NCBI GenBank assembly: GCA_963822945.1
Contig: CAWGJO010000021.1
Span: forward strand, 64,001-128,000
DNA: 64,000 nucleotides
Origin: an uncultured Gemmatimonadaceae bacterium
Lineage (GTDB): Bacteria > Gemmatimonadota > Gemmatimonadetes > Gemmatimonadales > Gemmatimonadaceae
Direction: 5' to 3'
Shown: in pieces, positions 1 through 64,000 of the stretch
How the letters are laid out: each line of letters starts with the position of its first letter
Numbering within the stretch: position 1 is the stretch's first letter
Position numbers and translations under genes: made by a program
Notes under the pieces: generated by a model
What the model was told of the DNA's origin: nothing
What the model saw: only the letters and a program-made list of their open reading frames with translations
Databases searched by the model: none

Positions 1-359
1 TCCACCGGCCAGTCGAACACGATGACGTCGCCGCGACGCGGATGCTCCAGCGCCGGCAGCCGGTCGTGCGTGAACGGGACCTCCGCTCCATAGGCAAGCT
101 TGTTGACGAGCAGGAAATCGCCCACCATCAGCGTGTTCTCCATGCTGCCGGTGGGGATCTTGAAGGCTTCGACGAAGAAGGTCCGGATGACCAGGAAGAG
201 GGCCACCGAGATCCAGAAGATCTTGGTCCACTCCCACAGGAAGGCGAGCGGGCCCGCACCCCGATTGGCCTCGCGCAACGCCTCGTTGCGCCGCTCCGGC
301 GTCACGGGTTGCGACGACGGCGCCGGATTACCTGAGGTTTCGGTGTCGTTCACTTCCAT
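1..359 (-). CDS. lepB: Signal peptidase I, partial (runs off the left edge)
   Basis: Manual translation: MEVNDTETSG...FLVIRTFFVEAFKIPTGSMENTLMVGDFLLVNK...RGDVIVF. Shows a TM helix, catalytic Ser box B (GSM) and box C (RGDVIVF). GAGAGG RBS upstream. Not in the ORF track. Confidence 0.93.
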   Translation of the reverse strand, partial: MEVNDTETSGNPAPSSQPVTPERRNEALREANRGAGPLAFLWEWTKIFWISVALFLVIRTFFVEAFKIPTGSMENTLMVGDFLLVNKLAYGAEVPFTHDRLPALEHPRRGDVIVFDWPV

Positions 360-530
360 GCAGCCTCTCGTCCTGCTCCTGCTCCTGCGCATGCCGCGAC
401 CGGGCGGGAACCGTGATTCGTGGCCGGCACGCGCGAAGTCCTGCGGGGGTCTGTGTCTGGAATTAACGGTACCCGGTGCGGGATGCAAGCAAGCCGGCGC
501 GCCCACCCGGGCGCGCCGCCCCCCCGCCGG

Positions 531-2018
531 CTAGTAGTTGTCGATCTGCGCCCGCTGCAGCGCCCCGGAGAAGTCCACATATCCCACCTTCGTCTCCGAA
601 TAGAACTCATATACCTCCCACCCGCCTTCGCGGTGGCCGTTCCCCGTCTGTTTGACCCCGCCGAACGGAAGATGTGCCTCAGCGCCGATCGTCGGCGCGT
701 TGATGTACGTGATCCCGTTGTCGAGTTCGTTCAGGGCCCGGAACGCCAGATTCACATCGCGCGTGTACAGGGATGACGACAGACCGTACTTCACGTCATT
801 GTTCACCGCGAACGCCTCGTCGGCGTCGTTCACACGCACCACCGACAGCACCGGCCCGAAGATCTCTTCCTGCTCGATGCGCATCCCCGCCTGCACCCGG
901 GCGAAGATCGTGGGCTCGAAGTACCAACCGTTCTCCAGGCCCTTCCCGGTGGCCCGGCGCCCACCGCACAGCAGGTCGGCCCCCTCGGACTGTCCCACGT
1001 CCACGTAGTGCTCCGTCTTCCGGATCGCGGCTTCGTTGATCATCGGGCCCACATCGGTTCCCGCCTTGCGGCCGTCGCCGAGCTTCAGCTGTTTCACCCG
1101 GTCCACCAGCTTCCCCAGGAACCGGTCGTGGACGCCACCCTGCACGATGAGCCGGCTGGTGGCGGTGCACCGCTGGCCGGTGGTCCCGAAGGCGCCCCAA
1201 AGCACGCCGTCGAGCGCCAGGTCCAGATCGGCATCGTCGAGCACGATCATCGCGTTCTTCCCGCCCATCTCGAGCGAGAGCCGCTTGTGCATGCGGCCGC
1301 AGGTCTCGCCGACGAGCTTCCCCGTATCGGTGGACCCGGTGAACGACACCAGCGGGATGTCGGGATGCTCCACGATCGCCTTGCCGGCCTGCTCGCCGAC
1401 GCCGTGCACCAACTGCACCACCTCGGGCGGCACCCCCGCCTCGAGCAGGATCTCCACGAACACATGCCCGGTGTGCGGCACGTCCTCGGCCGGCTTGAAG
1501 ATCACCGAATTTCCGCACAGCAGCGCCGGAAAGATCTTCCACGTGGGAATCGCCAGCGGGAAGTTGAACGGCGTGATGATGCCCGCCACGCCGATCGGCC
1601 GCCGGAAGCTCATCGCCCACTTGTTCCGGAGCTCGCTCGGCACCGTGCGGCCGAATAGCTGGCGCCCCTCCGTGGCCGCGTAATAGGCAGTGTCGATTCC
1701 CTCCTGCACGTCGCCCTTGGTCTCCGCCAACGGCTTGCCCATCTCGCGGGTCATCAGATCGGCGATCTCGTCCTTGCGCCGCACGAGCAGATCGCCGGCC
1801 CGGCGCAGTGCGTCGCCGCGGGCCGGTGCCGGCGTCCGCCGCCAGAGGTCGAAGCCGCGCTTGGCGGATTCCACGGCCCGCTGCACATCACTGGCGTCGG
1901 AGCGCGGGAACCGGCCGATCACATCGTTGTGGTCCGCCGGGTTCCGGTTCTCGAAGTATTCGCCGCTGGCCGGCTCGGTCCACTGGCCGGCGATGAAGTT
2001 CTTGAAGGTTTTCGTCAT
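531..2018 (-). CDS. Aldehyde dehydrogenase family protein
   Basis: ITPFNFP, FKPAE, FTGS, LEMGGKN (catalytic Glu), GQRCTA (catalytic Cys), EEIFGPV, PFGGVK. Confidence 0.95.
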   Translation of the reverse strand: MTKTFKNFIAGQWTEPASGEYFENRNPADHNDVIGRFPRSDASDVQRAVESAKRGFDLWRRTPAPARGDALRRAGDLLVRRKDEIADLMTREMGKPLAETKGDVQEGIDTAYYAATEGRQLFGRTVPSELRNKWAMSFRRPIGVAGIITPFNFPLAIPTWKIFPALLCGNSVIFKPAEDVPHTGHVFVEILLEAGVPPEVVQLVHGVGEQAGKAIVEHPDIPLVSFTGSTDTGKLVGETCGRMHKRLSLEMGGKNAMIVLDDADLDLALDGVLWGAFGTTGQRCTATSRLIVQGGVHDRFLGKLVDRVKQLKLGDGRKAGTDVGPMINEAAIRKTEHYVDVGQSEGADLLCGGRRATGKGLENGWYFEPTIFARVQAGMRIEQEEIFGPVLSVVRVNDADEAFAVNNDVKYGLSSSLYTRDVNLAFRALNELDNGITYINAPTIGAEAHLPFGGVKQTGNGHREGGWEVYEFYSETKVGYVDFSGALQRAQIDNY

Positions 2019-2057
2019 GGTATCTCGATCAGGAAAGGGCGTGCCCTCGTGGCACGC

Positions 2058-2537
2058 TCATTGGCACATCCAGCCGGCCGGATGGCGAAGGTCCGGCTTC
2101 GCGTAGCCGACGCGGGGCAGCACCTCCATGGAACCCAGCACGAGCCCCCACAGGAGGATTAACAGGGAGAGCACGTGAGCGCGAGCCGCGCGGTGGCGCC
2201 AGGTCCAGACGGCGCTCCACCCGCCGCTGACGGCCACCACGGTGACGGCCGCCAGGTAGGCGAACAGCCCGAACCCGCACCGGGACTCGTACGGCCAGAC
2301 GACGATCGCCACGCCCAGCACCACGGAGAGGGTGAGGCGCGCGAAGACACCGAACCCGCCGGTGGCGCGAACCGGCTTCTCGTCTGGCGTCGTGGCCCTG
2401 GCGCCCGGCGTACCCGACGGTCCCCCCGGGCGGCCCCGCGCGTCCGACGTGCGCGCCGGCACCGGCTCATCGGCGGGCATCCCCTGCAGTTGTTTGTCGA
2501 TCTTGGCGAGTTCCTTCGACCAGTCGCGTTCCGCCAC
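2058..2537 (-). CDS. Hypothetical membrane protein (3 predicted TM helices)
   Basis: GTG start after AAGGAG; charged N-terminus followed by three hydrophobic segments; co-oriented with neighbours. Confidence 0.75.
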   Translation of the reverse strand: MAERDWSKELAKIDKQLQGMPADEPVPARTSDARGRPGGPSGTPGARATTPDEKPVRATGGFGVFARLTLSVVLGVAIVVWPYESRCGFGLFAYLAAVTVVAVSGGWSAVWTWRHRAARAHVLSLLILLWGLVLGSMEVLPRVGYAKPDLRHPAGWMCQ

Positions 2538-2560
2538 GGTGGCTCCTTGCGTTGTCGTGC

Positions 2561-3937
2561 TCAGTCCGCGCCTTCGCGGCTCAGCCCGTATCGTTCCATC
2601 TTCTTGTAGAGATTCGACCGCGGCATCTCGAGCCCGCGCGCCGTCTCCGAAACGTTCCAGTCGTATTCGCGCAGCTTGGCCAGCAGGAACGCCCGCTCCG
2701 CGACCTGCCGGAATTCATCGAACGTGCGAGCCTGCATCGCCGCCCCCATCGCCGCGGCGCCCGCATCGCCGTCCCCGCCGCCCACCAGCCGGTCCACGTC
2801 CTCGACGGTGACCATCGGACCGGCCGCCAGAATCAGCAACCGCTCGATGGTGTTGCGCAATTCACGCACGTTGCCCGGCCAGTCCAGCCCGGCCAACCGA
2901 GCCGTCGCCTCGGGGGCGAACTGCCGCGGCGGCACTCCTTCGTGCTTGGTGAGCACCGCGGTGAAATGCGCGATGAGCAGCGGAATGTCCTCCCGCCGCT
3001 CGCGCAGCGGCGGCACGTGAATCGGCACGACGTGGAGCCGGTAGAACAGATCGTCGCGAAACCGTCCGGCGGCGATCTCCTCCTCGAGCTTCTTGTTGGT
3101 GGCCGCCAGCACGCGGACGTCCACCGACACCGGCTTGGCACCGCCGATGCGCGTGACCACGCCGTCCTGCAACACGCGCAGCACCTTGGCCTGCGCGGCC
3201 AGGCTCATGTCGCCGATCTCGTCCAGGAACAGCGTGCCGCCGTGCGCCTGCTCGAACTTCCCGGCCCGATCGGCGCTGGCGCCGGTGAACGAGCCCTTCA
3301 GGTGCCCGAACAGCTCGCTCTCGATCAATTCCCCGGGAATGGCCGCGCAGTTGACCTCGACGAACGGCTTCGCCGAGCGCTGCGACCGCCGGTGGATGGC
3401 GCGCGCCACCAACTCCTTGCCGGTGCCGTTCTCTCCGGTGATCAACACCCGCGCCGGCGTCGCGCCCACCTTCTCGATCTTGTCGATCACGGCCCGGATG
3501 GCCCGTGATTTGCCCACGATCTCGTAGCGCGACTCGATGGTCTCGCGCAACCGCGTATTCTCTTCGTCGAGCGCCAGGTGCGACAGCGCGTTGCGCAGCG
3601 TCACCAGGATGCGGTCGGTATCGAGCGGCTTCTCGAGAATGTCGTAGGCGCCCAGCTGCGTGGCTTCGACCGCCGTCTGGATCGTGGCGTGCCCGCTGAT
3701 CATGACCACGATCGCTTTCGGGTCGAGTTCGCGCAGCTGCCGCAGCGCCTCCAGGCCGTCCATCCCCGCCATCTTCACGTCGAGGAACACGAGTTGCGGC
3801 GTCCATCGCCGGTATTCCGCGATCCCGTCGGTGCCGTTCGACGCACCGCGGACCTCGTAGCCCTCGAACTCCAGGAGCTGCGTCAGCGCGGCGCGAACGC
3901 CCTGCTCGTCGTCGACGATGAGAATGCGGCGGCTCAT
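2561..3937 (-). CDS. Sigma-54-interacting response regulator (NtrX/NtrC family: REC-AAA+-HTH)
   Basis: ILIVDDE...FLDVKM receiver domain; GENGTGKE Walker A; ESELFGHLKGSFTGA; LFLDEIGD; WPGNVRELRN; Fis-type HTH. Start moved to ATG 3937. Confidence 0.93.
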   Translation of the reverse strand: MSRRILIVDDEQGVRAALTQLLEFEGYEVRGASNGTDGIAEYRRWTPQLVFLDVKMAGMDGLEALRQLRELDPKAIVVMISGHATIQTAVEATQLGAYDILEKPLDTDRILVTLRNALSHLALDEENTRLRETIESRYEIVGKSRAIRAVIDKIEKVGATPARVLITGENGTGKELVARAIHRRSQRSAKPFVEVNCAAIPGELIESELFGHLKGSFTGASADRAGKFEQAHGGTLFLDEIGDMSLAAQAKVLRVLQDGVVTRIGGAKPVSVDVRVLAATNKKLEEEIAAGRFRDDLFYRLHVVPIHVPPLRERREDIPLLIAHFTAVLTKHEGVPPRQFAPEATARLAGLDWPGNVRELRNTIERLLILAAGPMVTVEDVDRLVGGGDGDAGAAAMGAAMQARTFDEFRQVAERAFLLAKLREYDWNVSETARGLEMPRSNLYKKMERYGLSREGAD

Positions 3938-4016
3938 CACGAACCCGCGGCGTGGGGATGGGGGTGCATCGATCAAAGCTACCCGCGCGCGCCGCCCCCG
4001 CCAACGACGGCGCGAG

Positions 4017-4667
4017 TCACTTGAGCCCCTTGTACAGGGTGATGTGTCCATCGGCCACGCGAATGTCCACCATGTACGGCGGGGTCGGAATGGGCAGCGA
4101 CTGGGCGTGAACGCTGTCCAGCCCGGCCCCGCGCGCCACGCGTCCCAGCAGCTTCGGAATCACCGGCGAGGGAACGCTGAACCGTCCCAGCGTGATCTTC
4201 GTGACGCGGTACTCCGTGAGCCCCGGGTGCACGACATGGAAGGTCCCGGCCAGTTGCATTCGCTCGCGCTCGCCGAGCATGGACGCGAGCGGACCGAGCA
4301 CGGCACTGCCGCCGAGCTCGCGGAGTTTCACGTTCGCGCGCACGTACAACTCGTCGCCCACCACCGCCGCCGCCGCGCTGTCCGCCGGCGCCGGCATGCG
4401 CCCCATCAGCGCCTGCATCACGTACGCCGCCGCGTCACCGGCGGCGACGTTCTGGAACACCGGCCCGTTCACCTTGCGCAGGCTGTCGAGCGCCCCCTGC
4501 GCCCGGCGCGCGCCCTCGGGCGTGAGCGGCTCCCAGTGGATGGGCACCTCGGCTACCGGAGGCCGCGACAGATGGAGCGAGCTCATCCAGCGGTCGCGGG
4601 TCAGCCAGGCGCCGATGCCGAGCAGGATCAGGACCACCAGACAGCCGAGTCGTGCGATGCATCCCAT
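4017..4667 (-). CDS. Hypothetical protein with N-terminal membrane anchor
   Basis: MGCIARLGCLVVLILLGIGAWL anchor; tightly packed in the minus-strand operon. Confidence 0.75.
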   Translation of the reverse strand: MGCIARLGCLVVLILLGIGAWLTRDRWMSSLHLSRPPVAEVPIHWEPLTPEGARRAQGALDSLRKVNGPVFQNVAAGDAAAYVMQALMGRMPAPADSAAAAVVGDELYVRANVKLRELGGSAVLGPLASMLGERERMQLAGTFHVVHPGLTEYRVTKITLGRFSVPSPVIPKLLGRVARGAGLDSVHAQSLPIPTPPYMVDIRVADGHITLYKGLK

Positions 4668-4670
4668 GGG

Positions 4671-5237
4671 TCAGCGTTCCCGGAGGAGAGAGGAATGAAG
4701 CAGTTCGTGCTCCGCCCCGTCGGGACGGAGTGTGCTGCGCATGAGGTCGATGCTGCGGACGATCGCCGGGATGGGCGGCGGCGATGCGCGCTTCGCCGCC
4801 CGCGAGAGTTCGCGCAGCACGTCGACCCCGGGGCGCTGGCCCACGCGGCCGAGCGTCACGTGCGGGCGAAAGGGCTTCCCGTCGATCGGAAGGCCCAGCG
4901 CATCCGCCGCCACCTCGACGTCGTGGTGCAGGATCTCGAGCCGCGGGTCGTCATCCATACCGATCCATACGACACGAGCCCGCCGAAAGTTCGGAAAGGC
5001 CCCGAATTCGCCGAGTGACGATTCGAATGCAGCGTGCCCGTGCGCCACGCGGTCCATGGCCGTCGCCACCGCATCGGCCATCGCCTCGGGCTGCTCGCCC
5101 AGGAACTTGAGCGTCAGGTGCACGCGTCCGGCCGACACCCACGACACGCCGGGCGCCGCGTCCCGCAGCGGCGCGGCCGCCGCGTGCACCGCCGCCCGGA
5201 CCGCGGGTTCGAAGTTAATGGCGAGAAACAGCCGCAC
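4671..5237 (-). CDS. thpR: RNA 2',3'-cyclic phosphodiesterase (2H phosphoesterase)
   Basis: MRLFLAI start; two HxT motifs (HLTLKF and PHVTLGR). Confidence 0.92.
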   Translation of the reverse strand: MRLFLAINFEPAVRAAVHAAAAPLRDAAPGVSWVSAGRVHLTLKFLGEQPEAMADAVATAMDRVAHGHAAFESSLGEFGAFPNFRRARVVWIGMDDDPRLEILHHDVEVAADALGLPIDGKPFRPHVTLGRVGQRPGVDVLRELSRAAKRASPPPIPAIVRSIDLMRSTLRPDGAEHELLHSSLLRER

Positions 5238-6120
5238 CGGCCGCCGGCGGCGAAGGGGCGGCGTCCGCCGCCGTGGGCAACACGCCCGCCAGCACGTTCA
5301 GCGACCCCGACCGGTAGCCATGCGGGTCGATCTCCACGGTCGCGAACCCGGCGGAGAGGACCGCCGCGCGGATCAGCGCCGTCTGCGACGGCCGCGTCCA
5401 CCACGACAGTTCCCGCACGTCGATCTCCACGCGCGCCGTCTCGCCGTGGTGGCGCACTCGCAGATCGCCGCACACGCCGAGCTTCCGCAACTCCTCCTCG
5501 GCCACCTCGACCTGGCGCAGCCGCTCGATGGTCACGGCGGTGCCATACGGCAACCGCGACGACAGACAGGGCGACGACGGTTGCTGCCAGGTGGGGATGC
5601 CGCGCACGCGCGACCGCTCGCGGATGTCGGCCTTGGTGAGGCCCGCTTCGGCAAGCGGTGACGCGACGGCGTATTCGCGTCCGGCCTGTGCGCCCGGCCG
5701 GTAGTCGCCGCGATCGTCGGCGTTGGTCCCGTCGGCCACGACGTCGAATCCACGGCGGCGCGCTTCCGGCACGAGCCGCGTCCACAGTTCGGTCTTGCAG
5801 AAGTAGCACCGATTCGTGGGATTGGCGGCGTAGCGAGGATCGTGCAACTCGTCGGTATCGATCTCCACCACCGGCACGCCGAAATCGTCGGCCACGCGGC
5901 GCGCCATCTCCCACTGCGCGGCGGGATACGAGGCGCTCCGCCCGATGATGGCCAGCACGCCGTCGGGACCCAGCGTCTCCACGGCCACGCACGCCAGGTA
6001 CGCGGAGTCCACACCGCCACTGAAGCCCACGGCCACGCGCCCCCGGGCGCGGAGCCAGTCGACGAGCGCCTGCTCGCGAGTCAGCGACATCTGGACGGTG
6101 GAGATCTCGGGTCCCGGCAT
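5215..6120 (-). CDS. larE: ATP-dependent sulfur transferase LarE (PP-loop)
   Basis: FSGGVDS PP-loop, RCYFCK, DGTNADD..DYRPG, SSPCLSSRLPYG, LRVRHHG. Confidence 0.9.
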   Translation of the reverse strand: MPGPEISTVQMSLTREQALVDWLRARGRVAVGFSGGVDSAYLACVAVETLGPDGVLAIIGRSASYPAAQWEMARRVADDFGVPVVEIDTDELHDPRYAANPTNRCYFCKTELWTRLVPEARRRGFDVVADGTNADDRGDYRPGAQAGREYAVASPLAEAGLTKADIRERSRVRGIPTWQQPSSPCLSSRLPYGTAVTIERLRQVEVAEEELRKLGVCGDLRVRHHGETARVEIDVRELSWWTRPSQTALIRAAVLSAGFATVEIDPHGYRSGSLNVLAGVLPTAADAAPSPPAAGAAVSRH

Positions 6121-6178
6121 TGACGAATTGTAGTTTCTCCGGGCGCCGCTCGGCAGGGCAGGCCCGGCGCAACGCCGT

Positions 6179-7945
6179 TCAGCGATCGCTCGTCACCGGG
6201 CAGAGCGCCTTGAGCTGGCTGGCCACGTAGGGCCGCAGCGTCGACGCATAGTCCAGGAACTGTTGGGCGGCGTCGGGCGCCACCGACCGGCCGGTGGCCA
6301 GGTTGGTCTCCGCCTCGGCGAGCGTGGAATCGGCCAGCCGGACCAGCTCGCAGCTCTTGGCAGCCGGCGCCTCGGTGGCCGCGGCCTGACTTACCGAGAG
6401 CGCGGAGGCACCGAGCAGGAACGCCGATTCGGGCGTGGGCACGAGCCGGTTGGCCAGTTGGAGAAACTGCCGTGCGTGCTCGAAGTCCGCGCGCCGCTTC
6501 GTCCCGTTGGCGCTCGCGTAGAGCGCGTTTCCCCGCGCCAGAGCGAACTGGGCCACGGTGCCCGTCGACTCGCCGTTGGCCAACGCCGCGTCGAGCGCGG
6601 CCAGCGCGCTGTCCGGATGCTGGAGCGCCATCTCATCGTCGGCCAGCTGCAGCCAGCCGTGCGGGAGGCGCGGGTTCACGGCCAGCGCAACCCGGATCTC
6701 ACCAACCGCCTGCGCCACCGCCCCCTGGTCCTTGAGCGTCTGTGATGCGATCACGTGCAGGTCCGCCGTTTCGGGGAATCGGGCCAGCCCTCGGGTCAGG
6801 GCGGCCTGGTGCTCCTGCCGCAGGAGTTGCACGTAGAGCGAGTAGAGCGGCGCGTCATCGGGGAACCGGGTGACCCCGGTTGCCACCGTCATCAATGCGC
6901 GCACCGGCTGGCTGTCGGCCCGGTACGCGGAGGCGAGGCGCCGATAGAAGTCCGGATCCACCTTCGACGCTTCGTCGCGCGCCTCCAGACGTTGGCCGGT
7001 GGCCACGGCGGCCTTCCAGTTGGAGGTGGCCAGATGGACCAGCCACTCGAGCTTCAGCAGTTCGAGATCGTCGGGATGCGCCTTGGCGCCTCGCACGATG
7101 AGCGGCTCGGCAAGCGTCGCGTTCCCTTCGCGCGAGAGTGCGTCGACGACTCGACGAATGAGGGAGGCGTTGAGAGAATCGGTGTCGAGCAGGCGCACCC
7201 AGGCCTCGCCGGCACCGGCGGCATCGCCTTTGGCGTCGAGGGTCGTGGCCAGGTACTCGAGCGCGATCGGGCTGGCCGGCCAGCGCACCAGCAGCGCACG
7301 CGCCACCGCCACCACCGAATCCGCGTGGTCCCCCGGCATGCTCCCCAACGCGCTCAGCAGGCAGGCGCGGGCGAGCGTGGCCGGCGGGTACGCGGCGATG
7401 GCGCGAGCGGCCAGCGCCGCTGCCTTGTCGAACGCGCCGGCCCGCACGGCGTTCTCGCATTCGCGCAGCGGCACCATCTGGGAGCGCGCGGCGATGACGT
7501 CGCGGGCCACGGCCTCCGCCGCGTCCCGCACCGACCGCGCGACGGCAGTGATCGGCTGCACCATGCGCGGATCGCGTGTGAGGATGATCTGCGCGTCCAC
7601 ACGGTAGCCGGAATCCGCCGGCGTCACCGTGCCGACCACCTCCTCGTCGGTGCGGAAATGCCGCGCCACCATTTCCCGCTCCGCCGGCAGGAGCGGCATG
7701 TCCTCGTTGTAACCCGACTTTTCCAGCCAGTTCTCCACGCTGCCGGCCGAGACGACGCGCAGCCCCTTGTTGTGAAACGCATCGGCCACGCGGTTGCGCA
7801 CGATGTCCGCCGCCTCGTGCGCGGCATCGCGATCGGCGCCGCGGAACGTCGGCACCATCAGGATCTGCGTGACGAACTTGTCCTGTGCCCGCAGTGGGGC
7901 GGCGAGCATCAGCAGTCCGGCGATCAGTGCGGCGCGCTTCAGCAT
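6179..7945 (-). CDS. Secreted TPR-like alpha-helical repeat protein
   Basis: Signal peptide MLKRAALIAGLLMLAAPLRA-Q; Ala/Leu-rich helical repeats ending in P-x turns. Start moved to ATG 7945. Confidence 0.75.
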   Translation of the reverse strand: MLKRAALIAGLLMLAAPLRAQDKFVTQILMVPTFRGADRDAAHEAADIVRNRVADAFHNKGLRVVSAGSVENWLEKSGYNEDMPLLPAEREMVARHFRTDEEVVGTVTPADSGYRVDAQIILTRDPRMVQPITAVARSVRDAAEAVARDVIAARSQMVPLRECENAVRAGAFDKAAALAARAIAAYPPATLARACLLSALGSMPGDHADSVVAVARALLVRWPASPIALEYLATTLDAKGDAAGAGEAWVRLLDTDSLNASLIRRVVDALSREGNATLAEPLIVRGAKAHPDDLELLKLEWLVHLATSNWKAAVATGQRLEARDEASKVDPDFYRRLASAYRADSQPVRALMTVATGVTRFPDDAPLYSLYVQLLRQEHQAALTRGLARFPETADLHVIASQTLKDQGAVAQAVGEIRVALAVNPRLPHGWLQLADDEMALQHPDSALAALDAALANGESTGTVAQFALARGNALYASANGTKRRADFEHARQFLQLANRLVPTPESAFLLGASALSVSQAAATEAPAAKSCELVRLADSTLAEAETNLATGRSVAPDAAQQFLDYASTLRPYVASQLKALCPVTSDR

Positions 7946-8067
7946 GGGCGGATCATGGGGCGGTCCAGTATGTACCACGGTACACCACAGTGGCCAGTCC
8001 TGCGTTGCCCGGGGGTGCACGGCGTGCCGGGCGAGCGCCAAGCCCCCCGGCCGTCGTGCGTGGCGCG

Positions 8068-8589
8068 CTAGTGTCCGCCGCCCGCCGGACGTTGCCGGCG
8101 CAACCGCATCCGCCCCTCGCTCATCAGCCGGGCACGCGCTGAGTGGTCGGGGAGATAGATGCGCGTGATCCGGGCAGGTCCTACCCCCTTTACGCCGACC
8201 GGGGCCTGCCCGCTGTCCTCGAGCTGGGCCAGGGCATGGCGGGCCTGACGGATCGCCTCGGCCGGGGCGCCGGCGTCGACCCGGACGCGGTACAGGCCGG
8301 ACGCCGACGGCCGGTCCCCGTCGCGCTGCATGATCACGGAGAGCGTGGCGGCCGCCGCGGCCAGATGCTGGGGTGTCGCAGCAGCCCGCGACATCAGGAT
8401 GACGTTCGGCGGATCGACATTCGGACGCCGGAGAATGACGATGGCCTGTCCGAAATTCGCGGAGTCGGTGACGGCGACGGTCACCGCCACGCGACCCGCG
8501 GGCACGCGCTGGGCCTGCGCGGCGATCGGTGGCGCCGTCGTGACTGCAACGAGCAGGGCACCGCAGAGAACAACGGGAATTCTGGTCAT
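8068..8589 (-). CDS. Hypothetical secreted protein
   Basis: ATG 8589 after GAGGA; signal peptide MTRIPVVLCGALLVAVTTAPPIAA. The upstream part of the 392-aa track ORF is an alternative frame of the next gene. Confidence 0.65.
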   Translation of the reverse strand: MTRIPVVLCGALLVAVTTAPPIAAQAQRVPAGRVAVTVAVTDSANFGQAIVILRRPNVDPPNVILMSRAAATPQHLAAAAATLSVIMQRDGDRPSASGLYRVRVDAGAPAEAIRQARHALAQLEDSGQAPVGVKGVGPARITRIYLPDHSARARLMSEGRMRLRRQRPAGGGH

Positions 8590-8651
8590 GGGAGTCCTCG
8601 CAACGGATGAAAGGTTGATGTGGGATAGCGCACGCGGATGCCGGCGCGGTC

Positions 8652-9668
8652 TCAGCAGATGGTCTGGAGCCAGCTGCTCACCACGACCCAGGTCTTCCCT
8701 CCGTCGTACGACTCTTCGACCTGGACGAGGTACAGCGTGCAGCCATTGGACTTGGAGCCACCCAGCGGGTCCAGGACGCTCCCGTCCGACGTGCCATCGC
8801 ACCCGGACGGGTCGTAGATCAGCTGGTTGGAACAGGCGGGCGTCTTCTTGACCACGGTCGGGCAGGACGGCTGGTAGGCCGTCTTCCGGCCGATGGCGAC
8901 GGGGCCGGTGGAGCCGTACTGCTTCCACTCGAACTTCACGCTGAAGCCACCGCTGCTCCACGACACCGTCGGGATCGGCAGCTCGAACCACGCTTTGGTG
9001 GTGGCCGAGCCGTACACGAATTCCCCGCAGTCGTGGCTCAGGAACAGGTGGGCGCTGGCGGTGACGGTTCCGGCCCAGGCAATGCAGTCGGGCTGGTAGA
9101 TGCTCGCGCCCATGAGTTCCGATGCGCACGCGAGCTTCTGAAGCGCATGCCCGTCGTTCGCGCCCGTCGTCTGCGCCGGGATATCCGTCGCCCCACTCAC
9201 GTAGTTGGCGCCGAACGTGAGGTCGGCATGCGCATCGGTGCCCCAATAGTCGGCCGAGAACGTGACCAGCCCCTCGTTGCCGGACACGCGCACGTCGAGC
9301 CCCTGTTTCAGGATCTGCGCGGTGAGTGACGAGAGGTCGGTGTAGCCCGAGCCGTCATCCGGTGGCGGGGGCGCGAGCGCGGCGGACGGACCCGGCACCC
9401 GGCCGTCCCAGAAGCTCGAGGTATCCACGTAGTTCTGCAGGGCATGATGCCCATGCGCGGCCCACCGGGCGGCCGTGTGGCGGACCAGTGTGTCCGCGTC
9501 CGGCCCGCTGGCCACCACCACGTTGCCATGCCGCTGGGCGCCGGCCGTCGCGGCGGTGCTCGGCGCGCCGCGAACGGGAGGAGGCGTTGGCGTGGCGGTG
9601 GGCGATTGGTCGCACGCCGCGAGCGCGATGGCGACGGACAGCAGCGATCCCTTCCAGGCGGTTCTCAT
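8652..9668 (-). CDS. Hypothetical Cys-rich lipoprotein with a C-terminal Asp-box
   Basis: AAGGAG RBS; lipobox LAA-C; several Cys residues; SYDGGKTW near the C-terminus; terminal Cys. Confidence 0.8.
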   Translation of the reverse strand: MRTAWKGSLLSVAIALAACDQSPTATPTPPPVRGAPSTAATAGAQRHGNVVVASGPDADTLVRHTAARWAAHGHHALQNYVDTSSFWDGRVPGPSAALAPPPPDDGSGYTDLSSLTAQILKQGLDVRVSGNEGLVTFSADYWGTDAHADLTFGANYVSGATDIPAQTTGANDGHALQKLACASELMGASIYQPDCIAWAGTVTASAHLFLSHDCGEFVYGSATTKAWFELPIPTVSWSSGGFSVKFEWKQYGSTGPVAIGRKTAYQPSCPTVVKKTPACSNQLIYDPSGCDGTSDGSVLDPLGGSKSNGCTLYLVQVEESYDGGKTWVVVSSWLQTIC

Positions 9669-9780
9669 TGAGGCGTCTCCTTGTGGTGGGAGGTCAGGTC
9701 ACCCAATGCCGCCCGGCCCGGCACGGAACGAACGGCGCGCGCGGTGCGGGCATCCCCCGCCCTCGCACGCGCCAAGCGCA

Positions 9781-11106
9781 TCAAGGCGCGGAATCGCACC
9801 TCGTCGTGATGGTCGATGTCTCCACCAGCGGGGCCGGCAGCCCCGGAAAGAGTGGATACGCGCCCGGGCGCCGTGTGCCCCAACTCAGCATCAGCGAATC
9901 GCGGCCCAACGGTGTGAGCCGGGGTGGCGTCTCGGCGGCGTCGAACGGCAGCTGGTGCCACGCGATCGGCCCGTCATCGCCGACCGCGGCGGCGGTGAGC
10001 TGGTGCCCGTCGTGATACCGGCCCACGACGAACACGCTGTCGCCGAGTCGAGCCGCGGCGAGAAACTCGACGACGGGATCGTTGACGGTGGCGCGCCCCT
10101 GCCGCCACGTCGCACCGCCGTCGCGCGACGACGCGCGTTCGATGGTCCGCGCGTTCCGCGCCCCGGGCGCCGTCCGATGCACGCTCCAGACCAGGTGCAG
10201 AGCGCCGTCGCGCGTGGCCACCATCCGCAGCCAGTTGACACCGGCGAGGCCGAGGTCGGCGACGCTCTGTGGCGCGCTCCACGTCGCGCCCAGATCGTGC
10301 GACCTGACGATGAACACGCCGCTCGCCTCGAGGCGTCCGGACGGCAGCAGCATCGATCCCACGAAGGCAAGCACCAGCGTGTGGTCCGACGTTGTCGTGA
10401 GCGCGAGGTCGGTGGGTGGAATGGGGCCCGCGGGGATCCACGCGCGGCGCCACGCACCGTGATCGCGGCGCAGGTACACGATGCCGAGTGTGTCGCCCGA
10501 CCGGCGCGCCTGTCGCACGGGTACGGCGAGCGCCGTCTCCCCGGCGATCGTGCGCACCACCGGATACCCGGCGTTCCACGCGATCTCGTCGAACGCCAAC
10601 ACGCGCTCGGGGGTGCTCCATCCGTTGCCGGCGAATCGGGCGTGCCAGACCGCCGGCACCTGCTCCAGCGCGTGGTACGACGTGTCGGCGCTTTCGCCCC
10701 AGAACACGTCGAGTGCTCCGTCACTGCGGGACGCGGCCTGCACCGCCAGCATGCGGGTCGCGCCGGTGGGCATCGAGACCAACTCGGTGGCGCCACCAGG
10801 TGCCCGCACCACACCGGCTAGCCGCGACGGATCGACCATGGGCCGCGCCCCGGCCCCCGTGTCAGCGAACACCGTGGGCGTGCTCCACACGAAGGTCGGC
10901 ACGCCGAGCAGTGCCAGTCCGCCCGCGAACCGGACCGGCCTGGCGCCGTCGACGTACACGGGCCGTCCGTCCGCCATCGTGAGCGTCCGTGAAGCGCTCC
11001 ACGCGTACGGACGGCAGCGGCCGTCGGACCGCTGGGCCCCGAGTTGGCGAATCGGGAGCACGGGGGCGGACGCAACGCAGAGGACGATGGCGAGGCAAAG
11101 GCGCAT
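9781..11106 (-). CDS. Secreted BNR/Asp-box (sialidase-like beta-propeller) protein
   Basis: Signal peptide from ATG 11106; Asp-boxes SHDLGATW and SRDGGATW; GALHLVW-type blade strands. Confidence 0.72.
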   Translation of the reverse strand: MRLCLAIVLCVASAPVLPIRQLGAQRSDGRCRPYAWSASRTLTMADGRPVYVDGARPVRFAGGLALLGVPTFVWSTPTVFADTGAGARPMVDPSRLAGVVRAPGGATELVSMPTGATRMLAVQAASRSDGALDVFWGESADTSYHALEQVPAVWHARFAGNGWSTPERVLAFDEIAWNAGYPVVRTIAGETALAVPVRQARRSGDTLGIVYLRRDHGAWRRAWIPAGPIPPTDLALTTTSDHTLVLAFVGSMLLPSGRLEASGVFIVRSHDLGATWSAPQSVADLGLAGVNWLRMVATRDGALHLVWSVHRTAPGARNARTIERASSRDGGATWRQGRATVNDPVVEFLAAARLGDSVFVVGRYHDGHQLTAAAVGDDGPIAWHQLPFDAAETPPRLTPLGRDSLMLSWGTRRPGAYPLFPGLPAPLVETSTITTRCDSAP

Positions 11107-11382
11107 GAGCAGGGTGGCGGGAGGGAGACGCTGGGTTCGTGCGCCGAGTGTACCGCTCGGGGCCGGTCGCACCGCCACCCGCAGCGCGCGGGGAGAATCA
11201 ATTCATTGCGCGTGTCACCCTCTGAATCGCACGATCGCAGAAAGGCGCACGCGACATTCGCGCGCGCGCGCGCCAACTCCGGCACGCTGATCTATACGGT
11301 TTCTTTGTGTTTTTCTCAGGGATTTCCCCACACAAGGACAGTGTTCGTCCGATGGCATGAAGAGGGTCACTGGCTAATGTTC

Positions 11383-11408
11383 GCTCGCGTCACGCGAGTG
11401 ACGTGAGC
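11383..11408 (+). promoter_or_regulatory. 11-bp hairpin with GNRA tetraloop in the cytochrome operon leader
   Basis: GCTCGCGTCAC-GCGA-GTGACGTGAGC (one G:U pair), followed about 14 nt later by a T8 run and the RBS. Confidence 0.45.
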
Positions 11409-11445
11409 AAGCGAAGACCGTCTTTTTTTTGGGGGATACACATCG

Positions 11446-11847
11446 ATGGGGTTCCTGACGATTCTCGCGCGAAGCGCTGCCACGATCGTCCTTGCGTCGG
11501 GCGGAGGTCACACGGTGCACCGTCCGCAAACCGCGACCTTGCCTGACACGGGTCAGATCACGACGCAGATGATCAGTTCGGGCCGCGGGATCTTTCATGG
11601 ACAGGGCGGTTGCTTCGTCTGCCATGGCGCCAACCTTCAGGGGTCGCCCATCGCTCCCCCGCTCGACAAGCACGGCAAGCCCTGGCTGGCGGCGAAGGGC
11701 GGCACCTACGCCCAGATCTTCGCCGTCGTGACGCACGGCGTACCGGGCACCGTCATGGTCGCGCACCCCAACGGGATCAACGACGCGCTCGCCACCGAAG
11801 TCGCCGCTTACATCTGGGCAGTCAACCACCGCGGTGTGAAACCGTAA
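11446..11847 (+). CDS. Monoheme c-type cytochrome, probably periplasmic
   Basis: CFVCH heme motif; GVPGTVM supplies a candidate Met ligand; hydrophobic N-terminus; GGGGGA RBS. Confidence 0.9.
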   Translation: MGFLTILARSAATIVLASGGGHTVHRPQTATLPDTGQITTQMISSGRGIFHGQGGCFVCHGANLQGSPIAPPLDKHGKPWLAAKGGTYAQIFAVVTHGVPGTVMVAHPNGINDALATEVAAYIWAVNHRGVKP

Positions 11848-11858
11848 CCGGAGCCTCC

Positions 11859-13319
11859 ATGCACAGATATCTCTCCCTCCCGCGCCGGATAGGCCTGGGT
11901 CTCTCCGCTCTCCTGCTCGCGCTGGCCACGCTGGCGACGCCGGCCACCGCGCGCGCGGACCGTGGCGCGACCAGCGCCGCCAGTGCCCTCGGCGTCAGCG
12001 CCGATCACGCCGTCATGAACCGCAGCCTGATGGTCGCCCTCGCGAAAGCCCACGCCAACATCCCGGCGTTCTCGCGGCAGACCGGCATGGCCTGCAGCAT
12101 GTGCCACTATCAGTTTCCGGCGCTTACGCCCTTCGGCCGCCTGTTCAAGCTCAACGGCTACACGCTCACCGGAATCGCGACGATCAACGCCCAGGCCGAT
12201 ACCACCAAGGATCCGAGCCTGAAGCTGCTCACCGTCCCGCCCATGGCAGCGATGTTCGTCGGCGATTTCGCACAGACGGCGAAGGCCGTGCCCGGCACGC
12301 AGAACGGCACCGCTCAGTTCCCCGACCAGGCCAGCCTGTTCGTCGGCGGCGCGATCACGCCGAACCTGGGCATCTTCTCGCAGTTCACGTACGCCGCGGC
12401 CGACGGCACCTTCGGCATGGACAACCTCGATCTCCGCTACGCGAAGAACCACACGTTCGGCGATGGCAACAGCCTGCTCTTCGGCCTGACGCTGAACAAC
12501 AATCCCACCGTGCAGGATGTCTGGAACACGGTACCGGCATGGAGCTTCCCCTTCATGGGATCGGAGGCCGTCCCGGCACCGGGTGCCGGCACCATGATCG
12601 ACGGAGCGCTCGGACAGGCCGTGGTCGGCCTCGGCGCTTACACGTTGCTCAACAACCACCTCTACTCCGAACTCACCCTGTATCGGTCGTCGCCGCAGGG
12701 CGCCAGCTACCCGCTGGACGGGAGCGCAGGCAACACCACGTCGGGTGTGTCGCCGTACTGGCGTGTCGCCTGGCAGCAGCCGCTCAATCAGGATTACCTG
12801 ATGGTGGGCACGTTCGGCATGCACACCCAGTTGTACCCCTCTGACATCACCGGCCCCACCAACCAGTTCACCGACGTCGGCGTCGATGCGCAGTACGAGC
12901 ACCCGACGGGCGCGGGCGCCGTGATCGGACGCGCGACCTACACGCACGAATCGCAGAACCGCGTGGCCGATTTCATCTCGGGCGCCTCGCAGCAGCACGA
13001 CAACCTGACCACGTTCAAGGCCAACGTGTCGCTCGCCACGTCGCTCTACTACGGCGCGTCGTTCGGCTACTTCCAGACGAACGGCACCACGGATGCCATT
13101 CTGTACGCGGCCAACCCGGTGGACGGCAGCGCCAACGGCAGCCCGAACTCTCAGGGCTTCGTGGGTCAGCTGAACTACAACGTGTGGCAGAACGTGCGGT
13201 TGGGCCTGCAATACACGATGTACACCAAGTTCAACGGTGGGAACACCAACTACGACGGCTCGGGACGCTCGGCGTCCGACAACAACACGCTGTATCTGTT
13301 CACGTGGTTGGCCTTCTGA
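11859..13319 (+). CDS. cyc2: Cyc2-family fused cytochrome c-porin (putative outer-membrane Fe(II)/metal oxidase)
   Basis: IPAFSRQTGMACSMCHYQFPALTPFGRLFKLNGY heme domain; QFPDQASLF, LNNNPTVQDVWNT, PYWRVAWQ, VGTFGM, KFNG...NNTLYLFTWLAF barrel with terminal Phe. True start ATG 11859 after GGAG. Confidence 0.85.
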   Translation: MHRYLSLPRRIGLGLSALLLALATLATPATARADRGATSAASALGVSADHAVMNRSLMVALAKAHANIPAFSRQTGMACSMCHYQFPALTPFGRLFKLNGYTLTGIATINAQADTTKDPSLKLLTVPPMAAMFVGDFAQTAKAVPGTQNGTAQFPDQASLFVGGAITPNLGIFSQFTYAAADGTFGMDNLDLRYAKNHTFGDGNSLLFGLTLNNNPTVQDVWNTVPAWSFPFMGSEAVPAPGAGTMIDGALGQAVVGLGAYTLLNNHLYSELTLYRSSPQGASYPLDGSAGNTTSGVSPYWRVAWQQPLNQDYLMVGTFGMHTQLYPSDITGPTNQFTDVGVDAQYEHPTGAGAVIGRATYTHESQNRVADFISGASQQHDNLTTFKANVSLATSLYYGASFGYFQTNGTTDAILYAANPVDGSANGSPNSQGFVGQLNYNVWQNVRLGLQYTMYTKFNGGNTNYDGSGRSASDNNTLYLFTWLAF

Positions 13320-13365
13320 TCCTCCACTGATCCGACGCCTGCCCCGCGGACGGGCCAGGACCTTC

Positions 13366-13408
13366 CCCCGCCCCGGCGAGCCCCGCTCGCCGGGGCGGGG
13401 TTCGTGTT
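13366..13408 (+). terminator. Intrinsic terminator after cyc2
   Basis: Perfect 16-bp stem CCCCGCCCCGGCGAGC-ccc-GCTCGCCGGGGCGGGG followed by TTCGTGTT. Confidence 0.75.
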
Positions 13409-13589
13409 ACCCCGGGACGGATCCTCCGGGCCGGTGTGATCCAGGCGCTTGACAGCACCCCCCTTCGGGGTGACAGGTTGGGCCTCGACCGACCGCCTCG
13501 CGCCCTGCTTCCCTCCTCTCACCAACCCGCGCCCTCTGCCAACACCCACGCGCATCCCCCTCACCTCGCCCGGCACGCGCTCGAACGTC

Positions 13590-14894
13590 GTGCGGCGGCT
13601 GGCGCGCGTCGCCAGCCTGGGGCTCGTGCTGCTGGGCGGAGTCACCTGCACCGACGGTCCAAGTTCGCCCGGCGCCGGCGGGCCCGCTCTGGTCCGCGTG
13701 GCGCCGCAATTCTCCAGAGCCGCGGCGGCGGCCCTCGGCACGTTGGGGCAGTTCGGACTCGCGATCGATACCGCGCACGTGCGGATCGACCAGCTCGACC
13801 GCCTCTCCGACACCGCCGGATTCGACACGGTCGTCGCCGTGCCGCCCGGCAGCGATACCCTCCGCCTCTCGTTCCCCATCGTCCTCAGCGCCCCGACCGA
13901 GCGATTGCAGGTCACGGTAGATCTGCGGCATGGTCAGCAGCTACTGTTCTCCGGCACGCAGATCATATCCGCCGCGGTCGGCGCGCCGTCCACCGCTGCG
14001 CCTCCGGTCATCGCGATCGAGTATGTGGGTCCAGGGGCCGGTGCCACGCAGCTCTTCATCGCCCCGCGCGACACCGTCATCGGTGTCCAGGGCATCGTGA
14101 AATACCTGTTCACGGCGCTCGACAGCACCAAAGCCGTGGTCACGTCGGCCACCGTGGCGTGGAGTCTCTCGGACTCCAGCGTCGGAGCGATCGACAGCGG
14201 GACCGGCACGTTCGTCTCCAATGGCACGGAGGGCGAAACGCGCGTCTTTGCCGTGACGCCGAACGCCCTGCGCGATTCCACGACACTCACCATCACCGCG
14301 CCGCCGTCGAAGCTCGTGATCCTGAGTGGCGGCGCCCAGACCGGGGCTCCGAGCAGCGTGCTGCCGCAGCCGCTGGTGGTGCAGGCCCAGACGCCGGGCG
14401 GTCATCCCGTGGCCGGTGTCGCGGTGACGTTCGTGCCGGCGGCAACCGGGTCGGTGAACCCCGCCGCCGCCGTGACCGACAGTACCGGCCGCGCGCAGGC
14501 CACGATGACGCTTGGGCGGACCTCCGGCATCCAGATCTTTGGCGTGCTGTCCAGCGGCCTCGCCGGCGACTCCGTTGCGGAGTACGCCACCGCAGGCCCC
14601 GGCGCGTCGATGCTCAAGGTGGCGGGCGATTCACAGACCGTCGCCGCTTCCACCACCGTCCCGGTGGCGCCCACGGTCAGGATCATCGGCGCCACGGGCG
14701 CACCCCTGGCCGGCATTCCCGTGGTGTTCGCGGTGACCGCGGGCGGCGGCAGTGTGACGGGCGGTACCGTGCTTACCGACAGCACCGGTACGGCCACGGT
14801 CGGCGCCTGGATGCTGGGCGGCAGCGGGGCCCAGACGCTGGTAGCGACCAGCGGCGCGCTGAGCGCGACGTTCACGGCGTTCATCGCGCCTTAG
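13590..14894 (+). CDS. Exported Ig-like (Big_1/Big_2) domain protein, possible lipoprotein
   Basis: Hydrophobic leader ending GGVT-C; WSLSDSSVGAID (Big_2); two SGGAQTG/AGDSQT...TDSTG.A Big_1-type repeats. Start uncertain (13449-13590). Confidence 0.8.
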   Translation: MRRLARVASLGLVLLGGVTCTDGPSSPGAGGPALVRVAPQFSRAAAAALGTLGQFGLAIDTAHVRIDQLDRLSDTAGFDTVVAVPPGSDTLRLSFPIVLSAPTERLQVTVDLRHGQQLLFSGTQIISAAVGAPSTAAPPVIAIEYVGPGAGATQLFIAPRDTVIGVQGIVKYLFTALDSTKAVVTSATVAWSLSDSSVGAIDSGTGTFVSNGTEGETRVFAVTPNALRDSTTLTITAPPSKLVILSGGAQTGAPSSVLPQPLVVQAQTPGGHPVAGVAVTFVPAATGSVNPAAAVTDSTGRAQATMTLGRTSGIQIFGVLSSGLAGDSVAEYATAGPGASMLKVAGDSQTVAASTTVPVAPTVRIIGATGAPLAGIPVVFAVTAGGGSVTGGTVLTDSTGTATVGAWMLGGSGAQTLVATSGALSATFTAFIAP

Positions 14895-14916
14895 GGAACG
14901 CCGCCGGCCTCCACCG

Positions 14917-15621
14917 TCACCACGTCGTCGGGCCCAGGTACTCACGCCGGAACCGCTCATCCGCGGATGCTGCGGCCGGCGCTCCCAGTTCGTAGGTCGT
15001 CCCGTCGGTGCACCAGGTGACGCGGGTGGCCGCCGCAAACAGCGACGACACCTCGTGGCCGGTGATCACGACGGCGCAGCCGCGACGCGCCAGCGACCGG
15101 AAGGCGTTCGACAGCAACTCCGCATCCCTCGGCGCGACCCCGAGGAAGGGTTCATCCGCAACCAGGCATCTCGGATCTCGTGTCAGCGCCGCGGCGATTT
15201 CCACCCGCCGGAGTTCGCCGCCCGACAATTGATCCGGGGTTCGTCCGAGCAGCCCCGCGATCCGGAGCCAGTCGAGGTCCTGCAACGCCGGGCCGCCCGC
15301 GAATTGCCGGCTGAACATCTCGATTTGCGTCCCCACGGGCAGCGCGCGCGACAACAGCCCGCGGACCGGGAGGTAGAAGAGTCCCTCGGCCGCCAACCGG
15401 TGGTGCCGGGCGTCCAGATACGGCCGGCCGGCGAAGTGGACCGTTCCGGAATCGGGGGACAGCCGGCCGCACGCGATCCGGAGCAGCGTCGACTTCCCGA
15501 TGCCGTTGCGCCCGACGAGCGCGCGAACTTCTCCCGCGTAGGCGCGGAGCGTGGCCGACGTCAGCACCGGCCGCCCGGCGAATCGTTTCGCCACGGAGTC
15601 GGCGATCAGCATCGCGGTCAT
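14917..15621 (-). CDS. ABC transporter ATP-binding protein (LptB-like)
   Basis: GRNGIGKST Walker A, LSGGE signature, LVADEP Walker B, ITGH H-loop; start ATG 15621. Confidence 0.88.
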   Translation of the reverse strand: MTAMLIADSVAKRFAGRPVLTSATLRAYAGEVRALVGRNGIGKSTLLRIACGRLSPDSGTVHFAGRPYLDARHHRLAAEGLFYLPVRGLLSRALPVGTQIEMFSRQFAGGPALQDLDWLRIAGLLGRTPDQLSGGELRRVEIAAALTRDPRCLVADEPFLGVAPRDAELLSNAFRSLARRGCAVVITGHEVSSLFAAATRVTWCTDGTTYELGAPAAASADERFRREYLGPTTW

Positions 15622-15965
15622 CCGAGATGAGCGCCGGCCGCGAGCACCAGCAGCTCCCCAACCAGTGGCGGTACGGCGTCGATGAGCGTACACCAGAGTC
15701 GTGATATGCCGAGGTTGGCGATGAGCACGCCCTCTCCGTGTCGCACCTCGTCGATCGCGGACGCGGCAACGCACAGCACGATCACTCCCAGCGACGCGGT
15801 GGGGGTAAGTCGGATCGGGTCGGCTCCCACCATGCGCAGTCCGACGCCGAGGAGCGCCCGCGTGGCCACCCACACGGTGGCACCGCGGATCATGCGTGTG
15901 CGAACGAGGATCACATTGGGGAGCATGGGCGGGAATTCGGGTACGGGGTCGTACCGCGGAGGCAT
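15618..15965 (-). CDS. Small hypothetical membrane protein, coupled to the ABC ATPase
   Basis: Three hydrophobic stretches; ATGA overlap with the ATPase start; start at 15965 or 15926. Confidence 0.55.
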   Translation of the reverse strand: MPPRYDPVPEFPPMLPNVILVRTRMIRGATVWVATRALLGVGLRMVGADPIRLTPTASLGVIVLCVAASAIDEVRHGEGVLIANLGISRLWCTLIDAVPPLVGELLVLAAGAHLG

Positions 15966-16085
15966 CCTTACGTTCCTGCCCGGCCGGCACCCTTGACGGG
16001 CGCCGCCCTCGGACGCATGGTTCGCGGCCTTCCACAGCACCGCCCGCCCCCACTCGATCCCCCCCCGCCATCCCCAGGGGAACTC

Positions 16086-16754
16086 ATGTCAGTGTCCAAC
16101 GCACGGTCCATCGCCGCGACGACGTCGCGCGTCCTCTCCTTCGCGGCGCTGCTCGGCGCCGCCGCCCCTCTGCACGCGCAGGCCGCGGGAAAGGACTACA
16201 CCCCCGCCGATGTGAAATTCATGCAGGGCATGATCGTGCACCACGCCCAGGCCGTGGTGATGTCGAACTGGGCGCCCACGCACGGCGCCCGCGCCGACGT
16301 CGCCATCCTCTGCAAGCGCATCGCCCTGTCGCAGTACGATGAGATCGACCTCATGCAGCACTGGCTCGCCGCCCGCCACCTGAGCGCCCCCGATCCGCTG
16401 AAGATGCAGCACCCGCACTCCGGGCCGGTCGAGGACTCCAGCCCCATGCACATGCCCGGCATGGACATGGGTAATCCGCCGATGATGATGTCGGGCATGC
16501 TCACCCCCGCCGAGATGCGCCAACTCGACGCGGCCCGCGGCACGGAGTTCGATCGCCTCTATCTCCAGGGCATGATCAAGCACCACCAGGGCGCCGTCGA
16601 TATGGTCGCCGCGTTGTTCGCCACCCCCGGCGGCGGTCAGCAGTCCGAGCTGTTCGGCTTCGCCACCGACATCGACGCCAGCCAGCGCGTCCAGATTGCC
16701 CGAATGCAGGCCATGTTGAAGACCCTTCCCACCACCCCGAGCCCAACCCGATGA
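16086..16754 (+). CDS. DUF305 family ferritin-like (CopM-like) secreted protein
   Basis: FMQGMIVHHAQA and YLQGMIKHHQGA paired HH motifs; Met-rich linker; start ATG 16086. Confidence 0.9.
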   Translation: MSVSNARSIAATTSRVLSFAALLGAAAPLHAQAAGKDYTPADVKFMQGMIVHHAQAVVMSNWAPTHGARADVAILCKRIALSQYDEIDLMQHWLAARHLSAPDPLKMQHPHSGPVEDSSPMHMPGMDMGNPPMMMSGMLTPAEMRQLDAARGTEFDRLYLQGMIKHHQGAVDMVAALFATPGGGQQSELFGFATDIDASQRVQIARMQAMLKTLPTTPSPTR

Positions 16755-18742
16755 CACCCTCCTCCCCCACCGGCCCGCGCGTGCGGGCCACGCTGCAGGC
16801 GCTGTTCCTCGCCGCCGCCCCTCTGCTGTTCTCGTCCGCGTGCACGACAGCGGCACCAGCAAAAGCGCCGACGGTGGCGCAGGCCGACACCACCGACCCC
16901 CGCGCCCACCTCAAGGCCGGCCTGTACGACGCGGGCGTTGCGTCGAAGGGGCTCGACCTCGTGGCGCACGAGAACAAGCCCGCAGTCTTTCATCCCAACG
17001 ATCCGGGCGGTCTCACCTACGCCAATTCGGATCTCGCGTTCGGCGGCCACTACGTCTATCAGGGCAACTTCAGCGGCATCCAGATCTGGGACGTGTCGGA
17101 TCCGGCGAAGCCGGCGTTGACGGCGGCCCCCGTGTGCTTCACGGAACAGGGAGACGTGTCCGTGTATGGCCACCTGCTCTTCGTCTCGGCCGAGAACACC
17201 GGCAGCCGCCTGGATTGCGGCACGCAGGGGGTCAAGGACACGGTGAGCAAGGCGCGCATGCTCGGCATCCGCATCTTCGACATCTCCAACCCCAAGAAGC
17301 CCCGCCAGGTGGCCGACGTGCAGACCTGCCGCGGCTCGCACACACACACGCTCGTGCCCGACCCCAACGATAAGGGCATCGTCTACGTGTACGTGTCCGG
17401 TCTGGCGGGCGTACGCCCGAAGGCGGAAATGGCGAGCTGCGAGGTCGGCGACATCAGCGATCCGAACTCGGCCCTCTTTCGCATCGAGGTGATCCGGGTC
17501 CCGCTGGCGCACCCGGAGCAGGCGAAGATCGTGAGCTCGGCCCGCATCTTCAACGACCTCACCGCCCCGCCCGCGCACGGCGTGGCGTACGCCGACACGG
17601 CAAACGGCGCCATGGTGAATTCGGCACGGCGGATGCTCGGCCGGCTCGGCATGGATTCAACGGCGACGGCGGCCGACTCGGACCGCGCCGCCCGGCTGCT
17701 CGCGTCGCTCCAACTCGCGCGCGACGATAGCGCGAAGGCCAGTGTGTTCGCCGATTCGCTGGTGGCGATGGGGCTCACTGCACGCCTGCGCCCCTCCGGT
17801 GGCACGCGCGGCGGCCCCTCCCAGTGCCACGACATCACGGTATACCCCGAAGCCGGCCTGGCCGGCGGTGCCTGCTCGGGCTACGGGCTGCTGCTCAACA
17901 TCAAGGACCCCGTGCACCCGGTGCGCATTCAGGCCGTGGCCGACTCGAACTTCGCCTTCTGGCATTCGGCCACGTTCAGCAACGACGGATCGAAGATGAT
18001 CTTCACCGACGAGTGGGGCGGCGGCACGCAGGCCAAGTGCCGGGCCACCGATCCCATGGACTGGGGGGCCGACGCCATCTTCACCGTGAGCGGTGACCAG
18101 CTCACGCGGAAGAGCTACTACAAGTTGCCGGCCGCACAGACCGTGAACGAGAACTGCGTGGCGCACAACGGCGGGCTCGTCCCGATTCCCGGACGCGACG
18201 TCATGGTCCAGGGCTGGTACCAGGGCGGCATCTCGGTGTTCGACTTCACCGATCCCGCGCACCCCAAGGAGATCGCCTACTTCGACCGCGGCCCCAACGA
18301 CTCCACCAAGCTCGTGCTCGGCGGCTTCTGGGCCGGCTACTACTACAACGGCTACATCTACGGCTCGGAAATCGCCCGCGGCCTGGACGTCTTCAAGTTG
18401 ACGCCCACGGCCGACCTCACGCAGAACGAGATCGACGCCGCGGCGCTCGTCCACTTCGATCAGTACAACCCGCAGAGCCAGCCGAAGCTGGTCTGGCCGG
18501 CAGCCTTCCCGGTGGCACGCGCCTATCTGGATCAGTTGGTGCGCGACAACGGACTGCCCGCCGCACGCACGGCCGCCATCAAGACGGCGCTCGACGACGC
18601 CGAGAAGGCGACGGGCACCGGGCGCGCCGATGCGCTGAAGGCGCTCGGCACGCAGCTCGATCAGGATGCGGGCACGGCCTCCGACGCCGCGAAGGTGAAG
18701 TTGCTCGCGGGCGTCGTGAAGCAGATGAGCACCCAGCAGTAA
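16751..18742 (+). CDS. LVIVD-repeat beta-propeller lipoprotein
   Basis: Lipobox SSA-C; repeats IQIWDVSDP, IRIFDISNP, ISVFDFTDP; CHDI, FWHSA, NCVAHN motifs; ATGA overlap with DUF305 gene. Confidence 0.85.
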   Translation: MTPSSPTGPRVRATLQALFLAAAPLLFSSACTTAAPAKAPTVAQADTTDPRAHLKAGLYDAGVASKGLDLVAHENKPAVFHPNDPGGLTYANSDLAFGGHYVYQGNFSGIQIWDVSDPAKPALTAAPVCFTEQGDVSVYGHLLFVSAENTGSRLDCGTQGVKDTVSKARMLGIRIFDISNPKKPRQVADVQTCRGSHTHTLVPDPNDKGIVYVYVSGLAGVRPKAEMASCEVGDISDPNSALFRIEVIRVPLAHPEQAKIVSSARIFNDLTAPPAHGVAYADTANGAMVNSARRMLGRLGMDSTATAADSDRAARLLASLQLARDDSAKASVFADSLVAMGLTARLRPSGGTRGGPSQCHDITVYPEAGLAGGACSGYGLLLNIKDPVHPVRIQAVADSNFAFWHSATFSNDGSKMIFTDEWGGGTQAKCRATDPMDWGADAIFTVSGDQLTRKSYYKLPAAQTVNENCVAHNGGLVPIPGRDVMVQGWYQGGISVFDFTDPAHPKEIAYFDRGPNDSTKLVLGGFWAGYYYNGYIYGSEIARGLDVFKLTPTADLTQNEIDAAALVHFDQYNPQSQPKLVWPAAFPVARAYLDQLVRDNGLPAARTAAIKTALDDAEKATGTGRADALKALGTQLDQDAGTASDAAKVKLLAGVVKQMSTQQ

Positions 18743-18879
18743 CGCATTTACGGAACGGGACCGCGGCCGGTGGGCATCTGCTCGCCGGCCGCGGCACCCA
18801 CCGGCGCCCTCACGGGCGCCTTGCCTCCCCGGTCCGGGGCTGGTACGGTTGGGGAGACCACCCTCCCGGGGCCACCGCG

Positions 18880-19695
18880 ATGGCCACAACCGCGCACCCG
18901 CGCACTCTCCTTGCCCGCACGCTCCTCGTCGCGATGGCGTTGGCGAGCGGCGCTTCCCCACTCGCCGCCCAGCAGCGCGCCGTGCTGCGGGGGCAGGTCT
19001 TCGACTCCGCCGGCACGCCGCTCGCGAACGTCGAGGTGACGCTCCACGAAGCGCAACGTGTGGCCCGCACCGGTCCCAACGGGGTGTTCGCGTTCCACGG
19101 CGTCGCCCCCGCACTCTACCACGTCACCCTTCGCCAACCCGGATACCGCGCCATTGCGGGCACGGCGCGCATCGCCGCCGGCGATTCGATCGACCTGCGT
19201 TTCTGGATGCGGCGCGCGGACGTGCAGCTCGACACCGTGCGCGTTTCGGAACCGGGCCTGGGCGATCCCTTGGCCGACTTCAAGCGGCGCATGGCCTCCG
19301 CCCCCGGCAGCTTCATCACCAGCGACCGGCTGGACGAACTGAAGGACTGGCACTTCTCGTCGGTGCTCCGGGCGGAAGCGCAGCGCGTACTGCTCGCGCC
19401 ACTGAGCACCGGCGGGTGGGCGGTGGCCAGTCAGGTGCCGTCGTCGTGCGTCGGCCGGTCGTGCGGATCGACGCCCGTGTGCTACCTGGCCGTCTGGGTG
19501 GACGGCATTCGCATCTATGCCCCCGGCGTCGGCGAGCCGCCCGACCTGAGTGCCTTCCGCACGGAAGACCTCGTGGGCGTCGAGGTCTACCCGGGCCCCG
19601 CGGACACGCCGCTCGAACTCAATGCCACCGGCTCGTCGTGCGGCACCATCGTGCTCTGGACGCGCATGGGAAAACGAGGAACCACGCGACGGTGA
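18880..19695 (+). CDS. Carboxypeptidase-regulatory-like domain + TonB-plug-like domain protein (no barrel)
   Basis: Signal peptide; LRGQVFDSAGTPLANVEV; C-terminal VWVDG...GVEVYPG...CGTIVLWTR. Confidence 0.78.
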   Translation: MATTAHPRTLLARTLLVAMALASGASPLAAQQRAVLRGQVFDSAGTPLANVEVTLHEAQRVARTGPNGVFAFHGVAPALYHVTLRQPGYRAIAGTARIAAGDSIDLRFWMRRADVQLDTVRVSEPGLGDPLADFKRRMASAPGSFITSDRLDELKDWHFSSVLRAEAQRVLLAPLSTGGWAVASQVPSSCVGRSCGSTPVCYLAVWVDGIRIYAPGVGEPPDLSAFRTEDLVGVEVYPGPADTPLELNATGSSCGTIVLWTRMGKRGTTRR

Positions 19696-19704
19696 CGCCG
19701 GCGG

Positions 19705-21228
19705 TCAGTTGATCATCGCGCGGTAGCGCAGCGCCTCGGCCACGTGGGCCGGCGTCACCTCCACCGCCTGGGCCAGATCGGCGATCGTTCGCGCCACCTT
19801 GATCACTCGATGGTAGCCGCGGGCCGACAGGCGCAACCCGTCGGCGGCGCTGGTGAGCATGGCGCGCGCCGCTCGTGTGAGCCCACCCTGCCGGTCGAGC
19901 CAGCGCCCGCTCCCCTGCGCGTTGCAGGTGACGTCGATGCGGGATGCGTACCGGACGCGCTGTACGGAGCGCGCCGCTTCCACGCGGGCCCGGATCGCCG
20001 CCGACGGCTCCTCCGCGTCGCGCGATGCTCCGCCGAACAGTTCGAGGGGGACGGCGCCCACGTTGACGTGCATATCGATGCGGTCGAGGAGCGGCCCCGA
20101 GAGACGGGCGCGATAGCGTTGGATCTCACTCTCCCCGCACACGCACGGCACTGCGCCGGACGATCCCGCATGCCCGCAGGGACAGGGATTCATGGCGCCC
20201 ACCAGCGTGAACCGCGCCGGGAAGCATACGGCGCGCGTCGCCCGCGCTATCACCACGCGGCCGTCTTCCATGGGCTGGCGCAGCGATTCCAGCACGTACC
20301 GCGGGAATTCGGGCATCTCGTCGAGAAACAACACGCCGTGGTGCGCCAGGCTCACCTCTCCGGGACGCGGCTGGCTCCCGCCGCCCACCAGCCCCGCCGT
20401 GCTGATCGTATGGTGCGGCGCCCGGAAGGGCCGCTCGGTGCGGAGCCCGCGTTCCCCGCCGGTAAGTCCCGCCACGGAGTGGATGGCCGTTACCTCCAGC
20501 GCCTCGTCGCCGGCCAGCGCGGGCAGAATGGACGGAAGCCGGCGGGCGAGCATGGTCTTTCCCGCCCCGGGTGCGCCGACCATCAGCACGTTGTGCCCGC
20601 CGGCCGCCGCGATCTCCAGTGCCCGCTTGGCGCTCGCCTGCCCCACCACGTCGGCGAAATCGGCGCCGTCGGGGGCGCCGGCCAATGCGCGGCTGATGGC
20701 GGGTGCGGGCAGCGTATCGGCCCGCAGCCATTCCACCAACTCGGCGAGCGACGTGGGCGCGCACACGCGCGTGCCCTCCACCAGCGTCGCTTCCGCGGCG
20801 TTGGCGCGCGGGAGAATCAGGGTCCGCCGCTCCCCCGAAGCCGCCAGCCGGCGCGCCACCGGCAGCACCCCGCGAACCGCGCGGATGCTGCCGTCGAGCC
20901 CCAATTCGCCGAGCAGGAGCACGCGCGCGCCGATCGACTCGGGCACGATGCCGAGCGCGGCGAGCAGTCCGATGGCGATCGGGAGGTCGAAGGCGGCGCC
21001 GGTCTTGTGCACGTCGGCGGGGGAGAGGCCGACGGTGATGCGCCGCGGCGGAAGCGTGAGCCCCGAGTTGGCGAGCGCGGCGATCACGCGCTCGCGTGCC
21101 TCCTTCACCGAACTGGAGGCCAGCCCCACGATGCTCCATTGCGGCAGTCCGGGCGACACGTCCACCTCGACGGTGACGTCGTACGCCTCGATGCCGAGCA
21201 CGGCGGCGGAACGGATGGCGGCCAGCAT
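19705..21228 (-). CDS. comM: YifB/ComM family Mg-chelatase-like AAA+ ATPase
   Basis: Lon-like N-domain (VKEARERV, FDLPIA); GAPGAGKT; PFRAPHHT; GEVSLAHHGVLFLDE; NPCPCG; SGPLLDRID. Confidence 0.93.
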   Translation of the reverse strand: MLAAIRSAAVLGIEAYDVTVEVDVSPGLPQWSIVGLASSSVKEARERVIAALANSGLTLPPRRITVGLSPADVHKTGAAFDLPIAIGLLAALGIVPESIGARVLLLGELGLDGSIRAVRGVLPVARRLAASGERRTLILPRANAAEATLVEGTRVCAPTSLAELVEWLRADTLPAPAISRALAGAPDGADFADVVGQASAKRALEIAAAGGHNVLMVGAPGAGKTMLARRLPSILPALAGDEALEVTAIHSVAGLTGGERGLRTERPFRAPHHTISTAGLVGGGSQPRPGEVSLAHHGVLFLDEMPEFPRYVLESLRQPMEDGRVVIARATRAVCFPARFTLVGAMNPCPCGHAGSSGAVPCVCGESEIQRYRARLSGPLLDRIDMHVNVGAVPLELFGGASRDAEEPSAAIRARVEAARSVQRVRYASRIDVTCNAQGSGRWLDRQGGLTRAARAMLTSAADGLRLSARGYHRVIKVARTIADLAQAVEVTPAHVAEALRYRAMIN

Positions 21229-21289
21229 GCCGGGAAGTTCGGCGGCCGAACTCCCAGCGCATCATCCGATCACGGCAGGCCGCGTCGAT

Positions 21290-21568
21290 TCAGCCCGCGG
21301 TCAGACGCTTGCGCACCTCGCGCGAACCGTTGGCGACGCCGAGCGCCACGCTGGCGCCGAACAGGATCGCCGTGCCCCCGCCCACCAACGGCAGCAGCCA
21401 CACCACCGGCGCGGCCACCAGTCCAGCGACGACGCCGGCGATGATCGGCGCCTTGATCGTATGCACGGCGTCTACGTACCGAAGACGGTTCTGCACGAAG
21501 CGTCGTGCCGTCAGGTAACCGAATACGGTGGCGGCCACGGTGGCCGCTAAGCCCAGGAATTGGAACAC
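21290..21568 (-). CDS. Small hypothetical membrane protein
   Basis: GTG 21568 after GGGGGA; three hydrophobic segments; ARRFVQNRLRYVD loop. Confidence 0.7.
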   Translation of the reverse strand: MFQFLGLAATVAATVFGYLTARRFVQNRLRYVDAVHTIKAPIIAGVVAGLVAAPVVWLLPLVGGGTAILFGASVALGVANGSREVRKRLTAG

Positions 21569-21614
21569 GGAATCCCCCTGTTGCGTTCTCCGTTCACCGT
21601 ACGTACCCGGCACC

Positions 21615-21630
21615 CGGCAGTTTCATTGCT
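21615..21630 (+). promoter_or_regulatory. Candidate sigma-54 (-24/-12) promoter
   Basis: CGGCAGTTTCATTGCT with exact GG-N10-GC spacing, intergenic and upstream of the 21768 gene. Confidence 0.45.
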
Positions 21631-21767
21631 TCTGCGGCGCGATCGGGAACACTAGTGTCCGTTCCCGCGGGCGGATAGTTTTTCGGAACGCCGATGGAGA
21701 CGACCCGCGGTTCGTGCTTCGCCGACGCCGCCCGATGCCCGCACCCTGCCATTCCCGGAGACGCTCG

Positions 21768-22085
21768 ATGTTCACCTTGCGCGTGGCCCGACATGACCGG
21801 CCGGACCAGGTGCTGGCCGAATGCCTGAGCCACGTGCTCCCCGCCTGCGGCGAGACCCTGTTCCTCGATACGCTCGACGCCGATGGGGTGCTTACCGGAC
21901 CCAGCACCTGTTGGCGCGTGGTGGCCGTCTCCCTGCACATCCCGTCCATCCGGTCGGCCCGTCGGCGGGACGGGCGCCAGCATCAGGTGGACCTGGTGGA
22001 CGTCAGCGTCCGCCCCGACACCGTCAACATCGCCGACCTTACCCAGGCGGCTCAGGAGCCACTCACTGAATCCCGCCGAATCTGA
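21768..22085 (+). CDS. Hypothetical protein
   Basis: ATG 21768 after GGAG; 105 codons; ends 12 nt before the kinase gene. Confidence 0.6.
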   Translation: MFTLRVARHDRPDQVLAECLSHVLPACGETLFLDTLDADGVLTGPSTCWRVVAVSLHIPSIRSARRRDGRQHQVDLVDVSVRPDTVNIADLTQAAQEPLTESRRI

Positions 22086-22097
22086 CGGGGGCCCGGC

Positions 22098-23870
<1,773 letters not shown>

Positions 23871-23888
23871 CGCACGAGGAGTAGCTCC

Positions 23889-25258
23889 ATGTCAATTGCC
23901 ACGATCAATCCCGCCACCGGCGAACGGGTGAAGACGTTCCCCGCGCACACCGCGGCGGACATCGAGGCCCGGCTGGCCCGGGCCGCCGCTGCTGCGCGTC
24001 TCTGGCGCGAGGCCCGAACCGCCGATCGCGCGCGTGTGGTCGCCGCGGCGGGAGATCTGCTCGACCGGGATCGCGACCGGTACGCACGCCTGATGACCCT
24101 CGAGATGGGCAAGCGCGTGAGCGCCGCCCGCGACGAGGCCGCCAAGTGCGCCAACACCTGCCGCTACTACGCCGAGCACGCCCACACGATGCTCGCCGCC
24201 AAGCACGTGGCCGCCGAGGGCGAGGACGCGCGGGTCGAATTCCATCCGCTGGGCGTCGTGCTGGCCGTCATGCCCTGGAACTTCCCGTTCTGGCAGGTGA
24301 TCCGGTTCGCCGCGCCGGCGCTGGTGGCGGGCAACGTCGGCCTGCTCAAGCACGCCAGCAACGTGCCGCAGTGCGCGCTCGCGCTCGAAGATCTGTTCAC
24401 GGCGGCCGGCGCGCCGCCCGGCGTGTTCCAGACGTTGCTCATTCCGGGCGCCGACGTCGAGCGCGTGCTCGCCGACCCCCGGGTGGCCGCGGGTCACGCT
24501 CACCGGCAGTGAGGGCGCCGGCTCGCAGGTGGCGCAGACCGCCGGCCGGCATCTCAAGAAGTCGGTGCTCGAGCTGGGGGGCAGCGACCCGTTTATCGTC
24601 ATGCCGAGCGCCGACATGGCAAAGGCCGTCGAGGTTGCGGTGCGCGCGCGCACCATCAACAACGGCCAGTCGTGCATCGCCGCCAAGCGGTTCATCGTCG
24701 CACGCAGACGTGGCCGCCGAGTTCACGGAACGCTTCGTGGACGCCATGCGATCGCTGGTCGTGGGCGACCCCATGGACGACGCCACGCAGGTGGGCCCCC
24801 TGTGCAGCGCCCAGGCACTGGTCGACCTGGAACAGCAGGTCAATCGATCGGTCGCCATGGGGGCGCGCGTGCTGTGCGGCGGAGCGCGCATCGACGGACC
24901 CGGCTTCTTCTTCCAGCCGACGGTGCTCACCGACATCCCGGCGGACTCCCCGGCGTTTACGGACGAACTCTTCGGCCCGGTGGCCTCGTTGTTCGTGGCC
25001 CGCGACTTCGACGAGGCCGTCCGGATCGCCAACGGCACGCGCTTCGGCCTCGGCGCCAGTGCCTGGACGCGCGATGGGACCGAGGCCAAGCGCTTCGCCC
25101 GCGAGTTGGACGCCGGCAGCGTGTTCGTCAACGCGATGGTCGCGTCGGACCCGCGCTTTCCCTTCGGCGGCGTGAAGGCGTCGGGCTACGGACGCGAACT
25201 CGGGGCGTTCGGCCTTCGTGAATTCGTGAACGTGAAGACGGTGCGCGTGCGGCTGTAG
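23889..25258 (+). pseudogene. NAD(P)-dependent succinate-semialdehyde dehydrogenase (Sad/GabD1-like) with two frameshifts, probably sequencing errors
   Basis: Pieces in three frames: MPWNFPFWQ/LLKHAS, then [24 protein letters not shown], then ELFGPV..PFGGVK. Extra bases near 24492 and 24700. Confidence 0.88.
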
Positions 25259-25259
25259 C

Positions 25260-28200
25260 TCACGCGGGGGCAGCGAGATCCGAACCACGGTGCCCTGCCC
25301 CTCCTGGCTCTCGATCGTGAGTGTGCCGCCCCACCCTTCGATGAGCTGCAGGCTGATCGCCAGCCCGAGCCCGCTGCCGCTCGTGCGCGTGGAGAAGTGC
25401 GGCTCGAACACCCGGGGCATGACGTCGGGCGAGATGCCGTGCCCGTCGTCGCGTACCTCGATGGACACCATGTCGCCCGGGCGCACCGTGGTGCCGATGG
25501 CATGCGCGCCGGCCAGGCGCGCGTTCTCGTAGATGTTGAGCAGCACCTCGCGCAGTTCGTCGCGCTGGGCCACCGCGACACAGGGGCCGTCGGGGGCGTC
25601 GAGCGGCCAATCGATGCCTTCCTCGCCCATGCGTTCGAGCCCGATGAGATCACGCACCACCGCCCCCACGTCGGTGGGCGCGGCGCCGGAGCGGGCGTTC
25701 GGCGCCGACCCGTAGCGGCTGAACGCGCGCGCGATCTCGTCCAGGTGGTCGATCTCGGCGAGGATCCGCTTCACGTTCTCGTCCAGCACGCGATCGAAGT
25801 CCACGCGTTTGTCGGCGCGCGCCCGCTGCAGATGCTGCACCCCCAGCCGGATCGGCGTGAGCGGATTCTTGATCTCGTGCGCCACCTGGCGCGCCATCTC
25901 GCCCCACGCCAGCACGCGCTCGGCGTGCGCCGTGGCGGCGCGGCTCGCTTCGAGATCGGTGGCCATGCGCCGGAAGGCCGCGAACACCGGACGGAATTCC
26001 ACGGTCGAATTGTCTTCCAGCGTCGGGGCGCGCCCGCCGGCCGCCAGCGCGAGCGCGGCCTGGCGCAGCGAGCGGATGGGACCGGCGAGCCCGCGCGCCA
26101 CGAGCCCGCTCAGCCAGAAGGCGGCCAGTGCGCCGGCCACCGTGGTGAACAGCACCAGGATCCCCAGGTCGCGCCGGCGCCGTTCCAGCGCCAGATCGTC
26201 GGCCCGCGCGGGCGCCGCCAGCACCACCGGGCCCTGCGGGTCGTCCACCGCCCGGAACCCGAACAGCGCATGCGAAGAGCCGAAATGCTCGTCGTGGCTC
26301 TGCGCCACCTCGTCGTGCACCACCAGGGCCAGCGCCATGTCGGGGGGCAGGAAGCGCCCCGTCGGCGCGAGAGACGCCAGCAGGGAATCGCTGGCCGCCG
26401 ACAACTCGCCGTTGCTGTAGAGAAACAGCGGCGCGTCGAGCCGGCGACTCTCGCTCGACAACCATGCCTGGCTGCCCATGACCGGCGCCACGGCCCGCAG
26501 GGTTTCGCCCACGAGCAGCTCGCGGCTCTGCATCGCATCGGCGGCCAACTGCTGATACGACCACGCGGCGAACGCCACGGCCGGGATCATGAAGAACCCG
26601 AACAGCGCGAGCGTCACCTGCGTGCGGTAGCTGCGGCGCCAGCGCCGCTGCCGCTCCCGCAGCCAGCGCCCCACCGCGCCGTCCGCCATCACACTCATCA
26701 GCCAGAGCACACCCACGATCGCCAGGTCGAACAGCACCACGAGCGACCCGCGCTGGACGAGCGCATCCACCGAGCGCAGTTCCACCTCCAGGTGCACCCG
26801 CGACGGTCCAAGCCCGCCGCGTGCCACCCAGTCGCCGTGCAGGGCCGTGCCCTCCCGGCGCCAGTCGATGGTGGGCTCGCCGGGGGGCGGATGCAGCGGC
26901 GCCTCCGCCAACTGCAGTACGTACGGCGGTTCCGCCTCGGGCGGCTGATCGATGCCGAGCAGCTTGGCGAACGGATCGGCCGCCACGAGGCGCGTCCGCG
27001 ATGCGGCCACCACGACGACCACGGCGTCGCCCACCGGGATGCCGACCCCGAACTGCACCGCGGGCTGGGCGATGATCGGATACTCCACCGTACTGTCCAT
27101 CGCCCGGGCCTGCGCCGCGATGGCGCGGACCTGCGAGATCGGGACGTCCATCGCCGACGCGCGGAGCACCGCCGCCGGTGTGGAGTCATTCGTCCAGATC
27201 GACAGCCAGACCGGGAACCCGGCCGGGGCGAGCGACGACGTGGCGTACGCCCGCAACAGCCATTCGCGGGACACCTGGGGGGGCCCCGACGCGCGCACCG
27301 CCGCCGCGAACCGTTCCACGAGCTTGACGACGAGCGGATCGTTCTGCGAGAGCCCGCGCACGTCGCTCTCCGCCAGCGCCATCCGACCGCGCGTCGTGGC
27401 CCCCCACACCAGCGTCGTGGCTCCCAGCGCCGCCACCGCCGCCACGCTGGATACGATGGCCCGCGACCGTCGCGAGAGCGCCAGCGTCCCGATCGCGATG
27501 ATCCAGGGGATGGGATACCACCAGGGCCATCGTCCGTTGGCCTGCAACGTCAGGGGCGCCAGCAGCGCGGCGACCGCGGCCAGCACGGGCCCCACCCAGG
27601 CGGGCAACCCGCGCGTCGGCCCCAACGCCGCGCTCCCGGCCGTCGCACCGGCGAGCAACACCGCGCACCCGGCCAGAAAGATCGGCACCTCCCAGATCAG
27701 CCAGAGCGACGCATTCACGCCGTAGATGGGGATCGAAATTCCGCGGGCCAGATCCCGGAGCAGAAAGGGCCCCAGCCCGGCGATCACCAGAACGGCAAGC
27801 GCCCACCACCCGCGCGGCCGGTCGCGCGCGAGCCGGCGCACCGCCGCCATCAGCGCCAGCAGGGTGAGCACCCCGGTGATCATCAAGGCGCCGGCATTGG
27901 CCGTGAGCGCTCCCCCGATCGGCGTGAAGTAGAGGGATGCGTTGAACAACCGGGAATAGTTCGAGAACGCGCTGAGGGGCACGTACGCGGTGCAGACCAG
28001 CGCCGCAGCCACGGTGGCCAGCCGCCACCGGAACTTCCGGCCCACGCGCCAGGCCGCAATCAAGAAGCAGCCCAGCGACAGGGCGAGCGCCAGCGCCACC
28101 TCCAGCTGCGCGCTCTGCAGCGACTCGAGGCGCACCGCGGCTTCGGTGAGCGGCGCCGGCCGCACGTAAGTGAGCAGCGCGCCGCCCACGCGCAGCCCGT

Positions 28201-28930
28201 GCCACTCCGATGCGGTGGCCACCGGGCGGACCGCCGCGAACTCGAAGCCCGGAATGCCCACGATGTCGGCGATCTCTCCGGCAATCGGATGCGTGAGACG
28301 GTCGGCGGGCGGCGTGGCATCCAACAGTTGCGTCACCACCACACGTCGCTGCCCGCGCGTGGCCACCGTGAACAGACTGGTGTAGAAGTCGCTCCGCGCA
28401 ATGCCGATGGAAGCGTGGAGCGTGTCCGTGGGCACGTGCACCCGCCCCGACCAGGCCAACGGTTCGCCATTCTCGTAGAGCACCATGCCCACGTCACCGC
28501 TCGGCTGGACCAGCCCCTCGAGCGCGTGAAATGCCGCCGCGGTGTCCTCCGGGACCAACAGCGCGCGGTCCGCGTCGTCGCGCATCTGCGTCTCCGCCTC
28601 GTCCACCCGGCGCTGAAGCGTCGCCAAGGCATCGGCCCGGAGCGACGACCGGATCTCGATCCAGTGCTGGTCGATGCGTGCCAGCTTCCATTGGGAGAAC
28701 CCGGCCAGCAGCACGAGAATGCCCAGGCCGGAGGTCGAGAGCGTGGCCCAGAACCGACCGCGCGGCCCCACGGCCCGGAGCCCCGCCGCCGCGAGTACGG
28801 TGGCGACGATCGCCGCCACGAGATACTCTACGCTCGTCCCGTTCAGCCACTGGCTGGCGGCCAGCAGCGCCAGCGCGGCGGCCACCGGCCACCAGGCCGC
28901 ACGCAGCCGTTCAGTGCGCACGCCGGCCAT
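25260..28930 (-). CDS. Very large multi-TM sensor histidine kinase (NtrY-like HAMP-HisKA-HATPase C-terminus)
   Basis: AWGEMARQVAHEIKNPLTP H-box; NIYENA; DDGHG; FEPHFST; GSGLGL. As sequenced it reads through to 24692; the real stop is probably 25260 or 25186 (indel in the G5 run). Confidence 0.85.
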
Positions 28931-28946
28931 CGCTCACTCTCGATTC

Positions 28947-29690
28947 ATGGCTTCGAACCACTCCGCCGGACCACGCCCCAAACGGCTCAAGGAGATGCGC
29001 CCGGCCGAAGTCGCCGCCACGTTGGCCGCCGACCCGCGACTCATCCTGCCGATCGGAACCTGCGAACAGCACGGTCCGCATCTCCCCATGGGCGGCGACA
29101 CACTGGTCGTCGAGCGACTGGCCGACGATCTGTCGGCCGAGTTCCACGTCCTCCGTGCGCCGACGGTGGAATACGGCGTCAACGTGGCCACCGACCGCAC
29201 CTTTGCCGGCAATGCCGCGATCCGCCGGAAGACCCTGCACCGTATGCTCAACGACCTCGTCGACTCCTGGGAATCCGGCGGGGTGCGCGAGTTCATCCTC
29301 CTCACGGCCCACGACAGCGACTCCCACCTGGAGGCGTTGGAGAGCTTGATCACGTCCACCGCCAGGGTGCGGGCGGTCAACGTGTTCGGTCTGAACTTCC
29401 GCGATCTGCTGGAAGGGCAGATCGAGCCCATTCACGGGGACGAGGTGGATACGTCGCTCCTGCTGTACGTGGCGCCGCAGTGCGTGCAAATGTCGCTGGC
29501 ACAAGATTATATGCTGTCGGACGACGCCTTGCGACGGTACCGCCGCGGTTGGCTTCGCGTGCCGGCCGACAGTCCGGGCTCCATCGGCCGCCCCACTCTG
29601 GCGTCGGCGGAGAAAGGCAGGCTGATCTACGAACGCATCCGGGAACGCGTCGCGGAGCGCATATTCAAGACACCCGCACCGGCCTTCTGA
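28947..29690 (+). CDS. Creatininase / creatinine amidohydrolase family protein
   Basis: LPIGTCEQHGPHLPMGGDT motif; HGDEVDTS; ASAEKG; start ATG 28947. Confidence 0.88.
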   Translation: MASNHSAGPRPKRLKEMRPAEVAATLAADPRLILPIGTCEQHGPHLPMGGDTLVVERLADDLSAEFHVLRAPTVEYGVNVATDRTFAGNAAIRRKTLHRMLNDLVDSWESGGVREFILLTAHDSDSHLEALESLITSTARVRAVNVFGLNFRDLLEGQIEPIHGDEVDTSLLLYVAPQCVQMSLAQDYMLSDDALRRYRRGWLRVPADSPGSIGRPTLASAEKGRLIYERIRERVAERIFKTPAPAF

Positions 29691-29722
29691 ACATGCGCAT
29701 CCCTTCTGGGTACCCCTATCGT

Positions 29723-30412
29723 ATGAGACCGATCCAGCTCGGTACCGCGGTTGCTCTCGCGCTCACGACCGTTGCCGGCCACGCCTTCGCTCAGGAGACG
29801 ATGGTGGACGAGGGATCGCTCGTGATCACGCGGAACGGCACCCCGATCGGCCGGGAGGCCTACCGGATCGTGCGTGCCGCGGCGGGAGGCGGCCAGGCGT
29901 ACCGGGCCACGGCCACCGTGTCGTTCGATTCCGCGCGCGTCGCGCTCCGGCTGACCACGGACTCCGCCGGAGCCCCCCTCACGTACGAAGCCGAAGTGCG
30001 CGTGCACACCAGGCGCGTCGCCCACGTCGATGGCAGCGGCCGTCCCGGACGGTTCAGTACGCTGACCAAGACGCCGCACGGTGAATCCGCCCGCGATTAC
30101 GTCATGAGCGCGAATCCGCTCCTCCTCGACCCGCAGGCGTTCGACCCCTATTTCTTCGCGGTCCTGCCGCCCCTTCGTTCCCAGTTTTCCGTGGTCGATC
30201 CCCGCCTCGGTACACAAGCTACATTTCGGTTCGAGGAACGTGGGCAGGAGTCCATTCGCATCGGTCGCGGGACGGTGAACGCTCGGCACTTTGCGCTCAT
30301 CGCGGCGGACGGTGCCAGCCGGGACATCTGGGTGGACGCGCAGGGGCACCTGCTCCGCGTGGCCATTCCGGCCCAGGGCCTCGTCGCCCAGCGCGACGAA
30401 TTGCCGCGCTGA
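29723..30412 (+). CDS. Hypothetical secreted beta-rich protein
   Basis: Signal peptide MRPIQLGTAVALALTTVAGHAFA-Q; RDIWVDAQGHLLRV C-terminal motif. This is the real 3' end of the spurious 1671-aa ORF. Confidence 0.75.
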   Translation: MRPIQLGTAVALALTTVAGHAFAQETMVDEGSLVITRNGTPIGREAYRIVRAAAGGGQAYRATATVSFDSARVALRLTTDSAGAPLTYEAEVRVHTRRVAHVDGSGRPGRFSTLTKTPHGESARDYVMSANPLLLDPQAFDPYFFAVLPPLRSQFSVVDPRLGTQATFRFEERGQESIRIGRGTVNARHFALIAADGASRDIWVDAQGHLLRVAIPAQGLVAQRDELPR

Positions 30413-30540
30413 CGCGACGGCATCGTCCGCGTTACCACCGCCGCAAGCGACGGCCGACCCGCAGACATATGCCGTCTTGAAACCGGGTTCGGCCGACCAC
30501 CGTACGACAGGCTGACCCCTTACCACAGGATCAGCTCTCC

Positions 30541-32013
30541 ATGCGTCTTTCGGTGTCTGCCGTGCTGCTCGCGCTCGTTGGCCAGGTTGCACTTGCCCAA
30601 GGGGGCGCATCACCCTCCGGGCCATCGCTGTCACTCGAGCAGGCAATCGCTCTCGCCCGCCAGACCAACCCCACATACCTGCAGACCGTCACCGGACGCC
30701 GCACCGCGGATGCCGCCGTGCGCTCGGCCTACGGGGCATTCCTGCCCACGGTCAGCTCGTCATTCAGCGCCGGGTATCAGCAGGCCGGGAGCCAGGTCTT
30801 CCAGGGGCTCACGTTCACGGGATCGTCCGACGCCATCACGTCCCACTACAGCCTCGGCGTCAACTACAGTCTGAGTGCCGCGTCGTTCATGAACCCCAAG
30901 CTGCAAAAGGCCAATCGTGACGCCACGGAAGCCGACATCACCGGGCAGGCGGAACTCCTCCGCGCCAACGTGACCTCGGCATACCTGGACGCGCTGGCCG
31001 CGCAGGCCAACGCGTCGCTCCAGGACACGCTGGTGATCACGGCGCAGGGCCAGCTCGATCTGGCGAAGGCCAAGATGCAGGTGGGTCAGGGCACGATCCT
31101 CGACGTGAACAGTGCCGAGGTCGCGCTCGGACAGGCCCAGATTGCCGCCCTCACCGCGCACAACAACGCCGACGTGGCGCTCGTGACGTTGTACCAGCAG
31201 ATCGGCGCGCCCGAGCCAGCCGGCGTCCAGCTCACGACCACGTTCAGCACCAACGTGCCGCCCCTCGCACTCGACTCGCTGCTCGTGCTGGCGCATGGCC
31301 GCAACCCGGCAATCGAAGCCCTGCGCGCCTCCCAGCACGCCGCGGCGATCGGGGTCCGCACGGCCGAGTCGCGCTACACGCCCACGCTCTCGCTGAGCAC
31401 CGGGTGGGGCGGCAATTCGTACGAGTACACGAATTCCGACTACCTCGTGGGACGCGCGCAGGCAAGCGCCATGAGCGCCTACGCCGGCTGCGTCCAGCAG
31501 GACTCCATCCGCACACGGGTCGGGCTGGCGTCGGCGGGGTGCCCGTCGCCGACGCTGACCCCCGGGCAGATCGACCAGATTCGCAGTTCGAACAACGTCT
31601 TCCCGTTCCGCTTCACGCGGTCACCGCTCTCCGTGAATGCCACGATCTCGCTGCCCATCTTCGACGGGTTCAACCGCGAGGAAAGCGTGCAGCAGGCCAT
31701 CGCGACCAAGGAGAACGCGGAATACCGGCTGAAGGCGCAGGAATTGCAGACGCGGACCCAGGTCACCCAGGCGTACCTGAATCTCCAGCTGGCCGGCAAG
31801 ACCATCGCCCTGCGCCAGCAGAACGCCGATAAGGCGCGCGAGGAATACCAGTTCGCGCAACAGCGGTATCGCGTGGGCCAGGCCACCTATCTCGACGTGA
31901 CCACGGCCCACGGGACGTTCGTGCAGGCGCAGGTCGATCGGCTCAATTCCATTTATGATTACCAGAAGGCGTTCGCCGCGCTCGAGAGCGCGGTCGGCCG
32001 CCCCCTCCGATAG
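30541..32013 (+). CDS. TolC family outer-membrane efflux protein
   Basis: Signal peptide; LSLEQAIALA..NP; SAYGAFLP; ISLPIFDGF; two-fold repeat architecture. Confidence 0.92.
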   Translation: MRLSVSAVLLALVGQVALAQGGASPSGPSLSLEQAIALARQTNPTYLQTVTGRRTADAAVRSAYGAFLPTVSSSFSAGYQQAGSQVFQGLTFTGSSDAITSHYSLGVNYSLSAASFMNPKLQKANRDATEADITGQAELLRANVTSAYLDALAAQANASLQDTLVITAQGQLDLAKAKMQVGQGTILDVNSAEVALGQAQIAALTAHNNADVALVTLYQQIGAPEPAGVQLTTTFSTNVPPLALDSLLVLAHGRNPAIEALRASQHAAAIGVRTAESRYTPTLSLSTGWGGNSYEYTNSDYLVGRAQASAMSAYAGCVQQDSIRTRVGLASAGCPSPTLTPGQIDQIRSSNNVFPFRFTRSPLSVNATISLPIFDGFNREESVQQAIATKENAEYRLKAQELQTRTQVTQAYLNLQLAGKTIALRQQNADKAREEYQFAQQRYRVGQATYLDVTTAHGTFVQAQVDRLNSIYDYQKAFAALESAVGRPLR

Positions 32014-32028
32014 CCCCCGGGGACATCC

Positions 32029-33311
32029 ATGAGCAAGCGCGCAAAGTTGTCCGTTTTCGCTGTCATTCTGGTGGTGGTCGCCGGCATCGTAGGGTTGACC
32101 ATCTCCCGGAAATCCAACGCCGGCGTGGAGGTCCGCATCGAGCCGGTGCAGCGAGCCAACCTGGTGGCGTCGGTGACGGCCAGCGGGCAGGTGAGCCCGC
32201 ACACCAAGGTCAACGTCAGCTCCGACGTCTCGGGCAAGATCACGAAGCTCTCCGTGAAGGAGGGCGACATGGTGAAGCAGGGGCAGTTCCTGCTCCAGAT
32301 CGACCCGTCCAACGCCCAGGCCACCGTGAAGCAGTGGGAGGCCAACGTGGCCTCCGCCCGGGCTCAGAATGAACAGGCAAGGGCCAACCTGATGCAGGCC
32401 CAGAGCGCCTACCAGCGCAGCACGGAGTTGCAGAAGGCCAACGCCCAATTCGTGACCCCCGAGCAGATGGAGCAGCTCAAGACGGCCGTGGACGTCAACC
32501 AGGCGCTCGTCCAGTCGTCGGCCCACCAGGTGGATCAGGCGCTCGCCTCGCTCGACAATGCCCGGTCCTCGCTGGCCAAGACCACGATCTACGCCCCGAT
32601 GTCGGGGCGCGTCACGCGGCTCAACGTGGAACAGGGTGAGACCGCGATTCAGGGCACCCTGAACAAGGATGCCGCGACGCTGCTCACGATCAGTGACATG
32701 TCGGAACTGGAGACGAAGGTGAAGGTGGACGAGACCGACGTCTCCCGGATCGCCGTGGGTGATTCGGCCGTCGTCCAGATCGACGCCTTCCCCGACACCA
32801 CGTTCCTGGGCCGCGTGACCGAGATCTCGAACAGCTCGGTGGCCGGCGCCTCCACCGCGGCCGCCAGCTCCGACCAGGCCGTCGACTACGAGGTGACCAT
32901 CCGGCTGCTGAACGCCCCCAAGGACACCCGCCCCGACTTCTCGGCCACCGCCAAGGTGATCACGGCCACCCGCAACAACGTCCTCGCCATCCCGATCATC
33001 GCCCTCACCGTCCGCGAGAACCAGGCGCTGCAGAACGCCGATACGGCGGTCGGGCTGGGTCGCCCCAAACCGAAGGTCGAAGTGGGCAAGAAGGACGTCG
33101 AGGGGGTGTTCGTCGTCGGTGCGGACAACAAAGTGACCTTCCGCCCCGTAAAGGTAGGGATCGCAGGCGAGAAGGACTTCGAGGTCCTCGACGGCCTCAA
33201 GGAAGGCGAGCGCATCGTGGCCGGTACCTATCAGGCCATCCGTGATCTGAAGGACGGAATGGTGGTGCGGGAGACCAAGGTCGACACCAAGAAACCCCAG
33301 GACGGAACCAA

Positions 33312-33315
<4 letters not shown>
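32029..33315 (+). CDS. MacA-like periplasmic adaptor subunit
   Basis: N-terminal anchor; [20 protein letters not shown] lipoyl half; coiled coil; [21 protein letters not shown]. Confidence 0.92.
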
Positions 33316-34109
<794 letters not shown>

Positions 34110-34195
34110 CAACTGCCGGCGCCTGCCGGTCCGGGGCGGCGGGGATCTTCTCCGCCGCCTCGTTAGCTTTCCGGGACCTCCTCGTCCAGCCATCC

Positions 34196-35437
34196 GTGCC
34201 CTTCTACGAAGCCATCCGCCTCGCCATCGCCCAGATCCGGGTGCAGAAGCTCAAGAGCTTCTTCACCGCCCTCGGTGTCATGATCGGGGTCATGTTCCTG
34301 ATCACGGTGGTCTCCATCGTGAGCGGCATGGGCAACTACATGCGGGACGACCTGCTGGGCAAGCTCATCGCGATCAATTCGTTCGAGCTGCGCCAGCGCC
34401 CCAACATCAGCGTCGGCGGGGTCACCGCGGCCGAGCGCCGCGCCTGGCGCCTGCGTCCGCGGATCTACAACTACGACGTCCCCCCGGTGGTGGCGTCGCT
34501 GGCTCCGGGCACGCTCTGGGCCAGCTACAGCGTCTCGGGCCTCACCGTGCAGTCGCGTTACGGCAGCCCGCGCCGCGTGACCGCCTACGGGGTGAGCTCG
34601 CAGTACTTCACGATCAAGCGCATGGACGTCGCGCTCGGGCGCCTGCCCTCGCCGCAGGAGTTCGCCCTCGGGAGCCCGGTCGTGGTGATCGGGAAGGACG
34701 TGCAGGACCACTTCTTCCCGAACCTCAACCCCCTCGGCCGCGAGATCCGCGTGGCCGGGATCCCGTACACCATCATCGGGGTGGCCGAAACGCAGGGGAG
34801 CGCGTTCGGCATGTCCTTCGACGGCTTCCTCGTCGCGCCCGACCGCTCGCCCATCAGCCGGCTGCTCAACCCGCACGGGGTGGTGGACGCCGTCACGGTG
34901 CAGTCGGCTACGGCCGCCGAGATCCCGGCTAACGAGGAGCGGGTACGCGAAGTGATGCGGGCCCGCCACGGGCTGCACCCCGCGGAACCCGATGACTTCG
35001 CCCTGCAGACGTCGGACTCGGCGCTCGCCTTCTGGAACAAGATCCAACACTACCTGGTACTGGCCGGCGTGGCGCTGCCGGCCATCGGGCTCGTCGTGGG
35101 CGCCATCGTGATCATGAACATCATGCTGGTGGCGGTGGCCGAGCGGACCCGCGAGATCGGCATCCGCAAGGCGCTCGGCGCCAAGCGCCGCGACATCCTC
35201 CGCCAGTTTCTCGTGGAGAGCGTCGTGCTGGCAGTGCTCGGCGCCGCACTCGGCGTCGCGCTGGGCTTCGGATTCGCCAAGTTCATTTCGGCGGTGAGCC
35301 CGATGCCGGCCGCGGTCGAACTCTGGTCGGTGGTCCTCGGCGTCTCGGTGGGGGCCGGCGTGGGAATCATAGCCGGGGTGTACCCGGCCAGCCGGGCCGC
35401 CCTGCTCGACCCCATCGCCGCCCTGCGGCAGGAGTAG
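34196..35437 (+). CDS. MacB/FtsX-type ABC permease (type A, pair 1)
   Basis: KLKSFFT TM1; periplasmic domain; IMNIMLVAVAERTREIGIRKALGA; DPIAALRQE. Confidence 0.93.
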   Translation: MPFYEAIRLAIAQIRVQKLKSFFTALGVMIGVMFLITVVSIVSGMGNYMRDDLLGKLIAINSFELRQRPNISVGGVTAAERRAWRLRPRIYNYDVPPVVASLAPGTLWASYSVSGLTVQSRYGSPRRVTAYGVSSQYFTIKRMDVALGRLPSPQEFALGSPVVVIGKDVQDHFFPNLNPLGREIRVAGIPYTIIGVAETQGSAFGMSFDGFLVAPDRSPISRLLNPHGVVDAVTVQSATAAEIPANEERVREVMRARHGLHPAEPDDFALQTSDSALAFWNKIQHYLVLAGVALPAIGLVVGAIVIMNIMLVAVAERTREIGIRKALGAKRRDILRQFLVESVVLAVLGAALGVALGFGFAKFISAVSPMPAAVELWSVVLGVSVGAGVGIIAGVYPASRAALLDPIAALRQE

Positions 35438-35445
35438 GGAGCCCC

Positions 35446-36702
35446 ATGCGCGTACTCCTCGAGACCTGGGCGTTCAATCTGAAGGAAGGCGTGGGAATCG
35501 CCGTCGAGTCGATCCGCTCGAACAAGGTACGGGCCGGCCTCACCATTCTGGGCATCGCCGTCGGCGTCTTCGTGGTGGTCGTCATCTCGGCGTCCATTCA
35601 CGGCATCAACAACAGCGTGGCCAAGGACCTCGAGTCCGCCGGCCCCAAGACGTTCTTCCTGTCGCGATTCCCGATCACGTTCGAGGCGTGCGACGGCACC
35701 GACGCCACCTGCAAGTGGCGGCATAACCCGCCGCTCACGATGGCCGACCAGAAGGCCATCGACGCGTTGCCGGGGGTGCGCGCCGCGGGCGCCCGGCTCG
35801 ACATGTCGCTTCCGGTCAAGTACGCCGACCGCGATCTCAGCGCACCGTCGATCAGCGCCTTCACCTCCAACTGGGTCATCATCGACGGCGGTGGCGATCT
35901 CTATCCGGGGCGCAGCTGGACGCAGGCCGAAGCGAATGCGGGTGACCGGGTGATCGTGATCGACAGCATCATGGCGGCCCGCCTGTTCGACGCATCCGAT
36001 CCCATCGACAAATACATCCAGGTGCGCGGCGAGCAGTTCCGCGTGATCGGCATCTACCACTCCGGCGCGAGCTTCCTGGCCGGCGACGATCCGCACGGAT
36101 ACGTCCCCATCCAGACGGCGCTCCGCGTGCTCAACGCCGGCCGGCGGATGATCGGCATCTCCGTCGTCCCCCGCGAGGCCGTCTCGCGTGACGAGGCGGT
36201 GGACCAGGTCACCGCGCTGATGCGCCAGCGGCACGGGCTGCGCCCGGCCACCGACAACGACTTCGCCGTTATCACCCAGGACAAGCTGTTCGAGACGTAC
36301 AACAAGGTCTTCGGCATGTTCTTCCTGGTCATGCTCGTCCTGTCGGCCATCGGGCTCATCGTCGGCGGCGTGGGCGTGATCGCGATCATGATGATCAGCG
36401 TCACCGAGCGCACCCGGGAGATCGGGGTGCGCAAGGCGCTCGGCGCCACCCGGGCCACCATCCTCTGGCAGTTCCTGGTCGAGGCCATCACCCTCACCGG
36501 CATCGGGGCCGCGATCGGCCTGATCGTCGGAGTCCTGCTTTCGATGCTCGTGCGTGCCGCCACACCCATTCCGGCGTCGGTGCCGCCCTGGGCCATCGCG
36601 GCGGCCCTCGGCACCAGCGCATTCACCGGAATTCTGTTCGGACTGCTGCCGGCGGCGCGTGCCTCGCGGCTGGATCCCGTCGAGGCGCTGCGGTACGAAT
36701 AA
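35446..36702 (+). CDS. MacB/FtsX-type ABC permease (type B, pair 1)
   Basis: NKVRAGLTILG; IMMISVTERTREIGVRKALGA; LDPVEALRYE. Confidence 0.93.
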   Translation: MRVLLETWAFNLKEGVGIAVESIRSNKVRAGLTILGIAVGVFVVVVISASIHGINNSVAKDLESAGPKTFFLSRFPITFEACDGTDATCKWRHNPPLTMADQKAIDALPGVRAAGARLDMSLPVKYADRDLSAPSISAFTSNWVIIDGGGDLYPGRSWTQAEANAGDRVIVIDSIMAARLFDASDPIDKYIQVRGEQFRVIGIYHSGASFLAGDDPHGYVPIQTALRVLNAGRRMIGISVVPREAVSRDEAVDQVTALMRQRHGLRPATDNDFAVITQDKLFETYNKVFGMFFLVMLVLSAIGLIVGGVGVIAIMMISVTERTREIGVRKALGATRATILWQFLVEAITLTGIGAAIGLIVGVLLSMLVRAATPIPASVPPWAIAAALGTSAFTGILFGLLPAARASRLDPVEALRYE

Positions 36703-36954
36703 CCGCTGAATTCCGGAGCATTGGACTAGTCCGATAGCTGCCGCCCACGGGCGGCGCGCACGGGTGGAAACGCGCGAATCCGCGGCGGCGGCGATCCACC
36801 GATCCGGCCTTACGCCGTACCGGCCACTCGGTCATATTCTGGACGTGAGGCCGACGTCGACACCGGCCTCGCATGATGGGGTACCGTGTTGCCCCTCATC
36901 CAGGCGCACGCAGTACCGAGATCGATCATTCCGGCGACAGAGGAGGCGGAGCGT

Positions 36955-37842
36955 ATGAGGCGGGACCGTCTGCTGCGCAAAGGCATGACGTGCGCGGGGG
37001 TGCTCCTCGTACTCGGGGCGGCAAGTCCCGCCGGCGCGCAGAGCGTCGACAGCCTGCGCGCGCGATTCCGGCTCCCCCCGACCCCCGCTGCGGCGCGCCC
37101 TCCGCAGGACTTCGCGCGCTCCGCCCCGGGCAGCAGCGAGAGTTCCCCGTCGGCGTTCGGAGCCAGCTTCGGCGACGGCTTCGTCGGTCTCAGCTACCAG
37201 GCCAGCCTTCGCCACGACGCGAAGATCCAGGACGGCGCGGCATTCGGAGGATTCGGCCTCGGCGATCCCGTGAACGCGGTCGGACTGGAGGTCACGGTGA
37301 CCTCGTACTCCACCCTCCGGAACTCACAGACGCAGCAGACGGGATTCAACTTCATGCGCGTGGGTGGCGTGAGTGCAATGCTGCACCGCCGGCTGCCCGG
37401 CAATTTTGCCATCGCCGTGGGAGCGGAGAACGCACTCCAGTGGGGCACTGGAGGGGACGGCGGGTCGGACATCTACGGCGTGGTTTCCACCGTGCAGCAA
37501 CTCACCACCAACCCCGCCGGTCCGTTCGGCAGCATCACGCTGAATGCGGGGCTGGGAACCGGCCGGTTCCGCCCCTGGATTGGCGACGCATCCAGCGGAC
37601 ATCCGGACACCACGGGCGTCGGCATCTTCGCAAGTGGCGGGCTCCGCCTCGCCTCGAGCACGTCGCTGATCGCGGACTTCAGCGGACAGGATCTCGCCGT
37701 CGGTCTGTCGGTCGCCCCGTTTCCCAATTTTCCGATCGTCTTCAATCCGGCGATGGCCGACGTGTTGGGCCGTGCAAATCCGACAGCGCGATTCGTGTTC
37801 GGTGTCGGGTACGGCTTCCGCTTCTCGCAGTTCTTTCGCTAA
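36955..37842 (+). CDS. Hypothetical outer-membrane beta-barrel protein
   Basis: GAGGAGG RBS; signal peptide; alternating amphipathic strands; aromatic-rich C-terminal strand FVFGVGYGFRF. Confidence 0.75.
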   Translation: MRRDRLLRKGMTCAGVLLVLGAASPAGAQSVDSLRARFRLPPTPAAARPPQDFARSAPGSSESSPSAFGASFGDGFVGLSYQASLRHDAKIQDGAAFGGFGLGDPVNAVGLEVTVTSYSTLRNSQTQQTGFNFMRVGGVSAMLHRRLPGNFAIAVGAENALQWGTGGDGGSDIYGVVSTVQQLTTNPAGPFGSITLNAGLGTGRFRPWIGDASSGHPDTTGVGIFASGGLRLASSTSLIADFSGQDLAVGLSVAPFPNFPIVFNPAMADVLGRANPTARFVFGVGYGFRFSQFFR

Positions 37843-37860
37843 CCCGCATCGAGACCGAGC

Positions 37861-39177
37861 ATGATGGCGACGCGAACGCTGGTCTTCACCGGAACGATCC
37901 TGGGGCTCTGCATGGCCGGTGGCGCCGCCAACGCCCAGCGGGGTGCCGTGTCCGACTTTTCCGGTGCCGGCGTCGCCAGTTCTGCATTCATGGGGGCATT
38001 TCATCCTCGAGCCGCCGGCCAGGCCCGCAATACGGCGCTTTCGGCGTTCGCCGTGCGGGCGTTCGCGTTCAAGCTCGGATCGTCGCTGAACAGTGGAACG
38101 GTGGCGGGGGGCGGCCTCACCACGTCGGGGTTCGGTGTTCAGGCGCTGGGGCAACTCCTGTCCACCGCGGAGCCGGCCCCCGCGGTACGCCGGAAGATCG
38201 CCGACGCCCTACGCCCCAGCGGTGCGCTGCCCGCGCAGATCGACCGGCTGTTGGCGGCCCTCACGGGCCTTCTGGCCACGCCGGCGGCGGGGCCGGTGGA
38301 AGCGGGACCGCGATCCGGATTGCGGCCTGACCGAATCCCGCTGGCAGGGGCCGGCGGCCCCTCGGGCTCAGCCGCCGGCGACGACGATTCCGGACGTCCC
38401 CGGCCGGCCGCCCGCGGGTCGTCCCCGACGGCGCCGCTGTCGAGCGACCCGTCGTCGGTGGCCGTCCAGCGGGCCGCCGCCGCCTTCCGGGACTTCGTGA
38501 ACAGTGCCAGCGCGCAGTACCTCAGCGACCCGCCCGAGGAGTTCCGCGCCATATTCTCCACGCTGTTCGAACTCATCTGCAGCGAGAACGCGGCGTCCGG
38601 GATCAAAGCCACCGCGTGCACGCCACCGAACTACGTGGTCGACCAGCCGCCGCCCGTTCCCCTGGTCAACCGGGACAGCATCGCCGCCGCCGTGCGCGAC
38701 AGCGCCGCCGCCGCGGCGAAGGCGCGCGCCGACTCCTCGGCGGCAGCCGCCGCCCGGGCCCATGCCGACTCCGTCGCGATCGCGACGCGTCGCATGGAAA
38801 CGGAACGCGCTCGGGCCGTGATCGAGACCAAAGTGTTCTTCGACGCCGACCAGTTCGCGCTCGACGCCGATGCCAAGGCGGCCCTGGATGCGAAGATCCC
38901 CGTCCTGAAGGCGAATCCGAACCTCCGCGTCCGGGTCGAGGGCAACGTGGACCCGCAGGAGTCGGGCGCGTTCAACCACCTGCTCGGCAAGTTCCGCGCG
39001 GAACAGGCCCGGAGCTATCTGATTGCCCACGGCGTCGGCGTCAATCGCATCGACATCGTGGACCACGGCGCGTCCCATCCCGTCTGCACCGACCGGCGGG
39101 AGTCGTGCCGGTCGCGCAACCGCCGGGACGACTTCGTCATCGTCGCCGGCGGCGCCCAAATGACGCTCCCGCAATAA
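37861..39177 (+). CDS. OmpA/Pal-like peptidoglycan-binding protein with an uncharacterised helical N-domain
   Basis: Signal peptide; C-terminal VFFD..RVEGNVD..N..LGKFRA..YL..GV..RI..NRR OmpA_C domain. Confidence 0.83.
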   Translation: MMATRTLVFTGTILGLCMAGGAANAQRGAVSDFSGAGVASSAFMGAFHPRAAGQARNTALSAFAVRAFAFKLGSSLNSGTVAGGGLTTSGFGVQALGQLLSTAEPAPAVRRKIADALRPSGALPAQIDRLLAALTGLLATPAAGPVEAGPRSGLRPDRIPLAGAGGPSGSAAGDDDSGRPRPAARGSSPTAPLSSDPSSVAVQRAAAAFRDFVNSASAQYLSDPPEEFRAIFSTLFELICSENAASGIKATACTPPNYVVDQPPPVPLVNRDSIAAAVRDSAAAAAKARADSSAAAAARAHADSVAIATRRMETERARAVIETKVFFDADQFALDADAKAALDAKIPVLKANPNLRVRVEGNVDPQESGAFNHLLGKFRAEQARSYLIAHGVGVNRIDIVDHGASHPVCTDRRESCRSRNRRDDFVIVAGGAQMTLPQ

Positions 39178-39265
39178 CACCGGCGGCCGCGGCCGCCCCG
39201 ATTGACACCTGGCAGGACGCCCGTCCGTAGGGGGAGCATCGACTCACTCCCAGCCGTGGGGCGCC

Positions 39266-40510
39266 GTGCAATTCTTTGAATCCATCCGTCTGGCCATCGC
39301 CCAGATCCGGGTCCAGAAGCTGAAGAGTTTCTTCACGCTGCTCGGCGTGATGATCAGCGTGACCTTCCTGATCGCGGTCGTCTCGATCGTGCAGGGAATG
39401 AGCGTCTACGTCGAGCAGGACTTCGCCGGCAAGTTTCTGGGAATCAACACCTTCAACCTCCGTCCGTACCCCGACATCCAAACGGGGAACGTCACGGATG
39501 CCGAGTGGAAGGAGTGGCAGGAACGGCCGAAGATCTCGGTCAGCGATGGCCTGGCCGTGAAGGCCGCCCTGCCCGACGGGGCGCGTTGGGCGCTGCAGGA
39601 CATCCGGTGGATGAACGTCAGCTCCCAGTACGCCAGCGGTGGGGCCCAGGTGCTCGCCGAAGCGGTCTCTCCCCAGTTCTTCGTGATCAAGGATCTCCAG
39701 ATCGTCGAGGGACGGGCCTTCACGGAGGAGGAGGACGCCCTCGGCGCGAACGTCGCGGTGATCGGGGACGCACTGGCCAAGGAGTACTTCCCCAACCTCG
39801 ACCCGATCGGCCGGACGATCCGGATCGGCCGCTTTCCGTTCGAGGTGATCGGCGTGCTGGCCCACCAGGGAACGGTGTTCGGGCTCAACCTCGACCGCCA
39901 GGTCCAGGCGCCCTTCAATTCCGAGCTCTCGCGGGTGACGGGCGGCCGCCGGAATCTGTACGGCGTGCTGGTGCAGTCCCCCACGGCCGACACGTACCAA
40001 CCGATTGAAGAGCTGGTGCGCGAGGTCATGCGCCGGCGGCACCAACTCCACCCGGCGCAGAAGGACAACTTCGTGTTGGAGAGTTCCGCGTCGGCGCTGG
40101 CCCAGTGGGAGACGATCAAGAAGTACCTCGTGCTGGCCGGCATCGTACTCCCGGCCATCGGTCTCGTGGTGGGCGCCATCGTGATCATGAACATCATGCT
40201 GGTGGCGGTGGCCGAGCGCACGCGCGAAATCGGCATTCGCAAGTCGCTCGGCGCGCGCCGCCGCGACATCCTGTCGCAATTCCTGGTGGAGAGCGCCACG
40301 CTGAGCGCCTTGGGTGCGCTCATGGGGGTGGGGCTCGGCATCGGACTGGCCAAGCTCGTCGCGCTGGTGTCGCCGCTGCCGGCCGCCGTGGCGCCCTGGT
40401 CCATCGCCCTCGCCGTGGGCGTGGGCGCCGGAGTCGGCATCATCGCCGGCGCCTATCCGGCCAGCCGTGCCTCGCGACTCGACCCCATTCTCGCCATCCG
40501 CACCGACTGA
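39266..40510 (+). CDS. MacB/FtsX-type ABC permease (type A, pair 2)
   Basis: IRLAIAQIRVQKLKSFFT (identical to 34196); ERTREIGIRKSLGA. Confidence 0.93.
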   Translation: MQFFESIRLAIAQIRVQKLKSFFTLLGVMISVTFLIAVVSIVQGMSVYVEQDFAGKFLGINTFNLRPYPDIQTGNVTDAEWKEWQERPKISVSDGLAVKAALPDGARWALQDIRWMNVSSQYASGGAQVLAEAVSPQFFVIKDLQIVEGRAFTEEEDALGANVAVIGDALAKEYFPNLDPIGRTIRIGRFPFEVIGVLAHQGTVFGLNLDRQVQAPFNSELSRVTGGRRNLYGVLVQSPTADTYQPIEELVREVMRRRHQLHPAQKDNFVLESSASALAQWETIKKYLVLAGIVLPAIGLVVGAIVIMNIMLVAVAERTREIGIRKSLGARRRDILSQFLVESATLSALGALMGVGLGIGLAKLVALVSPLPAAVAPWSIALAVGVGAGVGIIAGAYPASRASRLDPILAIRTD

Positions 40511-40511
40511 C

Positions 40512-41765
40512 ATGAAGAACATCGTCGCCAGAGTCTCGGCTCTCTTCGAGGGCATCCTGATGGCCCTCGACTCGATCCGCTCCAACCGGGTGCGAGCCGG
40601 GCTCACCATTCTCGGCATCGCCGTCGGCGTGTTCGTGGTCACGGTCATGTCGGCCGCGGTTCACGGCATCAACGCCGGCGTGTCCAAGAGCATCGCCGCC
40701 GCTGGGCCGAACACCTTCTTCATCACGCGCTGGCCCGCGCAGATCAACAGCTGCACCGGGTCGGCCGATTCCTGTCCCTGGCGGCATAATCCGTCGCTCA
40801 CCCTGGCCCAGGCCAAGTTGATCGCGGCCCTGCCCGACGTACAGGAAGTGACGGCCCACGTGGGGAGCAACGCCGGCATCAAGTTCGCCGACCGCGAACT
40901 GAACGGCGTGAGCGTGAATGCCTACACGCCCGGCTGGTTCGACGTGTCGGGCGGCGACATCTCGCAGGGCCGCGACTTCACGCCTCAGGAGAACGACGCC
41001 GGCGCGGCGGTCGCCCTGGTGAATACCAAGATCGTCGACCGTCTCGCCCTGGGGGCCGACCCGGTCGGGAAGCACGTGCGCCTGGGTGGCCAGGACTTCA
41101 CGATCATCGGCGTCTACAACCCGATTCCCAACGCCTTCGCCAGCGGGGACAACGGGCTCGTCGTGGTCCCGATTCTCACGGCATACCGCCGGCTGAACTT
41201 CAGCCTGCGGTGGTTGGACCTGACCGTGAAACCCGTGGCCGGCGCGAATCGCGACGCGGCCATGGACCAGGTGATCGCGCAGTTGCGCGTCAACCGCCAT
41301 CTCCGCCCGGCCACGGAGAACGACTTCTTCGTTTCGACGCCGGAGAAGATCATGGAGCTGTACAACAAGATCGTCGGCGTGTTCTTCCTGGTGATGATCA
41401 CCCTCTCCGCCATCGGCCTGTTGGTGGGCGGCGTGGGCGTGGTGGCGATCATGATGATCAGTGTCACCGAGCGCACGCGGGAGATCGGGGTGCGGAAGGC
41501 GATGGGGGCCACGCGCGGCGTGATCCTCTGGCAGTTCCTCGTCGAGGCCGCCACCCTCACCACGCTCGGCGCCATCGTGGGGCTGGCGGTGGGCGGCGGG
41601 CTCACGTACATCGTCCGCCACGCCACCCCGATCGACGCCACGACCCCCCCGGTGGCAATCCTGATCGCATTACTCGGGAGCGCCTTCGCGGGCATGGTAT
41701 TCGGCATGCTCCCCGCGGCCCGGGCGGCGAGCCTGGATCCAGTGGAAGCGCTGCGATACGAATGA
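40512..41765 (+). CDS. MacB/FtsX-type ABC permease (type B, pair 2)
   Basis: Start ATG 40512; NRVRAGLTILG; ERTREIGVRKAMGA; LDPVEALRYE. Confidence 0.93.
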   Translation: MKNIVARVSALFEGILMALDSIRSNRVRAGLTILGIAVGVFVVTVMSAAVHGINAGVSKSIAAAGPNTFFITRWPAQINSCTGSADSCPWRHNPSLTLAQAKLIAALPDVQEVTAHVGSNAGIKFADRELNGVSVNAYTPGWFDVSGGDISQGRDFTPQENDAGAAVALVNTKIVDRLALGADPVGKHVRLGGQDFTIIGVYNPIPNAFASGDNGLVVVPILTAYRRLNFSLRWLDLTVKPVAGANRDAAMDQVIAQLRVNRHLRPATENDFFVSTPEKIMELYNKIVGVFFLVMITLSAIGLLVGGVGVVAIMMISVTERTREIGVRKAMGATRGVILWQFLVEAATLTTLGAIVGLAVGGGLTYIVRHATPIDATTPPVAILIALLGSAFAGMVFGMLPAARAASLDPVEALRYE

Positions 41766-41820
41766 CGGTGGGACGGTAGGTCGGTAGGTCGGTAGGTCGG
41801 TAGGTCGGTAGGTCGGTAGA
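41766..41820 (+). repeat. 8-bp tandem repeat (CGGTAGGT)x5 plus degenerate flanking copies
   Basis: Perfect copies at 41774-41813, immediately after the permease stop. Confidence 0.95.
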
Positions 41821-41867
41821 ACCGTAACGGCGCATTTGCAGTCAGCAGACGGCTGTCGGCTGACCGC

Positions 41868-41924
41868 CCACAGCCTGTCGTAGCCGTTGCGTCGTTCCAC
41901 AGCCTGTCGTAGCCGTTGCGTCGT
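41868..41924 (+). repeat. 28-bp direct repeat, 2 copies (period 29)
   Basis: CCACAGCCTGTCGTAGCCGTTGCGTCGT at 41868-41895 and 41897-41924. Confidence 0.92.
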
Positions 41925-41964
41925 ATCCCATTCGTCCCTTCCCCGCGGCGTAGTAGCTTTAGTG

Positions 41965-43206
41965 ATGCGCTTCGCCGACGTGCTGCTGACGGCGCTCACG
42001 CAGATCCGGGTGAGCAAGCTGCGCTCGTTCTTCACGCTCCTCGGGATCGTGGTGAGCGTCGCGTTTCTGGTGGCGGTCGTCGCCATCATCCAGGGCATGA
42101 ACGCGTACGTGAAGGAGAACATCGCCGACAACATGGTCGGCGCCAACTCGTTCATGGTCCGGCGCGACCCCATCCAGATCGGACTGATCTCCGACGAGGA
42201 GATGGAGCGGGCCCGCCGGCGCCCCGCCATCACGATGGCCGATGCGGAGGCCGTCGCGGCGGCGCTCCCCGATGCCGAAGCGGTCGGGCTGACCTCCGGA
42301 TACCCGACGCCGCGCTCCGACGTCATCTGGCGCGACCGGACGCTGGGAAGCGTCCTGGTTTTCGGCATCACGCCGCCGTATCAGACGGTGCAGGACTACC
42401 GGTTCACCGCCGGCCAGCCGATCAACGAAATCGATGTCCGCGAGCGGCGATCCGTGATCGCGATCGGAGCGGACGTCGCCAAGAACCTGTTCGCCGGCGT
42501 CTCGCCCGTGGGCCAGACCGTTCGCATCCGCGGCGAGCAGTTCACGGTGGTGGGCGTGATCGCGCCCAAGGGCAGCGTACTCGGGCAGTCGTTCGACGGC
42601 TTTGCGCTGATGCCGATCACGACCTTCGAATCGGTGTACGGCCGGCGCAAGACCACGCAGGTCTCGGTGAAGATGGCCACCGCCGCCGGCATCGAACGCG
42701 GGATGCAGGAGGCCGAGGCTGCGATGCGGGTGGCCCACCATCTGCGCCCGGGCCAGCCCGACGACTTCTCGGTAGAGACCTCCGAGGCGTTCGTCGCCTT
42801 CTGGAAGAAGCTGACCGCCGTGCTGTTCGCGGTCGTCCCGGCCGTCGTGGCCATCGGCATCGTGGTCGGCGGCATCGTGATCATGAACATCATGCTGATG
42901 GCCGTGCGGGAGCGCACGCACGAGATCGGAATCCGCAAATCGGTGGGTGCCACCCAGCGCGACATTCGCCAGCAGTTCCTGGCCGAGGCGATCATGCTGG
43001 CCACGCTCGGCGGCGCCCTGGGCGCGGCCGCCGGATTCATGTTCGCGCAGGCGATCACCATCGTCTCCCCCCTGCCCGCGCGGGTCACGCTCTGGTCGGT
43101 GGGTTTGGCCCTCGCCCTCGGCGCCGGCGTGGGCGTGATCTTCGGTGTGTATCCGGCCGTGCGCGCCGCCCGGCTGGATCCGGTGGCCGCCCTCCACGCC
43201 GACTGA
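41965..43206 (+). CDS. MacB/FtsX-type ABC permease (type A, pair 3)
   Basis: Start ATG 41965; QIRVSKLRSFFT; ERTHEIGIRKSVGA. Confidence 0.93.
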   Translation: MRFADVLLTALTQIRVSKLRSFFTLLGIVVSVAFLVAVVAIIQGMNAYVKENIADNMVGANSFMVRRDPIQIGLISDEEMERARRRPAITMADAEAVAAALPDAEAVGLTSGYPTPRSDVIWRDRTLGSVLVFGITPPYQTVQDYRFTAGQPINEIDVRERRSVIAIGADVAKNLFAGVSPVGQTVRIRGEQFTVVGVIAPKGSVLGQSFDGFALMPITTFESVYGRRKTTQVSVKMATAAGIERGMQEAEAAMRVAHHLRPGQPDDFSVETSEAFVAFWKKLTAVLFAVVPAVVAIGIVVGGIVIMNIMLMAVRERTHEIGIRKSVGATQRDIRQQFLAEAIMLATLGGALGAAAGFMFAQAITIVSPLPARVTLWSVGLALALGAGVGVIFGVYPAVRAARLDPVAALHAD

Positions 43207-43215
43207 CGGCTGCCG

Positions 43216-44472
43216 ATGAGCGTCTGGACCCGCCTGCTCGACAGCTTCCGCGAGAACGTCGCCGTGGCGTTCGACTCGCTGCGGGTGAGCAAGCTGCGCT
43301 CCGGGCTCACCATTCTCGGCGTGGTGATCGGCGTCTCCACCGTCATGGCCATGGCGTCCATCGTACAGGGCATCCAGCAGCAGATCATCGACACCATCAA
43401 GATTGCCGGCCCGACCACCTTCTACGTGATGAAGGTGTTCTCCCAGACGCCGCTGAACCCGCAGGATCTGCCGCAGTGGGTGCGCGACCGGCCCAACCTC
43501 ACCGTCGCCGAGGCGCGGCGCATTCAGGCCCTGCCCGAGATCGCGTACGCCGGTATGTGGGGACAGTACATCGCCCGCGTGGAGTACGCGGGCATACGGA
43601 CCCAACCGCAGGTGATCGTCGGGGCCGACGCCAACTTCACGGAGATCCAGGGCGGCAGCCTCACCGAAGGCCGGTGGTTCACGCACAGCGAGGAGACGAG
43701 CGGCAAGTCGGTGGCCGTGCTCGACGTGGACGTGGCGCAGAAGTTGTTCGGCAGCATCGATCCGATCGGGAAGTGGGTGCACATCGGGAGCAAGCCCGCG
43801 CAAGTGGTCGGCCTGTACCAACCGGCGGCGAACATCTTCAATCCGCCCGGGCAACAGATCATGGCCATCGTGCCGTACCTGATGCTCGACCATCAGTTCA
43901 CGCTCGACAAGACGAACATGGTGTTCATCCCGGTGAAGCCGCGCCCCGGCGTCACCATCGACGACGCCGAGAGCGCCGTGATCGTTGCCTTGCGCGAGTC
44001 GCGCGGGCTGCACCCGGCGGATCACAACACCTTCGACCTGCTCACGCAGGATCAGATTCTCGACGTGTTCAACAAGCTCACGGGCGTGTTCTTCCTGGTG
44101 ATGATCGTGCTGAGCGCCGTGGCACTCCTGGTGGGCGGCATCGGGGTGATGGCGGTGATGATGATCAGCGTGACGGAGCGCACCCACGAGATCGGGCTCC
44201 GCAAGGCTGTCGGGGCCACGCGGCGCGACATCATGCAGCAGTTTCTGGTGGAAGCGGCGACGCTCACCGGCGTCGGCGGCGTGGTCGGCATTGCGGTCGG
44301 CCTCGCCCTGGGGCGCATCGTGACCGTCGCGATGAGCATCAACGCCGCGGCGCCGGTGGCGCTGACGCTCGCCGCAGTGGGGGTATCCGTCGGCATCGGG
44401 CTGGCGTTCGGCGTGCTGCCGGCCCTGCGTGCGGCGCGGCTGGATCCGGTGGAGGCGCTGCGGTACGAGTGA
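43216..44472 (+). CDS. MacB/FtsX-type ABC permease (type B, pair 3)
   Basis: SKLRSGLTILG; ERTHEIGLRKAVGA; LDPVEALRYE. Confidence 0.93.
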   Translation: MSVWTRLLDSFRENVAVAFDSLRVSKLRSGLTILGVVIGVSTVMAMASIVQGIQQQIIDTIKIAGPTTFYVMKVFSQTPLNPQDLPQWVRDRPNLTVAEARRIQALPEIAYAGMWGQYIARVEYAGIRTQPQVIVGADANFTEIQGGSLTEGRWFTHSEETSGKSVAVLDVDVAQKLFGSIDPIGKWVHIGSKPAQVVGLYQPAANIFNPPGQQIMAIVPYLMLDHQFTLDKTNMVFIPVKPRPGVTIDDAESAVIVALRESRGLHPADHNTFDLLTQDQILDVFNKLTGVFFLVMIVLSAVALLVGGIGVMAVMMISVTERTHEIGLRKAVGATRRDIMQQFLVEAATLTGVGGVVGIAVGLALGRIVTVAMSINAAAPVALTLAAVGVSVGIGLAFGVLPALRAARLDPVEALRYE

Positions 44473-44511
44473 CCGTCGAACGTTCACCGTTCGACGCCTA
44501 TATTCTCCCCC

Positions 44512-45229
44512 ATGCCCATCGATCTGCTGGCCATCGCCGCCCATCGCGACGACGTCGAACTCACCTGCGGCGGCACCCTGCTCGTGGCGGCCGGCCGGGG
44601 CCGTACCACCGGCATTCTCGATCTCTCGCAGGGCGAAGCGGGGACGCGAGGCTCGGCCGACCTGCGTGGGGAGGAGGCCGCACGCGCGGCGAAGATTCTG
44701 GGCGTCTCGGTGCGCGAGAACCTCGGCCTGCCCGACGCCGGGAATCGTGAACACGCCCGAGACGCGTGCCATGGTGGCGGGCGTGATCCGGCGTCTCCAG
44801 CCGCGTGTCGTCATCGCGCCCTCTCTCAAGGGCCGGCATCCCGATCACATCGCCGCGGCCCAATTGGTGCGCGATGCGTGCTTCGTGGCAGGCCTGGCCA
44901 AGGTGGCGCCGGGAATCCCGAAGCACCGTCCGCACAAGGTGATCCACGCCGTGACCTATCGGCAGGACTTCGAACGGCCGACCTTCGTCGTGGACGTTTC
45001 GGACGTGTTCGAGCGGAAGATGGAAGCCATCCGCTGTTACGGCTCCCAGTTCGACGACACGATCCAGGCCGGCGAGGTGTATCCCAATGGCGAACCGCTA
45101 TATGACGTCGTGCGGCACTACTCGGCGTATTACGGTGCGCTCATCCGCACCCGGTACGGCGAGCCATTCTACACCACCGAGACCATGCGCGTGGACGACG
45201 TGACGGCACTCGAGGTCGCGACCTTCTAG
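44512..45229 (+). CDS. bshB1: Bacillithiol biosynthesis deacetylase BshB1 (PIG-L family), one frameshift near 44741
   Basis: [29 protein letters not shown]; then in the next frame [26 protein letters not shown]. Confidence 0.85.
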
Positions 45230-45265
45230 CGGCGCCCGCTGGCGGGCCGCCCTATATTTCGGACC

Positions 45266-46429
45266 ATGGCGGTCCCCATCTATCTCGATCACTCGGCCAC
45301 GACCCCGGTACGTCCGGAGGTCCTCGACGCCATGCAGCCGTTCTACGGCCCGCGCTTCGGGAACCCGTCGAGCGCCCACCGGTGGGGCCGGGAAGCCCGC
45401 GTCGCGCTGGATGAGGCGCGGGAGCGCGTCGCCCGGTGCCTCGGGGCGCACGCGGATGAGGTCTGCTTCACCTCCGGCGGCACGGAGTCCGACAACCTCG
45501 CCGTGCTGGGCGTCTGGCGGGCGCATCGGAGCCGTGGGAAGACGGCCATCGTCACCACCCCCATCGAGCACAAGGCGGTGCTGGAGGCGGTGCACACGGC
45601 CGCCCACGAGGGCGCCGAGGAGCGGCTCACCCGCATGACGCCCGACGGCCTCGTCGATCGATCGTCCTTCGACGAGCTGTTGCGGGACGACGTCGCGATC
45701 GCGTCGGTGATGTGGGTGAACAACGAGATCGGCGCCATTCAGCCGGTGCCCGAGTTCGCGGCCATGGCGCGCGAACGCGGCGTGGTCTTCCATACCGACG
45801 CCGTGCAGGCATTTGGCAAGCTCGATGTCGACACCACGAAGCTCCCCGTCGACCTGCTCTCCATCTCGGGGCACAAGATCGGCGCCCCCAAGGGATGCGG
45901 CGTGTTGTTCGTCCGGCGTGGCACGTCCGTCGAGCCGCTCTTCCACGGCGGTTCCCAGGACCGCGGCCGTCGCCCCGGCACCGAGAACGTCGCGTTTGCG
46001 GTGGCGCTCGCCACAGCCGCCGAACTCGCGGTCGCCGAACGGGAGGAGGAATCCACACGGTTGGCCGCCCTGCGCGACCGCCTCCAGGCCATGCTCGAGC
46101 AGCGCATCCCCGAGATCGTCGTGCATGCCCGCCACGCACCGCGCGCGCCGCACATCCTGAACGTCTCGGTACCGGGCACGGAGAGCGAGTCCATGCTCAT
46201 GGCACTCGATCTCCAGGGCATCGCGTGCTCGGGCGGATCGGCGTGTCAGACCGGCGCCGGCTCACCGTCGTATGTGTTGTCGGCCATCGGCGTGAATCCG
46301 GCCCTGGCCGGCGCGGCCGTGCGCATGAGTCTCGGCGCGTTGACCGACGATGCCGCCATCGACCGGGTGGCCGAGGTGTTCCCCGCCCTCGTGGCCAAGG
46401 CGCGCGGCGTTTCGGCGGCCGCCGTCTGA
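45266..46429 (+). CDS. Cysteine desulfurase (IscS/NifS family)
   Basis: IYLDHSATT, GNPSS, FTSGGTE, HTDAVQ, SGHK (PLP Lys), SGGSAC (catalytic Cys); adjacent to mnmA. Confidence 0.93.
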   Translation: MAVPIYLDHSATTPVRPEVLDAMQPFYGPRFGNPSSAHRWGREARVALDEARERVARCLGAHADEVCFTSGGTESDNLAVLGVWRAHRSRGKTAIVTTPIEHKAVLEAVHTAAHEGAEERLTRMTPDGLVDRSSFDELLRDDVAIASVMWVNNEIGAIQPVPEFAAMARERGVVFHTDAVQAFGKLDVDTTKLPVDLLSISGHKIGAPKGCGVLFVRRGTSVEPLFHGGSQDRGRRPGTENVAFAVALATAAELAVAEREEESTRLAALRDRLQAMLEQRIPEIVVHARHAPRAPHILNVSVPGTESESMLMALDLQGIACSGGSACQTGAGSPSYVLSAIGVNPALAGAAVRMSLGALTDDAAIDRVAEVFPALVAKARGVSAAAV

Positions 46430-46440
46430 GCCCGCGCCCG

Positions 46441-47559
46441 ATGCCATCCATGAAGGAGCGCGTGTTGGTCGCCATGTCGGGCGGCGTCGATTCGTCCGTG
46501 GCTGCCGCCATGCTCGTCGAGCAGGGCTACGACGTCGTGGGCGCTACGATGAAGCTGTTCTGCTACGGCGACGAGGTCGTCGACCGCCCCTGTTGCTCAC
46601 TGGACTCGATCAACGACGCGCGCCGCGTGTGCGACACGCTCGGCATTCCGCACTACGTCCTCAATCTCGAGAGCGCGTTCTCGCACGATGTCATCGACGA
46701 CTTCGTCGACGAGTACGCGCGTGGACGCACGCCGATCCCCTGCGTGCGCTGCAACACCTTCACCAAGTTCCGGGACCTCGTGCATCGCGCGGACGGCGTC
46801 GACGCGCGCTGGATCGCGACCGGCCACTACGCGCGCATCGTCGACGGGGTGCTCCATCGAGGCGTCGATCGGTCCAAGGACCAGTCGTACTTCCTGTGGG
46901 GCATCGACCGCACGGTGCTGTCCCGCATGTTGCTCCCCGTGGGAACGCAGACCAAGAGCGAGACGCGTGCTCTGGCCCGCCTGCTGGACCTCCGGGTCGT
47001 GGCCGACAAGCTGGAGAGCCAGGACATCTGCTTCGTGCCCGACGGCGACCACACGAAGATCATTCGCTCGAAACTCGGCGCCGACGCCCCGAGCCTCTCG
47101 CGGGGCCCATTCGTGCTTTCCGGCGGAGAGGTCGTGGGACACCACGACGGACACGCGCGCTTCACCATCGGGCAACGGCGAGGGCTCCCCGGCGGCTTCG
47201 CCGAGCCGATGTTCGTGGTCGCCATCCGTCCCGCCGACCGGGCGGTGGTGATCGGCACGCGCGAGGAGCTGCTCGGCAGCGGTCTTGTTGCCCGCGGCGT
47301 GAACTGGCTCGTGGATGCGCCCACCGTCGGCGCGCGCATCCGCGTGCAGGTGCGCCACCGGGCGCCGGCGGCGCGTGCCGAGATCGTTCGGCTGGAAGGC
47401 GACGAGATCGAACTCGCCCTCGACGACGCAGTCAGCGCCATCACCCCGGGACAATCGGCCGTGTTCTACGACGGCGACCGGGTGTTGGGGGGTGGACTCA
47501 TCGAGTCGGCGGCCCGGCGAGCGCTGCCCGTGATGGCCGGTGAACCCGCAGGCAGGTAG
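46441..47559 (+). CDS. mnmA: tRNA 2-thiouridine(34) synthase MnmA
   Basis: AMSGGVDS, PCC, TPIPCVRCN, ATGHY, KDQSYFL, ESQDICF, TIGQRRGL, TPGQSAVFY; start 46441 or 46450. Confidence 0.96.
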   Translation: MPSMKERVLVAMSGGVDSSVAAAMLVEQGYDVVGATMKLFCYGDEVVDRPCCSLDSINDARRVCDTLGIPHYVLNLESAFSHDVIDDFVDEYARGRTPIPCVRCNTFTKFRDLVHRADGVDARWIATGHYARIVDGVLHRGVDRSKDQSYFLWGIDRTVLSRMLLPVGTQTKSETRALARLLDLRVVADKLESQDICFVPDGDHTKIIRSKLGADAPSLSRGPFVLSGGEVVGHHDGHARFTIGQRRGLPGGFAEPMFVVAIRPADRAVVIGTREELLGSGLVARGVNWLVDAPTVGARIRVQVRHRAPAARAEIVRLEGDEIELALDDAVSAITPGQSAVFYDGDRVLGGGLIESAARRALPVMAGEPAGR

Positions 47560-47631
47560 GCGAGTGTCCGCGTAGCAGCTCGTCCTGCCAGCCACTCACC
47601 ACCCCCACCGCAGGCGCCGCAGGTGCCGTTT

Positions 47632-47688
47632 GACTGTCTGACTGTCCGACTGTTGTCCGACTGTCCGACTGTCCGACTGTCCGACTGT
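47632..47688 (-). repeat. 8-bp tandem repeat (GACTGTCC on +), about 7 imperfect copies
   Basis: Directly downstream of the dnaJ stop, between convergent mnmA and dnaJ. Confidence 0.92.
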
Positions 47689-48810
47689 TCAGTACTTCAG
47701 CCCGCCCGCCTCCGCGAACTCCTTCATCATCTTTTCCTGATCGGGCGTGAGCTTGTCGGGCACCGTGACCTCGACCTGCACGATCAGGTCGCCGCGGGCG
47801 CCCTCCTTCTCCACCCCCTGCCCCTTTACCCGGAAGCGCTTGCCCGAGGGTGTACCGGCGGGAATGCGGATGGCCACCTTCTTCCCGTTGAGCGTGCGCA
47901 CGCCGACCTTGGACCCGAGGGTTGCCTGCGCGATGTTGATCGGGACCTTCGCCACGAGGTCGAGCCCCTCCCGGGCATAGAACCGGTCGGCGGCCACCTG
48001 AATGGTGATCAGCAGATCGCCCGGCGGGCCGTTGCGCGCCCCGCGCCCGCCCTGCCCCTTGAGCCGGATCCGCGTACCCGTATCGGCGCCGGCCGGCACG
48101 GTGATCAGCACCTTGCGGCGGGCCCGCACCTCACCGTTGCCACCGCACGTGGAGCAGCGTTCGCTCGGCACCTGGCCGCGCCCCAGACACTGCGGGCAGG
48201 GACGCTGGACGGCGAACCCACCCTGGCCGAACGAGATCGTGCCCCGCCCCCCGCACTCCGGACAGGTCTGGAACTTGGCGCCCGGCGCACCGCCCGATCC
48301 GTGACAGGTCTCGCACTCCTCGGTCAACTCGAGTTCCACCGGCACCTTGCCGCCGGTGGCGGCGGTGCGGAACGGCACTTCGAGCGACCGCTCGACATCC
48401 TGCCCGCGTTCGGGTCCGCGCGAGCGAGCGCGCCCCCCGCCGAACATGGAACTGAACAGGTCGCCGAAGCCACCCAGGCCTCCGAGGTCACCCAGATCCT
48501 CGAACTTGAAGCCGCCGCCGGGCGCGCCGCCGGGGGCCCCCGATGACGGGCGCGGACCGCGGGCCGACGTGAACCCGCCGCCGAACGCGCCGAGGCGGCG
48601 CATCTCGTCGTACTGTTTGCGCTTCTCCGCGTCGCCGATGACCGTGTACGCCTCCGAGATCTCCTTGAAGCGTTCAGCGGCCTTTGGGTCGTTCGGATTG
48701 GCGTCGGGGTGGAATTTCTTGGCCAGCTTCCGGTACTGCTTCTTGATGTCTTCCTGCTTGGCGGAAGCGGGCACCCCGAGTACAGCGTAGTAGTCCTTGG
48801 ATGGCGGCAT
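47689..48810 (-). CDS. dnaJ: Molecular chaperone DnaJ (class A)
   Basis: J-domain HPD, G/F-rich region, four CxxCxGxG motifs, C-terminal domains. Confidence 0.96.
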
Positions 48811-48819
48811 GCGGGTTGG

Positions 48820-49419
48820 CTACGGTTCGTCGTGCCACTGCGTCACGACGACGCGAGCGGGACGAAGCAACTGGCCATTGAAGAGGTAGCCCACCTGGTA
48901 AACCTGGGCGACGCGGTGGTCCTCCTCAGGCAGTTCGGCACGGACGGCCGACACGGCTTCGTGCACCTCGGGGTTGAACTGCTCCCCGAGCGGATTCAGC
49001 ACCTCCAGCCCGTGCCCCGCCAGCGTCTTCAACAACTTCTTCTCCACCATGTCGGCGCCCTGAACCACCGTCGCCGCGTCCACGGTCGCCGGATCCACGT
49101 GTGCAAACCGGCCCAGGTCATCCAGCGCGTCGAGCATGCCGCGAATCAACAGCCCCATGCCGCGCAGTTCGGCGTCTTGCCGCTCGCGCACCGTACGCTT
49201 GCGAAAATTGTCATACTCGGCCGCGAGGCGGAGCAGCTTGTCCTTCTGGTCGGCGAGTTCGCCTTCCAGGGCGGCCACGACCGTGGCCGCGTCGACGACA
49301 TCGCCCGACGCTGCCGGATCCTGGCCCACAATGCCCACGTCGTCGGCGTTCGGCGTCGGTTGCCCGGCGCCCTCCTGCGGCTCGGCGGGTGTCTTGGCGG
49401 AATTGGCTTTGTGTGTCAT
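48820..49419 (-). CDS. grpE: Nucleotide exchange factor GrpE
   Basis: LRLAAEYDNFRKR, FNPEVHEAV, QVGYLFNGQLLRPARVVV; ATG 49419 after GGAGG. Confidence 0.94.
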   Translation of the reverse strand: MTHKANSAKTPAEPQEGAGQPTPNADDVGIVGQDPAASGDVVDAATVVAALEGELADQKDKLLRLAAEYDNFRKRTVRERQDAELRGMGLLIRGMLDALDDLGRFAHVDPATVDAATVVQGADMVEKKLLKTLAGHGLEVLNPLGEQFNPEVHEAVSAVRAELPEEDHRVAQVYQVGYLFNGQLLRPARVVVTQWHDEP

Positions 49420-49450
49420 TGAAGTAAACTTCGTCCTCCGGGCGCACAGT

Positions 49451-49466
49451 CGCAATGTCCGTGCCC
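49451..49466 (-). promoter_or_regulatory. Candidate sigma-54 promoter for grpE-dnaJ
   Basis: Minus strand GGGCACGGACATTGCG, GG-N10-GC; predicted TSS falls just upstream of the RBS. Confidence 0.55.
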
Positions 49467-49656
49467 CAAGAGCCTGCCATCCCGGCGGAACTCGGGTGCG
49501 CACGCGCCCATCCTTGCAGGACTCGCCGGCAGTGTGGCCGACCCGGTGACGGCATCGGGAACCGCCAGGTCCATGAACGGTATCAGAGGACGCCCCCCGA
49601 GACGACGCGTCTGCATCACTCCTGGGGTGCGACCTCAGGCCACACAGAGGATAACG

Positions 49657-50238
49657 GTGGGTTCGCTGTTGACGGCGGTGCGACAGGCACCGGATCTCGT
49701 GCTGCACCAGGTGCGGCGGTATGCAGCCCAGGTCGTGATCTCGCGGCCTCAGCAGGTGTCGACGGTGCTTGTGGTGTGCCACGGGAATATCTGTCGCAGC
49801 CCGTATGCGGCCGTGATCATGGGCCGGTGGCTGTCCCGGACGGGAATTTCCGTGCAATCGGCCGGTTTCGTGGGCCCCGGACGGCGATCTCCCCCAGAGG
49901 CGATCCTCGCGGCCCATCGGCGCGGCGTGAACCTGTCCACGCACCGGTCGGTGACGCTCACCTCGGCGATGGTGCGCGCCGCCGGGCTGGTGGTCACGAT
50001 GGACGCGGCCCAGGCTCGCGAAATCCGCCGGCGATTCGGGAAGCCGTCGAGCCAGGTCCTCGTCCTCAGCGACTTCGACCCCATCGAAGCGACCCCCCGC
50101 GCCATCGACGATCCGTTCGGACAGCCGGCAGCGACGTACGATCGCGTCTACGGACGGATCGAACGGTGCTCGGCCGCCCTCACCGAGCGGCTGATCAGGC
50201 GGCTGCGGCGGCCCGAATCTTGCGCGGAAGCGGGGTGA
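49657..50238 (+). CDS. Low-molecular-weight protein-tyrosine phosphatase (Wzb-like), copy 1
   Basis: VCHGNICRS P-loop, SAG, HRS, TMD, IDDPFG; probable GTG start after GAGG. Confidence 0.87.
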   Translation: MGSLLTAVRQAPDLVLHQVRRYAAQVVISRPQQVSTVLVVCHGNICRSPYAAVIMGRWLSRTGISVQSAGFVGPGRRSPPEAILAAHRRGVNLSTHRSVTLTSAMVRAAGLVVTMDAAQAREIRRRFGKPSSQVLVLSDFDPIEATPRAIDDPFGQPAATYDRVYGRIERCSAALTERLIRRLRRPESCAEAG

Positions 50239-50301
50239 TCGTCGCGCTGGACCGGCGACGCAACGTCCGTCTTCACTCTCGCTCGTCATCCCCCCGCGAT
50301 C

Positions 50302-50895
50302 ATGACCGTGCGAAAACTGATGCACCCGGTTCTGGCCGCGTCCAGGTTCGCCCGAGACCGGGCTCTGCACCCCTTCCGCCGCCGTGCGGCGTACGCGGCG
50401 GCCGCCCGCGATCCGCGCCCGCGGTCCATCCTGGTCGTGTGCCACGGCAACATCTGCCGGAGCCCCTTTGCCGAGGCCGCGATTCGCCGTGAGTTGAACG
50501 GAGCCGCCGTTCGCGTCAGCTCGGCGGGATTCATCGGGCCGGGCCGCCAGCCGCCCCAGAACGCCCTCCAGGCGGCCGCCGGTCGCGGTATCGACATGAC
50601 CGACCATCGCTCGCGGGTGCTCGAACCAGCCATCGTTCAGGGCGCCGATCTCGTGATCACCATGGATGCGCGCCAGGCACGGGATATCTGCGAGCGGTTC
50701 GGGAAGCCGCCTGGGCAGGTGGTCCCGCTCGGGGATTTCGATCCGGGATCGTCGGACGGACGCACCATCATGGATCCCGTGGAACTCCCCGTTGAAGTCT
50801 TCGATCGGGTCTACGCCCGCATCGAGATGTGCGCGGAGCAGGTGGCCCGTGCTATACTCGGGGCGTCCGGGTCCCCCATCGCGACCTCTCGCTAG
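50302..50895 (+). CDS. Low-molecular-weight protein-tyrosine phosphatase (Wzb-like), copy 2
   Basis: VCHGNICRS, SAG, HRS, TMD, IMDP. Confidence 0.9.
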   Translation: MTVRKLMHPVLAASRFARDRALHPFRRRAAYAAAARDPRPRSILVVCHGNICRSPFAEAAIRRELNGAAVRVSSAGFIGPGRQPPQNALQAAAGRGIDMTDHRSRVLEPAIVQGADLVITMDARQARDICERFGKPPGQVVPLGDFDPGSSDGRTIMDPVELPVEVFDRVYARIEMCAEQVARAILGASGSPIATSR

Positions 50896-50950
50896 GCCCA
50901 CCACGGCCGGTGGTCGTTGCGTCAGCGCCACAAATAGACCGTGGCAGGCA

Positions 50951-50966
50951 CGGCACATCCATTGCA
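50951..50966 (+). promoter_or_regulatory. Candidate sigma-54 promoter for the XrtA-type deacetylase operon
   Basis: CGGCACATCCATTGCA, GG-N10-GC; predicted TSS near the ATG at 50979. Confidence 0.55.
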
Positions 50967-50978
50967 TCGAGCGTTGTC

Positions 50979-51813
50979 ATGACGCAGCACCATTTTACCG
51001 TCGACGTGGAGGAGTACTTCCACGCATCGGCGTTCGAGCGCGTGATCGACCGGTCGGAGTGGGACGGGCTCGAACGGCGATCGGCGGACGCGGTTCGCCG
51101 GTTGCTCGACCTGATGGCCCGTCACGACGCCACGGGCACCTTCTTCGTCCTTGGCTGGGTTGCGGAGCGCGATCCCGATCTGGTAAAGGCCATCGCCGCC
51201 GCCGGGCACGAGGTGGCTTCGCACGGATGGGACCACCGGCGCGTTACGCAGCAGGCGCCGCACCAATTCAGGGAATCCGTCCGCGACAGCAAACGCCTGC
51301 TCGAGGATACCACCGGCCAGCGCGTGCGCGGGTTTCGCGCGCCCAGCTATTCGATCGTGCCCGGGCTCGAGTGGGCGCTCGATGTGTTGCTGGAAGAAGG
51401 CTACTCCTACGACTCCAGCCTCTTTCCGATCTGGCGACCCGACGGATATGGCTATGCGTGCGGCGAAGCCCGACCCCCATTGGCTCGAGCGTCCCAGCGG
51501 TCGGCTGGCCGAAGTTCCGCCGACCACCTGGCGCCGGTCTGGAATCTCCCTGCCGGCGGCCGGTGGAGCCTACTTCCGTCTGTTCCCCTACGCATTCGTG
51601 CGCTCGGCATTCTCGGCGTGTGACCGCCGTGGCGTGCCGGGCACCTTCTACATCCACCCCTGGGAAATCGATCCGGGGCAACCGCGGATGCCGGTGGGAT
51701 GGGCGACTCGCGTCCGCCACTACGGCGGTATGACGCGGACCATGCCCCGGCTCGAGCGTCTGCTCACCGAGTTCCGGTTCGCCACCATCGCTCAGACGGT
51801 GGACCAGTTGTGA
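50979..51813 (+). CDS. XrtA/PEP-CTERM system polysaccharide deacetylase (DUF3473), one frameshift near 51462
   Basis: FTVDVEEYF, TFFVLGWVAER, HEVASHG..H, GFRAPSYS, YDSS; then in the next frame GGAYFRLFP, FYIHPWEID. Confidence 0.87.
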
Positions 51814-52832
51814 ACGCGGTCGCCCCGTTCACCGGCCCCGCGGAGGAGTGGGACGCGTTCGTCCGCGCCGATCACGAAGGGACGTTCGCCCACCTGGCCG
51901 CGTGGTGGCCGATCATGCGCGACGTCTTCGGCCACGAGGTGCTGCCGCTCGCCGTTCGCGACGATCGCGGTGAGCTCACCGGCGTGCTGCCACTGGTCCA
52001 TGTGAGCAGCCGGCTGTTCGGGAAGTACCTGATCTCGATGCCGTTCCTGAATGCGGGCGGACCGCTGGGCACGCCCGAAGCTCGGGACGCCCTGGCGGCC
52101 GAGGCGGAGAGTGAGGGGCGGCGGCGCAAGGTGACCCTGGTGGAACTGCGGAACTACGGATCGGCGCCTCAGTGGGGGCGGGTGACGGACCGGAAGATCA
52201 CCGTGCACCTTCCGCTCCCGGCAACCGAGGAGCCGTTGTGGAAGGCGTTTTCGTCGAAGCTGCGCAGCCAGGTCCGGCGGGCGATGCGCGAGGAGTTCGA
52301 GGTCCGGTTCGGCAGCACTGAACTCGACGCCTTCTACGAGGTATTCACGCGCAACATGCGTGCCCTGGGCACCCCCGTGCTGCCGCGGCGTGTGTTCGAG
52401 CGGATCATGAGCGCGTTCCCCGGCGTGGCCGAGTGCGCCGTGGTCTACGACGGCACCACGCCGATCGCCGGCGGCGTCGGGTTCACCTGGAACGGCCAGT
52501 TCGAGTTGACGTGGGCGTCGGCGCTCCGCGAGTACAACGCCCGCGCGCCGAACATGCTTCTGTACTGGTCGTTGATGCAGCGCGCCATCGCCTCGGGCCA
52601 GCGCATCTTCGACTTCGGGCGCTGCACGCCGGGCGGCGGAACGCACAAGTTCAAGCGCCAGTGGGGTGGGCATGACGTTCCCCTGCCCTGGACGCAGTGG
52701 GCCCCGGGCGAAGCGCAGGCACCGCCGTCACCCGATCAGCCCATCTTCCGCATGGCGTCGGCGTGCTGGCGGAGGCTTCCCCTCGCCGTGACCAACCGGT
52801 TGGGGCCGATGATCGCCACGCAGCTACCGTGA
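51810..52832 (+). CDS. FemAB-related GNAT protein, XrtA/PEP-CTERM system-associated
   Basis: GTGA overlap; SRLFGKYLISMPFLN, KLRSQVRR, RNMRALGTP, PNMLLYW, FDFGR, FKRQWG. Confidence 0.9.
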   Translation: MNAVAPFTGPAEEWDAFVRADHEGTFAHLAAWWPIMRDVFGHEVLPLAVRDDRGELTGVLPLVHVSSRLFGKYLISMPFLNAGGPLGTPEARDALAAEAESEGRRRKVTLVELRNYGSAPQWGRVTDRKITVHLPLPATEEPLWKAFSSKLRSQVRRAMREEFEVRFGSTELDAFYEVFTRNMRALGTPVLPRRVFERIMSAFPGVAECAVVYDGTTPIAGGVGFTWNGQFELTWASALREYNARAPNMLLYWSLMQRAIASGQRIFDFGRCTPGGGTHKFKRQWGGHDVPLPWTQWAPGEAQAPPSPDQPIFRMASACWRRLPLAVTNRLGPMIATQLP

Positions 52833-54106
52833 CCGACCCGCGCACGACTCCACCGGGCGATTCGGTGGAGCCGGGGTCTGCGGCTCCCCGGCGGCGTTCC
52901 GGACGTGCATGGCGAAGGCTGCCGCCGGCATACTCGCCCCTGCCGGCACGTGCAATTGCCGGAGCCACTGGCAATCTGATCCGCCGCCACGATTCGCGTC
53001 CGGCGCTGCGTGAGTATCTGAAGAGCGCGTACGAGGCGGAGAGCGTCGCGCTGCTGGACAGTGGAACGCACGCGTTGGAACTCGCCCTCCGCGTCGCCTC
53101 GCAGCTGACGGCAAACGGCACGGGAATCGCGCTGCCCGCGTATGCGTGCTTCGACCTCGCCACGGCCGCCGTTGCCGCCGGAGGGCCTCTGACGCTCTAC
53201 GACGTGCTGCCGGAGACGCTGGCGCCGCAGTCCGAGTCATTCGCCGACGCCATGGCGGCCGGCGCCGGCATCGTCGTGATCGCGCCGCTCTACGGGATGG
53301 CCGTGCCGTGGGACGAACTGCATGCCGCGGCGGCGCACACAGGCGCCGTGCTCGTGGAAGATGCCGCGCAGGGTCACGGAAGCTCGTGGGGCGGCCAGAT
53401 GGCCGGGCGGCAGGCGGGATTGAGCGTGCTGAGCTTTGGGCGAGGCAAGGGCTGGACCGGGGGGAACGGTGGTGCGCTGCTGGCCCGCGGAAAGGCGGCC
53501 GCCCTCCTCGAGGAGATGATGGCCGCCGCCGGCATGCACGCGGAACCCTCGGTCTCGACACTGGGGCGCGCCACCGCGATGAGTGCCTTCGTGCATCCGT
53601 CCACATTTTCGCTCGCGGCGGCCCTGCCCTGGCTCCACCTGGGAGAGACGCGGTATCACACGCCTACCCCATCGCGCCAACTCTCGGCCGCCGCGGCGAG
53701 CCTGCTCATGGCCTCGGCCCCACGTGCTGCTCAGGAAGCCGAGCGCCGCCGGGAAACAGCCGCGTGGTATCTCGCCCAACTCAGTGATCTCCCGCTCGTA
53801 TCGCCGGTGCCACCCGTACCGGGAGCCGAGGGCGGGTACCTGCGGTTCCCCATCCGGGTGCCGCGCGGGTTGAGCGGTTTCGCCGATCCGGAGCGGGCGC
53901 GCGCGCTCGGCGTCGCGCCCGGCTATCCGATCCCCCTCGGGGAATTGCTGCCCGTGCGCGCGCGTCTGATGCCGGAGGCGCACACCCAGCGCTGGCCCGG
54001 AGCCGAGCAACTGTGCCGGGAGCTGGCCACGCTGCCGACCCATTCCATGGCCCGATTGAGTGAGCGTCGGAAGATCGTGAGCCTGCTAGAGAGCTACGCC
54101 GGCTGA
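52829..54106 (+). CDS. DegT/DnrJ/EryC1/StrS family aminotransferase-like protein
   Basis: GTGA overlap; SGTHALEL, PAYAC, VEDAAQG, LSFGRGK, TLPTH. Confidence 0.82.
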   Translation: MTDPRTTPPGDSVEPGSAAPRRRSGRAWRRLPPAYSPLPARAIAGATGNLIRRHDSRPALREYLKSAYEAESVALLDSGTHALELALRVASQLTANGTGIALPAYACFDLATAAVAAGGPLTLYDVLPETLAPQSESFADAMAAGAGIVVIAPLYGMAVPWDELHAAAAHTGAVLVEDAAQGHGSSWGGQMAGRQAGLSVLSFGRGKGWTGGNGGALLARGKAAALLEEMMAAAGMHAEPSVSTLGRATAMSAFVHPSTFSLAAALPWLHLGETRYHTPTPSRQLSAAAASLLMASAPRAAQEAERRRETAAWYLAQLSDLPLVSPVPPVPGAEGGYLRFPIRVPRGLSGFADPERARALGVAPGYPIPLGELLPVRARLMPEAHTQRWPGAEQLCRELATLPTHSMARLSERRKIVSLLESYAG

Positions 54107-55236
54107 TCCACGCCGAGCCGTCGGGCGAAGAGTGCTGCGTATCGTTCGACGGACTGTGAGAGATCGTATTCCGCGCCGGCGCGCCGGAGTGCGGCGGCAC
54201 CGAGGCGTTCCGCTACGGCCCGGTCTGAGAGCACGACCCGCAGCGCGCCCGCCAGGCTCGTGGCGTCTTCGGGCGGTACCACCAGGCCGGCGCCCTCGGC
54301 GAGCACGCTCGCGACATCGCCCACGTCGGTTGCGACGATCGGAAGGCCGGTGAACATCGCTTCGAGGACGGCGAGCGGCAGGCCCTCCGAGCGGGACGGG
54401 AGCGCAAACACATCGCCCGACACGAGGATGTTGGCGATGTCGGCGCGGTAGCCCAGCAGATGCAGGCTGGGTGCGACTCCGAGTTCCTCCGCCTGGCGCT
54501 GCAGCGGTTCGCGCATTTCTCCGCGGCCGGCAATCGCCACGTGGACACCCGGAATGGTCTTCGCGACCTGGGCGAGGGCGTTGACGAGCACATCGTGTCC
54601 CTTCACGGGATAGAGATTGCCCACCGCTACCACGAGGCGGTCGGTCGGCGCCAACCCCAATTCGGCGCGCAAGGTACCGCTCACCTTCGGTGGACGAGGC
54701 ACGCCATTGGGAATCACTGTGACGCGGCCCCCGCTGAGGTTGAGGTCTTGGCGAAGCTGCGCCGCCACGCTCTCGGAGACTCCGACCAGGCCGGCACTGA
54801 GCCCGATGCCGGCACGCATCGCGAGGCGCCGGTGCCACGCCGAAGCGTAATGCCGGCCCCCGTGCATCGTGATGAAGTGCGGGATGCCGGCAAGCCGGGC
54901 GGCGGCGCTACCGAAGACCCCCATGGTGAACTCGTGGCTGTGCACGACGTCGATCCGGTGACGGCGGAACAACCGGGCGAGGGCCAGGACCACACGTGGC
55001 GACGCCGGTCCACCGAGCGCAACGTGATCGATGACGACGTTCGTGCCCTCGAGTTGTTTCGCGAGCCAGCCCTCGCCCTGGACCGGGAGCACTGCAACGC
55101 TCGGGCAACCGGCGCGTTCGAATGCGCCGGCCAGCGCGGCCACCATGCGTTCGGCGCCGCCGGGGCCGTCCGATTCGATCATGTGGGCGATGCGCTTGCA
55201 GCGGATGCTGTCGAGAGCTGGCGTGTGTGTCTTCAT
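54094..55236 (-). CDS. Glycosyltransferase family 4 (GT-B)
   Basis: GGAER, HSH, IPNG, VGNL..VKG, PSRSEGLPLAVLEAM, ATDVG. Confidence 0.92.
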   Translation of the reverse strand: MKTHTPALDSIRCKRIAHMIESDGPGGAERMVAALAGAFERAGCPSVAVLPVQGEGWLAKQLEGTNVVIDHVALGGPASPRVVLALARLFRRHRIDVVHSHEFTMGVFGSAAARLAGIPHFITMHGGRHYASAWHRRLAMRAGIGLSAGLVGVSESVAAQLRQDLNLSGGRVTVIPNGVPRPPKVSGTLRAELGLAPTDRLVVAVGNLYPVKGHDVLVNALAQVAKTIPGVHVAIAGRGEMREPLQRQAEELGVAPSLHLLGYRADIANILVSGDVFALPSRSEGLPLAVLEAMFTGLPIVATDVGDVASVLAEGAGLVVPPEDATSLAGALRVVLSDRAVAERLGAAALRRAGAEYDLSQSVERYAALFARRLGVDQPA

Positions 55237-55401
55237 CACGCATGCGGGGGCGAGCAATGTTCGTACCGCGCTGGCGATTGGTCGACGGGAATGAGTCCTG
55301 GCGAAACCGAGGAACAGATCAGTTTATGCACAGCTCGCATCATATGTTTAGTATTGGAGCCAATTAATCCACGCAGCGGAGAGTTAACGTCAAATTCTGG
55401 C

Positions 55402-55423
55402 TGTTACCTCGATGTTACCCCGA
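55402..55423. promoter_or_regulatory. 11-bp tandem direct repeat TGTTACCYCGA, candidate winged-helix regulator site
   Basis: TGTTACCTCGA TGTTACCCCGA in an AT-richer divergent intergenic region. Confidence 0.4.
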
Positions 55424-55534
55424 GGCAATGTCGGTCGTTAGTACTGCGAGGTCACTCACGAGTAACGCGGGTGACTCGTTGGAACACACCGGTAGCCCCG
55501 GAGTAACAGGGGGCACCGATGAAGCGGTAGGATA

Positions 55535-55626
55535 CGCTGCTCAGAGCAAAGCCATCGAAAGGTGGTGACGCAGAGTTCCGGGGCTGTAGCGAGTGAAGAC
55601 TCGCGATGCCGGCCGAGCCGCCAGCG
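55535..55626 (+). ncRNA. GEMM-I (c-di-GMP-I class) riboswitch, A20 variant
   Basis: P1 CGCTG/CAGCG; CTCAGAGCAAA; P2 GCCATC-GAAA-GGTGGT; GACGCAGAG; P3 with GCGAGT-GAAG-ACTCGC; 3' GAGCCGCC; lies 5' of the Ig lipoprotein gene. Confidence 0.88.
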
Positions 55627-55678
55627 ATTCCGACGAGAGCCCGTCGGCGCTGGCGGCTCATTCTACACCCTACAAGGT

Positions 55679-58108
55679 GTGGAACAGAATTACGGCAGTC
55701 GCTTTAGTACGCCCCCGGCCCCCGGGGGGAACTCCACTCAATGCGCTCCCCGTCTCGTTCGCGCCCTCGCGCGCGTTCGACAGTATCCCGCAGTCCTGCT
55801 CGCCCTCGCCATCGCCGCCTGCTCCTCCGACAACAGTACGCAACCCAGCCTGGTCTCGGGTACGAATAGTGCAGCGGGCGCGCCTGCCTCCCTTTCCATC
55901 TCGCCGAGTTCAGCCACCGACAGTATCGGGCACTCGACCCAATTCACGGCCACCGTCTACGATCGTCGAGGGATCGCACTCTCCGGGCGAAAGATTCGTT
56001 GGCATTCCAGCGACTCCACCATCGTCAAGATCGACAGCACCGGCAGGGCGCGACGTTGGGGAGTAGGCAGGACGACGATCACCGCGACCACCGACAGCGT
56101 GAGCGCCACCGCCCAGACGACCTCAACGGGCGTCCCGATCGCGTCGATCACGGTATCGCCGAACCCGTCGACCGAGACCGTCGGCCAGACCACGCAATTC
56201 ACGGCCACGCTGCTGGATTCCAGTGGGAATACGCTGACCAATCGACCCGTAGTGTGGCTCAGTACCGCGCCGAGCGTGGAGTCCATCGACAGCGCGGGGA
56301 TGGCCACGGCACGCAGCACCGGCACCGCGACGGTCTCGGCGACCAGCGCCGGTGTCCTGGGCGTGGCCTCCGTGAACGTTTCCGGCACGACGACCAATGC
56401 GCCGGGTGCGGTGGTGGACTTGGCCGCAGTAGCCTCGAGCGCGACTTCCGCCACGCTGTCGTTCACCGCGGTTGGTGATGGCACCGGCGGGAACGCGACC
56501 TACGACGTCCGGTATGCCGTACATCCCATCAGTTGGGGGAGCGCGACCCAGGTGGCTTCGGGTACGTGCAGCACGCCGGTGACCGGATACACGGCCGGCA
56601 GTGCGGTCAACTGCACCGTGACGGGGCTGACCGCGGCCACGAACTACGATTTCCAGCTCGTGGCGTACCGCGGCACGCTCAGCAACAATGCCGTCTTCGG
56701 ACCGCTCTCCAATGTGGCGACCGCCACGACCCCGAGCGCGCCGGCGGCCAGCGTGGCGAAAGTTGTCGTTTCGCCGAGCACCGCGAGCGACACGGTTGGC
56801 CAGCACTATCAGTTCACGGCCACCGTGCAGGACTCTGCCGGCAACGTGCTGACGGGGCGGACGATCACGTGGGCAAGTTCCGCCACGGGCGTGGCCACCG
56901 TCAACAGTTCGGGCTACACCACCAGCGTTGGCGCCGGGTCGGCGTCAATTCGAGCGACGACTGGCGGCGTCACGGGCAGCGCAAAGCTGTCGGTGGTCGC
57001 GGCGCCGGTCCAGCAGACCGTCTCCTCGGTCAGCGTCGCGCCGACCCCGGACACGTTGGCGCCCGCAGCCACCAAGCAGTTGGCGGCAACGGTCAGGGAT
57101 CAGAACGGCGTCGTCATGACCGGCCAGTCCGTGAGTTGGTCGTCCAATGCGACGGGCGTGGCGACGGTCAACGCCTCCGGGTTGGTGACCGCGGTCGCCA
57201 CCGGCACGGCCACGATCAGGGCCACGAGCAGCGGAAAGAGCGGCACGGCGACGGTTGTCGTCACAAGCGGAACGTCCAACAATCCTCCGCCGCCGCCGCC
57301 GACGGGGACGAGTGAACCGTCCTACAACTCGACAACGGGAACATTGGTGTTCTCCGACAACATGGAGGAGTACACCAGCGTCTCCGCCATGCAGTCCTAT
57401 ACCGGCTCCGCAATGAGCTGGAAGAATGAGTTCGTCGCCTCGGATCGCAACAACCAGATCGTGTCCCCGGGCTACGGCGGGACCGGACAGGCGCTGCGCC
57501 AGGTTTACGCCGGCGCCAACCAAGAAAGTCATACATGGGACCTGATCAACGCCCCGACGCTGCCGGATACCGCGACCGAATTCTTCCAGTACGAAGGGCG
57601 GGTCACGTTGGCCGCGCCGATCACGAACACCGTGCTCGCGTTCAAGTGGTTCATGGGTTTTCACCGCAACGGCAACCGCGTCCAGTGGAATACGCATGAC
57701 CACCTCCCCTGCGGCGTCGACAGCCCGAAGGGCTATTCCCTGTGGCAGGTGTACGACGACGGCGGAGAGACGACGTGCCAGGCCAATCAGCCCGTCGGAC
57801 CCTACCCTGTCGACGTGTTCGACGGGCGATGGCACCGATTCACCTACGAGTATCGTCCGAACACGTCGCCTGGATCGCGCGATGGCATCGCCCGCATGTG
57901 GATTGACGGCACGAAAGTCATCGACGTCTCGGCCTCGGCCGTTGGCGTGACACCAGCAGGCGGCTACAAACCCTGGTGCCAGTGGGACGACGTGGATGGG
58001 CTCTCCACTCAGGCGATTGACCTCATTCGCTGGGCCGGGAATTTGACCACCACCACACCAGGCTTCACGGTGGATATGGACGATTTCATGTGGTGGCGGG
58101 CGAAGTAG
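55679..58108 (+). CDS. Surface lipoprotein: Big_2 x2, FN3-like, Big_2 x2, C-terminal ConA/LamG-like jelly-roll domain
   Basis: Lipobox IAA-C; four WxSS..VATV..G Big_2-type repeats; VTGLTAATNYDFQLVAY (FN3); WHRFTYEY..NT..DGIARMWIDG. Start uncertain; GTG 55679 chosen because it lies downstream of the riboswitch. Confidence 0.85.
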   Translation: MEQNYGSRFSTPPAPGGNSTQCAPRLVRALARVRQYPAVLLALAIAACSSDNSTQPSLVSGTNSAAGAPASLSISPSSATDSIGHSTQFTATVYDRRGIALSGRKIRWHSSDSTIVKIDSTGRARRWGVGRTTITATTDSVSATAQTTSTGVPIASITVSPNPSTETVGQTTQFTATLLDSSGNTLTNRPVVWLSTAPSVESIDSAGMATARSTGTATVSATSAGVLGVASVNVSGTTTNAPGAVVDLAAVASSATSATLSFTAVGDGTGGNATYDVRYAVHPISWGSATQVASGTCSTPVTGYTAGSAVNCTVTGLTAATNYDFQLVAYRGTLSNNAVFGPLSNVATATTPSAPAASVAKVVVSPSTASDTVGQHYQFTATVQDSAGNVLTGRTITWASSATGVATVNSSGYTTSVGAGSASIRATTGGVTGSAKLSVVAAPVQQTVSSVSVAPTPDTLAPAATKQLAATVRDQNGVVMTGQSVSWSSNATGVATVNASGLVTAVATGTATIRATSSGKSGTATVVVTSGTSNNPPPPPPTGTSEPSYNSTTGTLVFSDNMEEYTSVSAMQSYTGSAMSWKNEFVASDRNNQIVSPGYGGTGQALRQVYAGANQESHTWDLINAPTLPDTATEFFQYEGRVTLAAPITNTVLAFKWFMGFHRNGNRVQWNTHDHLPCGVDSPKGYSLWQVYDDGGETTCQANQPVGPYPVDVFDGRWHRFTYEYRPNTSPGSRDGIARMWIDGTKVIDVSASAVGVTPAGGYKPWCQWDDVDGLSTQAIDLIRWAGNLTTTTPGFTVDMDDFMWWRAK

Positions 58109-58120
58109 GCCACCGCTCAC

Positions 58121-58169
58121 GCAGCGGCGCCGGAGGATCCTTCGGGGTCCCCCGGCGCCGTTGCTTTCT
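58121..58169 (+). terminator. Intrinsic terminator with cUUCGg loop
   Basis: GCAGCGGCGCCGGAGGATCC-TTCG-GGGTCCCCCGGCGCCGTTGC followed by TTTCT. Confidence 0.8.
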
Positions 58170-58182
58170 GGCCCTGTGCCCG

Positions 58183-58243
58183 GTGCGCCTCGTGCGCCTC
58201 GTGCGCCTCGTGCGCCTCGTGCGCCTCGTGCGCCTCGTGCGCC
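58183..58243 (+). repeat. 9-bp tandem repeat (GTGCGCCTC)x6 plus partial copy
   Basis: Perfect copies at 58183-58236, between the terminator and the next gene. Confidence 0.95.
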
Positions 58244-58309
58244 CGAGAACCACGGTCGCTATTCCGTTTCCCGCAATGGCATACCAAGTTGGTCAGAATG
58301 AGGGCCGGA

Positions 58310-59233
58310 ATGGACCATATGGGGAATATTCGGCGCTGGCGATTGCTCCGAGGATTGGCGCTCGTTGGCATCATGGCTTGCGGCAGCAGCATGACGCCCG
58401 GGGGCACGCCCCGAAAGCTGGGGCCTCCCCCAAGTTCGGAGCCGACGTTCGATGCCACCAAGGATACGATGGTGTTCTCCGACGACATGGACGAGTACAC
58501 CAGCGTCGCGAACATGCAGGCTTACACCGGTCCCGCGATGAGTTGGAAGAACATCTTCGTGGCCACTTTGAACAACACACAACGGCTCATCAAACCAGGT
58601 CACGGAGGCACCGGGCAGGCCCTCCGGGAGGTATACTCGGGCGCCGATCAGGAGACGCATACGTGGGATCTCATCAACATGCCCACGCTCCCCGATACGA
58701 CGACCCACTTCTTCCAGTATTGGGCGCGCGTCACCGTGGCGTCGCCCTTGGGAAGAACCGTCCTGGCCTTCAAGTGGTTCATGGCGTTTCACCGCGACGG
58801 AAACCGCGTCCAGTGGAACACCCACGATCACTTACCGTGCGCCGCGATCGCGCCGTCTTCTTTCGTCTGGCAGGTCTACGACGCAGGCGGTGGCACCACA
58901 TGCCAGGCCAACCAGCCGGTCGGGCCCTATCCGGCGGCGGTGTTCGACGGCCAGTGGCACCGCTTCACATACGAGTACAGGCCGAACACAGCCCCGGGCT
59001 CGCGGGACGGCATCGCCCGCATGTGGGTGGACGGCACGAAGCTTATCGATGTATCGGCTGCCGCCGTCGGCATCACGCCGGCGGGGGGTTACAAGTCGTG
59101 GTGCCAGTGGGACGATGTCGATGGGCTCTCGACCGAGGGGATCGATCTCATCCGTTGGGCGGGGAACCTGACAACCGTTACCCCGCCCTTCACAGTCGAC
59201 ATGGATGACTTCCGCTGGTGGCGGGCGAAGTAG
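58310..59233 (+). CDS. Lipoprotein consisting only of the jelly-roll domain, paralogous to the upstream gene's C-terminus
   Basis: Lipobox IMA-C; shares VLAFKWFM, GNRVQWNTHDHLPC, TTCQANQPVGPYP, WCQWDDVDGLST and WWRAK with 55679..58108. Confidence 0.87.
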   Translation: MDHMGNIRRWRLLRGLALVGIMACGSSMTPGGTPRKLGPPPSSEPTFDATKDTMVFSDDMDEYTSVANMQAYTGPAMSWKNIFVATLNNTQRLIKPGHGGTGQALREVYSGADQETHTWDLINMPTLPDTTTHFFQYWARVTVASPLGRTVLAFKWFMAFHRDGNRVQWNTHDHLPCAAIAPSSFVWQVYDAGGGTTCQANQPVGPYPAAVFDGQWHRFTYEYRPNTAPGSRDGIARMWVDGTKLIDVSAAAVGITPAGGYKSWCQWDDVDGLSTEGIDLIRWAGNLTTVTPPFTVDMDDFRWWRAK

Positions 59234-59261
59234 CGGTCACACGGTCTCCGGCCGCGCGAGG

Positions 59262-61178
59262 CTAGCAACTCGCGCCCCAGCGTCGGCGCCACGCTTCGAA
59301 CATCAGCACGCTCCACAAGAGGTGCCCGCCGTTCGTCCGCCCCTTGGAATGCTCGCTCCAAGTTCGCCGCACGGCGGCTGCGTCGAAGAACCCAGCGCCT
59401 CGAAGCGGCCCCTCGGCAAGCAGGTCGTTGGCCCAATCCCGAAGCGCTCCCCGCAGCCACACTCCAATCGGCACTTCGAACCCCATCTTCGGCCGTTCGA
59501 AAAGTGACACGGGCAGATAGCGGGAGAGGACGCGTCGAAGCAGGATCTTGCCCTCGCGAGGTCCGGTCCGCCAAGCGAGCGGCAGCGTCCACGCAAACTC
59601 CGCGACGCGGTGATCGAGCAGCGGAACGCGCCCCTCGAGTCCCACTGCCATCGATGCCCGATCGAACTTGGTGAGGAGGTCGTCCGGCAGGTAGACGGCG
59701 GCGTCCGCAATCATCATACGCTCCATCGGAGCCGACCGGCATGCGTTGCCCAGAAGCCGGAACAGCCGACCGTCACTCTCCGCGCGAAAGCGTTCGTCGA
59801 CGAGCACGTCGGCGTTGCTCGCCGTCGACACCAACCCGCGGTAGAGCGCCTCCAGGCTCGGCGCGCTCAGCAAGTCCGCCGCCTTTGAAAGCTGCCCCGC
59901 TCGTGTCCCCGACACCTGGGCAGCCACTCGGGCCACATGCCGAAGCATGGTCCCACCACCTCGCCGTAGCGGGACCGGGATCGGCTGCAACCTTCGCCAG
60001 GCCCGCCCGCTGAACCGGTACCGGTCGTACCCGCCGAACAACTCGTCGCCACCGTCGCCGGAAAGCGCGACCGTCACGTGCTTGCGCGCCAACGCGGCGA
60101 CGATGTGGGTCGGAATCTGCGACACGTCAGCCAGCGGCTCATCATACATCTCAGGCAGTGCCGGAATGAGCGCCTGTGCCTCGCCTGCCGTCACCATCAT
60201 CTCGGTGTGCGCCGTCCCCAGAAATTCCGCGATGGCCCGCGCGTACCGACTCTCGTCGTACCGCTGCTCGGCGAAGCCGATGGTGAACGTCTTCACCGGA
60301 CGGTCGGCTTCGGCCTGCATCAGAGCCACCACCAGAGAGGAATCGATCCCGCCCGACAGGAATCCCCCGAGCGGTACATCGGCAATCATCCGGAGGCGCA
60401 CGGCGTCACGGAGCAGGCCATCCAGCGCTTCCTCCGCCTCTGGCTGACTCCCGCCGAACGGGCGTTCAGCGCCGGCGCCGGCGATAGCCTCGACTGTCCA
60501 GTAGGGCTCGGGCGCCCAGGACGCGTCGGCGGCTTCAAGCCTCAGCAGGTGCCCCGGCGCGAGTTTCATCGCATCGGCGAAGATGCAGGCCGGAGACGGC
60601 ACGTACGTGTAGCGCAAATAGTCGCCGAATGCGGCCGGCGCCACCCGACGACTGAATCGCGGATGTGCCATCAGCGCCTTGAGCTCCGACCCGAACAGCA
60701 GATCGCCGTCCGCGGTGCGCCCAACATACAGCGGTTTGATGCCCACACGATCACGTGCAAGGTACAGGGCCCGCTCCTGCGTGTCCCAGAGTGCAAACGC
60801 GAACATGCCGATGAAACGTTGGACGGCTCCTCGAACACCCCACTGCATGAACGCGGCCAGCATCACCTCGGTGTCCGACCCCCCTCGAAATGTGTGGCCG
60901 TGCTCCCGCAGTTCTTCCCGCAACGCGATGAAGTTGTAAACCTCCCCATTGTAACAGATCACGAATCGTCCATCCGGACTCGTCATCGGCTGATGCCCGA
61001 GCGCACTGAGATCGACGATGGACAGGCGGCGATGTCCGAACGCTACCGGCCCGTCGACCCAACTACCGGCGTCGTCGGGGCCACGGTGCGCGATCGCGTC
61101 GCGCATGGTCGTCACGACGCGCTGCATCTCATCGGCACCCGCAGGCTGCCGCGCCCAGATTCCGGCAATGCCACACAC
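59262..61178 (-). CDS. asnB: Asparagine synthase (glutamine-hydrolysing) family amidotransferase, EPS-associated
   Basis: GTG-CGIAG N-terminal Cys, HRGPD, HRRLSIVD, NGEVYN, RDRVGIKP, LSGGIDSS, SGDGGDELFGGY, RPKMGF. Confidence 0.92.
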   Translation of the reverse strand: MCGIAGIWARQPAGADEMQRVVTTMRDAIAHRGPDDAGSWVDGPVAFGHRRLSIVDLSALGHQPMTSPDGRFVICYNGEVYNFIALREELREHGHTFRGGSDTEVMLAAFMQWGVRGAVQRFIGMFAFALWDTQERALYLARDRVGIKPLYVGRTADGDLLFGSELKALMAHPRFSRRVAPAAFGDYLRYTYVPSPACIFADAMKLAPGHLLRLEAADASWAPEPYWTVEAIAGAGAERPFGGSQPEAEEALDGLLRDAVRLRMIADVPLGGFLSGGIDSSLVVALMQAEADRPVKTFTIGFAEQRYDESRYARAIAEFLGTAHTEMMVTAGEAQALIPALPEMYDEPLADVSQIPTHIVAALARKHVTVALSGDGGDELFGGYDRYRFSGRAWRRLQPIPVPLRRGGGTMLRHVARVAAQVSGTRAGQLSKAADLLSAPSLEALYRGLVSTASNADVLVDERFRAESDGRLFRLLGNACRSAPMERMMIADAAVYLPDDLLTKFDRASMAVGLEGRVPLLDHRVAEFAWTLPLAWRTGPREGKILLRRVLSRYLPVSLFERPKMGFEVPIGVWLRGALRDWANDLLAEGPLRGAGFFDAAAVRRTWSEHSKGRTNGGHLLWSVLMFEAWRRRWGASC

Positions 61179-61180
61179 GG

Positions 61181-62386
61181 CTAGCGGCCCCGCCCGGCGC
61201 GCAGCACCGCCGACAGCAGACGGCCACGATCCTGCGTCCACGAATACTGCTGTTCGACGGCAGATCGTCCCCGGGCCCCGAGTTGACCGCGCCTAACTGG
61301 ATCGTCCACCAAGTCGGCCAGCGCTCCGGCCAACGCTGCCGCGTCGCCCGGGGGGACGAGTACGCCCGCACCGGTTTCCGTGACCACGCGTCGCATCGGA
61401 CGCACGTCCGAAGCCACGATCGGAAGAGCCGCACCCATATAGTCGAAAAGCTTGTTGGCGAGCGTGATGTTGATGTGCTCGGTGTCGAGGAACGGCAGGA
61501 TTCCAATCGACGCATGTCGATAATACGGCGCATGGTCCCGATAGCCTTTCCACCCGAGCAGCCGGATGAAATCGTCCGCATCGAGGGCTGCGATCCGCTC
61601 GGCAATCCGTGGAGACTCTGGACCGTCGCCGATGATCGCAAGGGCGATCGTAGGCACCTTCTGACGCGCGCGAGCAACGGCCTCAACGGCCTCCAGCAGG
61701 CCGCGATCTCCGAGAAGATTTCCCAGGAACAGAACGATCGATCTCCCTTCCCAGCCTGCAAGGTCATCCGGAAATGGATACTCCGTGTTCAGATCCGGGA
61801 GTTCGGCGGGCGTATTGCCGACCACCACAGCCGCCTCGGGCGCCGCCCCAAGCGACAGACAGCGATCACGCGATTCGGCCGACACCGCGAACACCGATGC
61901 CGCCCGCCTGATCACGAGTCCATCCAGCCACTCCGCCAGGGCAGCGTTGCGCGCCATCCGCGAGATGAGGCCGGGATGCTCGGCACGGTTGGCCCGGAGC
62001 GCGATTGGATAGACATCCGCCATCTCGTAGTGCACCGGCAGCCCGAGCAGAGCCCCGACCGCGAGCACGGCAGGGGCGAGCGGAAGATCGCGGACGATCA
62101 GGCAGTCGGCCCGGAACCGACGTGTCGCACGCCAGATTCGCCACACCCAGAGGGGATTGGCAAAGACCGGAAAGTTGACATACCGATTGATGGCGCGCGG
62201 TCCGAGCATGGGGACGCGTTCGACGTCCATCCAATCGACGGATTCGCGAAGGGCCTTGCCGTTCGGATTCCCGGCCAGTAAGCGCACCGTGTGCCCGGCC
62301 TCGGCAAGCGCCTGCGTCTGCTTTCTGACGCGCGTCGCGTTTCGCGGCCAGTCTCCCTGGTAGACGTACAGCACACGAAGGCTCAC
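61181..62386 (-). CDS. Glycosyltransferase family 4 (GT-B)
   Basis: IIGDGPE, NKLFDYMGAALPIVASD, YSW; GTG 62386 overlaps the upstream stop. Confidence 0.88.
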   Translation of the reverse strand: MSLRVLYVYQGDWPRNATRVRKQTQALAEAGHTVRLLAGNPNGKALRESVDWMDVERVPMLGPRAINRYVNFPVFANPLWVWRIWRATRRFRADCLIVRDLPLAPAVLAVGALLGLPVHYEMADVYPIALRANRAEHPGLISRMARNAALAEWLDGLVIRRAASVFAVSAESRDRCLSLGAAPEAAVVVGNTPAELPDLNTEYPFPDDLAGWEGRSIVLFLGNLLGDRGLLEAVEAVARARQKVPTIALAIIGDGPESPRIAERIAALDADDFIRLLGWKGYRDHAPYYRHASIGILPFLDTEHINITLANKLFDYMGAALPIVASDVRPMRRVVTETGAGVLVPPGDAAALAGALADLVDDPVRRGQLGARGRSAVEQQYSWTQDRGRLLSAVLRAGRGR

Positions 62387-63798
62387 GCGGGGGGCGTCTC
62401 CCAATTGACCATGCGGTCATGCGGAACACGGCAGATGACCCATCGAAATTTCCCGGACGGTTCGGCGGGAATCTCCTCCACCATCTGCATTTCGATCCGC
62501 ATCGCCGTCCCGAGTCGCTCACGAAGGCCCGCTTCGAGCTGGCTGCGCTGCTCGGCGGTAAACGCGGTCGAAGGAACGATCGAGACCATCACGTGATCCA
62601 GGGCGTCTTGCACGATTTGCGATTTCAGAATCTGGTCGAACGGTTTGAACGGATGCGTCAGCACCGACGGCGACACGAATCGGCCGTCCGGCGTCACCAC
62701 GATGTCCTCGGCCTTCGTGGTGACGTCGGCGAGGCGCGACAGCCCACGGCCACACCTGCACCGGGCCGGCACGAAGCGGGAGACGTCGGACGTCTGATAG
62801 CGAATGAGCGGCATCCCGAGGTTCCACAGTGAGGTGCCGGTGAGCATCCCGGAATCCCCCTCGCCAACGGTCCGGCCTTCCCGATCGGTGAGCTCCGTGA
62901 CGCCGTACTCGTCGAACAGGTGCTTGCCGCCATGGATCGCGCATTCACCGGCGAACAAGGCCCGTTCGGCAAGGCCATAAAAGTCGAATACGGGGGCGTC
63001 GAACGCTGCGGCCATGGTCTCCCGCTGCACATGGTGCAGCGTCTCGGACGACGTGAGCACGGCCCGCAGAGGCAGGCGTTCCCCGTTTCGGATCAGGTAT
63101 CGCGCCAGAATGAAGAGAGTGGAGGGATAGCCCTCGATGAAGCGAATGCGCCGCCGACGCAACTCCTGAACGTAGATGGGTAGCGTTGTCTCGGATAGGT
63201 GGAAGGACGAGCACCACAGTTGCCGCTGCACGTAGTCCGGCATCCAGAACGGCGGCCTCTGCTGCTCGATGGGAACAACGACGCGCCCGAGGAACAGGGC
63301 GCACCAATCGTTCTGGCGCATGCCGGCCCAGCCTTGCTGACGACGGTACGCCACCATGTTCGCCACGAGTACGGACCGATCGTACCAGAGCGAAAGCGGG
63401 GAGCCCGTCGTGCCACTGGTGTGGCCGTGGACCATCCCACGGGCCGGGCGAGCGAGGAGCGCCGCCCCAGCCTCTCGAACATCTGTCTTGGTCAGCACCG
63501 GCAGCAGCGGCAGATCGGCCACACCCTGGACCTGCCCCACGTTGACGCCGTGCGCATCCCACCGCTGACGGTAGAATGGTACCCGATCGTACGCCGTGCG
63601 CACGACTGCCCCGACGCGCTCGTCCTGCAGCGTGCGCAACGCGGCGGCGTTCCACCACTGGCTCTCTTCCCATTGAGCGGCCAGGCGCCGGAACGCCCGC
63701 CCGTCCCAGTGACTCCGGCGGCGGAGCGCATACGCATTCAGCATCGCCACTCGAGCCCACTGCGGCGCTCGCTGGTATAGGCCCTCCATCCACGCCAT
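62383..63798 (-). CDS. Phenylacetate-CoA ligase-like adenylate-forming protein (CapK-like)
   Basis: VPFYR, LPVLTK, TSGTTGSP, EGYPS, FYGLAE, MPLIRY..SD, CRCGR, SGKFR; ATG 63798 after GGAGG. Confidence 0.9.
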   Translation of the reverse strand: MAWMEGLYQRAPQWARVAMLNAYALRRRSHWDGRAFRRLAAQWEESQWWNAAALRTLQDERVGAVVRTAYDRVPFYRQRWDAHGVNVGQVQGVADLPLLPVLTKTDVREAGAALLARPARGMVHGHTSGTTGSPLSLWYDRSVLVANMVAYRRQQGWAGMRQNDWCALFLGRVVVPIEQQRPPFWMPDYVQRQLWCSSFHLSETTLPIYVQELRRRRIRFIEGYPSTLFILARYLIRNGERLPLRAVLTSSETLHHVQRETMAAAFDAPVFDFYGLAERALFAGECAIHGGKHLFDEYGVTELTDREGRTVGEGDSGMLTGTSLWNLGMPLIRYQTSDVSRFVPARCRCGRGLSRLADVTTKAEDIVVTPDGRFVSPSVLTHPFKPFDQILKSQIVQDALDHVMVSIVPSTAFTAEQRSQLEAGLRERLGTAMRIEMQMVEEIPAEPSGKFRWVICRVPHDRMVNWETPPA

Positions 63799-63835
63799 TA
63801 CTTTCCCTCCAAGACACGATTCTCTGCCCGCCCGC

Positions 63836-63851
63836 CGGCACGATTCGTGCA
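63836..63851 (+). promoter_or_regulatory. Candidate sigma-54 promoter or palindromic operator
   Basis: CGGCACGATTCGTGCA: GG-N10-GC spacing, and also the palindrome GCACGA-T-TCGTGC. Confidence 0.45.
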
Positions 63852-63985
63852 ATTTCCGGGCCACATTGTAGCCACTTTTCTTGCCTTGACTTTGATTCCG
63901 TCGCAGCCTCCCTTACACCGCCGACCACCGGGACCCCGTAACCCATGACGATCCCCACCTTGACGCCTTCGGGCCGGTCCCGCTG

Positions 63986-64000
63986 ATGTGCGGTATCTGC
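63986..64000 (+). CDS. Probable start of a second class II glutamine amidotransferase (AsnB-like), truncated by the window edge
   Basis: ATG TGC GGT ATC TGC = MCGIC; only 5 codons visible. Confidence 0.6.

What the first reader, a model, noticed from the sequence alone, without database searches (positions are those of the whole stretch)
11446..13408. Self-contained cytochrome c + Cyc2 cytochrome-porin operon: candidate extracellular electron uptake (Fe(II) oxidation) module
Seen: a monoheme cytochrome gene sits 11 nt before a 486-codon protein with an N-terminal PAFSRQTG-CxxCH-..P.LTPFGR.FKL.GY heme domain and a beta-barrel ending in Phe, closed by a 16-bp terminator. Knowledge: these motifs, plus QFP.Q.SLF, NN.PT..D.WNT and KFNG, match Acidithiobacillus-type Cyc2 as I recall it, which passes electrons to periplasmic cytochromes. 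Inference: a minimal two-gene outer-membrane conduit in a probable Gemmatimonadota organism, a group not established as iron oxidisers. Cyc2 homology alone does not prove Fe oxidation.
Basis: partly seen in the sequence, partly recalled or inferred. Interest (0 to 1): 0.85.

Follow-up and report, generated by a model that had tools for sequence, protein, structure and literature searches.

The report
Cyc2 pore with dedicated partner cytochrome
Two adjacent genes of a Gemmatimonadaceae bacterium encode a Cyc2-type one-heme protein with a predicted outer-membrane pore and a small partner cytochrome that stays beside it in many relatives; together they likely carry electrons between dissolved iron outside the cell and the respiratory chain, but such pores were already reported in this phylum and both substrate and direction are untested.

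Summary
Observation confirmed. 11446-11847 encodes a His/Met class I cytochrome c. 11859-13319 encodes a Cyc2-family protein (PxFxRQT-CxxCH-PxL; predicted 16-strand porin, best fold match OprP), followed by a 16-bp hairpin. The host is Gemmatimonadaceae. Cyc2 in Gemmatimonadota is already in print, and this scan noted a similar pair in another Gemmatimonadales genome. Full-length homologues occur in 45 of 251 phylum genomes. The pairing is real: a related cytochrome lies within 1.5 kb in 26 of 41 genomes, in several orientations. 'Self-contained' is overstated: relatives add a DUF6789 membrane protein, and the cytochrome's closest paralogue ends a second alternative complex III (ACIII) operon. 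Lineage traits: a ~35-residue N-terminal extension (39/39 Gemmatimonadales loci, 0/71 others) and mostly FSR in place of FAR. No RuBisCO was found (genome 88% complete). Best reading: electron uptake from dissolved Fe(II) supplementing a heterotroph (0.45). Main rival: outward flow to Fe(III) chelates (0.25). Cluster 2 placement and binding were not tested. Interest 0.4.

The parts
11292..11353 (+). Conserved AT-richer upstream block with short inverted repeats; likely promoter/operator region
   Evidence: Mostly invariant in a 5-sequence alignment; one sub-motif also found in G014, whose Cyc2 is 62% identical; no sigma-70 consensus hit; no Rfam hit
11388..11403 (.). 16-nt perfect palindrome (operator site or 5' leader hairpin with a GCGA loop; inferred)
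   Evidence: Pattern found in G000, G012, G006, G003, G014; not in G001, G004, G005, G010, G011, G013, G027, G032; the only intergenic instance of 9 in the genome
11446..11847 (+). Monoheme class I cytochrome c (P0002), N-terminal export signal inferred, His60/Met104 ligation inferred; likely periplasmic partner of Cyc2
   Evidence: Pfam PF00034; M104 invariant in 29 homologues and aligned with the Met of CcoP heme domains; model core pLDDT 83-92; beside Cyc2 in relatives
11859..13319 (+). Cyc2-family fused monoheme cytochrome-porin (P0001, 486 aa)
   Evidence: defining features from PMC8406198
11859..11957 (+). Predicted Sec signal peptide (residues 1-33, ends in A-R-A)
   Evidence: Basic N-region, hydrophobic helix H7-26, AxA; read by eye, SignalP not available
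11958..12062 (+). Gemmatimonadales-specific N-terminal extension (residues 34-68) with predicted helix 55-66
   Evidence: Distance from hydrophobic-region end to the motif Pro is >=20 aa in 39 of 39 Gemmatimonadales loci (median 39) and 0 of 71 scored non-Gemmatimonadota loci (median 9)
12063..12164 (+). Cyc2 heme domain (residues 69-102): PxFSRQT, CxxCH, PxL
   Evidence: P69, R73, Q74, T75, C79, C82, H83, F86 and L89-T102 invariant in 120 sequences
12243..13316 (+). Predicted 16-strand beta-barrel ending in Phe, with conserved acidic residues (D188, D220, D339, D343, D412)
   Evidence: (OprP Z 22.3, rmsd 3.9, 323 aligned; tied within 1 Z with other 16-strand porins)
13366..13400 (+). Intrinsic-terminator-like hairpin, 16 bp
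   Evidence: listed RNA contigs of relatives end by 13328

Best explanation
The two genes form a conserved operon for a Cyc2-family outer-membrane conduit: the predicted 16-strand pore likely admits dissolved or chelated Fe(II) to its single periplasm-side heme, which likely passes the electron to the co-encoded class I cytochrome c and on to the respiratory chain. Shown: gene structure, Cyc2 motifs, conserved linkage of the two genes, and presence of the sequence in RNA libraries from relatives. Predicted: the barrel fold. Inferred: the cytochrome is the direct acceptor; the sink is mainly the caa3 oxidase (C20), possibly also the second ACIII operon that ends in the cytochrome's closest paralogue; with no RuBisCO found, this would be energy supplementation of a heterotroph (lithoheterotrophy), not autotrophy. 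Untested: substrate and direction.
For: Cyc2 membership features met. The Cyc2 homologues reported as tested in the papers read oxidise Fe(II): A. ferrooxidans Cyc2, Leptospirillum Cyt572 and M. ferrooxydans PV-1 Cyc2 (PMC8406198), and 'Ca. Mariimomonas' Cyc2 in E. coli (PMC13647500). Barrel acidic residues are conserved (D220, D343, D412 in 47/47; D188 46/47; D339 45/47); D339/D343/E347 alternate with hydrophobic residues in one strand, so they likely face the lumen (inferred). Partner linkage: a related cytochrome within 1.5 kb in 26 of 41 genomes, upstream, downstream or divergent. In family f1 the cytochrome subfamily and full-length Cyc2 co-occur 16/16, and neither was found in the other 21 (counts G002's contig-truncated copy). 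Where the cytochrome is missing, a cupredoxin (L165-L167) or a Rieske-cytochrome b-cytochrome c run (L173) adjoins Cyc2. Sinks present: caa3 oxidase, cytochrome bd, two ACIII types, cytochrome c maturation. In Sideroxydans ES-1, ACIII and monoheme class I cytochromes were upregulated on Fe(II) (PMC8788666 passages).
Against: No RuBisCO match (genome 88% complete), so reverse electron flow is of less use. PMC8406198 warns that much of Clusters 2 and 3 is distant from tested proteins and may have other functions. The family is common in heterotrophs (Acidobacteriota loci; Burkholderiales plasmids), and a 37%-identical homologue with a c-type cytochrome lies on a plasmid of the Fe(III) reducer Acidiphilium cryptum JF-5. 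Expression of cyc2 did not track iron oxidation in Sideroxydans CL21 (PMC12442390 abstract). The N-terminal motif departs from the published consensus at 2 of 7 fixed positions. The heme domain is poorly modelled (pLDDT < 50).
Confidence: 0.45

Rival explanations
1. Outward conduit: quinol from organic-carbon or H2 oxidation passes through the second ACIII to the P0002-type cytochrome and Cyc2, which reduces soluble Fe(III) chelates or humic quinones at low oxygen.
For: ACIII normally runs quinol to cytochrome c (established knowledge). The closest paralogue of P0002 (56% identical) ends the second ACIII operon, which follows 2-oxoacid:ferredoxin oxidoreductase, PFOR-like and rnf genes (the oxidoreductase genes named by eye from their sequence). 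8 of 26 subfamily copies lie within 6 kb of a second ActC. In L005, Cyc2 is divergent from actA of that operon. NiFe hydrogenase present, RuBisCO not found. Cyc2 has been proposed as terminal Fe(III) reductase in anaerobic A. ferrooxidans (PMC8790237 passages). The Fe(III) reducer A. cryptum JF-5 carries a homologous pair next to U32/SCP2 ubiquinone genes.
Against: No direct Fe(III) reduction by a Cyc2 was found in the papers read. Co-occurrence of Cyc2 with the second ACIII (11 of 12 vs 0 of 5 in the genus) rests on only about 2 independent pairs, sign test p 0.5. The genome has many multiheme cytochromes (7-22 CxxCH) that could serve reduction instead.
Confidence: 0.25
2. Same conduit, another small donor (Mn(II), reduced quinones or phenazines, Cu(I)), or a redox-buffering role not used for energy.
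For: Vertical-looking retention in Gemmatimonadales (Cyc2 tree nests genus within family within order) with patchy loss (6 changes on a 30-genome marker tree). Two distant Cyc2 types coexist in this genome, each with its own cytochrome, suggesting different substrates. The lineage-specific extension could alter access. A search listing shows Cyc2 discussed in Mn-oxidising Manganitrophaceae (paper not read).
Against: No tested Cyc2 with a non-iron substrate was found in the papers read; the acidic barrel residues fit a cation but do not pick one.
Confidence: 0.22
3. The heme is a gate or sensor on an ordinary porin, and the cytochrome is only a co-regulated neighbour.
For: The fold matches are all ordinary solute porins; 15 of 41 genomes have no related cytochrome within 1.5 kb (some contigs are cut short).
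Against: Linkage survives inversion and reordering; other electron carriers take the cytochrome's place; the second Cyc2 type has a related cytochrome directly downstream in 12 of 13 full-length loci.
Confidence: 0.08

Closest known systems
Cyc2 of Acidithiobacillus ferrooxidans (Cluster 2; rus operon, partners rusticyanin and Cyc1)
   Same: Signal peptide + single CxxCH + 16-strand barrel modelled on OprP/OprO (bioRxiv 2021.03.22.436458 passages; PMC8406198); encoded with periplasmic carriers. A plasmid-borne A. ferrooxidans homologue (not the rus-operon gene) is 37% identical over 436 columns.
   Different: Partner is a monoheme class I cytochrome, not rusticyanin or diheme Cyc1; no oxidase genes in the operon; ~35-aa extension and FSR motif; host without RuBisCO found. 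Direct comparison with the rus-operon protein was not possible; the proposed H119/D137/D138 site could not be mapped with a tool.
Cyc2 of Mariprofundus ferrooxydans PV-1 (Cluster 1; 208 mV Fe(II) oxidase, PMC8406198)
   Same: Same architecture and heme-domain motif family; same best structural template (OprP).
Cyc2-like genes of Acidobacteriota and other MAGs, and of Burkholderiales and Acidiphilium plasmids
   Same: 42-49% and 33-42% identity; on the three plasmids viewed in full, and partly on pACRY03, a c-type cytochrome lies nearby.
   Different: In loci L008-L080 the motif follows the signal peptide directly (0 of 71 with the extension); different partner cytochromes.
Cyc2 already noted in Gemmatimonadota MAGs (PMC9769843, PMC11316326, PMC13055281)
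   Same: Same phylum and family of protein, listed as putative iron-cycling genes; PMC11316326 says oxidation and reduction cannot be told apart.
   Different: In the passages read there is no partner cytochrome, DUF6789, ACIII link or extension; supplements of these papers were not read.

Membership tests
Cyc2 (Keffer et al. 2021, PMC8406198) | Length at least 365 aa | tested here: met
   486 aa
Cyc2 (Keffer et al. 2021, PMC8406198) | Single N-terminal CXXCH after a signal peptide | tested here: met
   C79-C82-H83, only CxxCH; signal peptide read by eye and from helix H7-26
Cyc2 (Keffer et al. 2021, PMC8406198) | AXPXFAR[Q/K][T/Y] consensus just upstream of CXXCH | tested here: inconclusive
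   5 of 7 fixed positions match (P69, F71, R73, Q74, T75); first A is N67 and FAR is FSR. FSR in 103 of the 120 Cyc2 proteins and 29 of 39 Gemmatimonadales loci; A at that place in 67 of 71 other loci. A lineage variant of a consensus, not loss of the motif.
Cyc2 (Keffer et al. 2021, PMC8406198) | PXL motif 4 residues after CXXCH | tested here: met
   P87-A88-L89; L89 invariant, P87 >= 90% in 120 sequences
Cyc2 (Keffer et al. 2021, PMC8406198) | C-terminal 16-strand beta-barrel resembling OprO/OprP | tested here: met
   16 strands in the model; top VIA match OprP 2o4v Z 22.3, rmsd 3.9, 323 aligned, tied with other porins; Foldseek top hits are trimeric porins
Cyc2 (Keffer et al. 2021, PMC8406198) | Hit to a FeGenie Cyc2 HMM | not testable with these tools
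   FeGenie models not held; Pfam gave only two hits below cut-off and NCBIfam none
Cyc2 Cluster 2 (A. ferrooxidans type) | Placement in Cluster 2 of the reference tree | tested here: inconclusive
   No reference sequences obtainable. Indirect: 42-45% identity to two Burkholderiales plasmid homologues against 16-23% to the FARKY-type paralogues; published identities among Ferrovum, Dechloromonas, Burkholderiales GJ-E10, Acidithiobacillus and Thiomonas are 27-35%, and 15-23% from these to the other taxa (Fig. S7D).
Cyc2 iron oxidase (functional) | Heme reduced by Fe(II); potential between Fe(III)/Fe(II) and O2 | not testable with these tools
   Needs biochemistry
Class I monoheme cytochrome c (P0002) | N-terminal CxxCH, distal Met, cytochrome c helices | tested here: met
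   PF00034 over cut-off; M104 invariant and aligned to CcoP Met; helices 40-51, 88-97, 113-128
MtoAB/PioAB/MtrAB porin-multiheme conduits | Separate MtrB/PioB barrel plus decaheme cytochrome | tested here: not met
   One heme fused to a 16-strand barrel; PF11854 not found in this 88%-complete genome

The most novel reading that the evidence does not exclude
Gemmatimonadales carry their own Cyc2 variant (N-terminal extension, FSR motif that the published Cyc2 tree filter would have excluded) as part of a modular chain, Cyc2 - dedicated cytochrome c - DUF6789 membrane protein - second ACIII tied to PFOR/Rnf, that runs outward or both ways. It would let abundant soil and sediment heterotrophs dump respiratory electrons on Fe(III) chelates or humics, or take them back, as oxygen fluctuates. 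Cyc2 would then not be a marker of iron oxidation in these communities, and DUF6789 would gain a first role in electron transfer.
Probability: 0.2. Interest if true: 0.75.

Novelty: new variant of a known kind. Interest (0 to 1): 0.4.

Why it matters
Cyc2 is widely used as a marker for microbial Fe(II) oxidation, yet few homologues have been tested and most lie in organisms not known to oxidise iron. Here a whole order of abundant heterotrophs keeps a Cyc2 variant together with a specific, small, expressible partner cytochrome. That makes an open question directly testable: measuring the two midpoint potentials and the direction of transfer would say whether such Cyc2 proteins take up or release electrons. 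The gene itself is a known kind, and its presence in this phylum is already in print.

Tried and rejected
Pfam and NCBIfam give no Cyc2 model. No solved Cyc2 relative by sequence: one chance nanobody hit, none with profile A1. ESM Atlas returned only unnamed 'cytochrome c family' clusters, commonest Gemmatimonadota. The rus-operon A. ferrooxidans Cyc2 could not be obtained: stepping from the plasmid homologue returned no protein named from Acidithiobacillus among 120 rows, whose named members were Acidiphilium, Acidocella and other Alphaproteobacteria; Keffer Figs S6 and S8 are pictures; a motif text search gave only unrelated papers among the 20 listed. Complex prediction of P0001 with P0002 was never run because the queue was full, so binding stays untested. 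A shared regulatory motif between this operon and the second ACIII operon or the second Cyc2 was not found. No Rfam family at 11000-13700. ATP-citrate lyase search was uninformative, as the control rang nowhere. nosZ and MtrB/PioB were not found in this 88%-complete genome. ACIII-2/Cyc2 co-occurrence (Fisher p 0.001 on raw counts) was rejected as independent support: about 2 independent pairs, p 0.5. The lack of RNA contig cover at 9700-11292 is not used as proof of a transcript boundary, since the runs were found with this stretch. Run X4 (share 0.05) was laid but shows mostly partial matches from other organisms and is not counted. The IQ-TREE run timed out; FastTree was used. Recent horizontal transfer rejected: the Cyc2 tree follows host taxonomy and GC3 is 0.89. 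DUF6789 paper search gave nothing relevant among 6 listed; only one His is invariant in 6 copies, so a bis-His heme is not supported.
Full report
Observation. The window holds a 133-codon gene at 11446-11847 and a 486-codon gene at 11859-13319, both on +, with 11 nt between them. A 16-pair hairpin lies at 13366-13400 (z -4.76, 0 of 200 shuffles as stable). The small protein is a class I cytochrome c (PF00034 over cut-off); M104 is invariant in 29 homologues and aligns with the Met of CcoP heme domains. The large protein has P69-A-F-S-R-Q-T75, CxxCH at 79-83, PxL at 87-89 and a terminal Phe. AlphaFold2 on 120 sequences gives 16 strands between residues 129 and 485 (pLDDT 75.9, pTM 0.76); the heme region is below pLDDT 50. 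The best fold match is OprP (Z 22.3, rmsd 3.9, 323 aligned), tied with other 16-strand porins (Foldseek).

Family. Keffer et al. 2021 (PMC8406198; passages, parts 2-3 of the Results and Discussion, and the text held for Figs S6-S8 were seen) define Cyc2 by length >= 365, a signal peptide, one CXXCH, an upstream AXPXFAR[Q/K][T/Y], a downstream PXL and a 16-strand OprO/OprP-like barrel. All are met except that the upstream motif matches at 5 of 7 fixed positions. FeGenie HMMs and the rus-operon A. ferrooxidans sequence were not obtainable, so Cluster 2 placement is only indirect.

Host and spread. Named homologues at 54-80% identity are Gemmatimonadaceae or Gemmatimonadota (4107 hits among 7999 scored candidates). 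In the genome collection 162 of 229 pattern matches were relatives and the best 80 were kept: six Gemmatimonadaceae titles among the first seven loci, then mostly Acidobacteriota at 42-49%. Full-length matches (E < 1e-100) occur in 28 of 61 relatives and 45 of 251 phylum genomes, all in the own order; 98 of 251 have some match (the 45 counted by hand from its table). The Cyc2 tree nests genus within family within order (FastTree, 56 rows; 5 selected loci dropped because the motif pattern missed them), so inheritance looks vertical with losses. Cyc2 in Gemmatimonadota MAGs is already in print: PMC9769843, PMC11316326 and PMC13055281 (passages only; supplements not read and may hold more). The scan's own notes include a similar pair in another Gemmatimonadales genome.

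A lineage variant. The distance from the end of the signal's hydrophobic stretch to the motif Pro is >= 20 residues in 39 of 39 Gemmatimonadales loci (median 39), against 0 of 71 scored loci among L008-L080 (72 examined, L017 left out; median 9) and 0 of 10 scored loci of the second Cyc2 type (13 examined) (simple hydropathy window, no SignalP). The model puts a helix at 55-66. The motif reads S in place of A in 29 of 39 Gemmatimonadales loci and keeps A in 67 of 71 others. The published tree removed sequences lacking PXFAR[Q/K][T/Y], so these variants would have been screened out if the filter was literal (inference).

The pair is a unit. Among 41 distinct genomes with loci of about 1.5 kb flank, 26 have a related cytochrome beside Cyc2: upstream or downstream co-oriented, divergent, and once convergent (the convergent case is G022, unpublished). 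Fifteen have none, some because the contig ends. With six family copies in a 4-Mb genome, chance proximity is under 1% (estimate). In family f1 the cytochrome subfamily (E < 1e-30, plus G002's contig-truncated copy) and full-length Cyc2 co-occur in 16 genomes and neither was found in the other 21. On a marker tree of 30 of these 37 genomes the trait changes 6 times, with 5 independent pairs; five of five gives a sign-test p of 0.06 (my arithmetic). Outside f1 the link loosens: 10 Cyc2 genomes of families f2 and f3 lack the subfamily and G059 has it without a full-length Cyc2. Where it is missing, a cupredoxin (L165-L167) or a Rieske-cytochrome b-cytochrome c run (L173) can adjoin Cyc2. A second, distant Cyc2 in this genome (C4:153625-154878, FARKY type) also has a related cytochrome directly downstream, as do 12 of 13 full-length loci of that type.

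Not self-contained. The closest paralogue of P0002 (56%) ends a second ACIII operon on C24, which follows 2-oxoacid:ferredoxin oxidoreductase, PFOR-like and rnf genes (act and rnf subunits by Pfam, the oxidoreductases by eye). Of 26 subfamily copies in the 61-genome set, 15 lie within 1.5 kb of Cyc2, 8 within 6 kb of a second ActC, and 10 within 1 kb of a DUF6789 gene; one has none of these. DUF6789, a small membrane protein, adjoins Cyc2 in 6 of 24 wider loci; 13 of its 25 copies lie by the cytochrome, Cyc2 or the second ActC, and 12 stand alone, as does this genome's copy on C36. In L005 Cyc2 is divergent from actA of the second ACIII. Within the genus the second ACIII is in 11 of 12 Cyc2 genomes and 0 of 5 others, but this rests on about 2 independent pairs (p 0.5) and is a lead only. 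Counts that include the unpublished G022: 28/61, 45/251, 26/41, 16/16, 15/26, 10/26, 13/25 and the marker tree.

Expression. Four of five listed RNA runs hold part of the stretch. In X1, X2 and X3 (two studies; sediment and soil metagenomes) contigs of relatives at 85-99% identity cover both genes, the listed pieces running from 11421 to 13328. These are contigs: they do not show strand, level or a single transcript, and DNA in the library is not excluded. In Sideroxydans CL21, cyc2 expression did not track iron oxidation (PMC12442390, abstract only).

Metabolic setting. The genome is 88% complete. Found: caa3 oxidase and a second coxI in pieces, cytochrome bd, two ACIII types, a NiFe hydrogenase, cytochrome c maturation genes and several multiheme cytochromes. 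Not found: RuBisCO, MtrB/PioB, nosZ.

Mechanism. Most likely (0.45) dissolved Fe(II) enters the acidic pore, reduces the Cyc2 heme, and the electron passes through P0002 to the caa3 oxidase, supplementing heterotrophic growth. The Cyc2 proteins reported as tested oxidise Fe(II), and monoheme class I cytochromes and ACIII responded to Fe(II) in ES-1 (PMC8788666 passages). The main rival (0.25) is outward flow through the second ACIII to Fe(III) chelates: Cyc2 has been proposed as terminal reductase in anaerobic A. ferrooxidans (PMC8790237 passages), and the Fe(III) reducer A. cryptum JF-5 carries a homologous pair on a plasmid. Other donors (0.22) or a non-transfer role (0.08) remain. Passages of PMC7029218, bioRxiv 2021.03.22.436458, bioRxiv 2026.01.22.701106 and PMC11312239 were read for background.

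Novelty. Searches pairing Cyc2 with Gemmatimonad, with alternative complex III and for DUF6789 showed no listing about this partner cytochrome, the DUF6789 link or the extension; most of those papers were seen as listings only, and the library lacks most subscription journals. Verdict: a real member of a known family in a phylum where it is already reported, with lineage-specific traits and a well-supported partner that make function testable. Interest 0.4.

Noticed in passing
G000:C4:153625-155319 (L101:7626-9320): Second, distant Cyc2-like gene (418 aa, PAFARKY-type motif, ~19% identical to P0001) followed by a related monoheme cytochrome, between SCO1/SenC + CtaG genes and cytochrome bd genes; cytochrome directly downstream in 12 of 13 full-length relatives.
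   Followed up: partly
G000:C24:103596-128270 (L102): Cluster of 2-oxoacid:ferredoxin oxidoreductase, PFOR-like gene, rnf genes, ApbE and a second ACIII operon ending in two cytochromes, the last being the closest paralogue of P0002.
   Followed up: partly
G000:C36:70353-70790; L006, L007, L175, L178, L179, L182: DUF6789 small membrane protein with invariant Met and His; travels with the P0002-type cytochrome beside Cyc2 or in the second ACIII operon in relatives, but stands alone here.
   Followed up: partly
L173:8786-12528 (G271:C1): Co-oriented run Rieske protein - cytochrome b with heme c - monoheme cytochrome c - Cyc2, a direct genomic link of Cyc2 to a quinone-pool complex (named by eye).
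   Followed up: no
L165:10672-10986, L166:7836-8150, L167:8493-8792: Plastocyanin/azurin-family cupredoxin beside Cyc2 where the cytochrome is missing, echoing rusticyanin.
   Followed up: partly
L107 and L213 (plasmids of A. ferrooxidans YQ-N3 and Acidiphilium cryptum JF-5): Cyc2-like gene plus c-type cytochrome, divergent from a transposase and U32/SCP2 ubiquinone-biosynthesis genes, in the same arrangement on both plasmids; annotated 'hypothetical protein'.
   Followed up: partly
G000:C15:28804-30097: A second cytochrome c oxidase subunit I matches in three to four frames, next to Rieske, cytochrome b and CoxB genes; frameshifts may be assembly errors.
   Followed up: no
G000:C22:75878-84576, C26:12912-19329, C27:71915-75468, C21:324947-327793: Several multiheme cytochrome genes with 7-22 CxxCH motifs; the C26 group lies beside a NiFe hydrogenase operon.
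   Followed up: no
window 13449-16071: The Big_1 (Ig-like) gene and the ABC-ATPase gene pair right after the terminator are present in L001 and L004 but missing in L002 and L003, a variable insert downstream of the operon.
   Followed up: no
G000:C9 and C17: The housekeeping ACIII ActC appears on two contigs (C9:8196-9431, C17:72356-73591) with similar scores, a possible duplicate assembly or strain mixture.
   Followed up: no
L005: Record title says Actinomycetota but its Cyc2 nests among the Gemmatimonadaceae genus clade (100*), so the contig is probably misbinned.
   Followed up: partly
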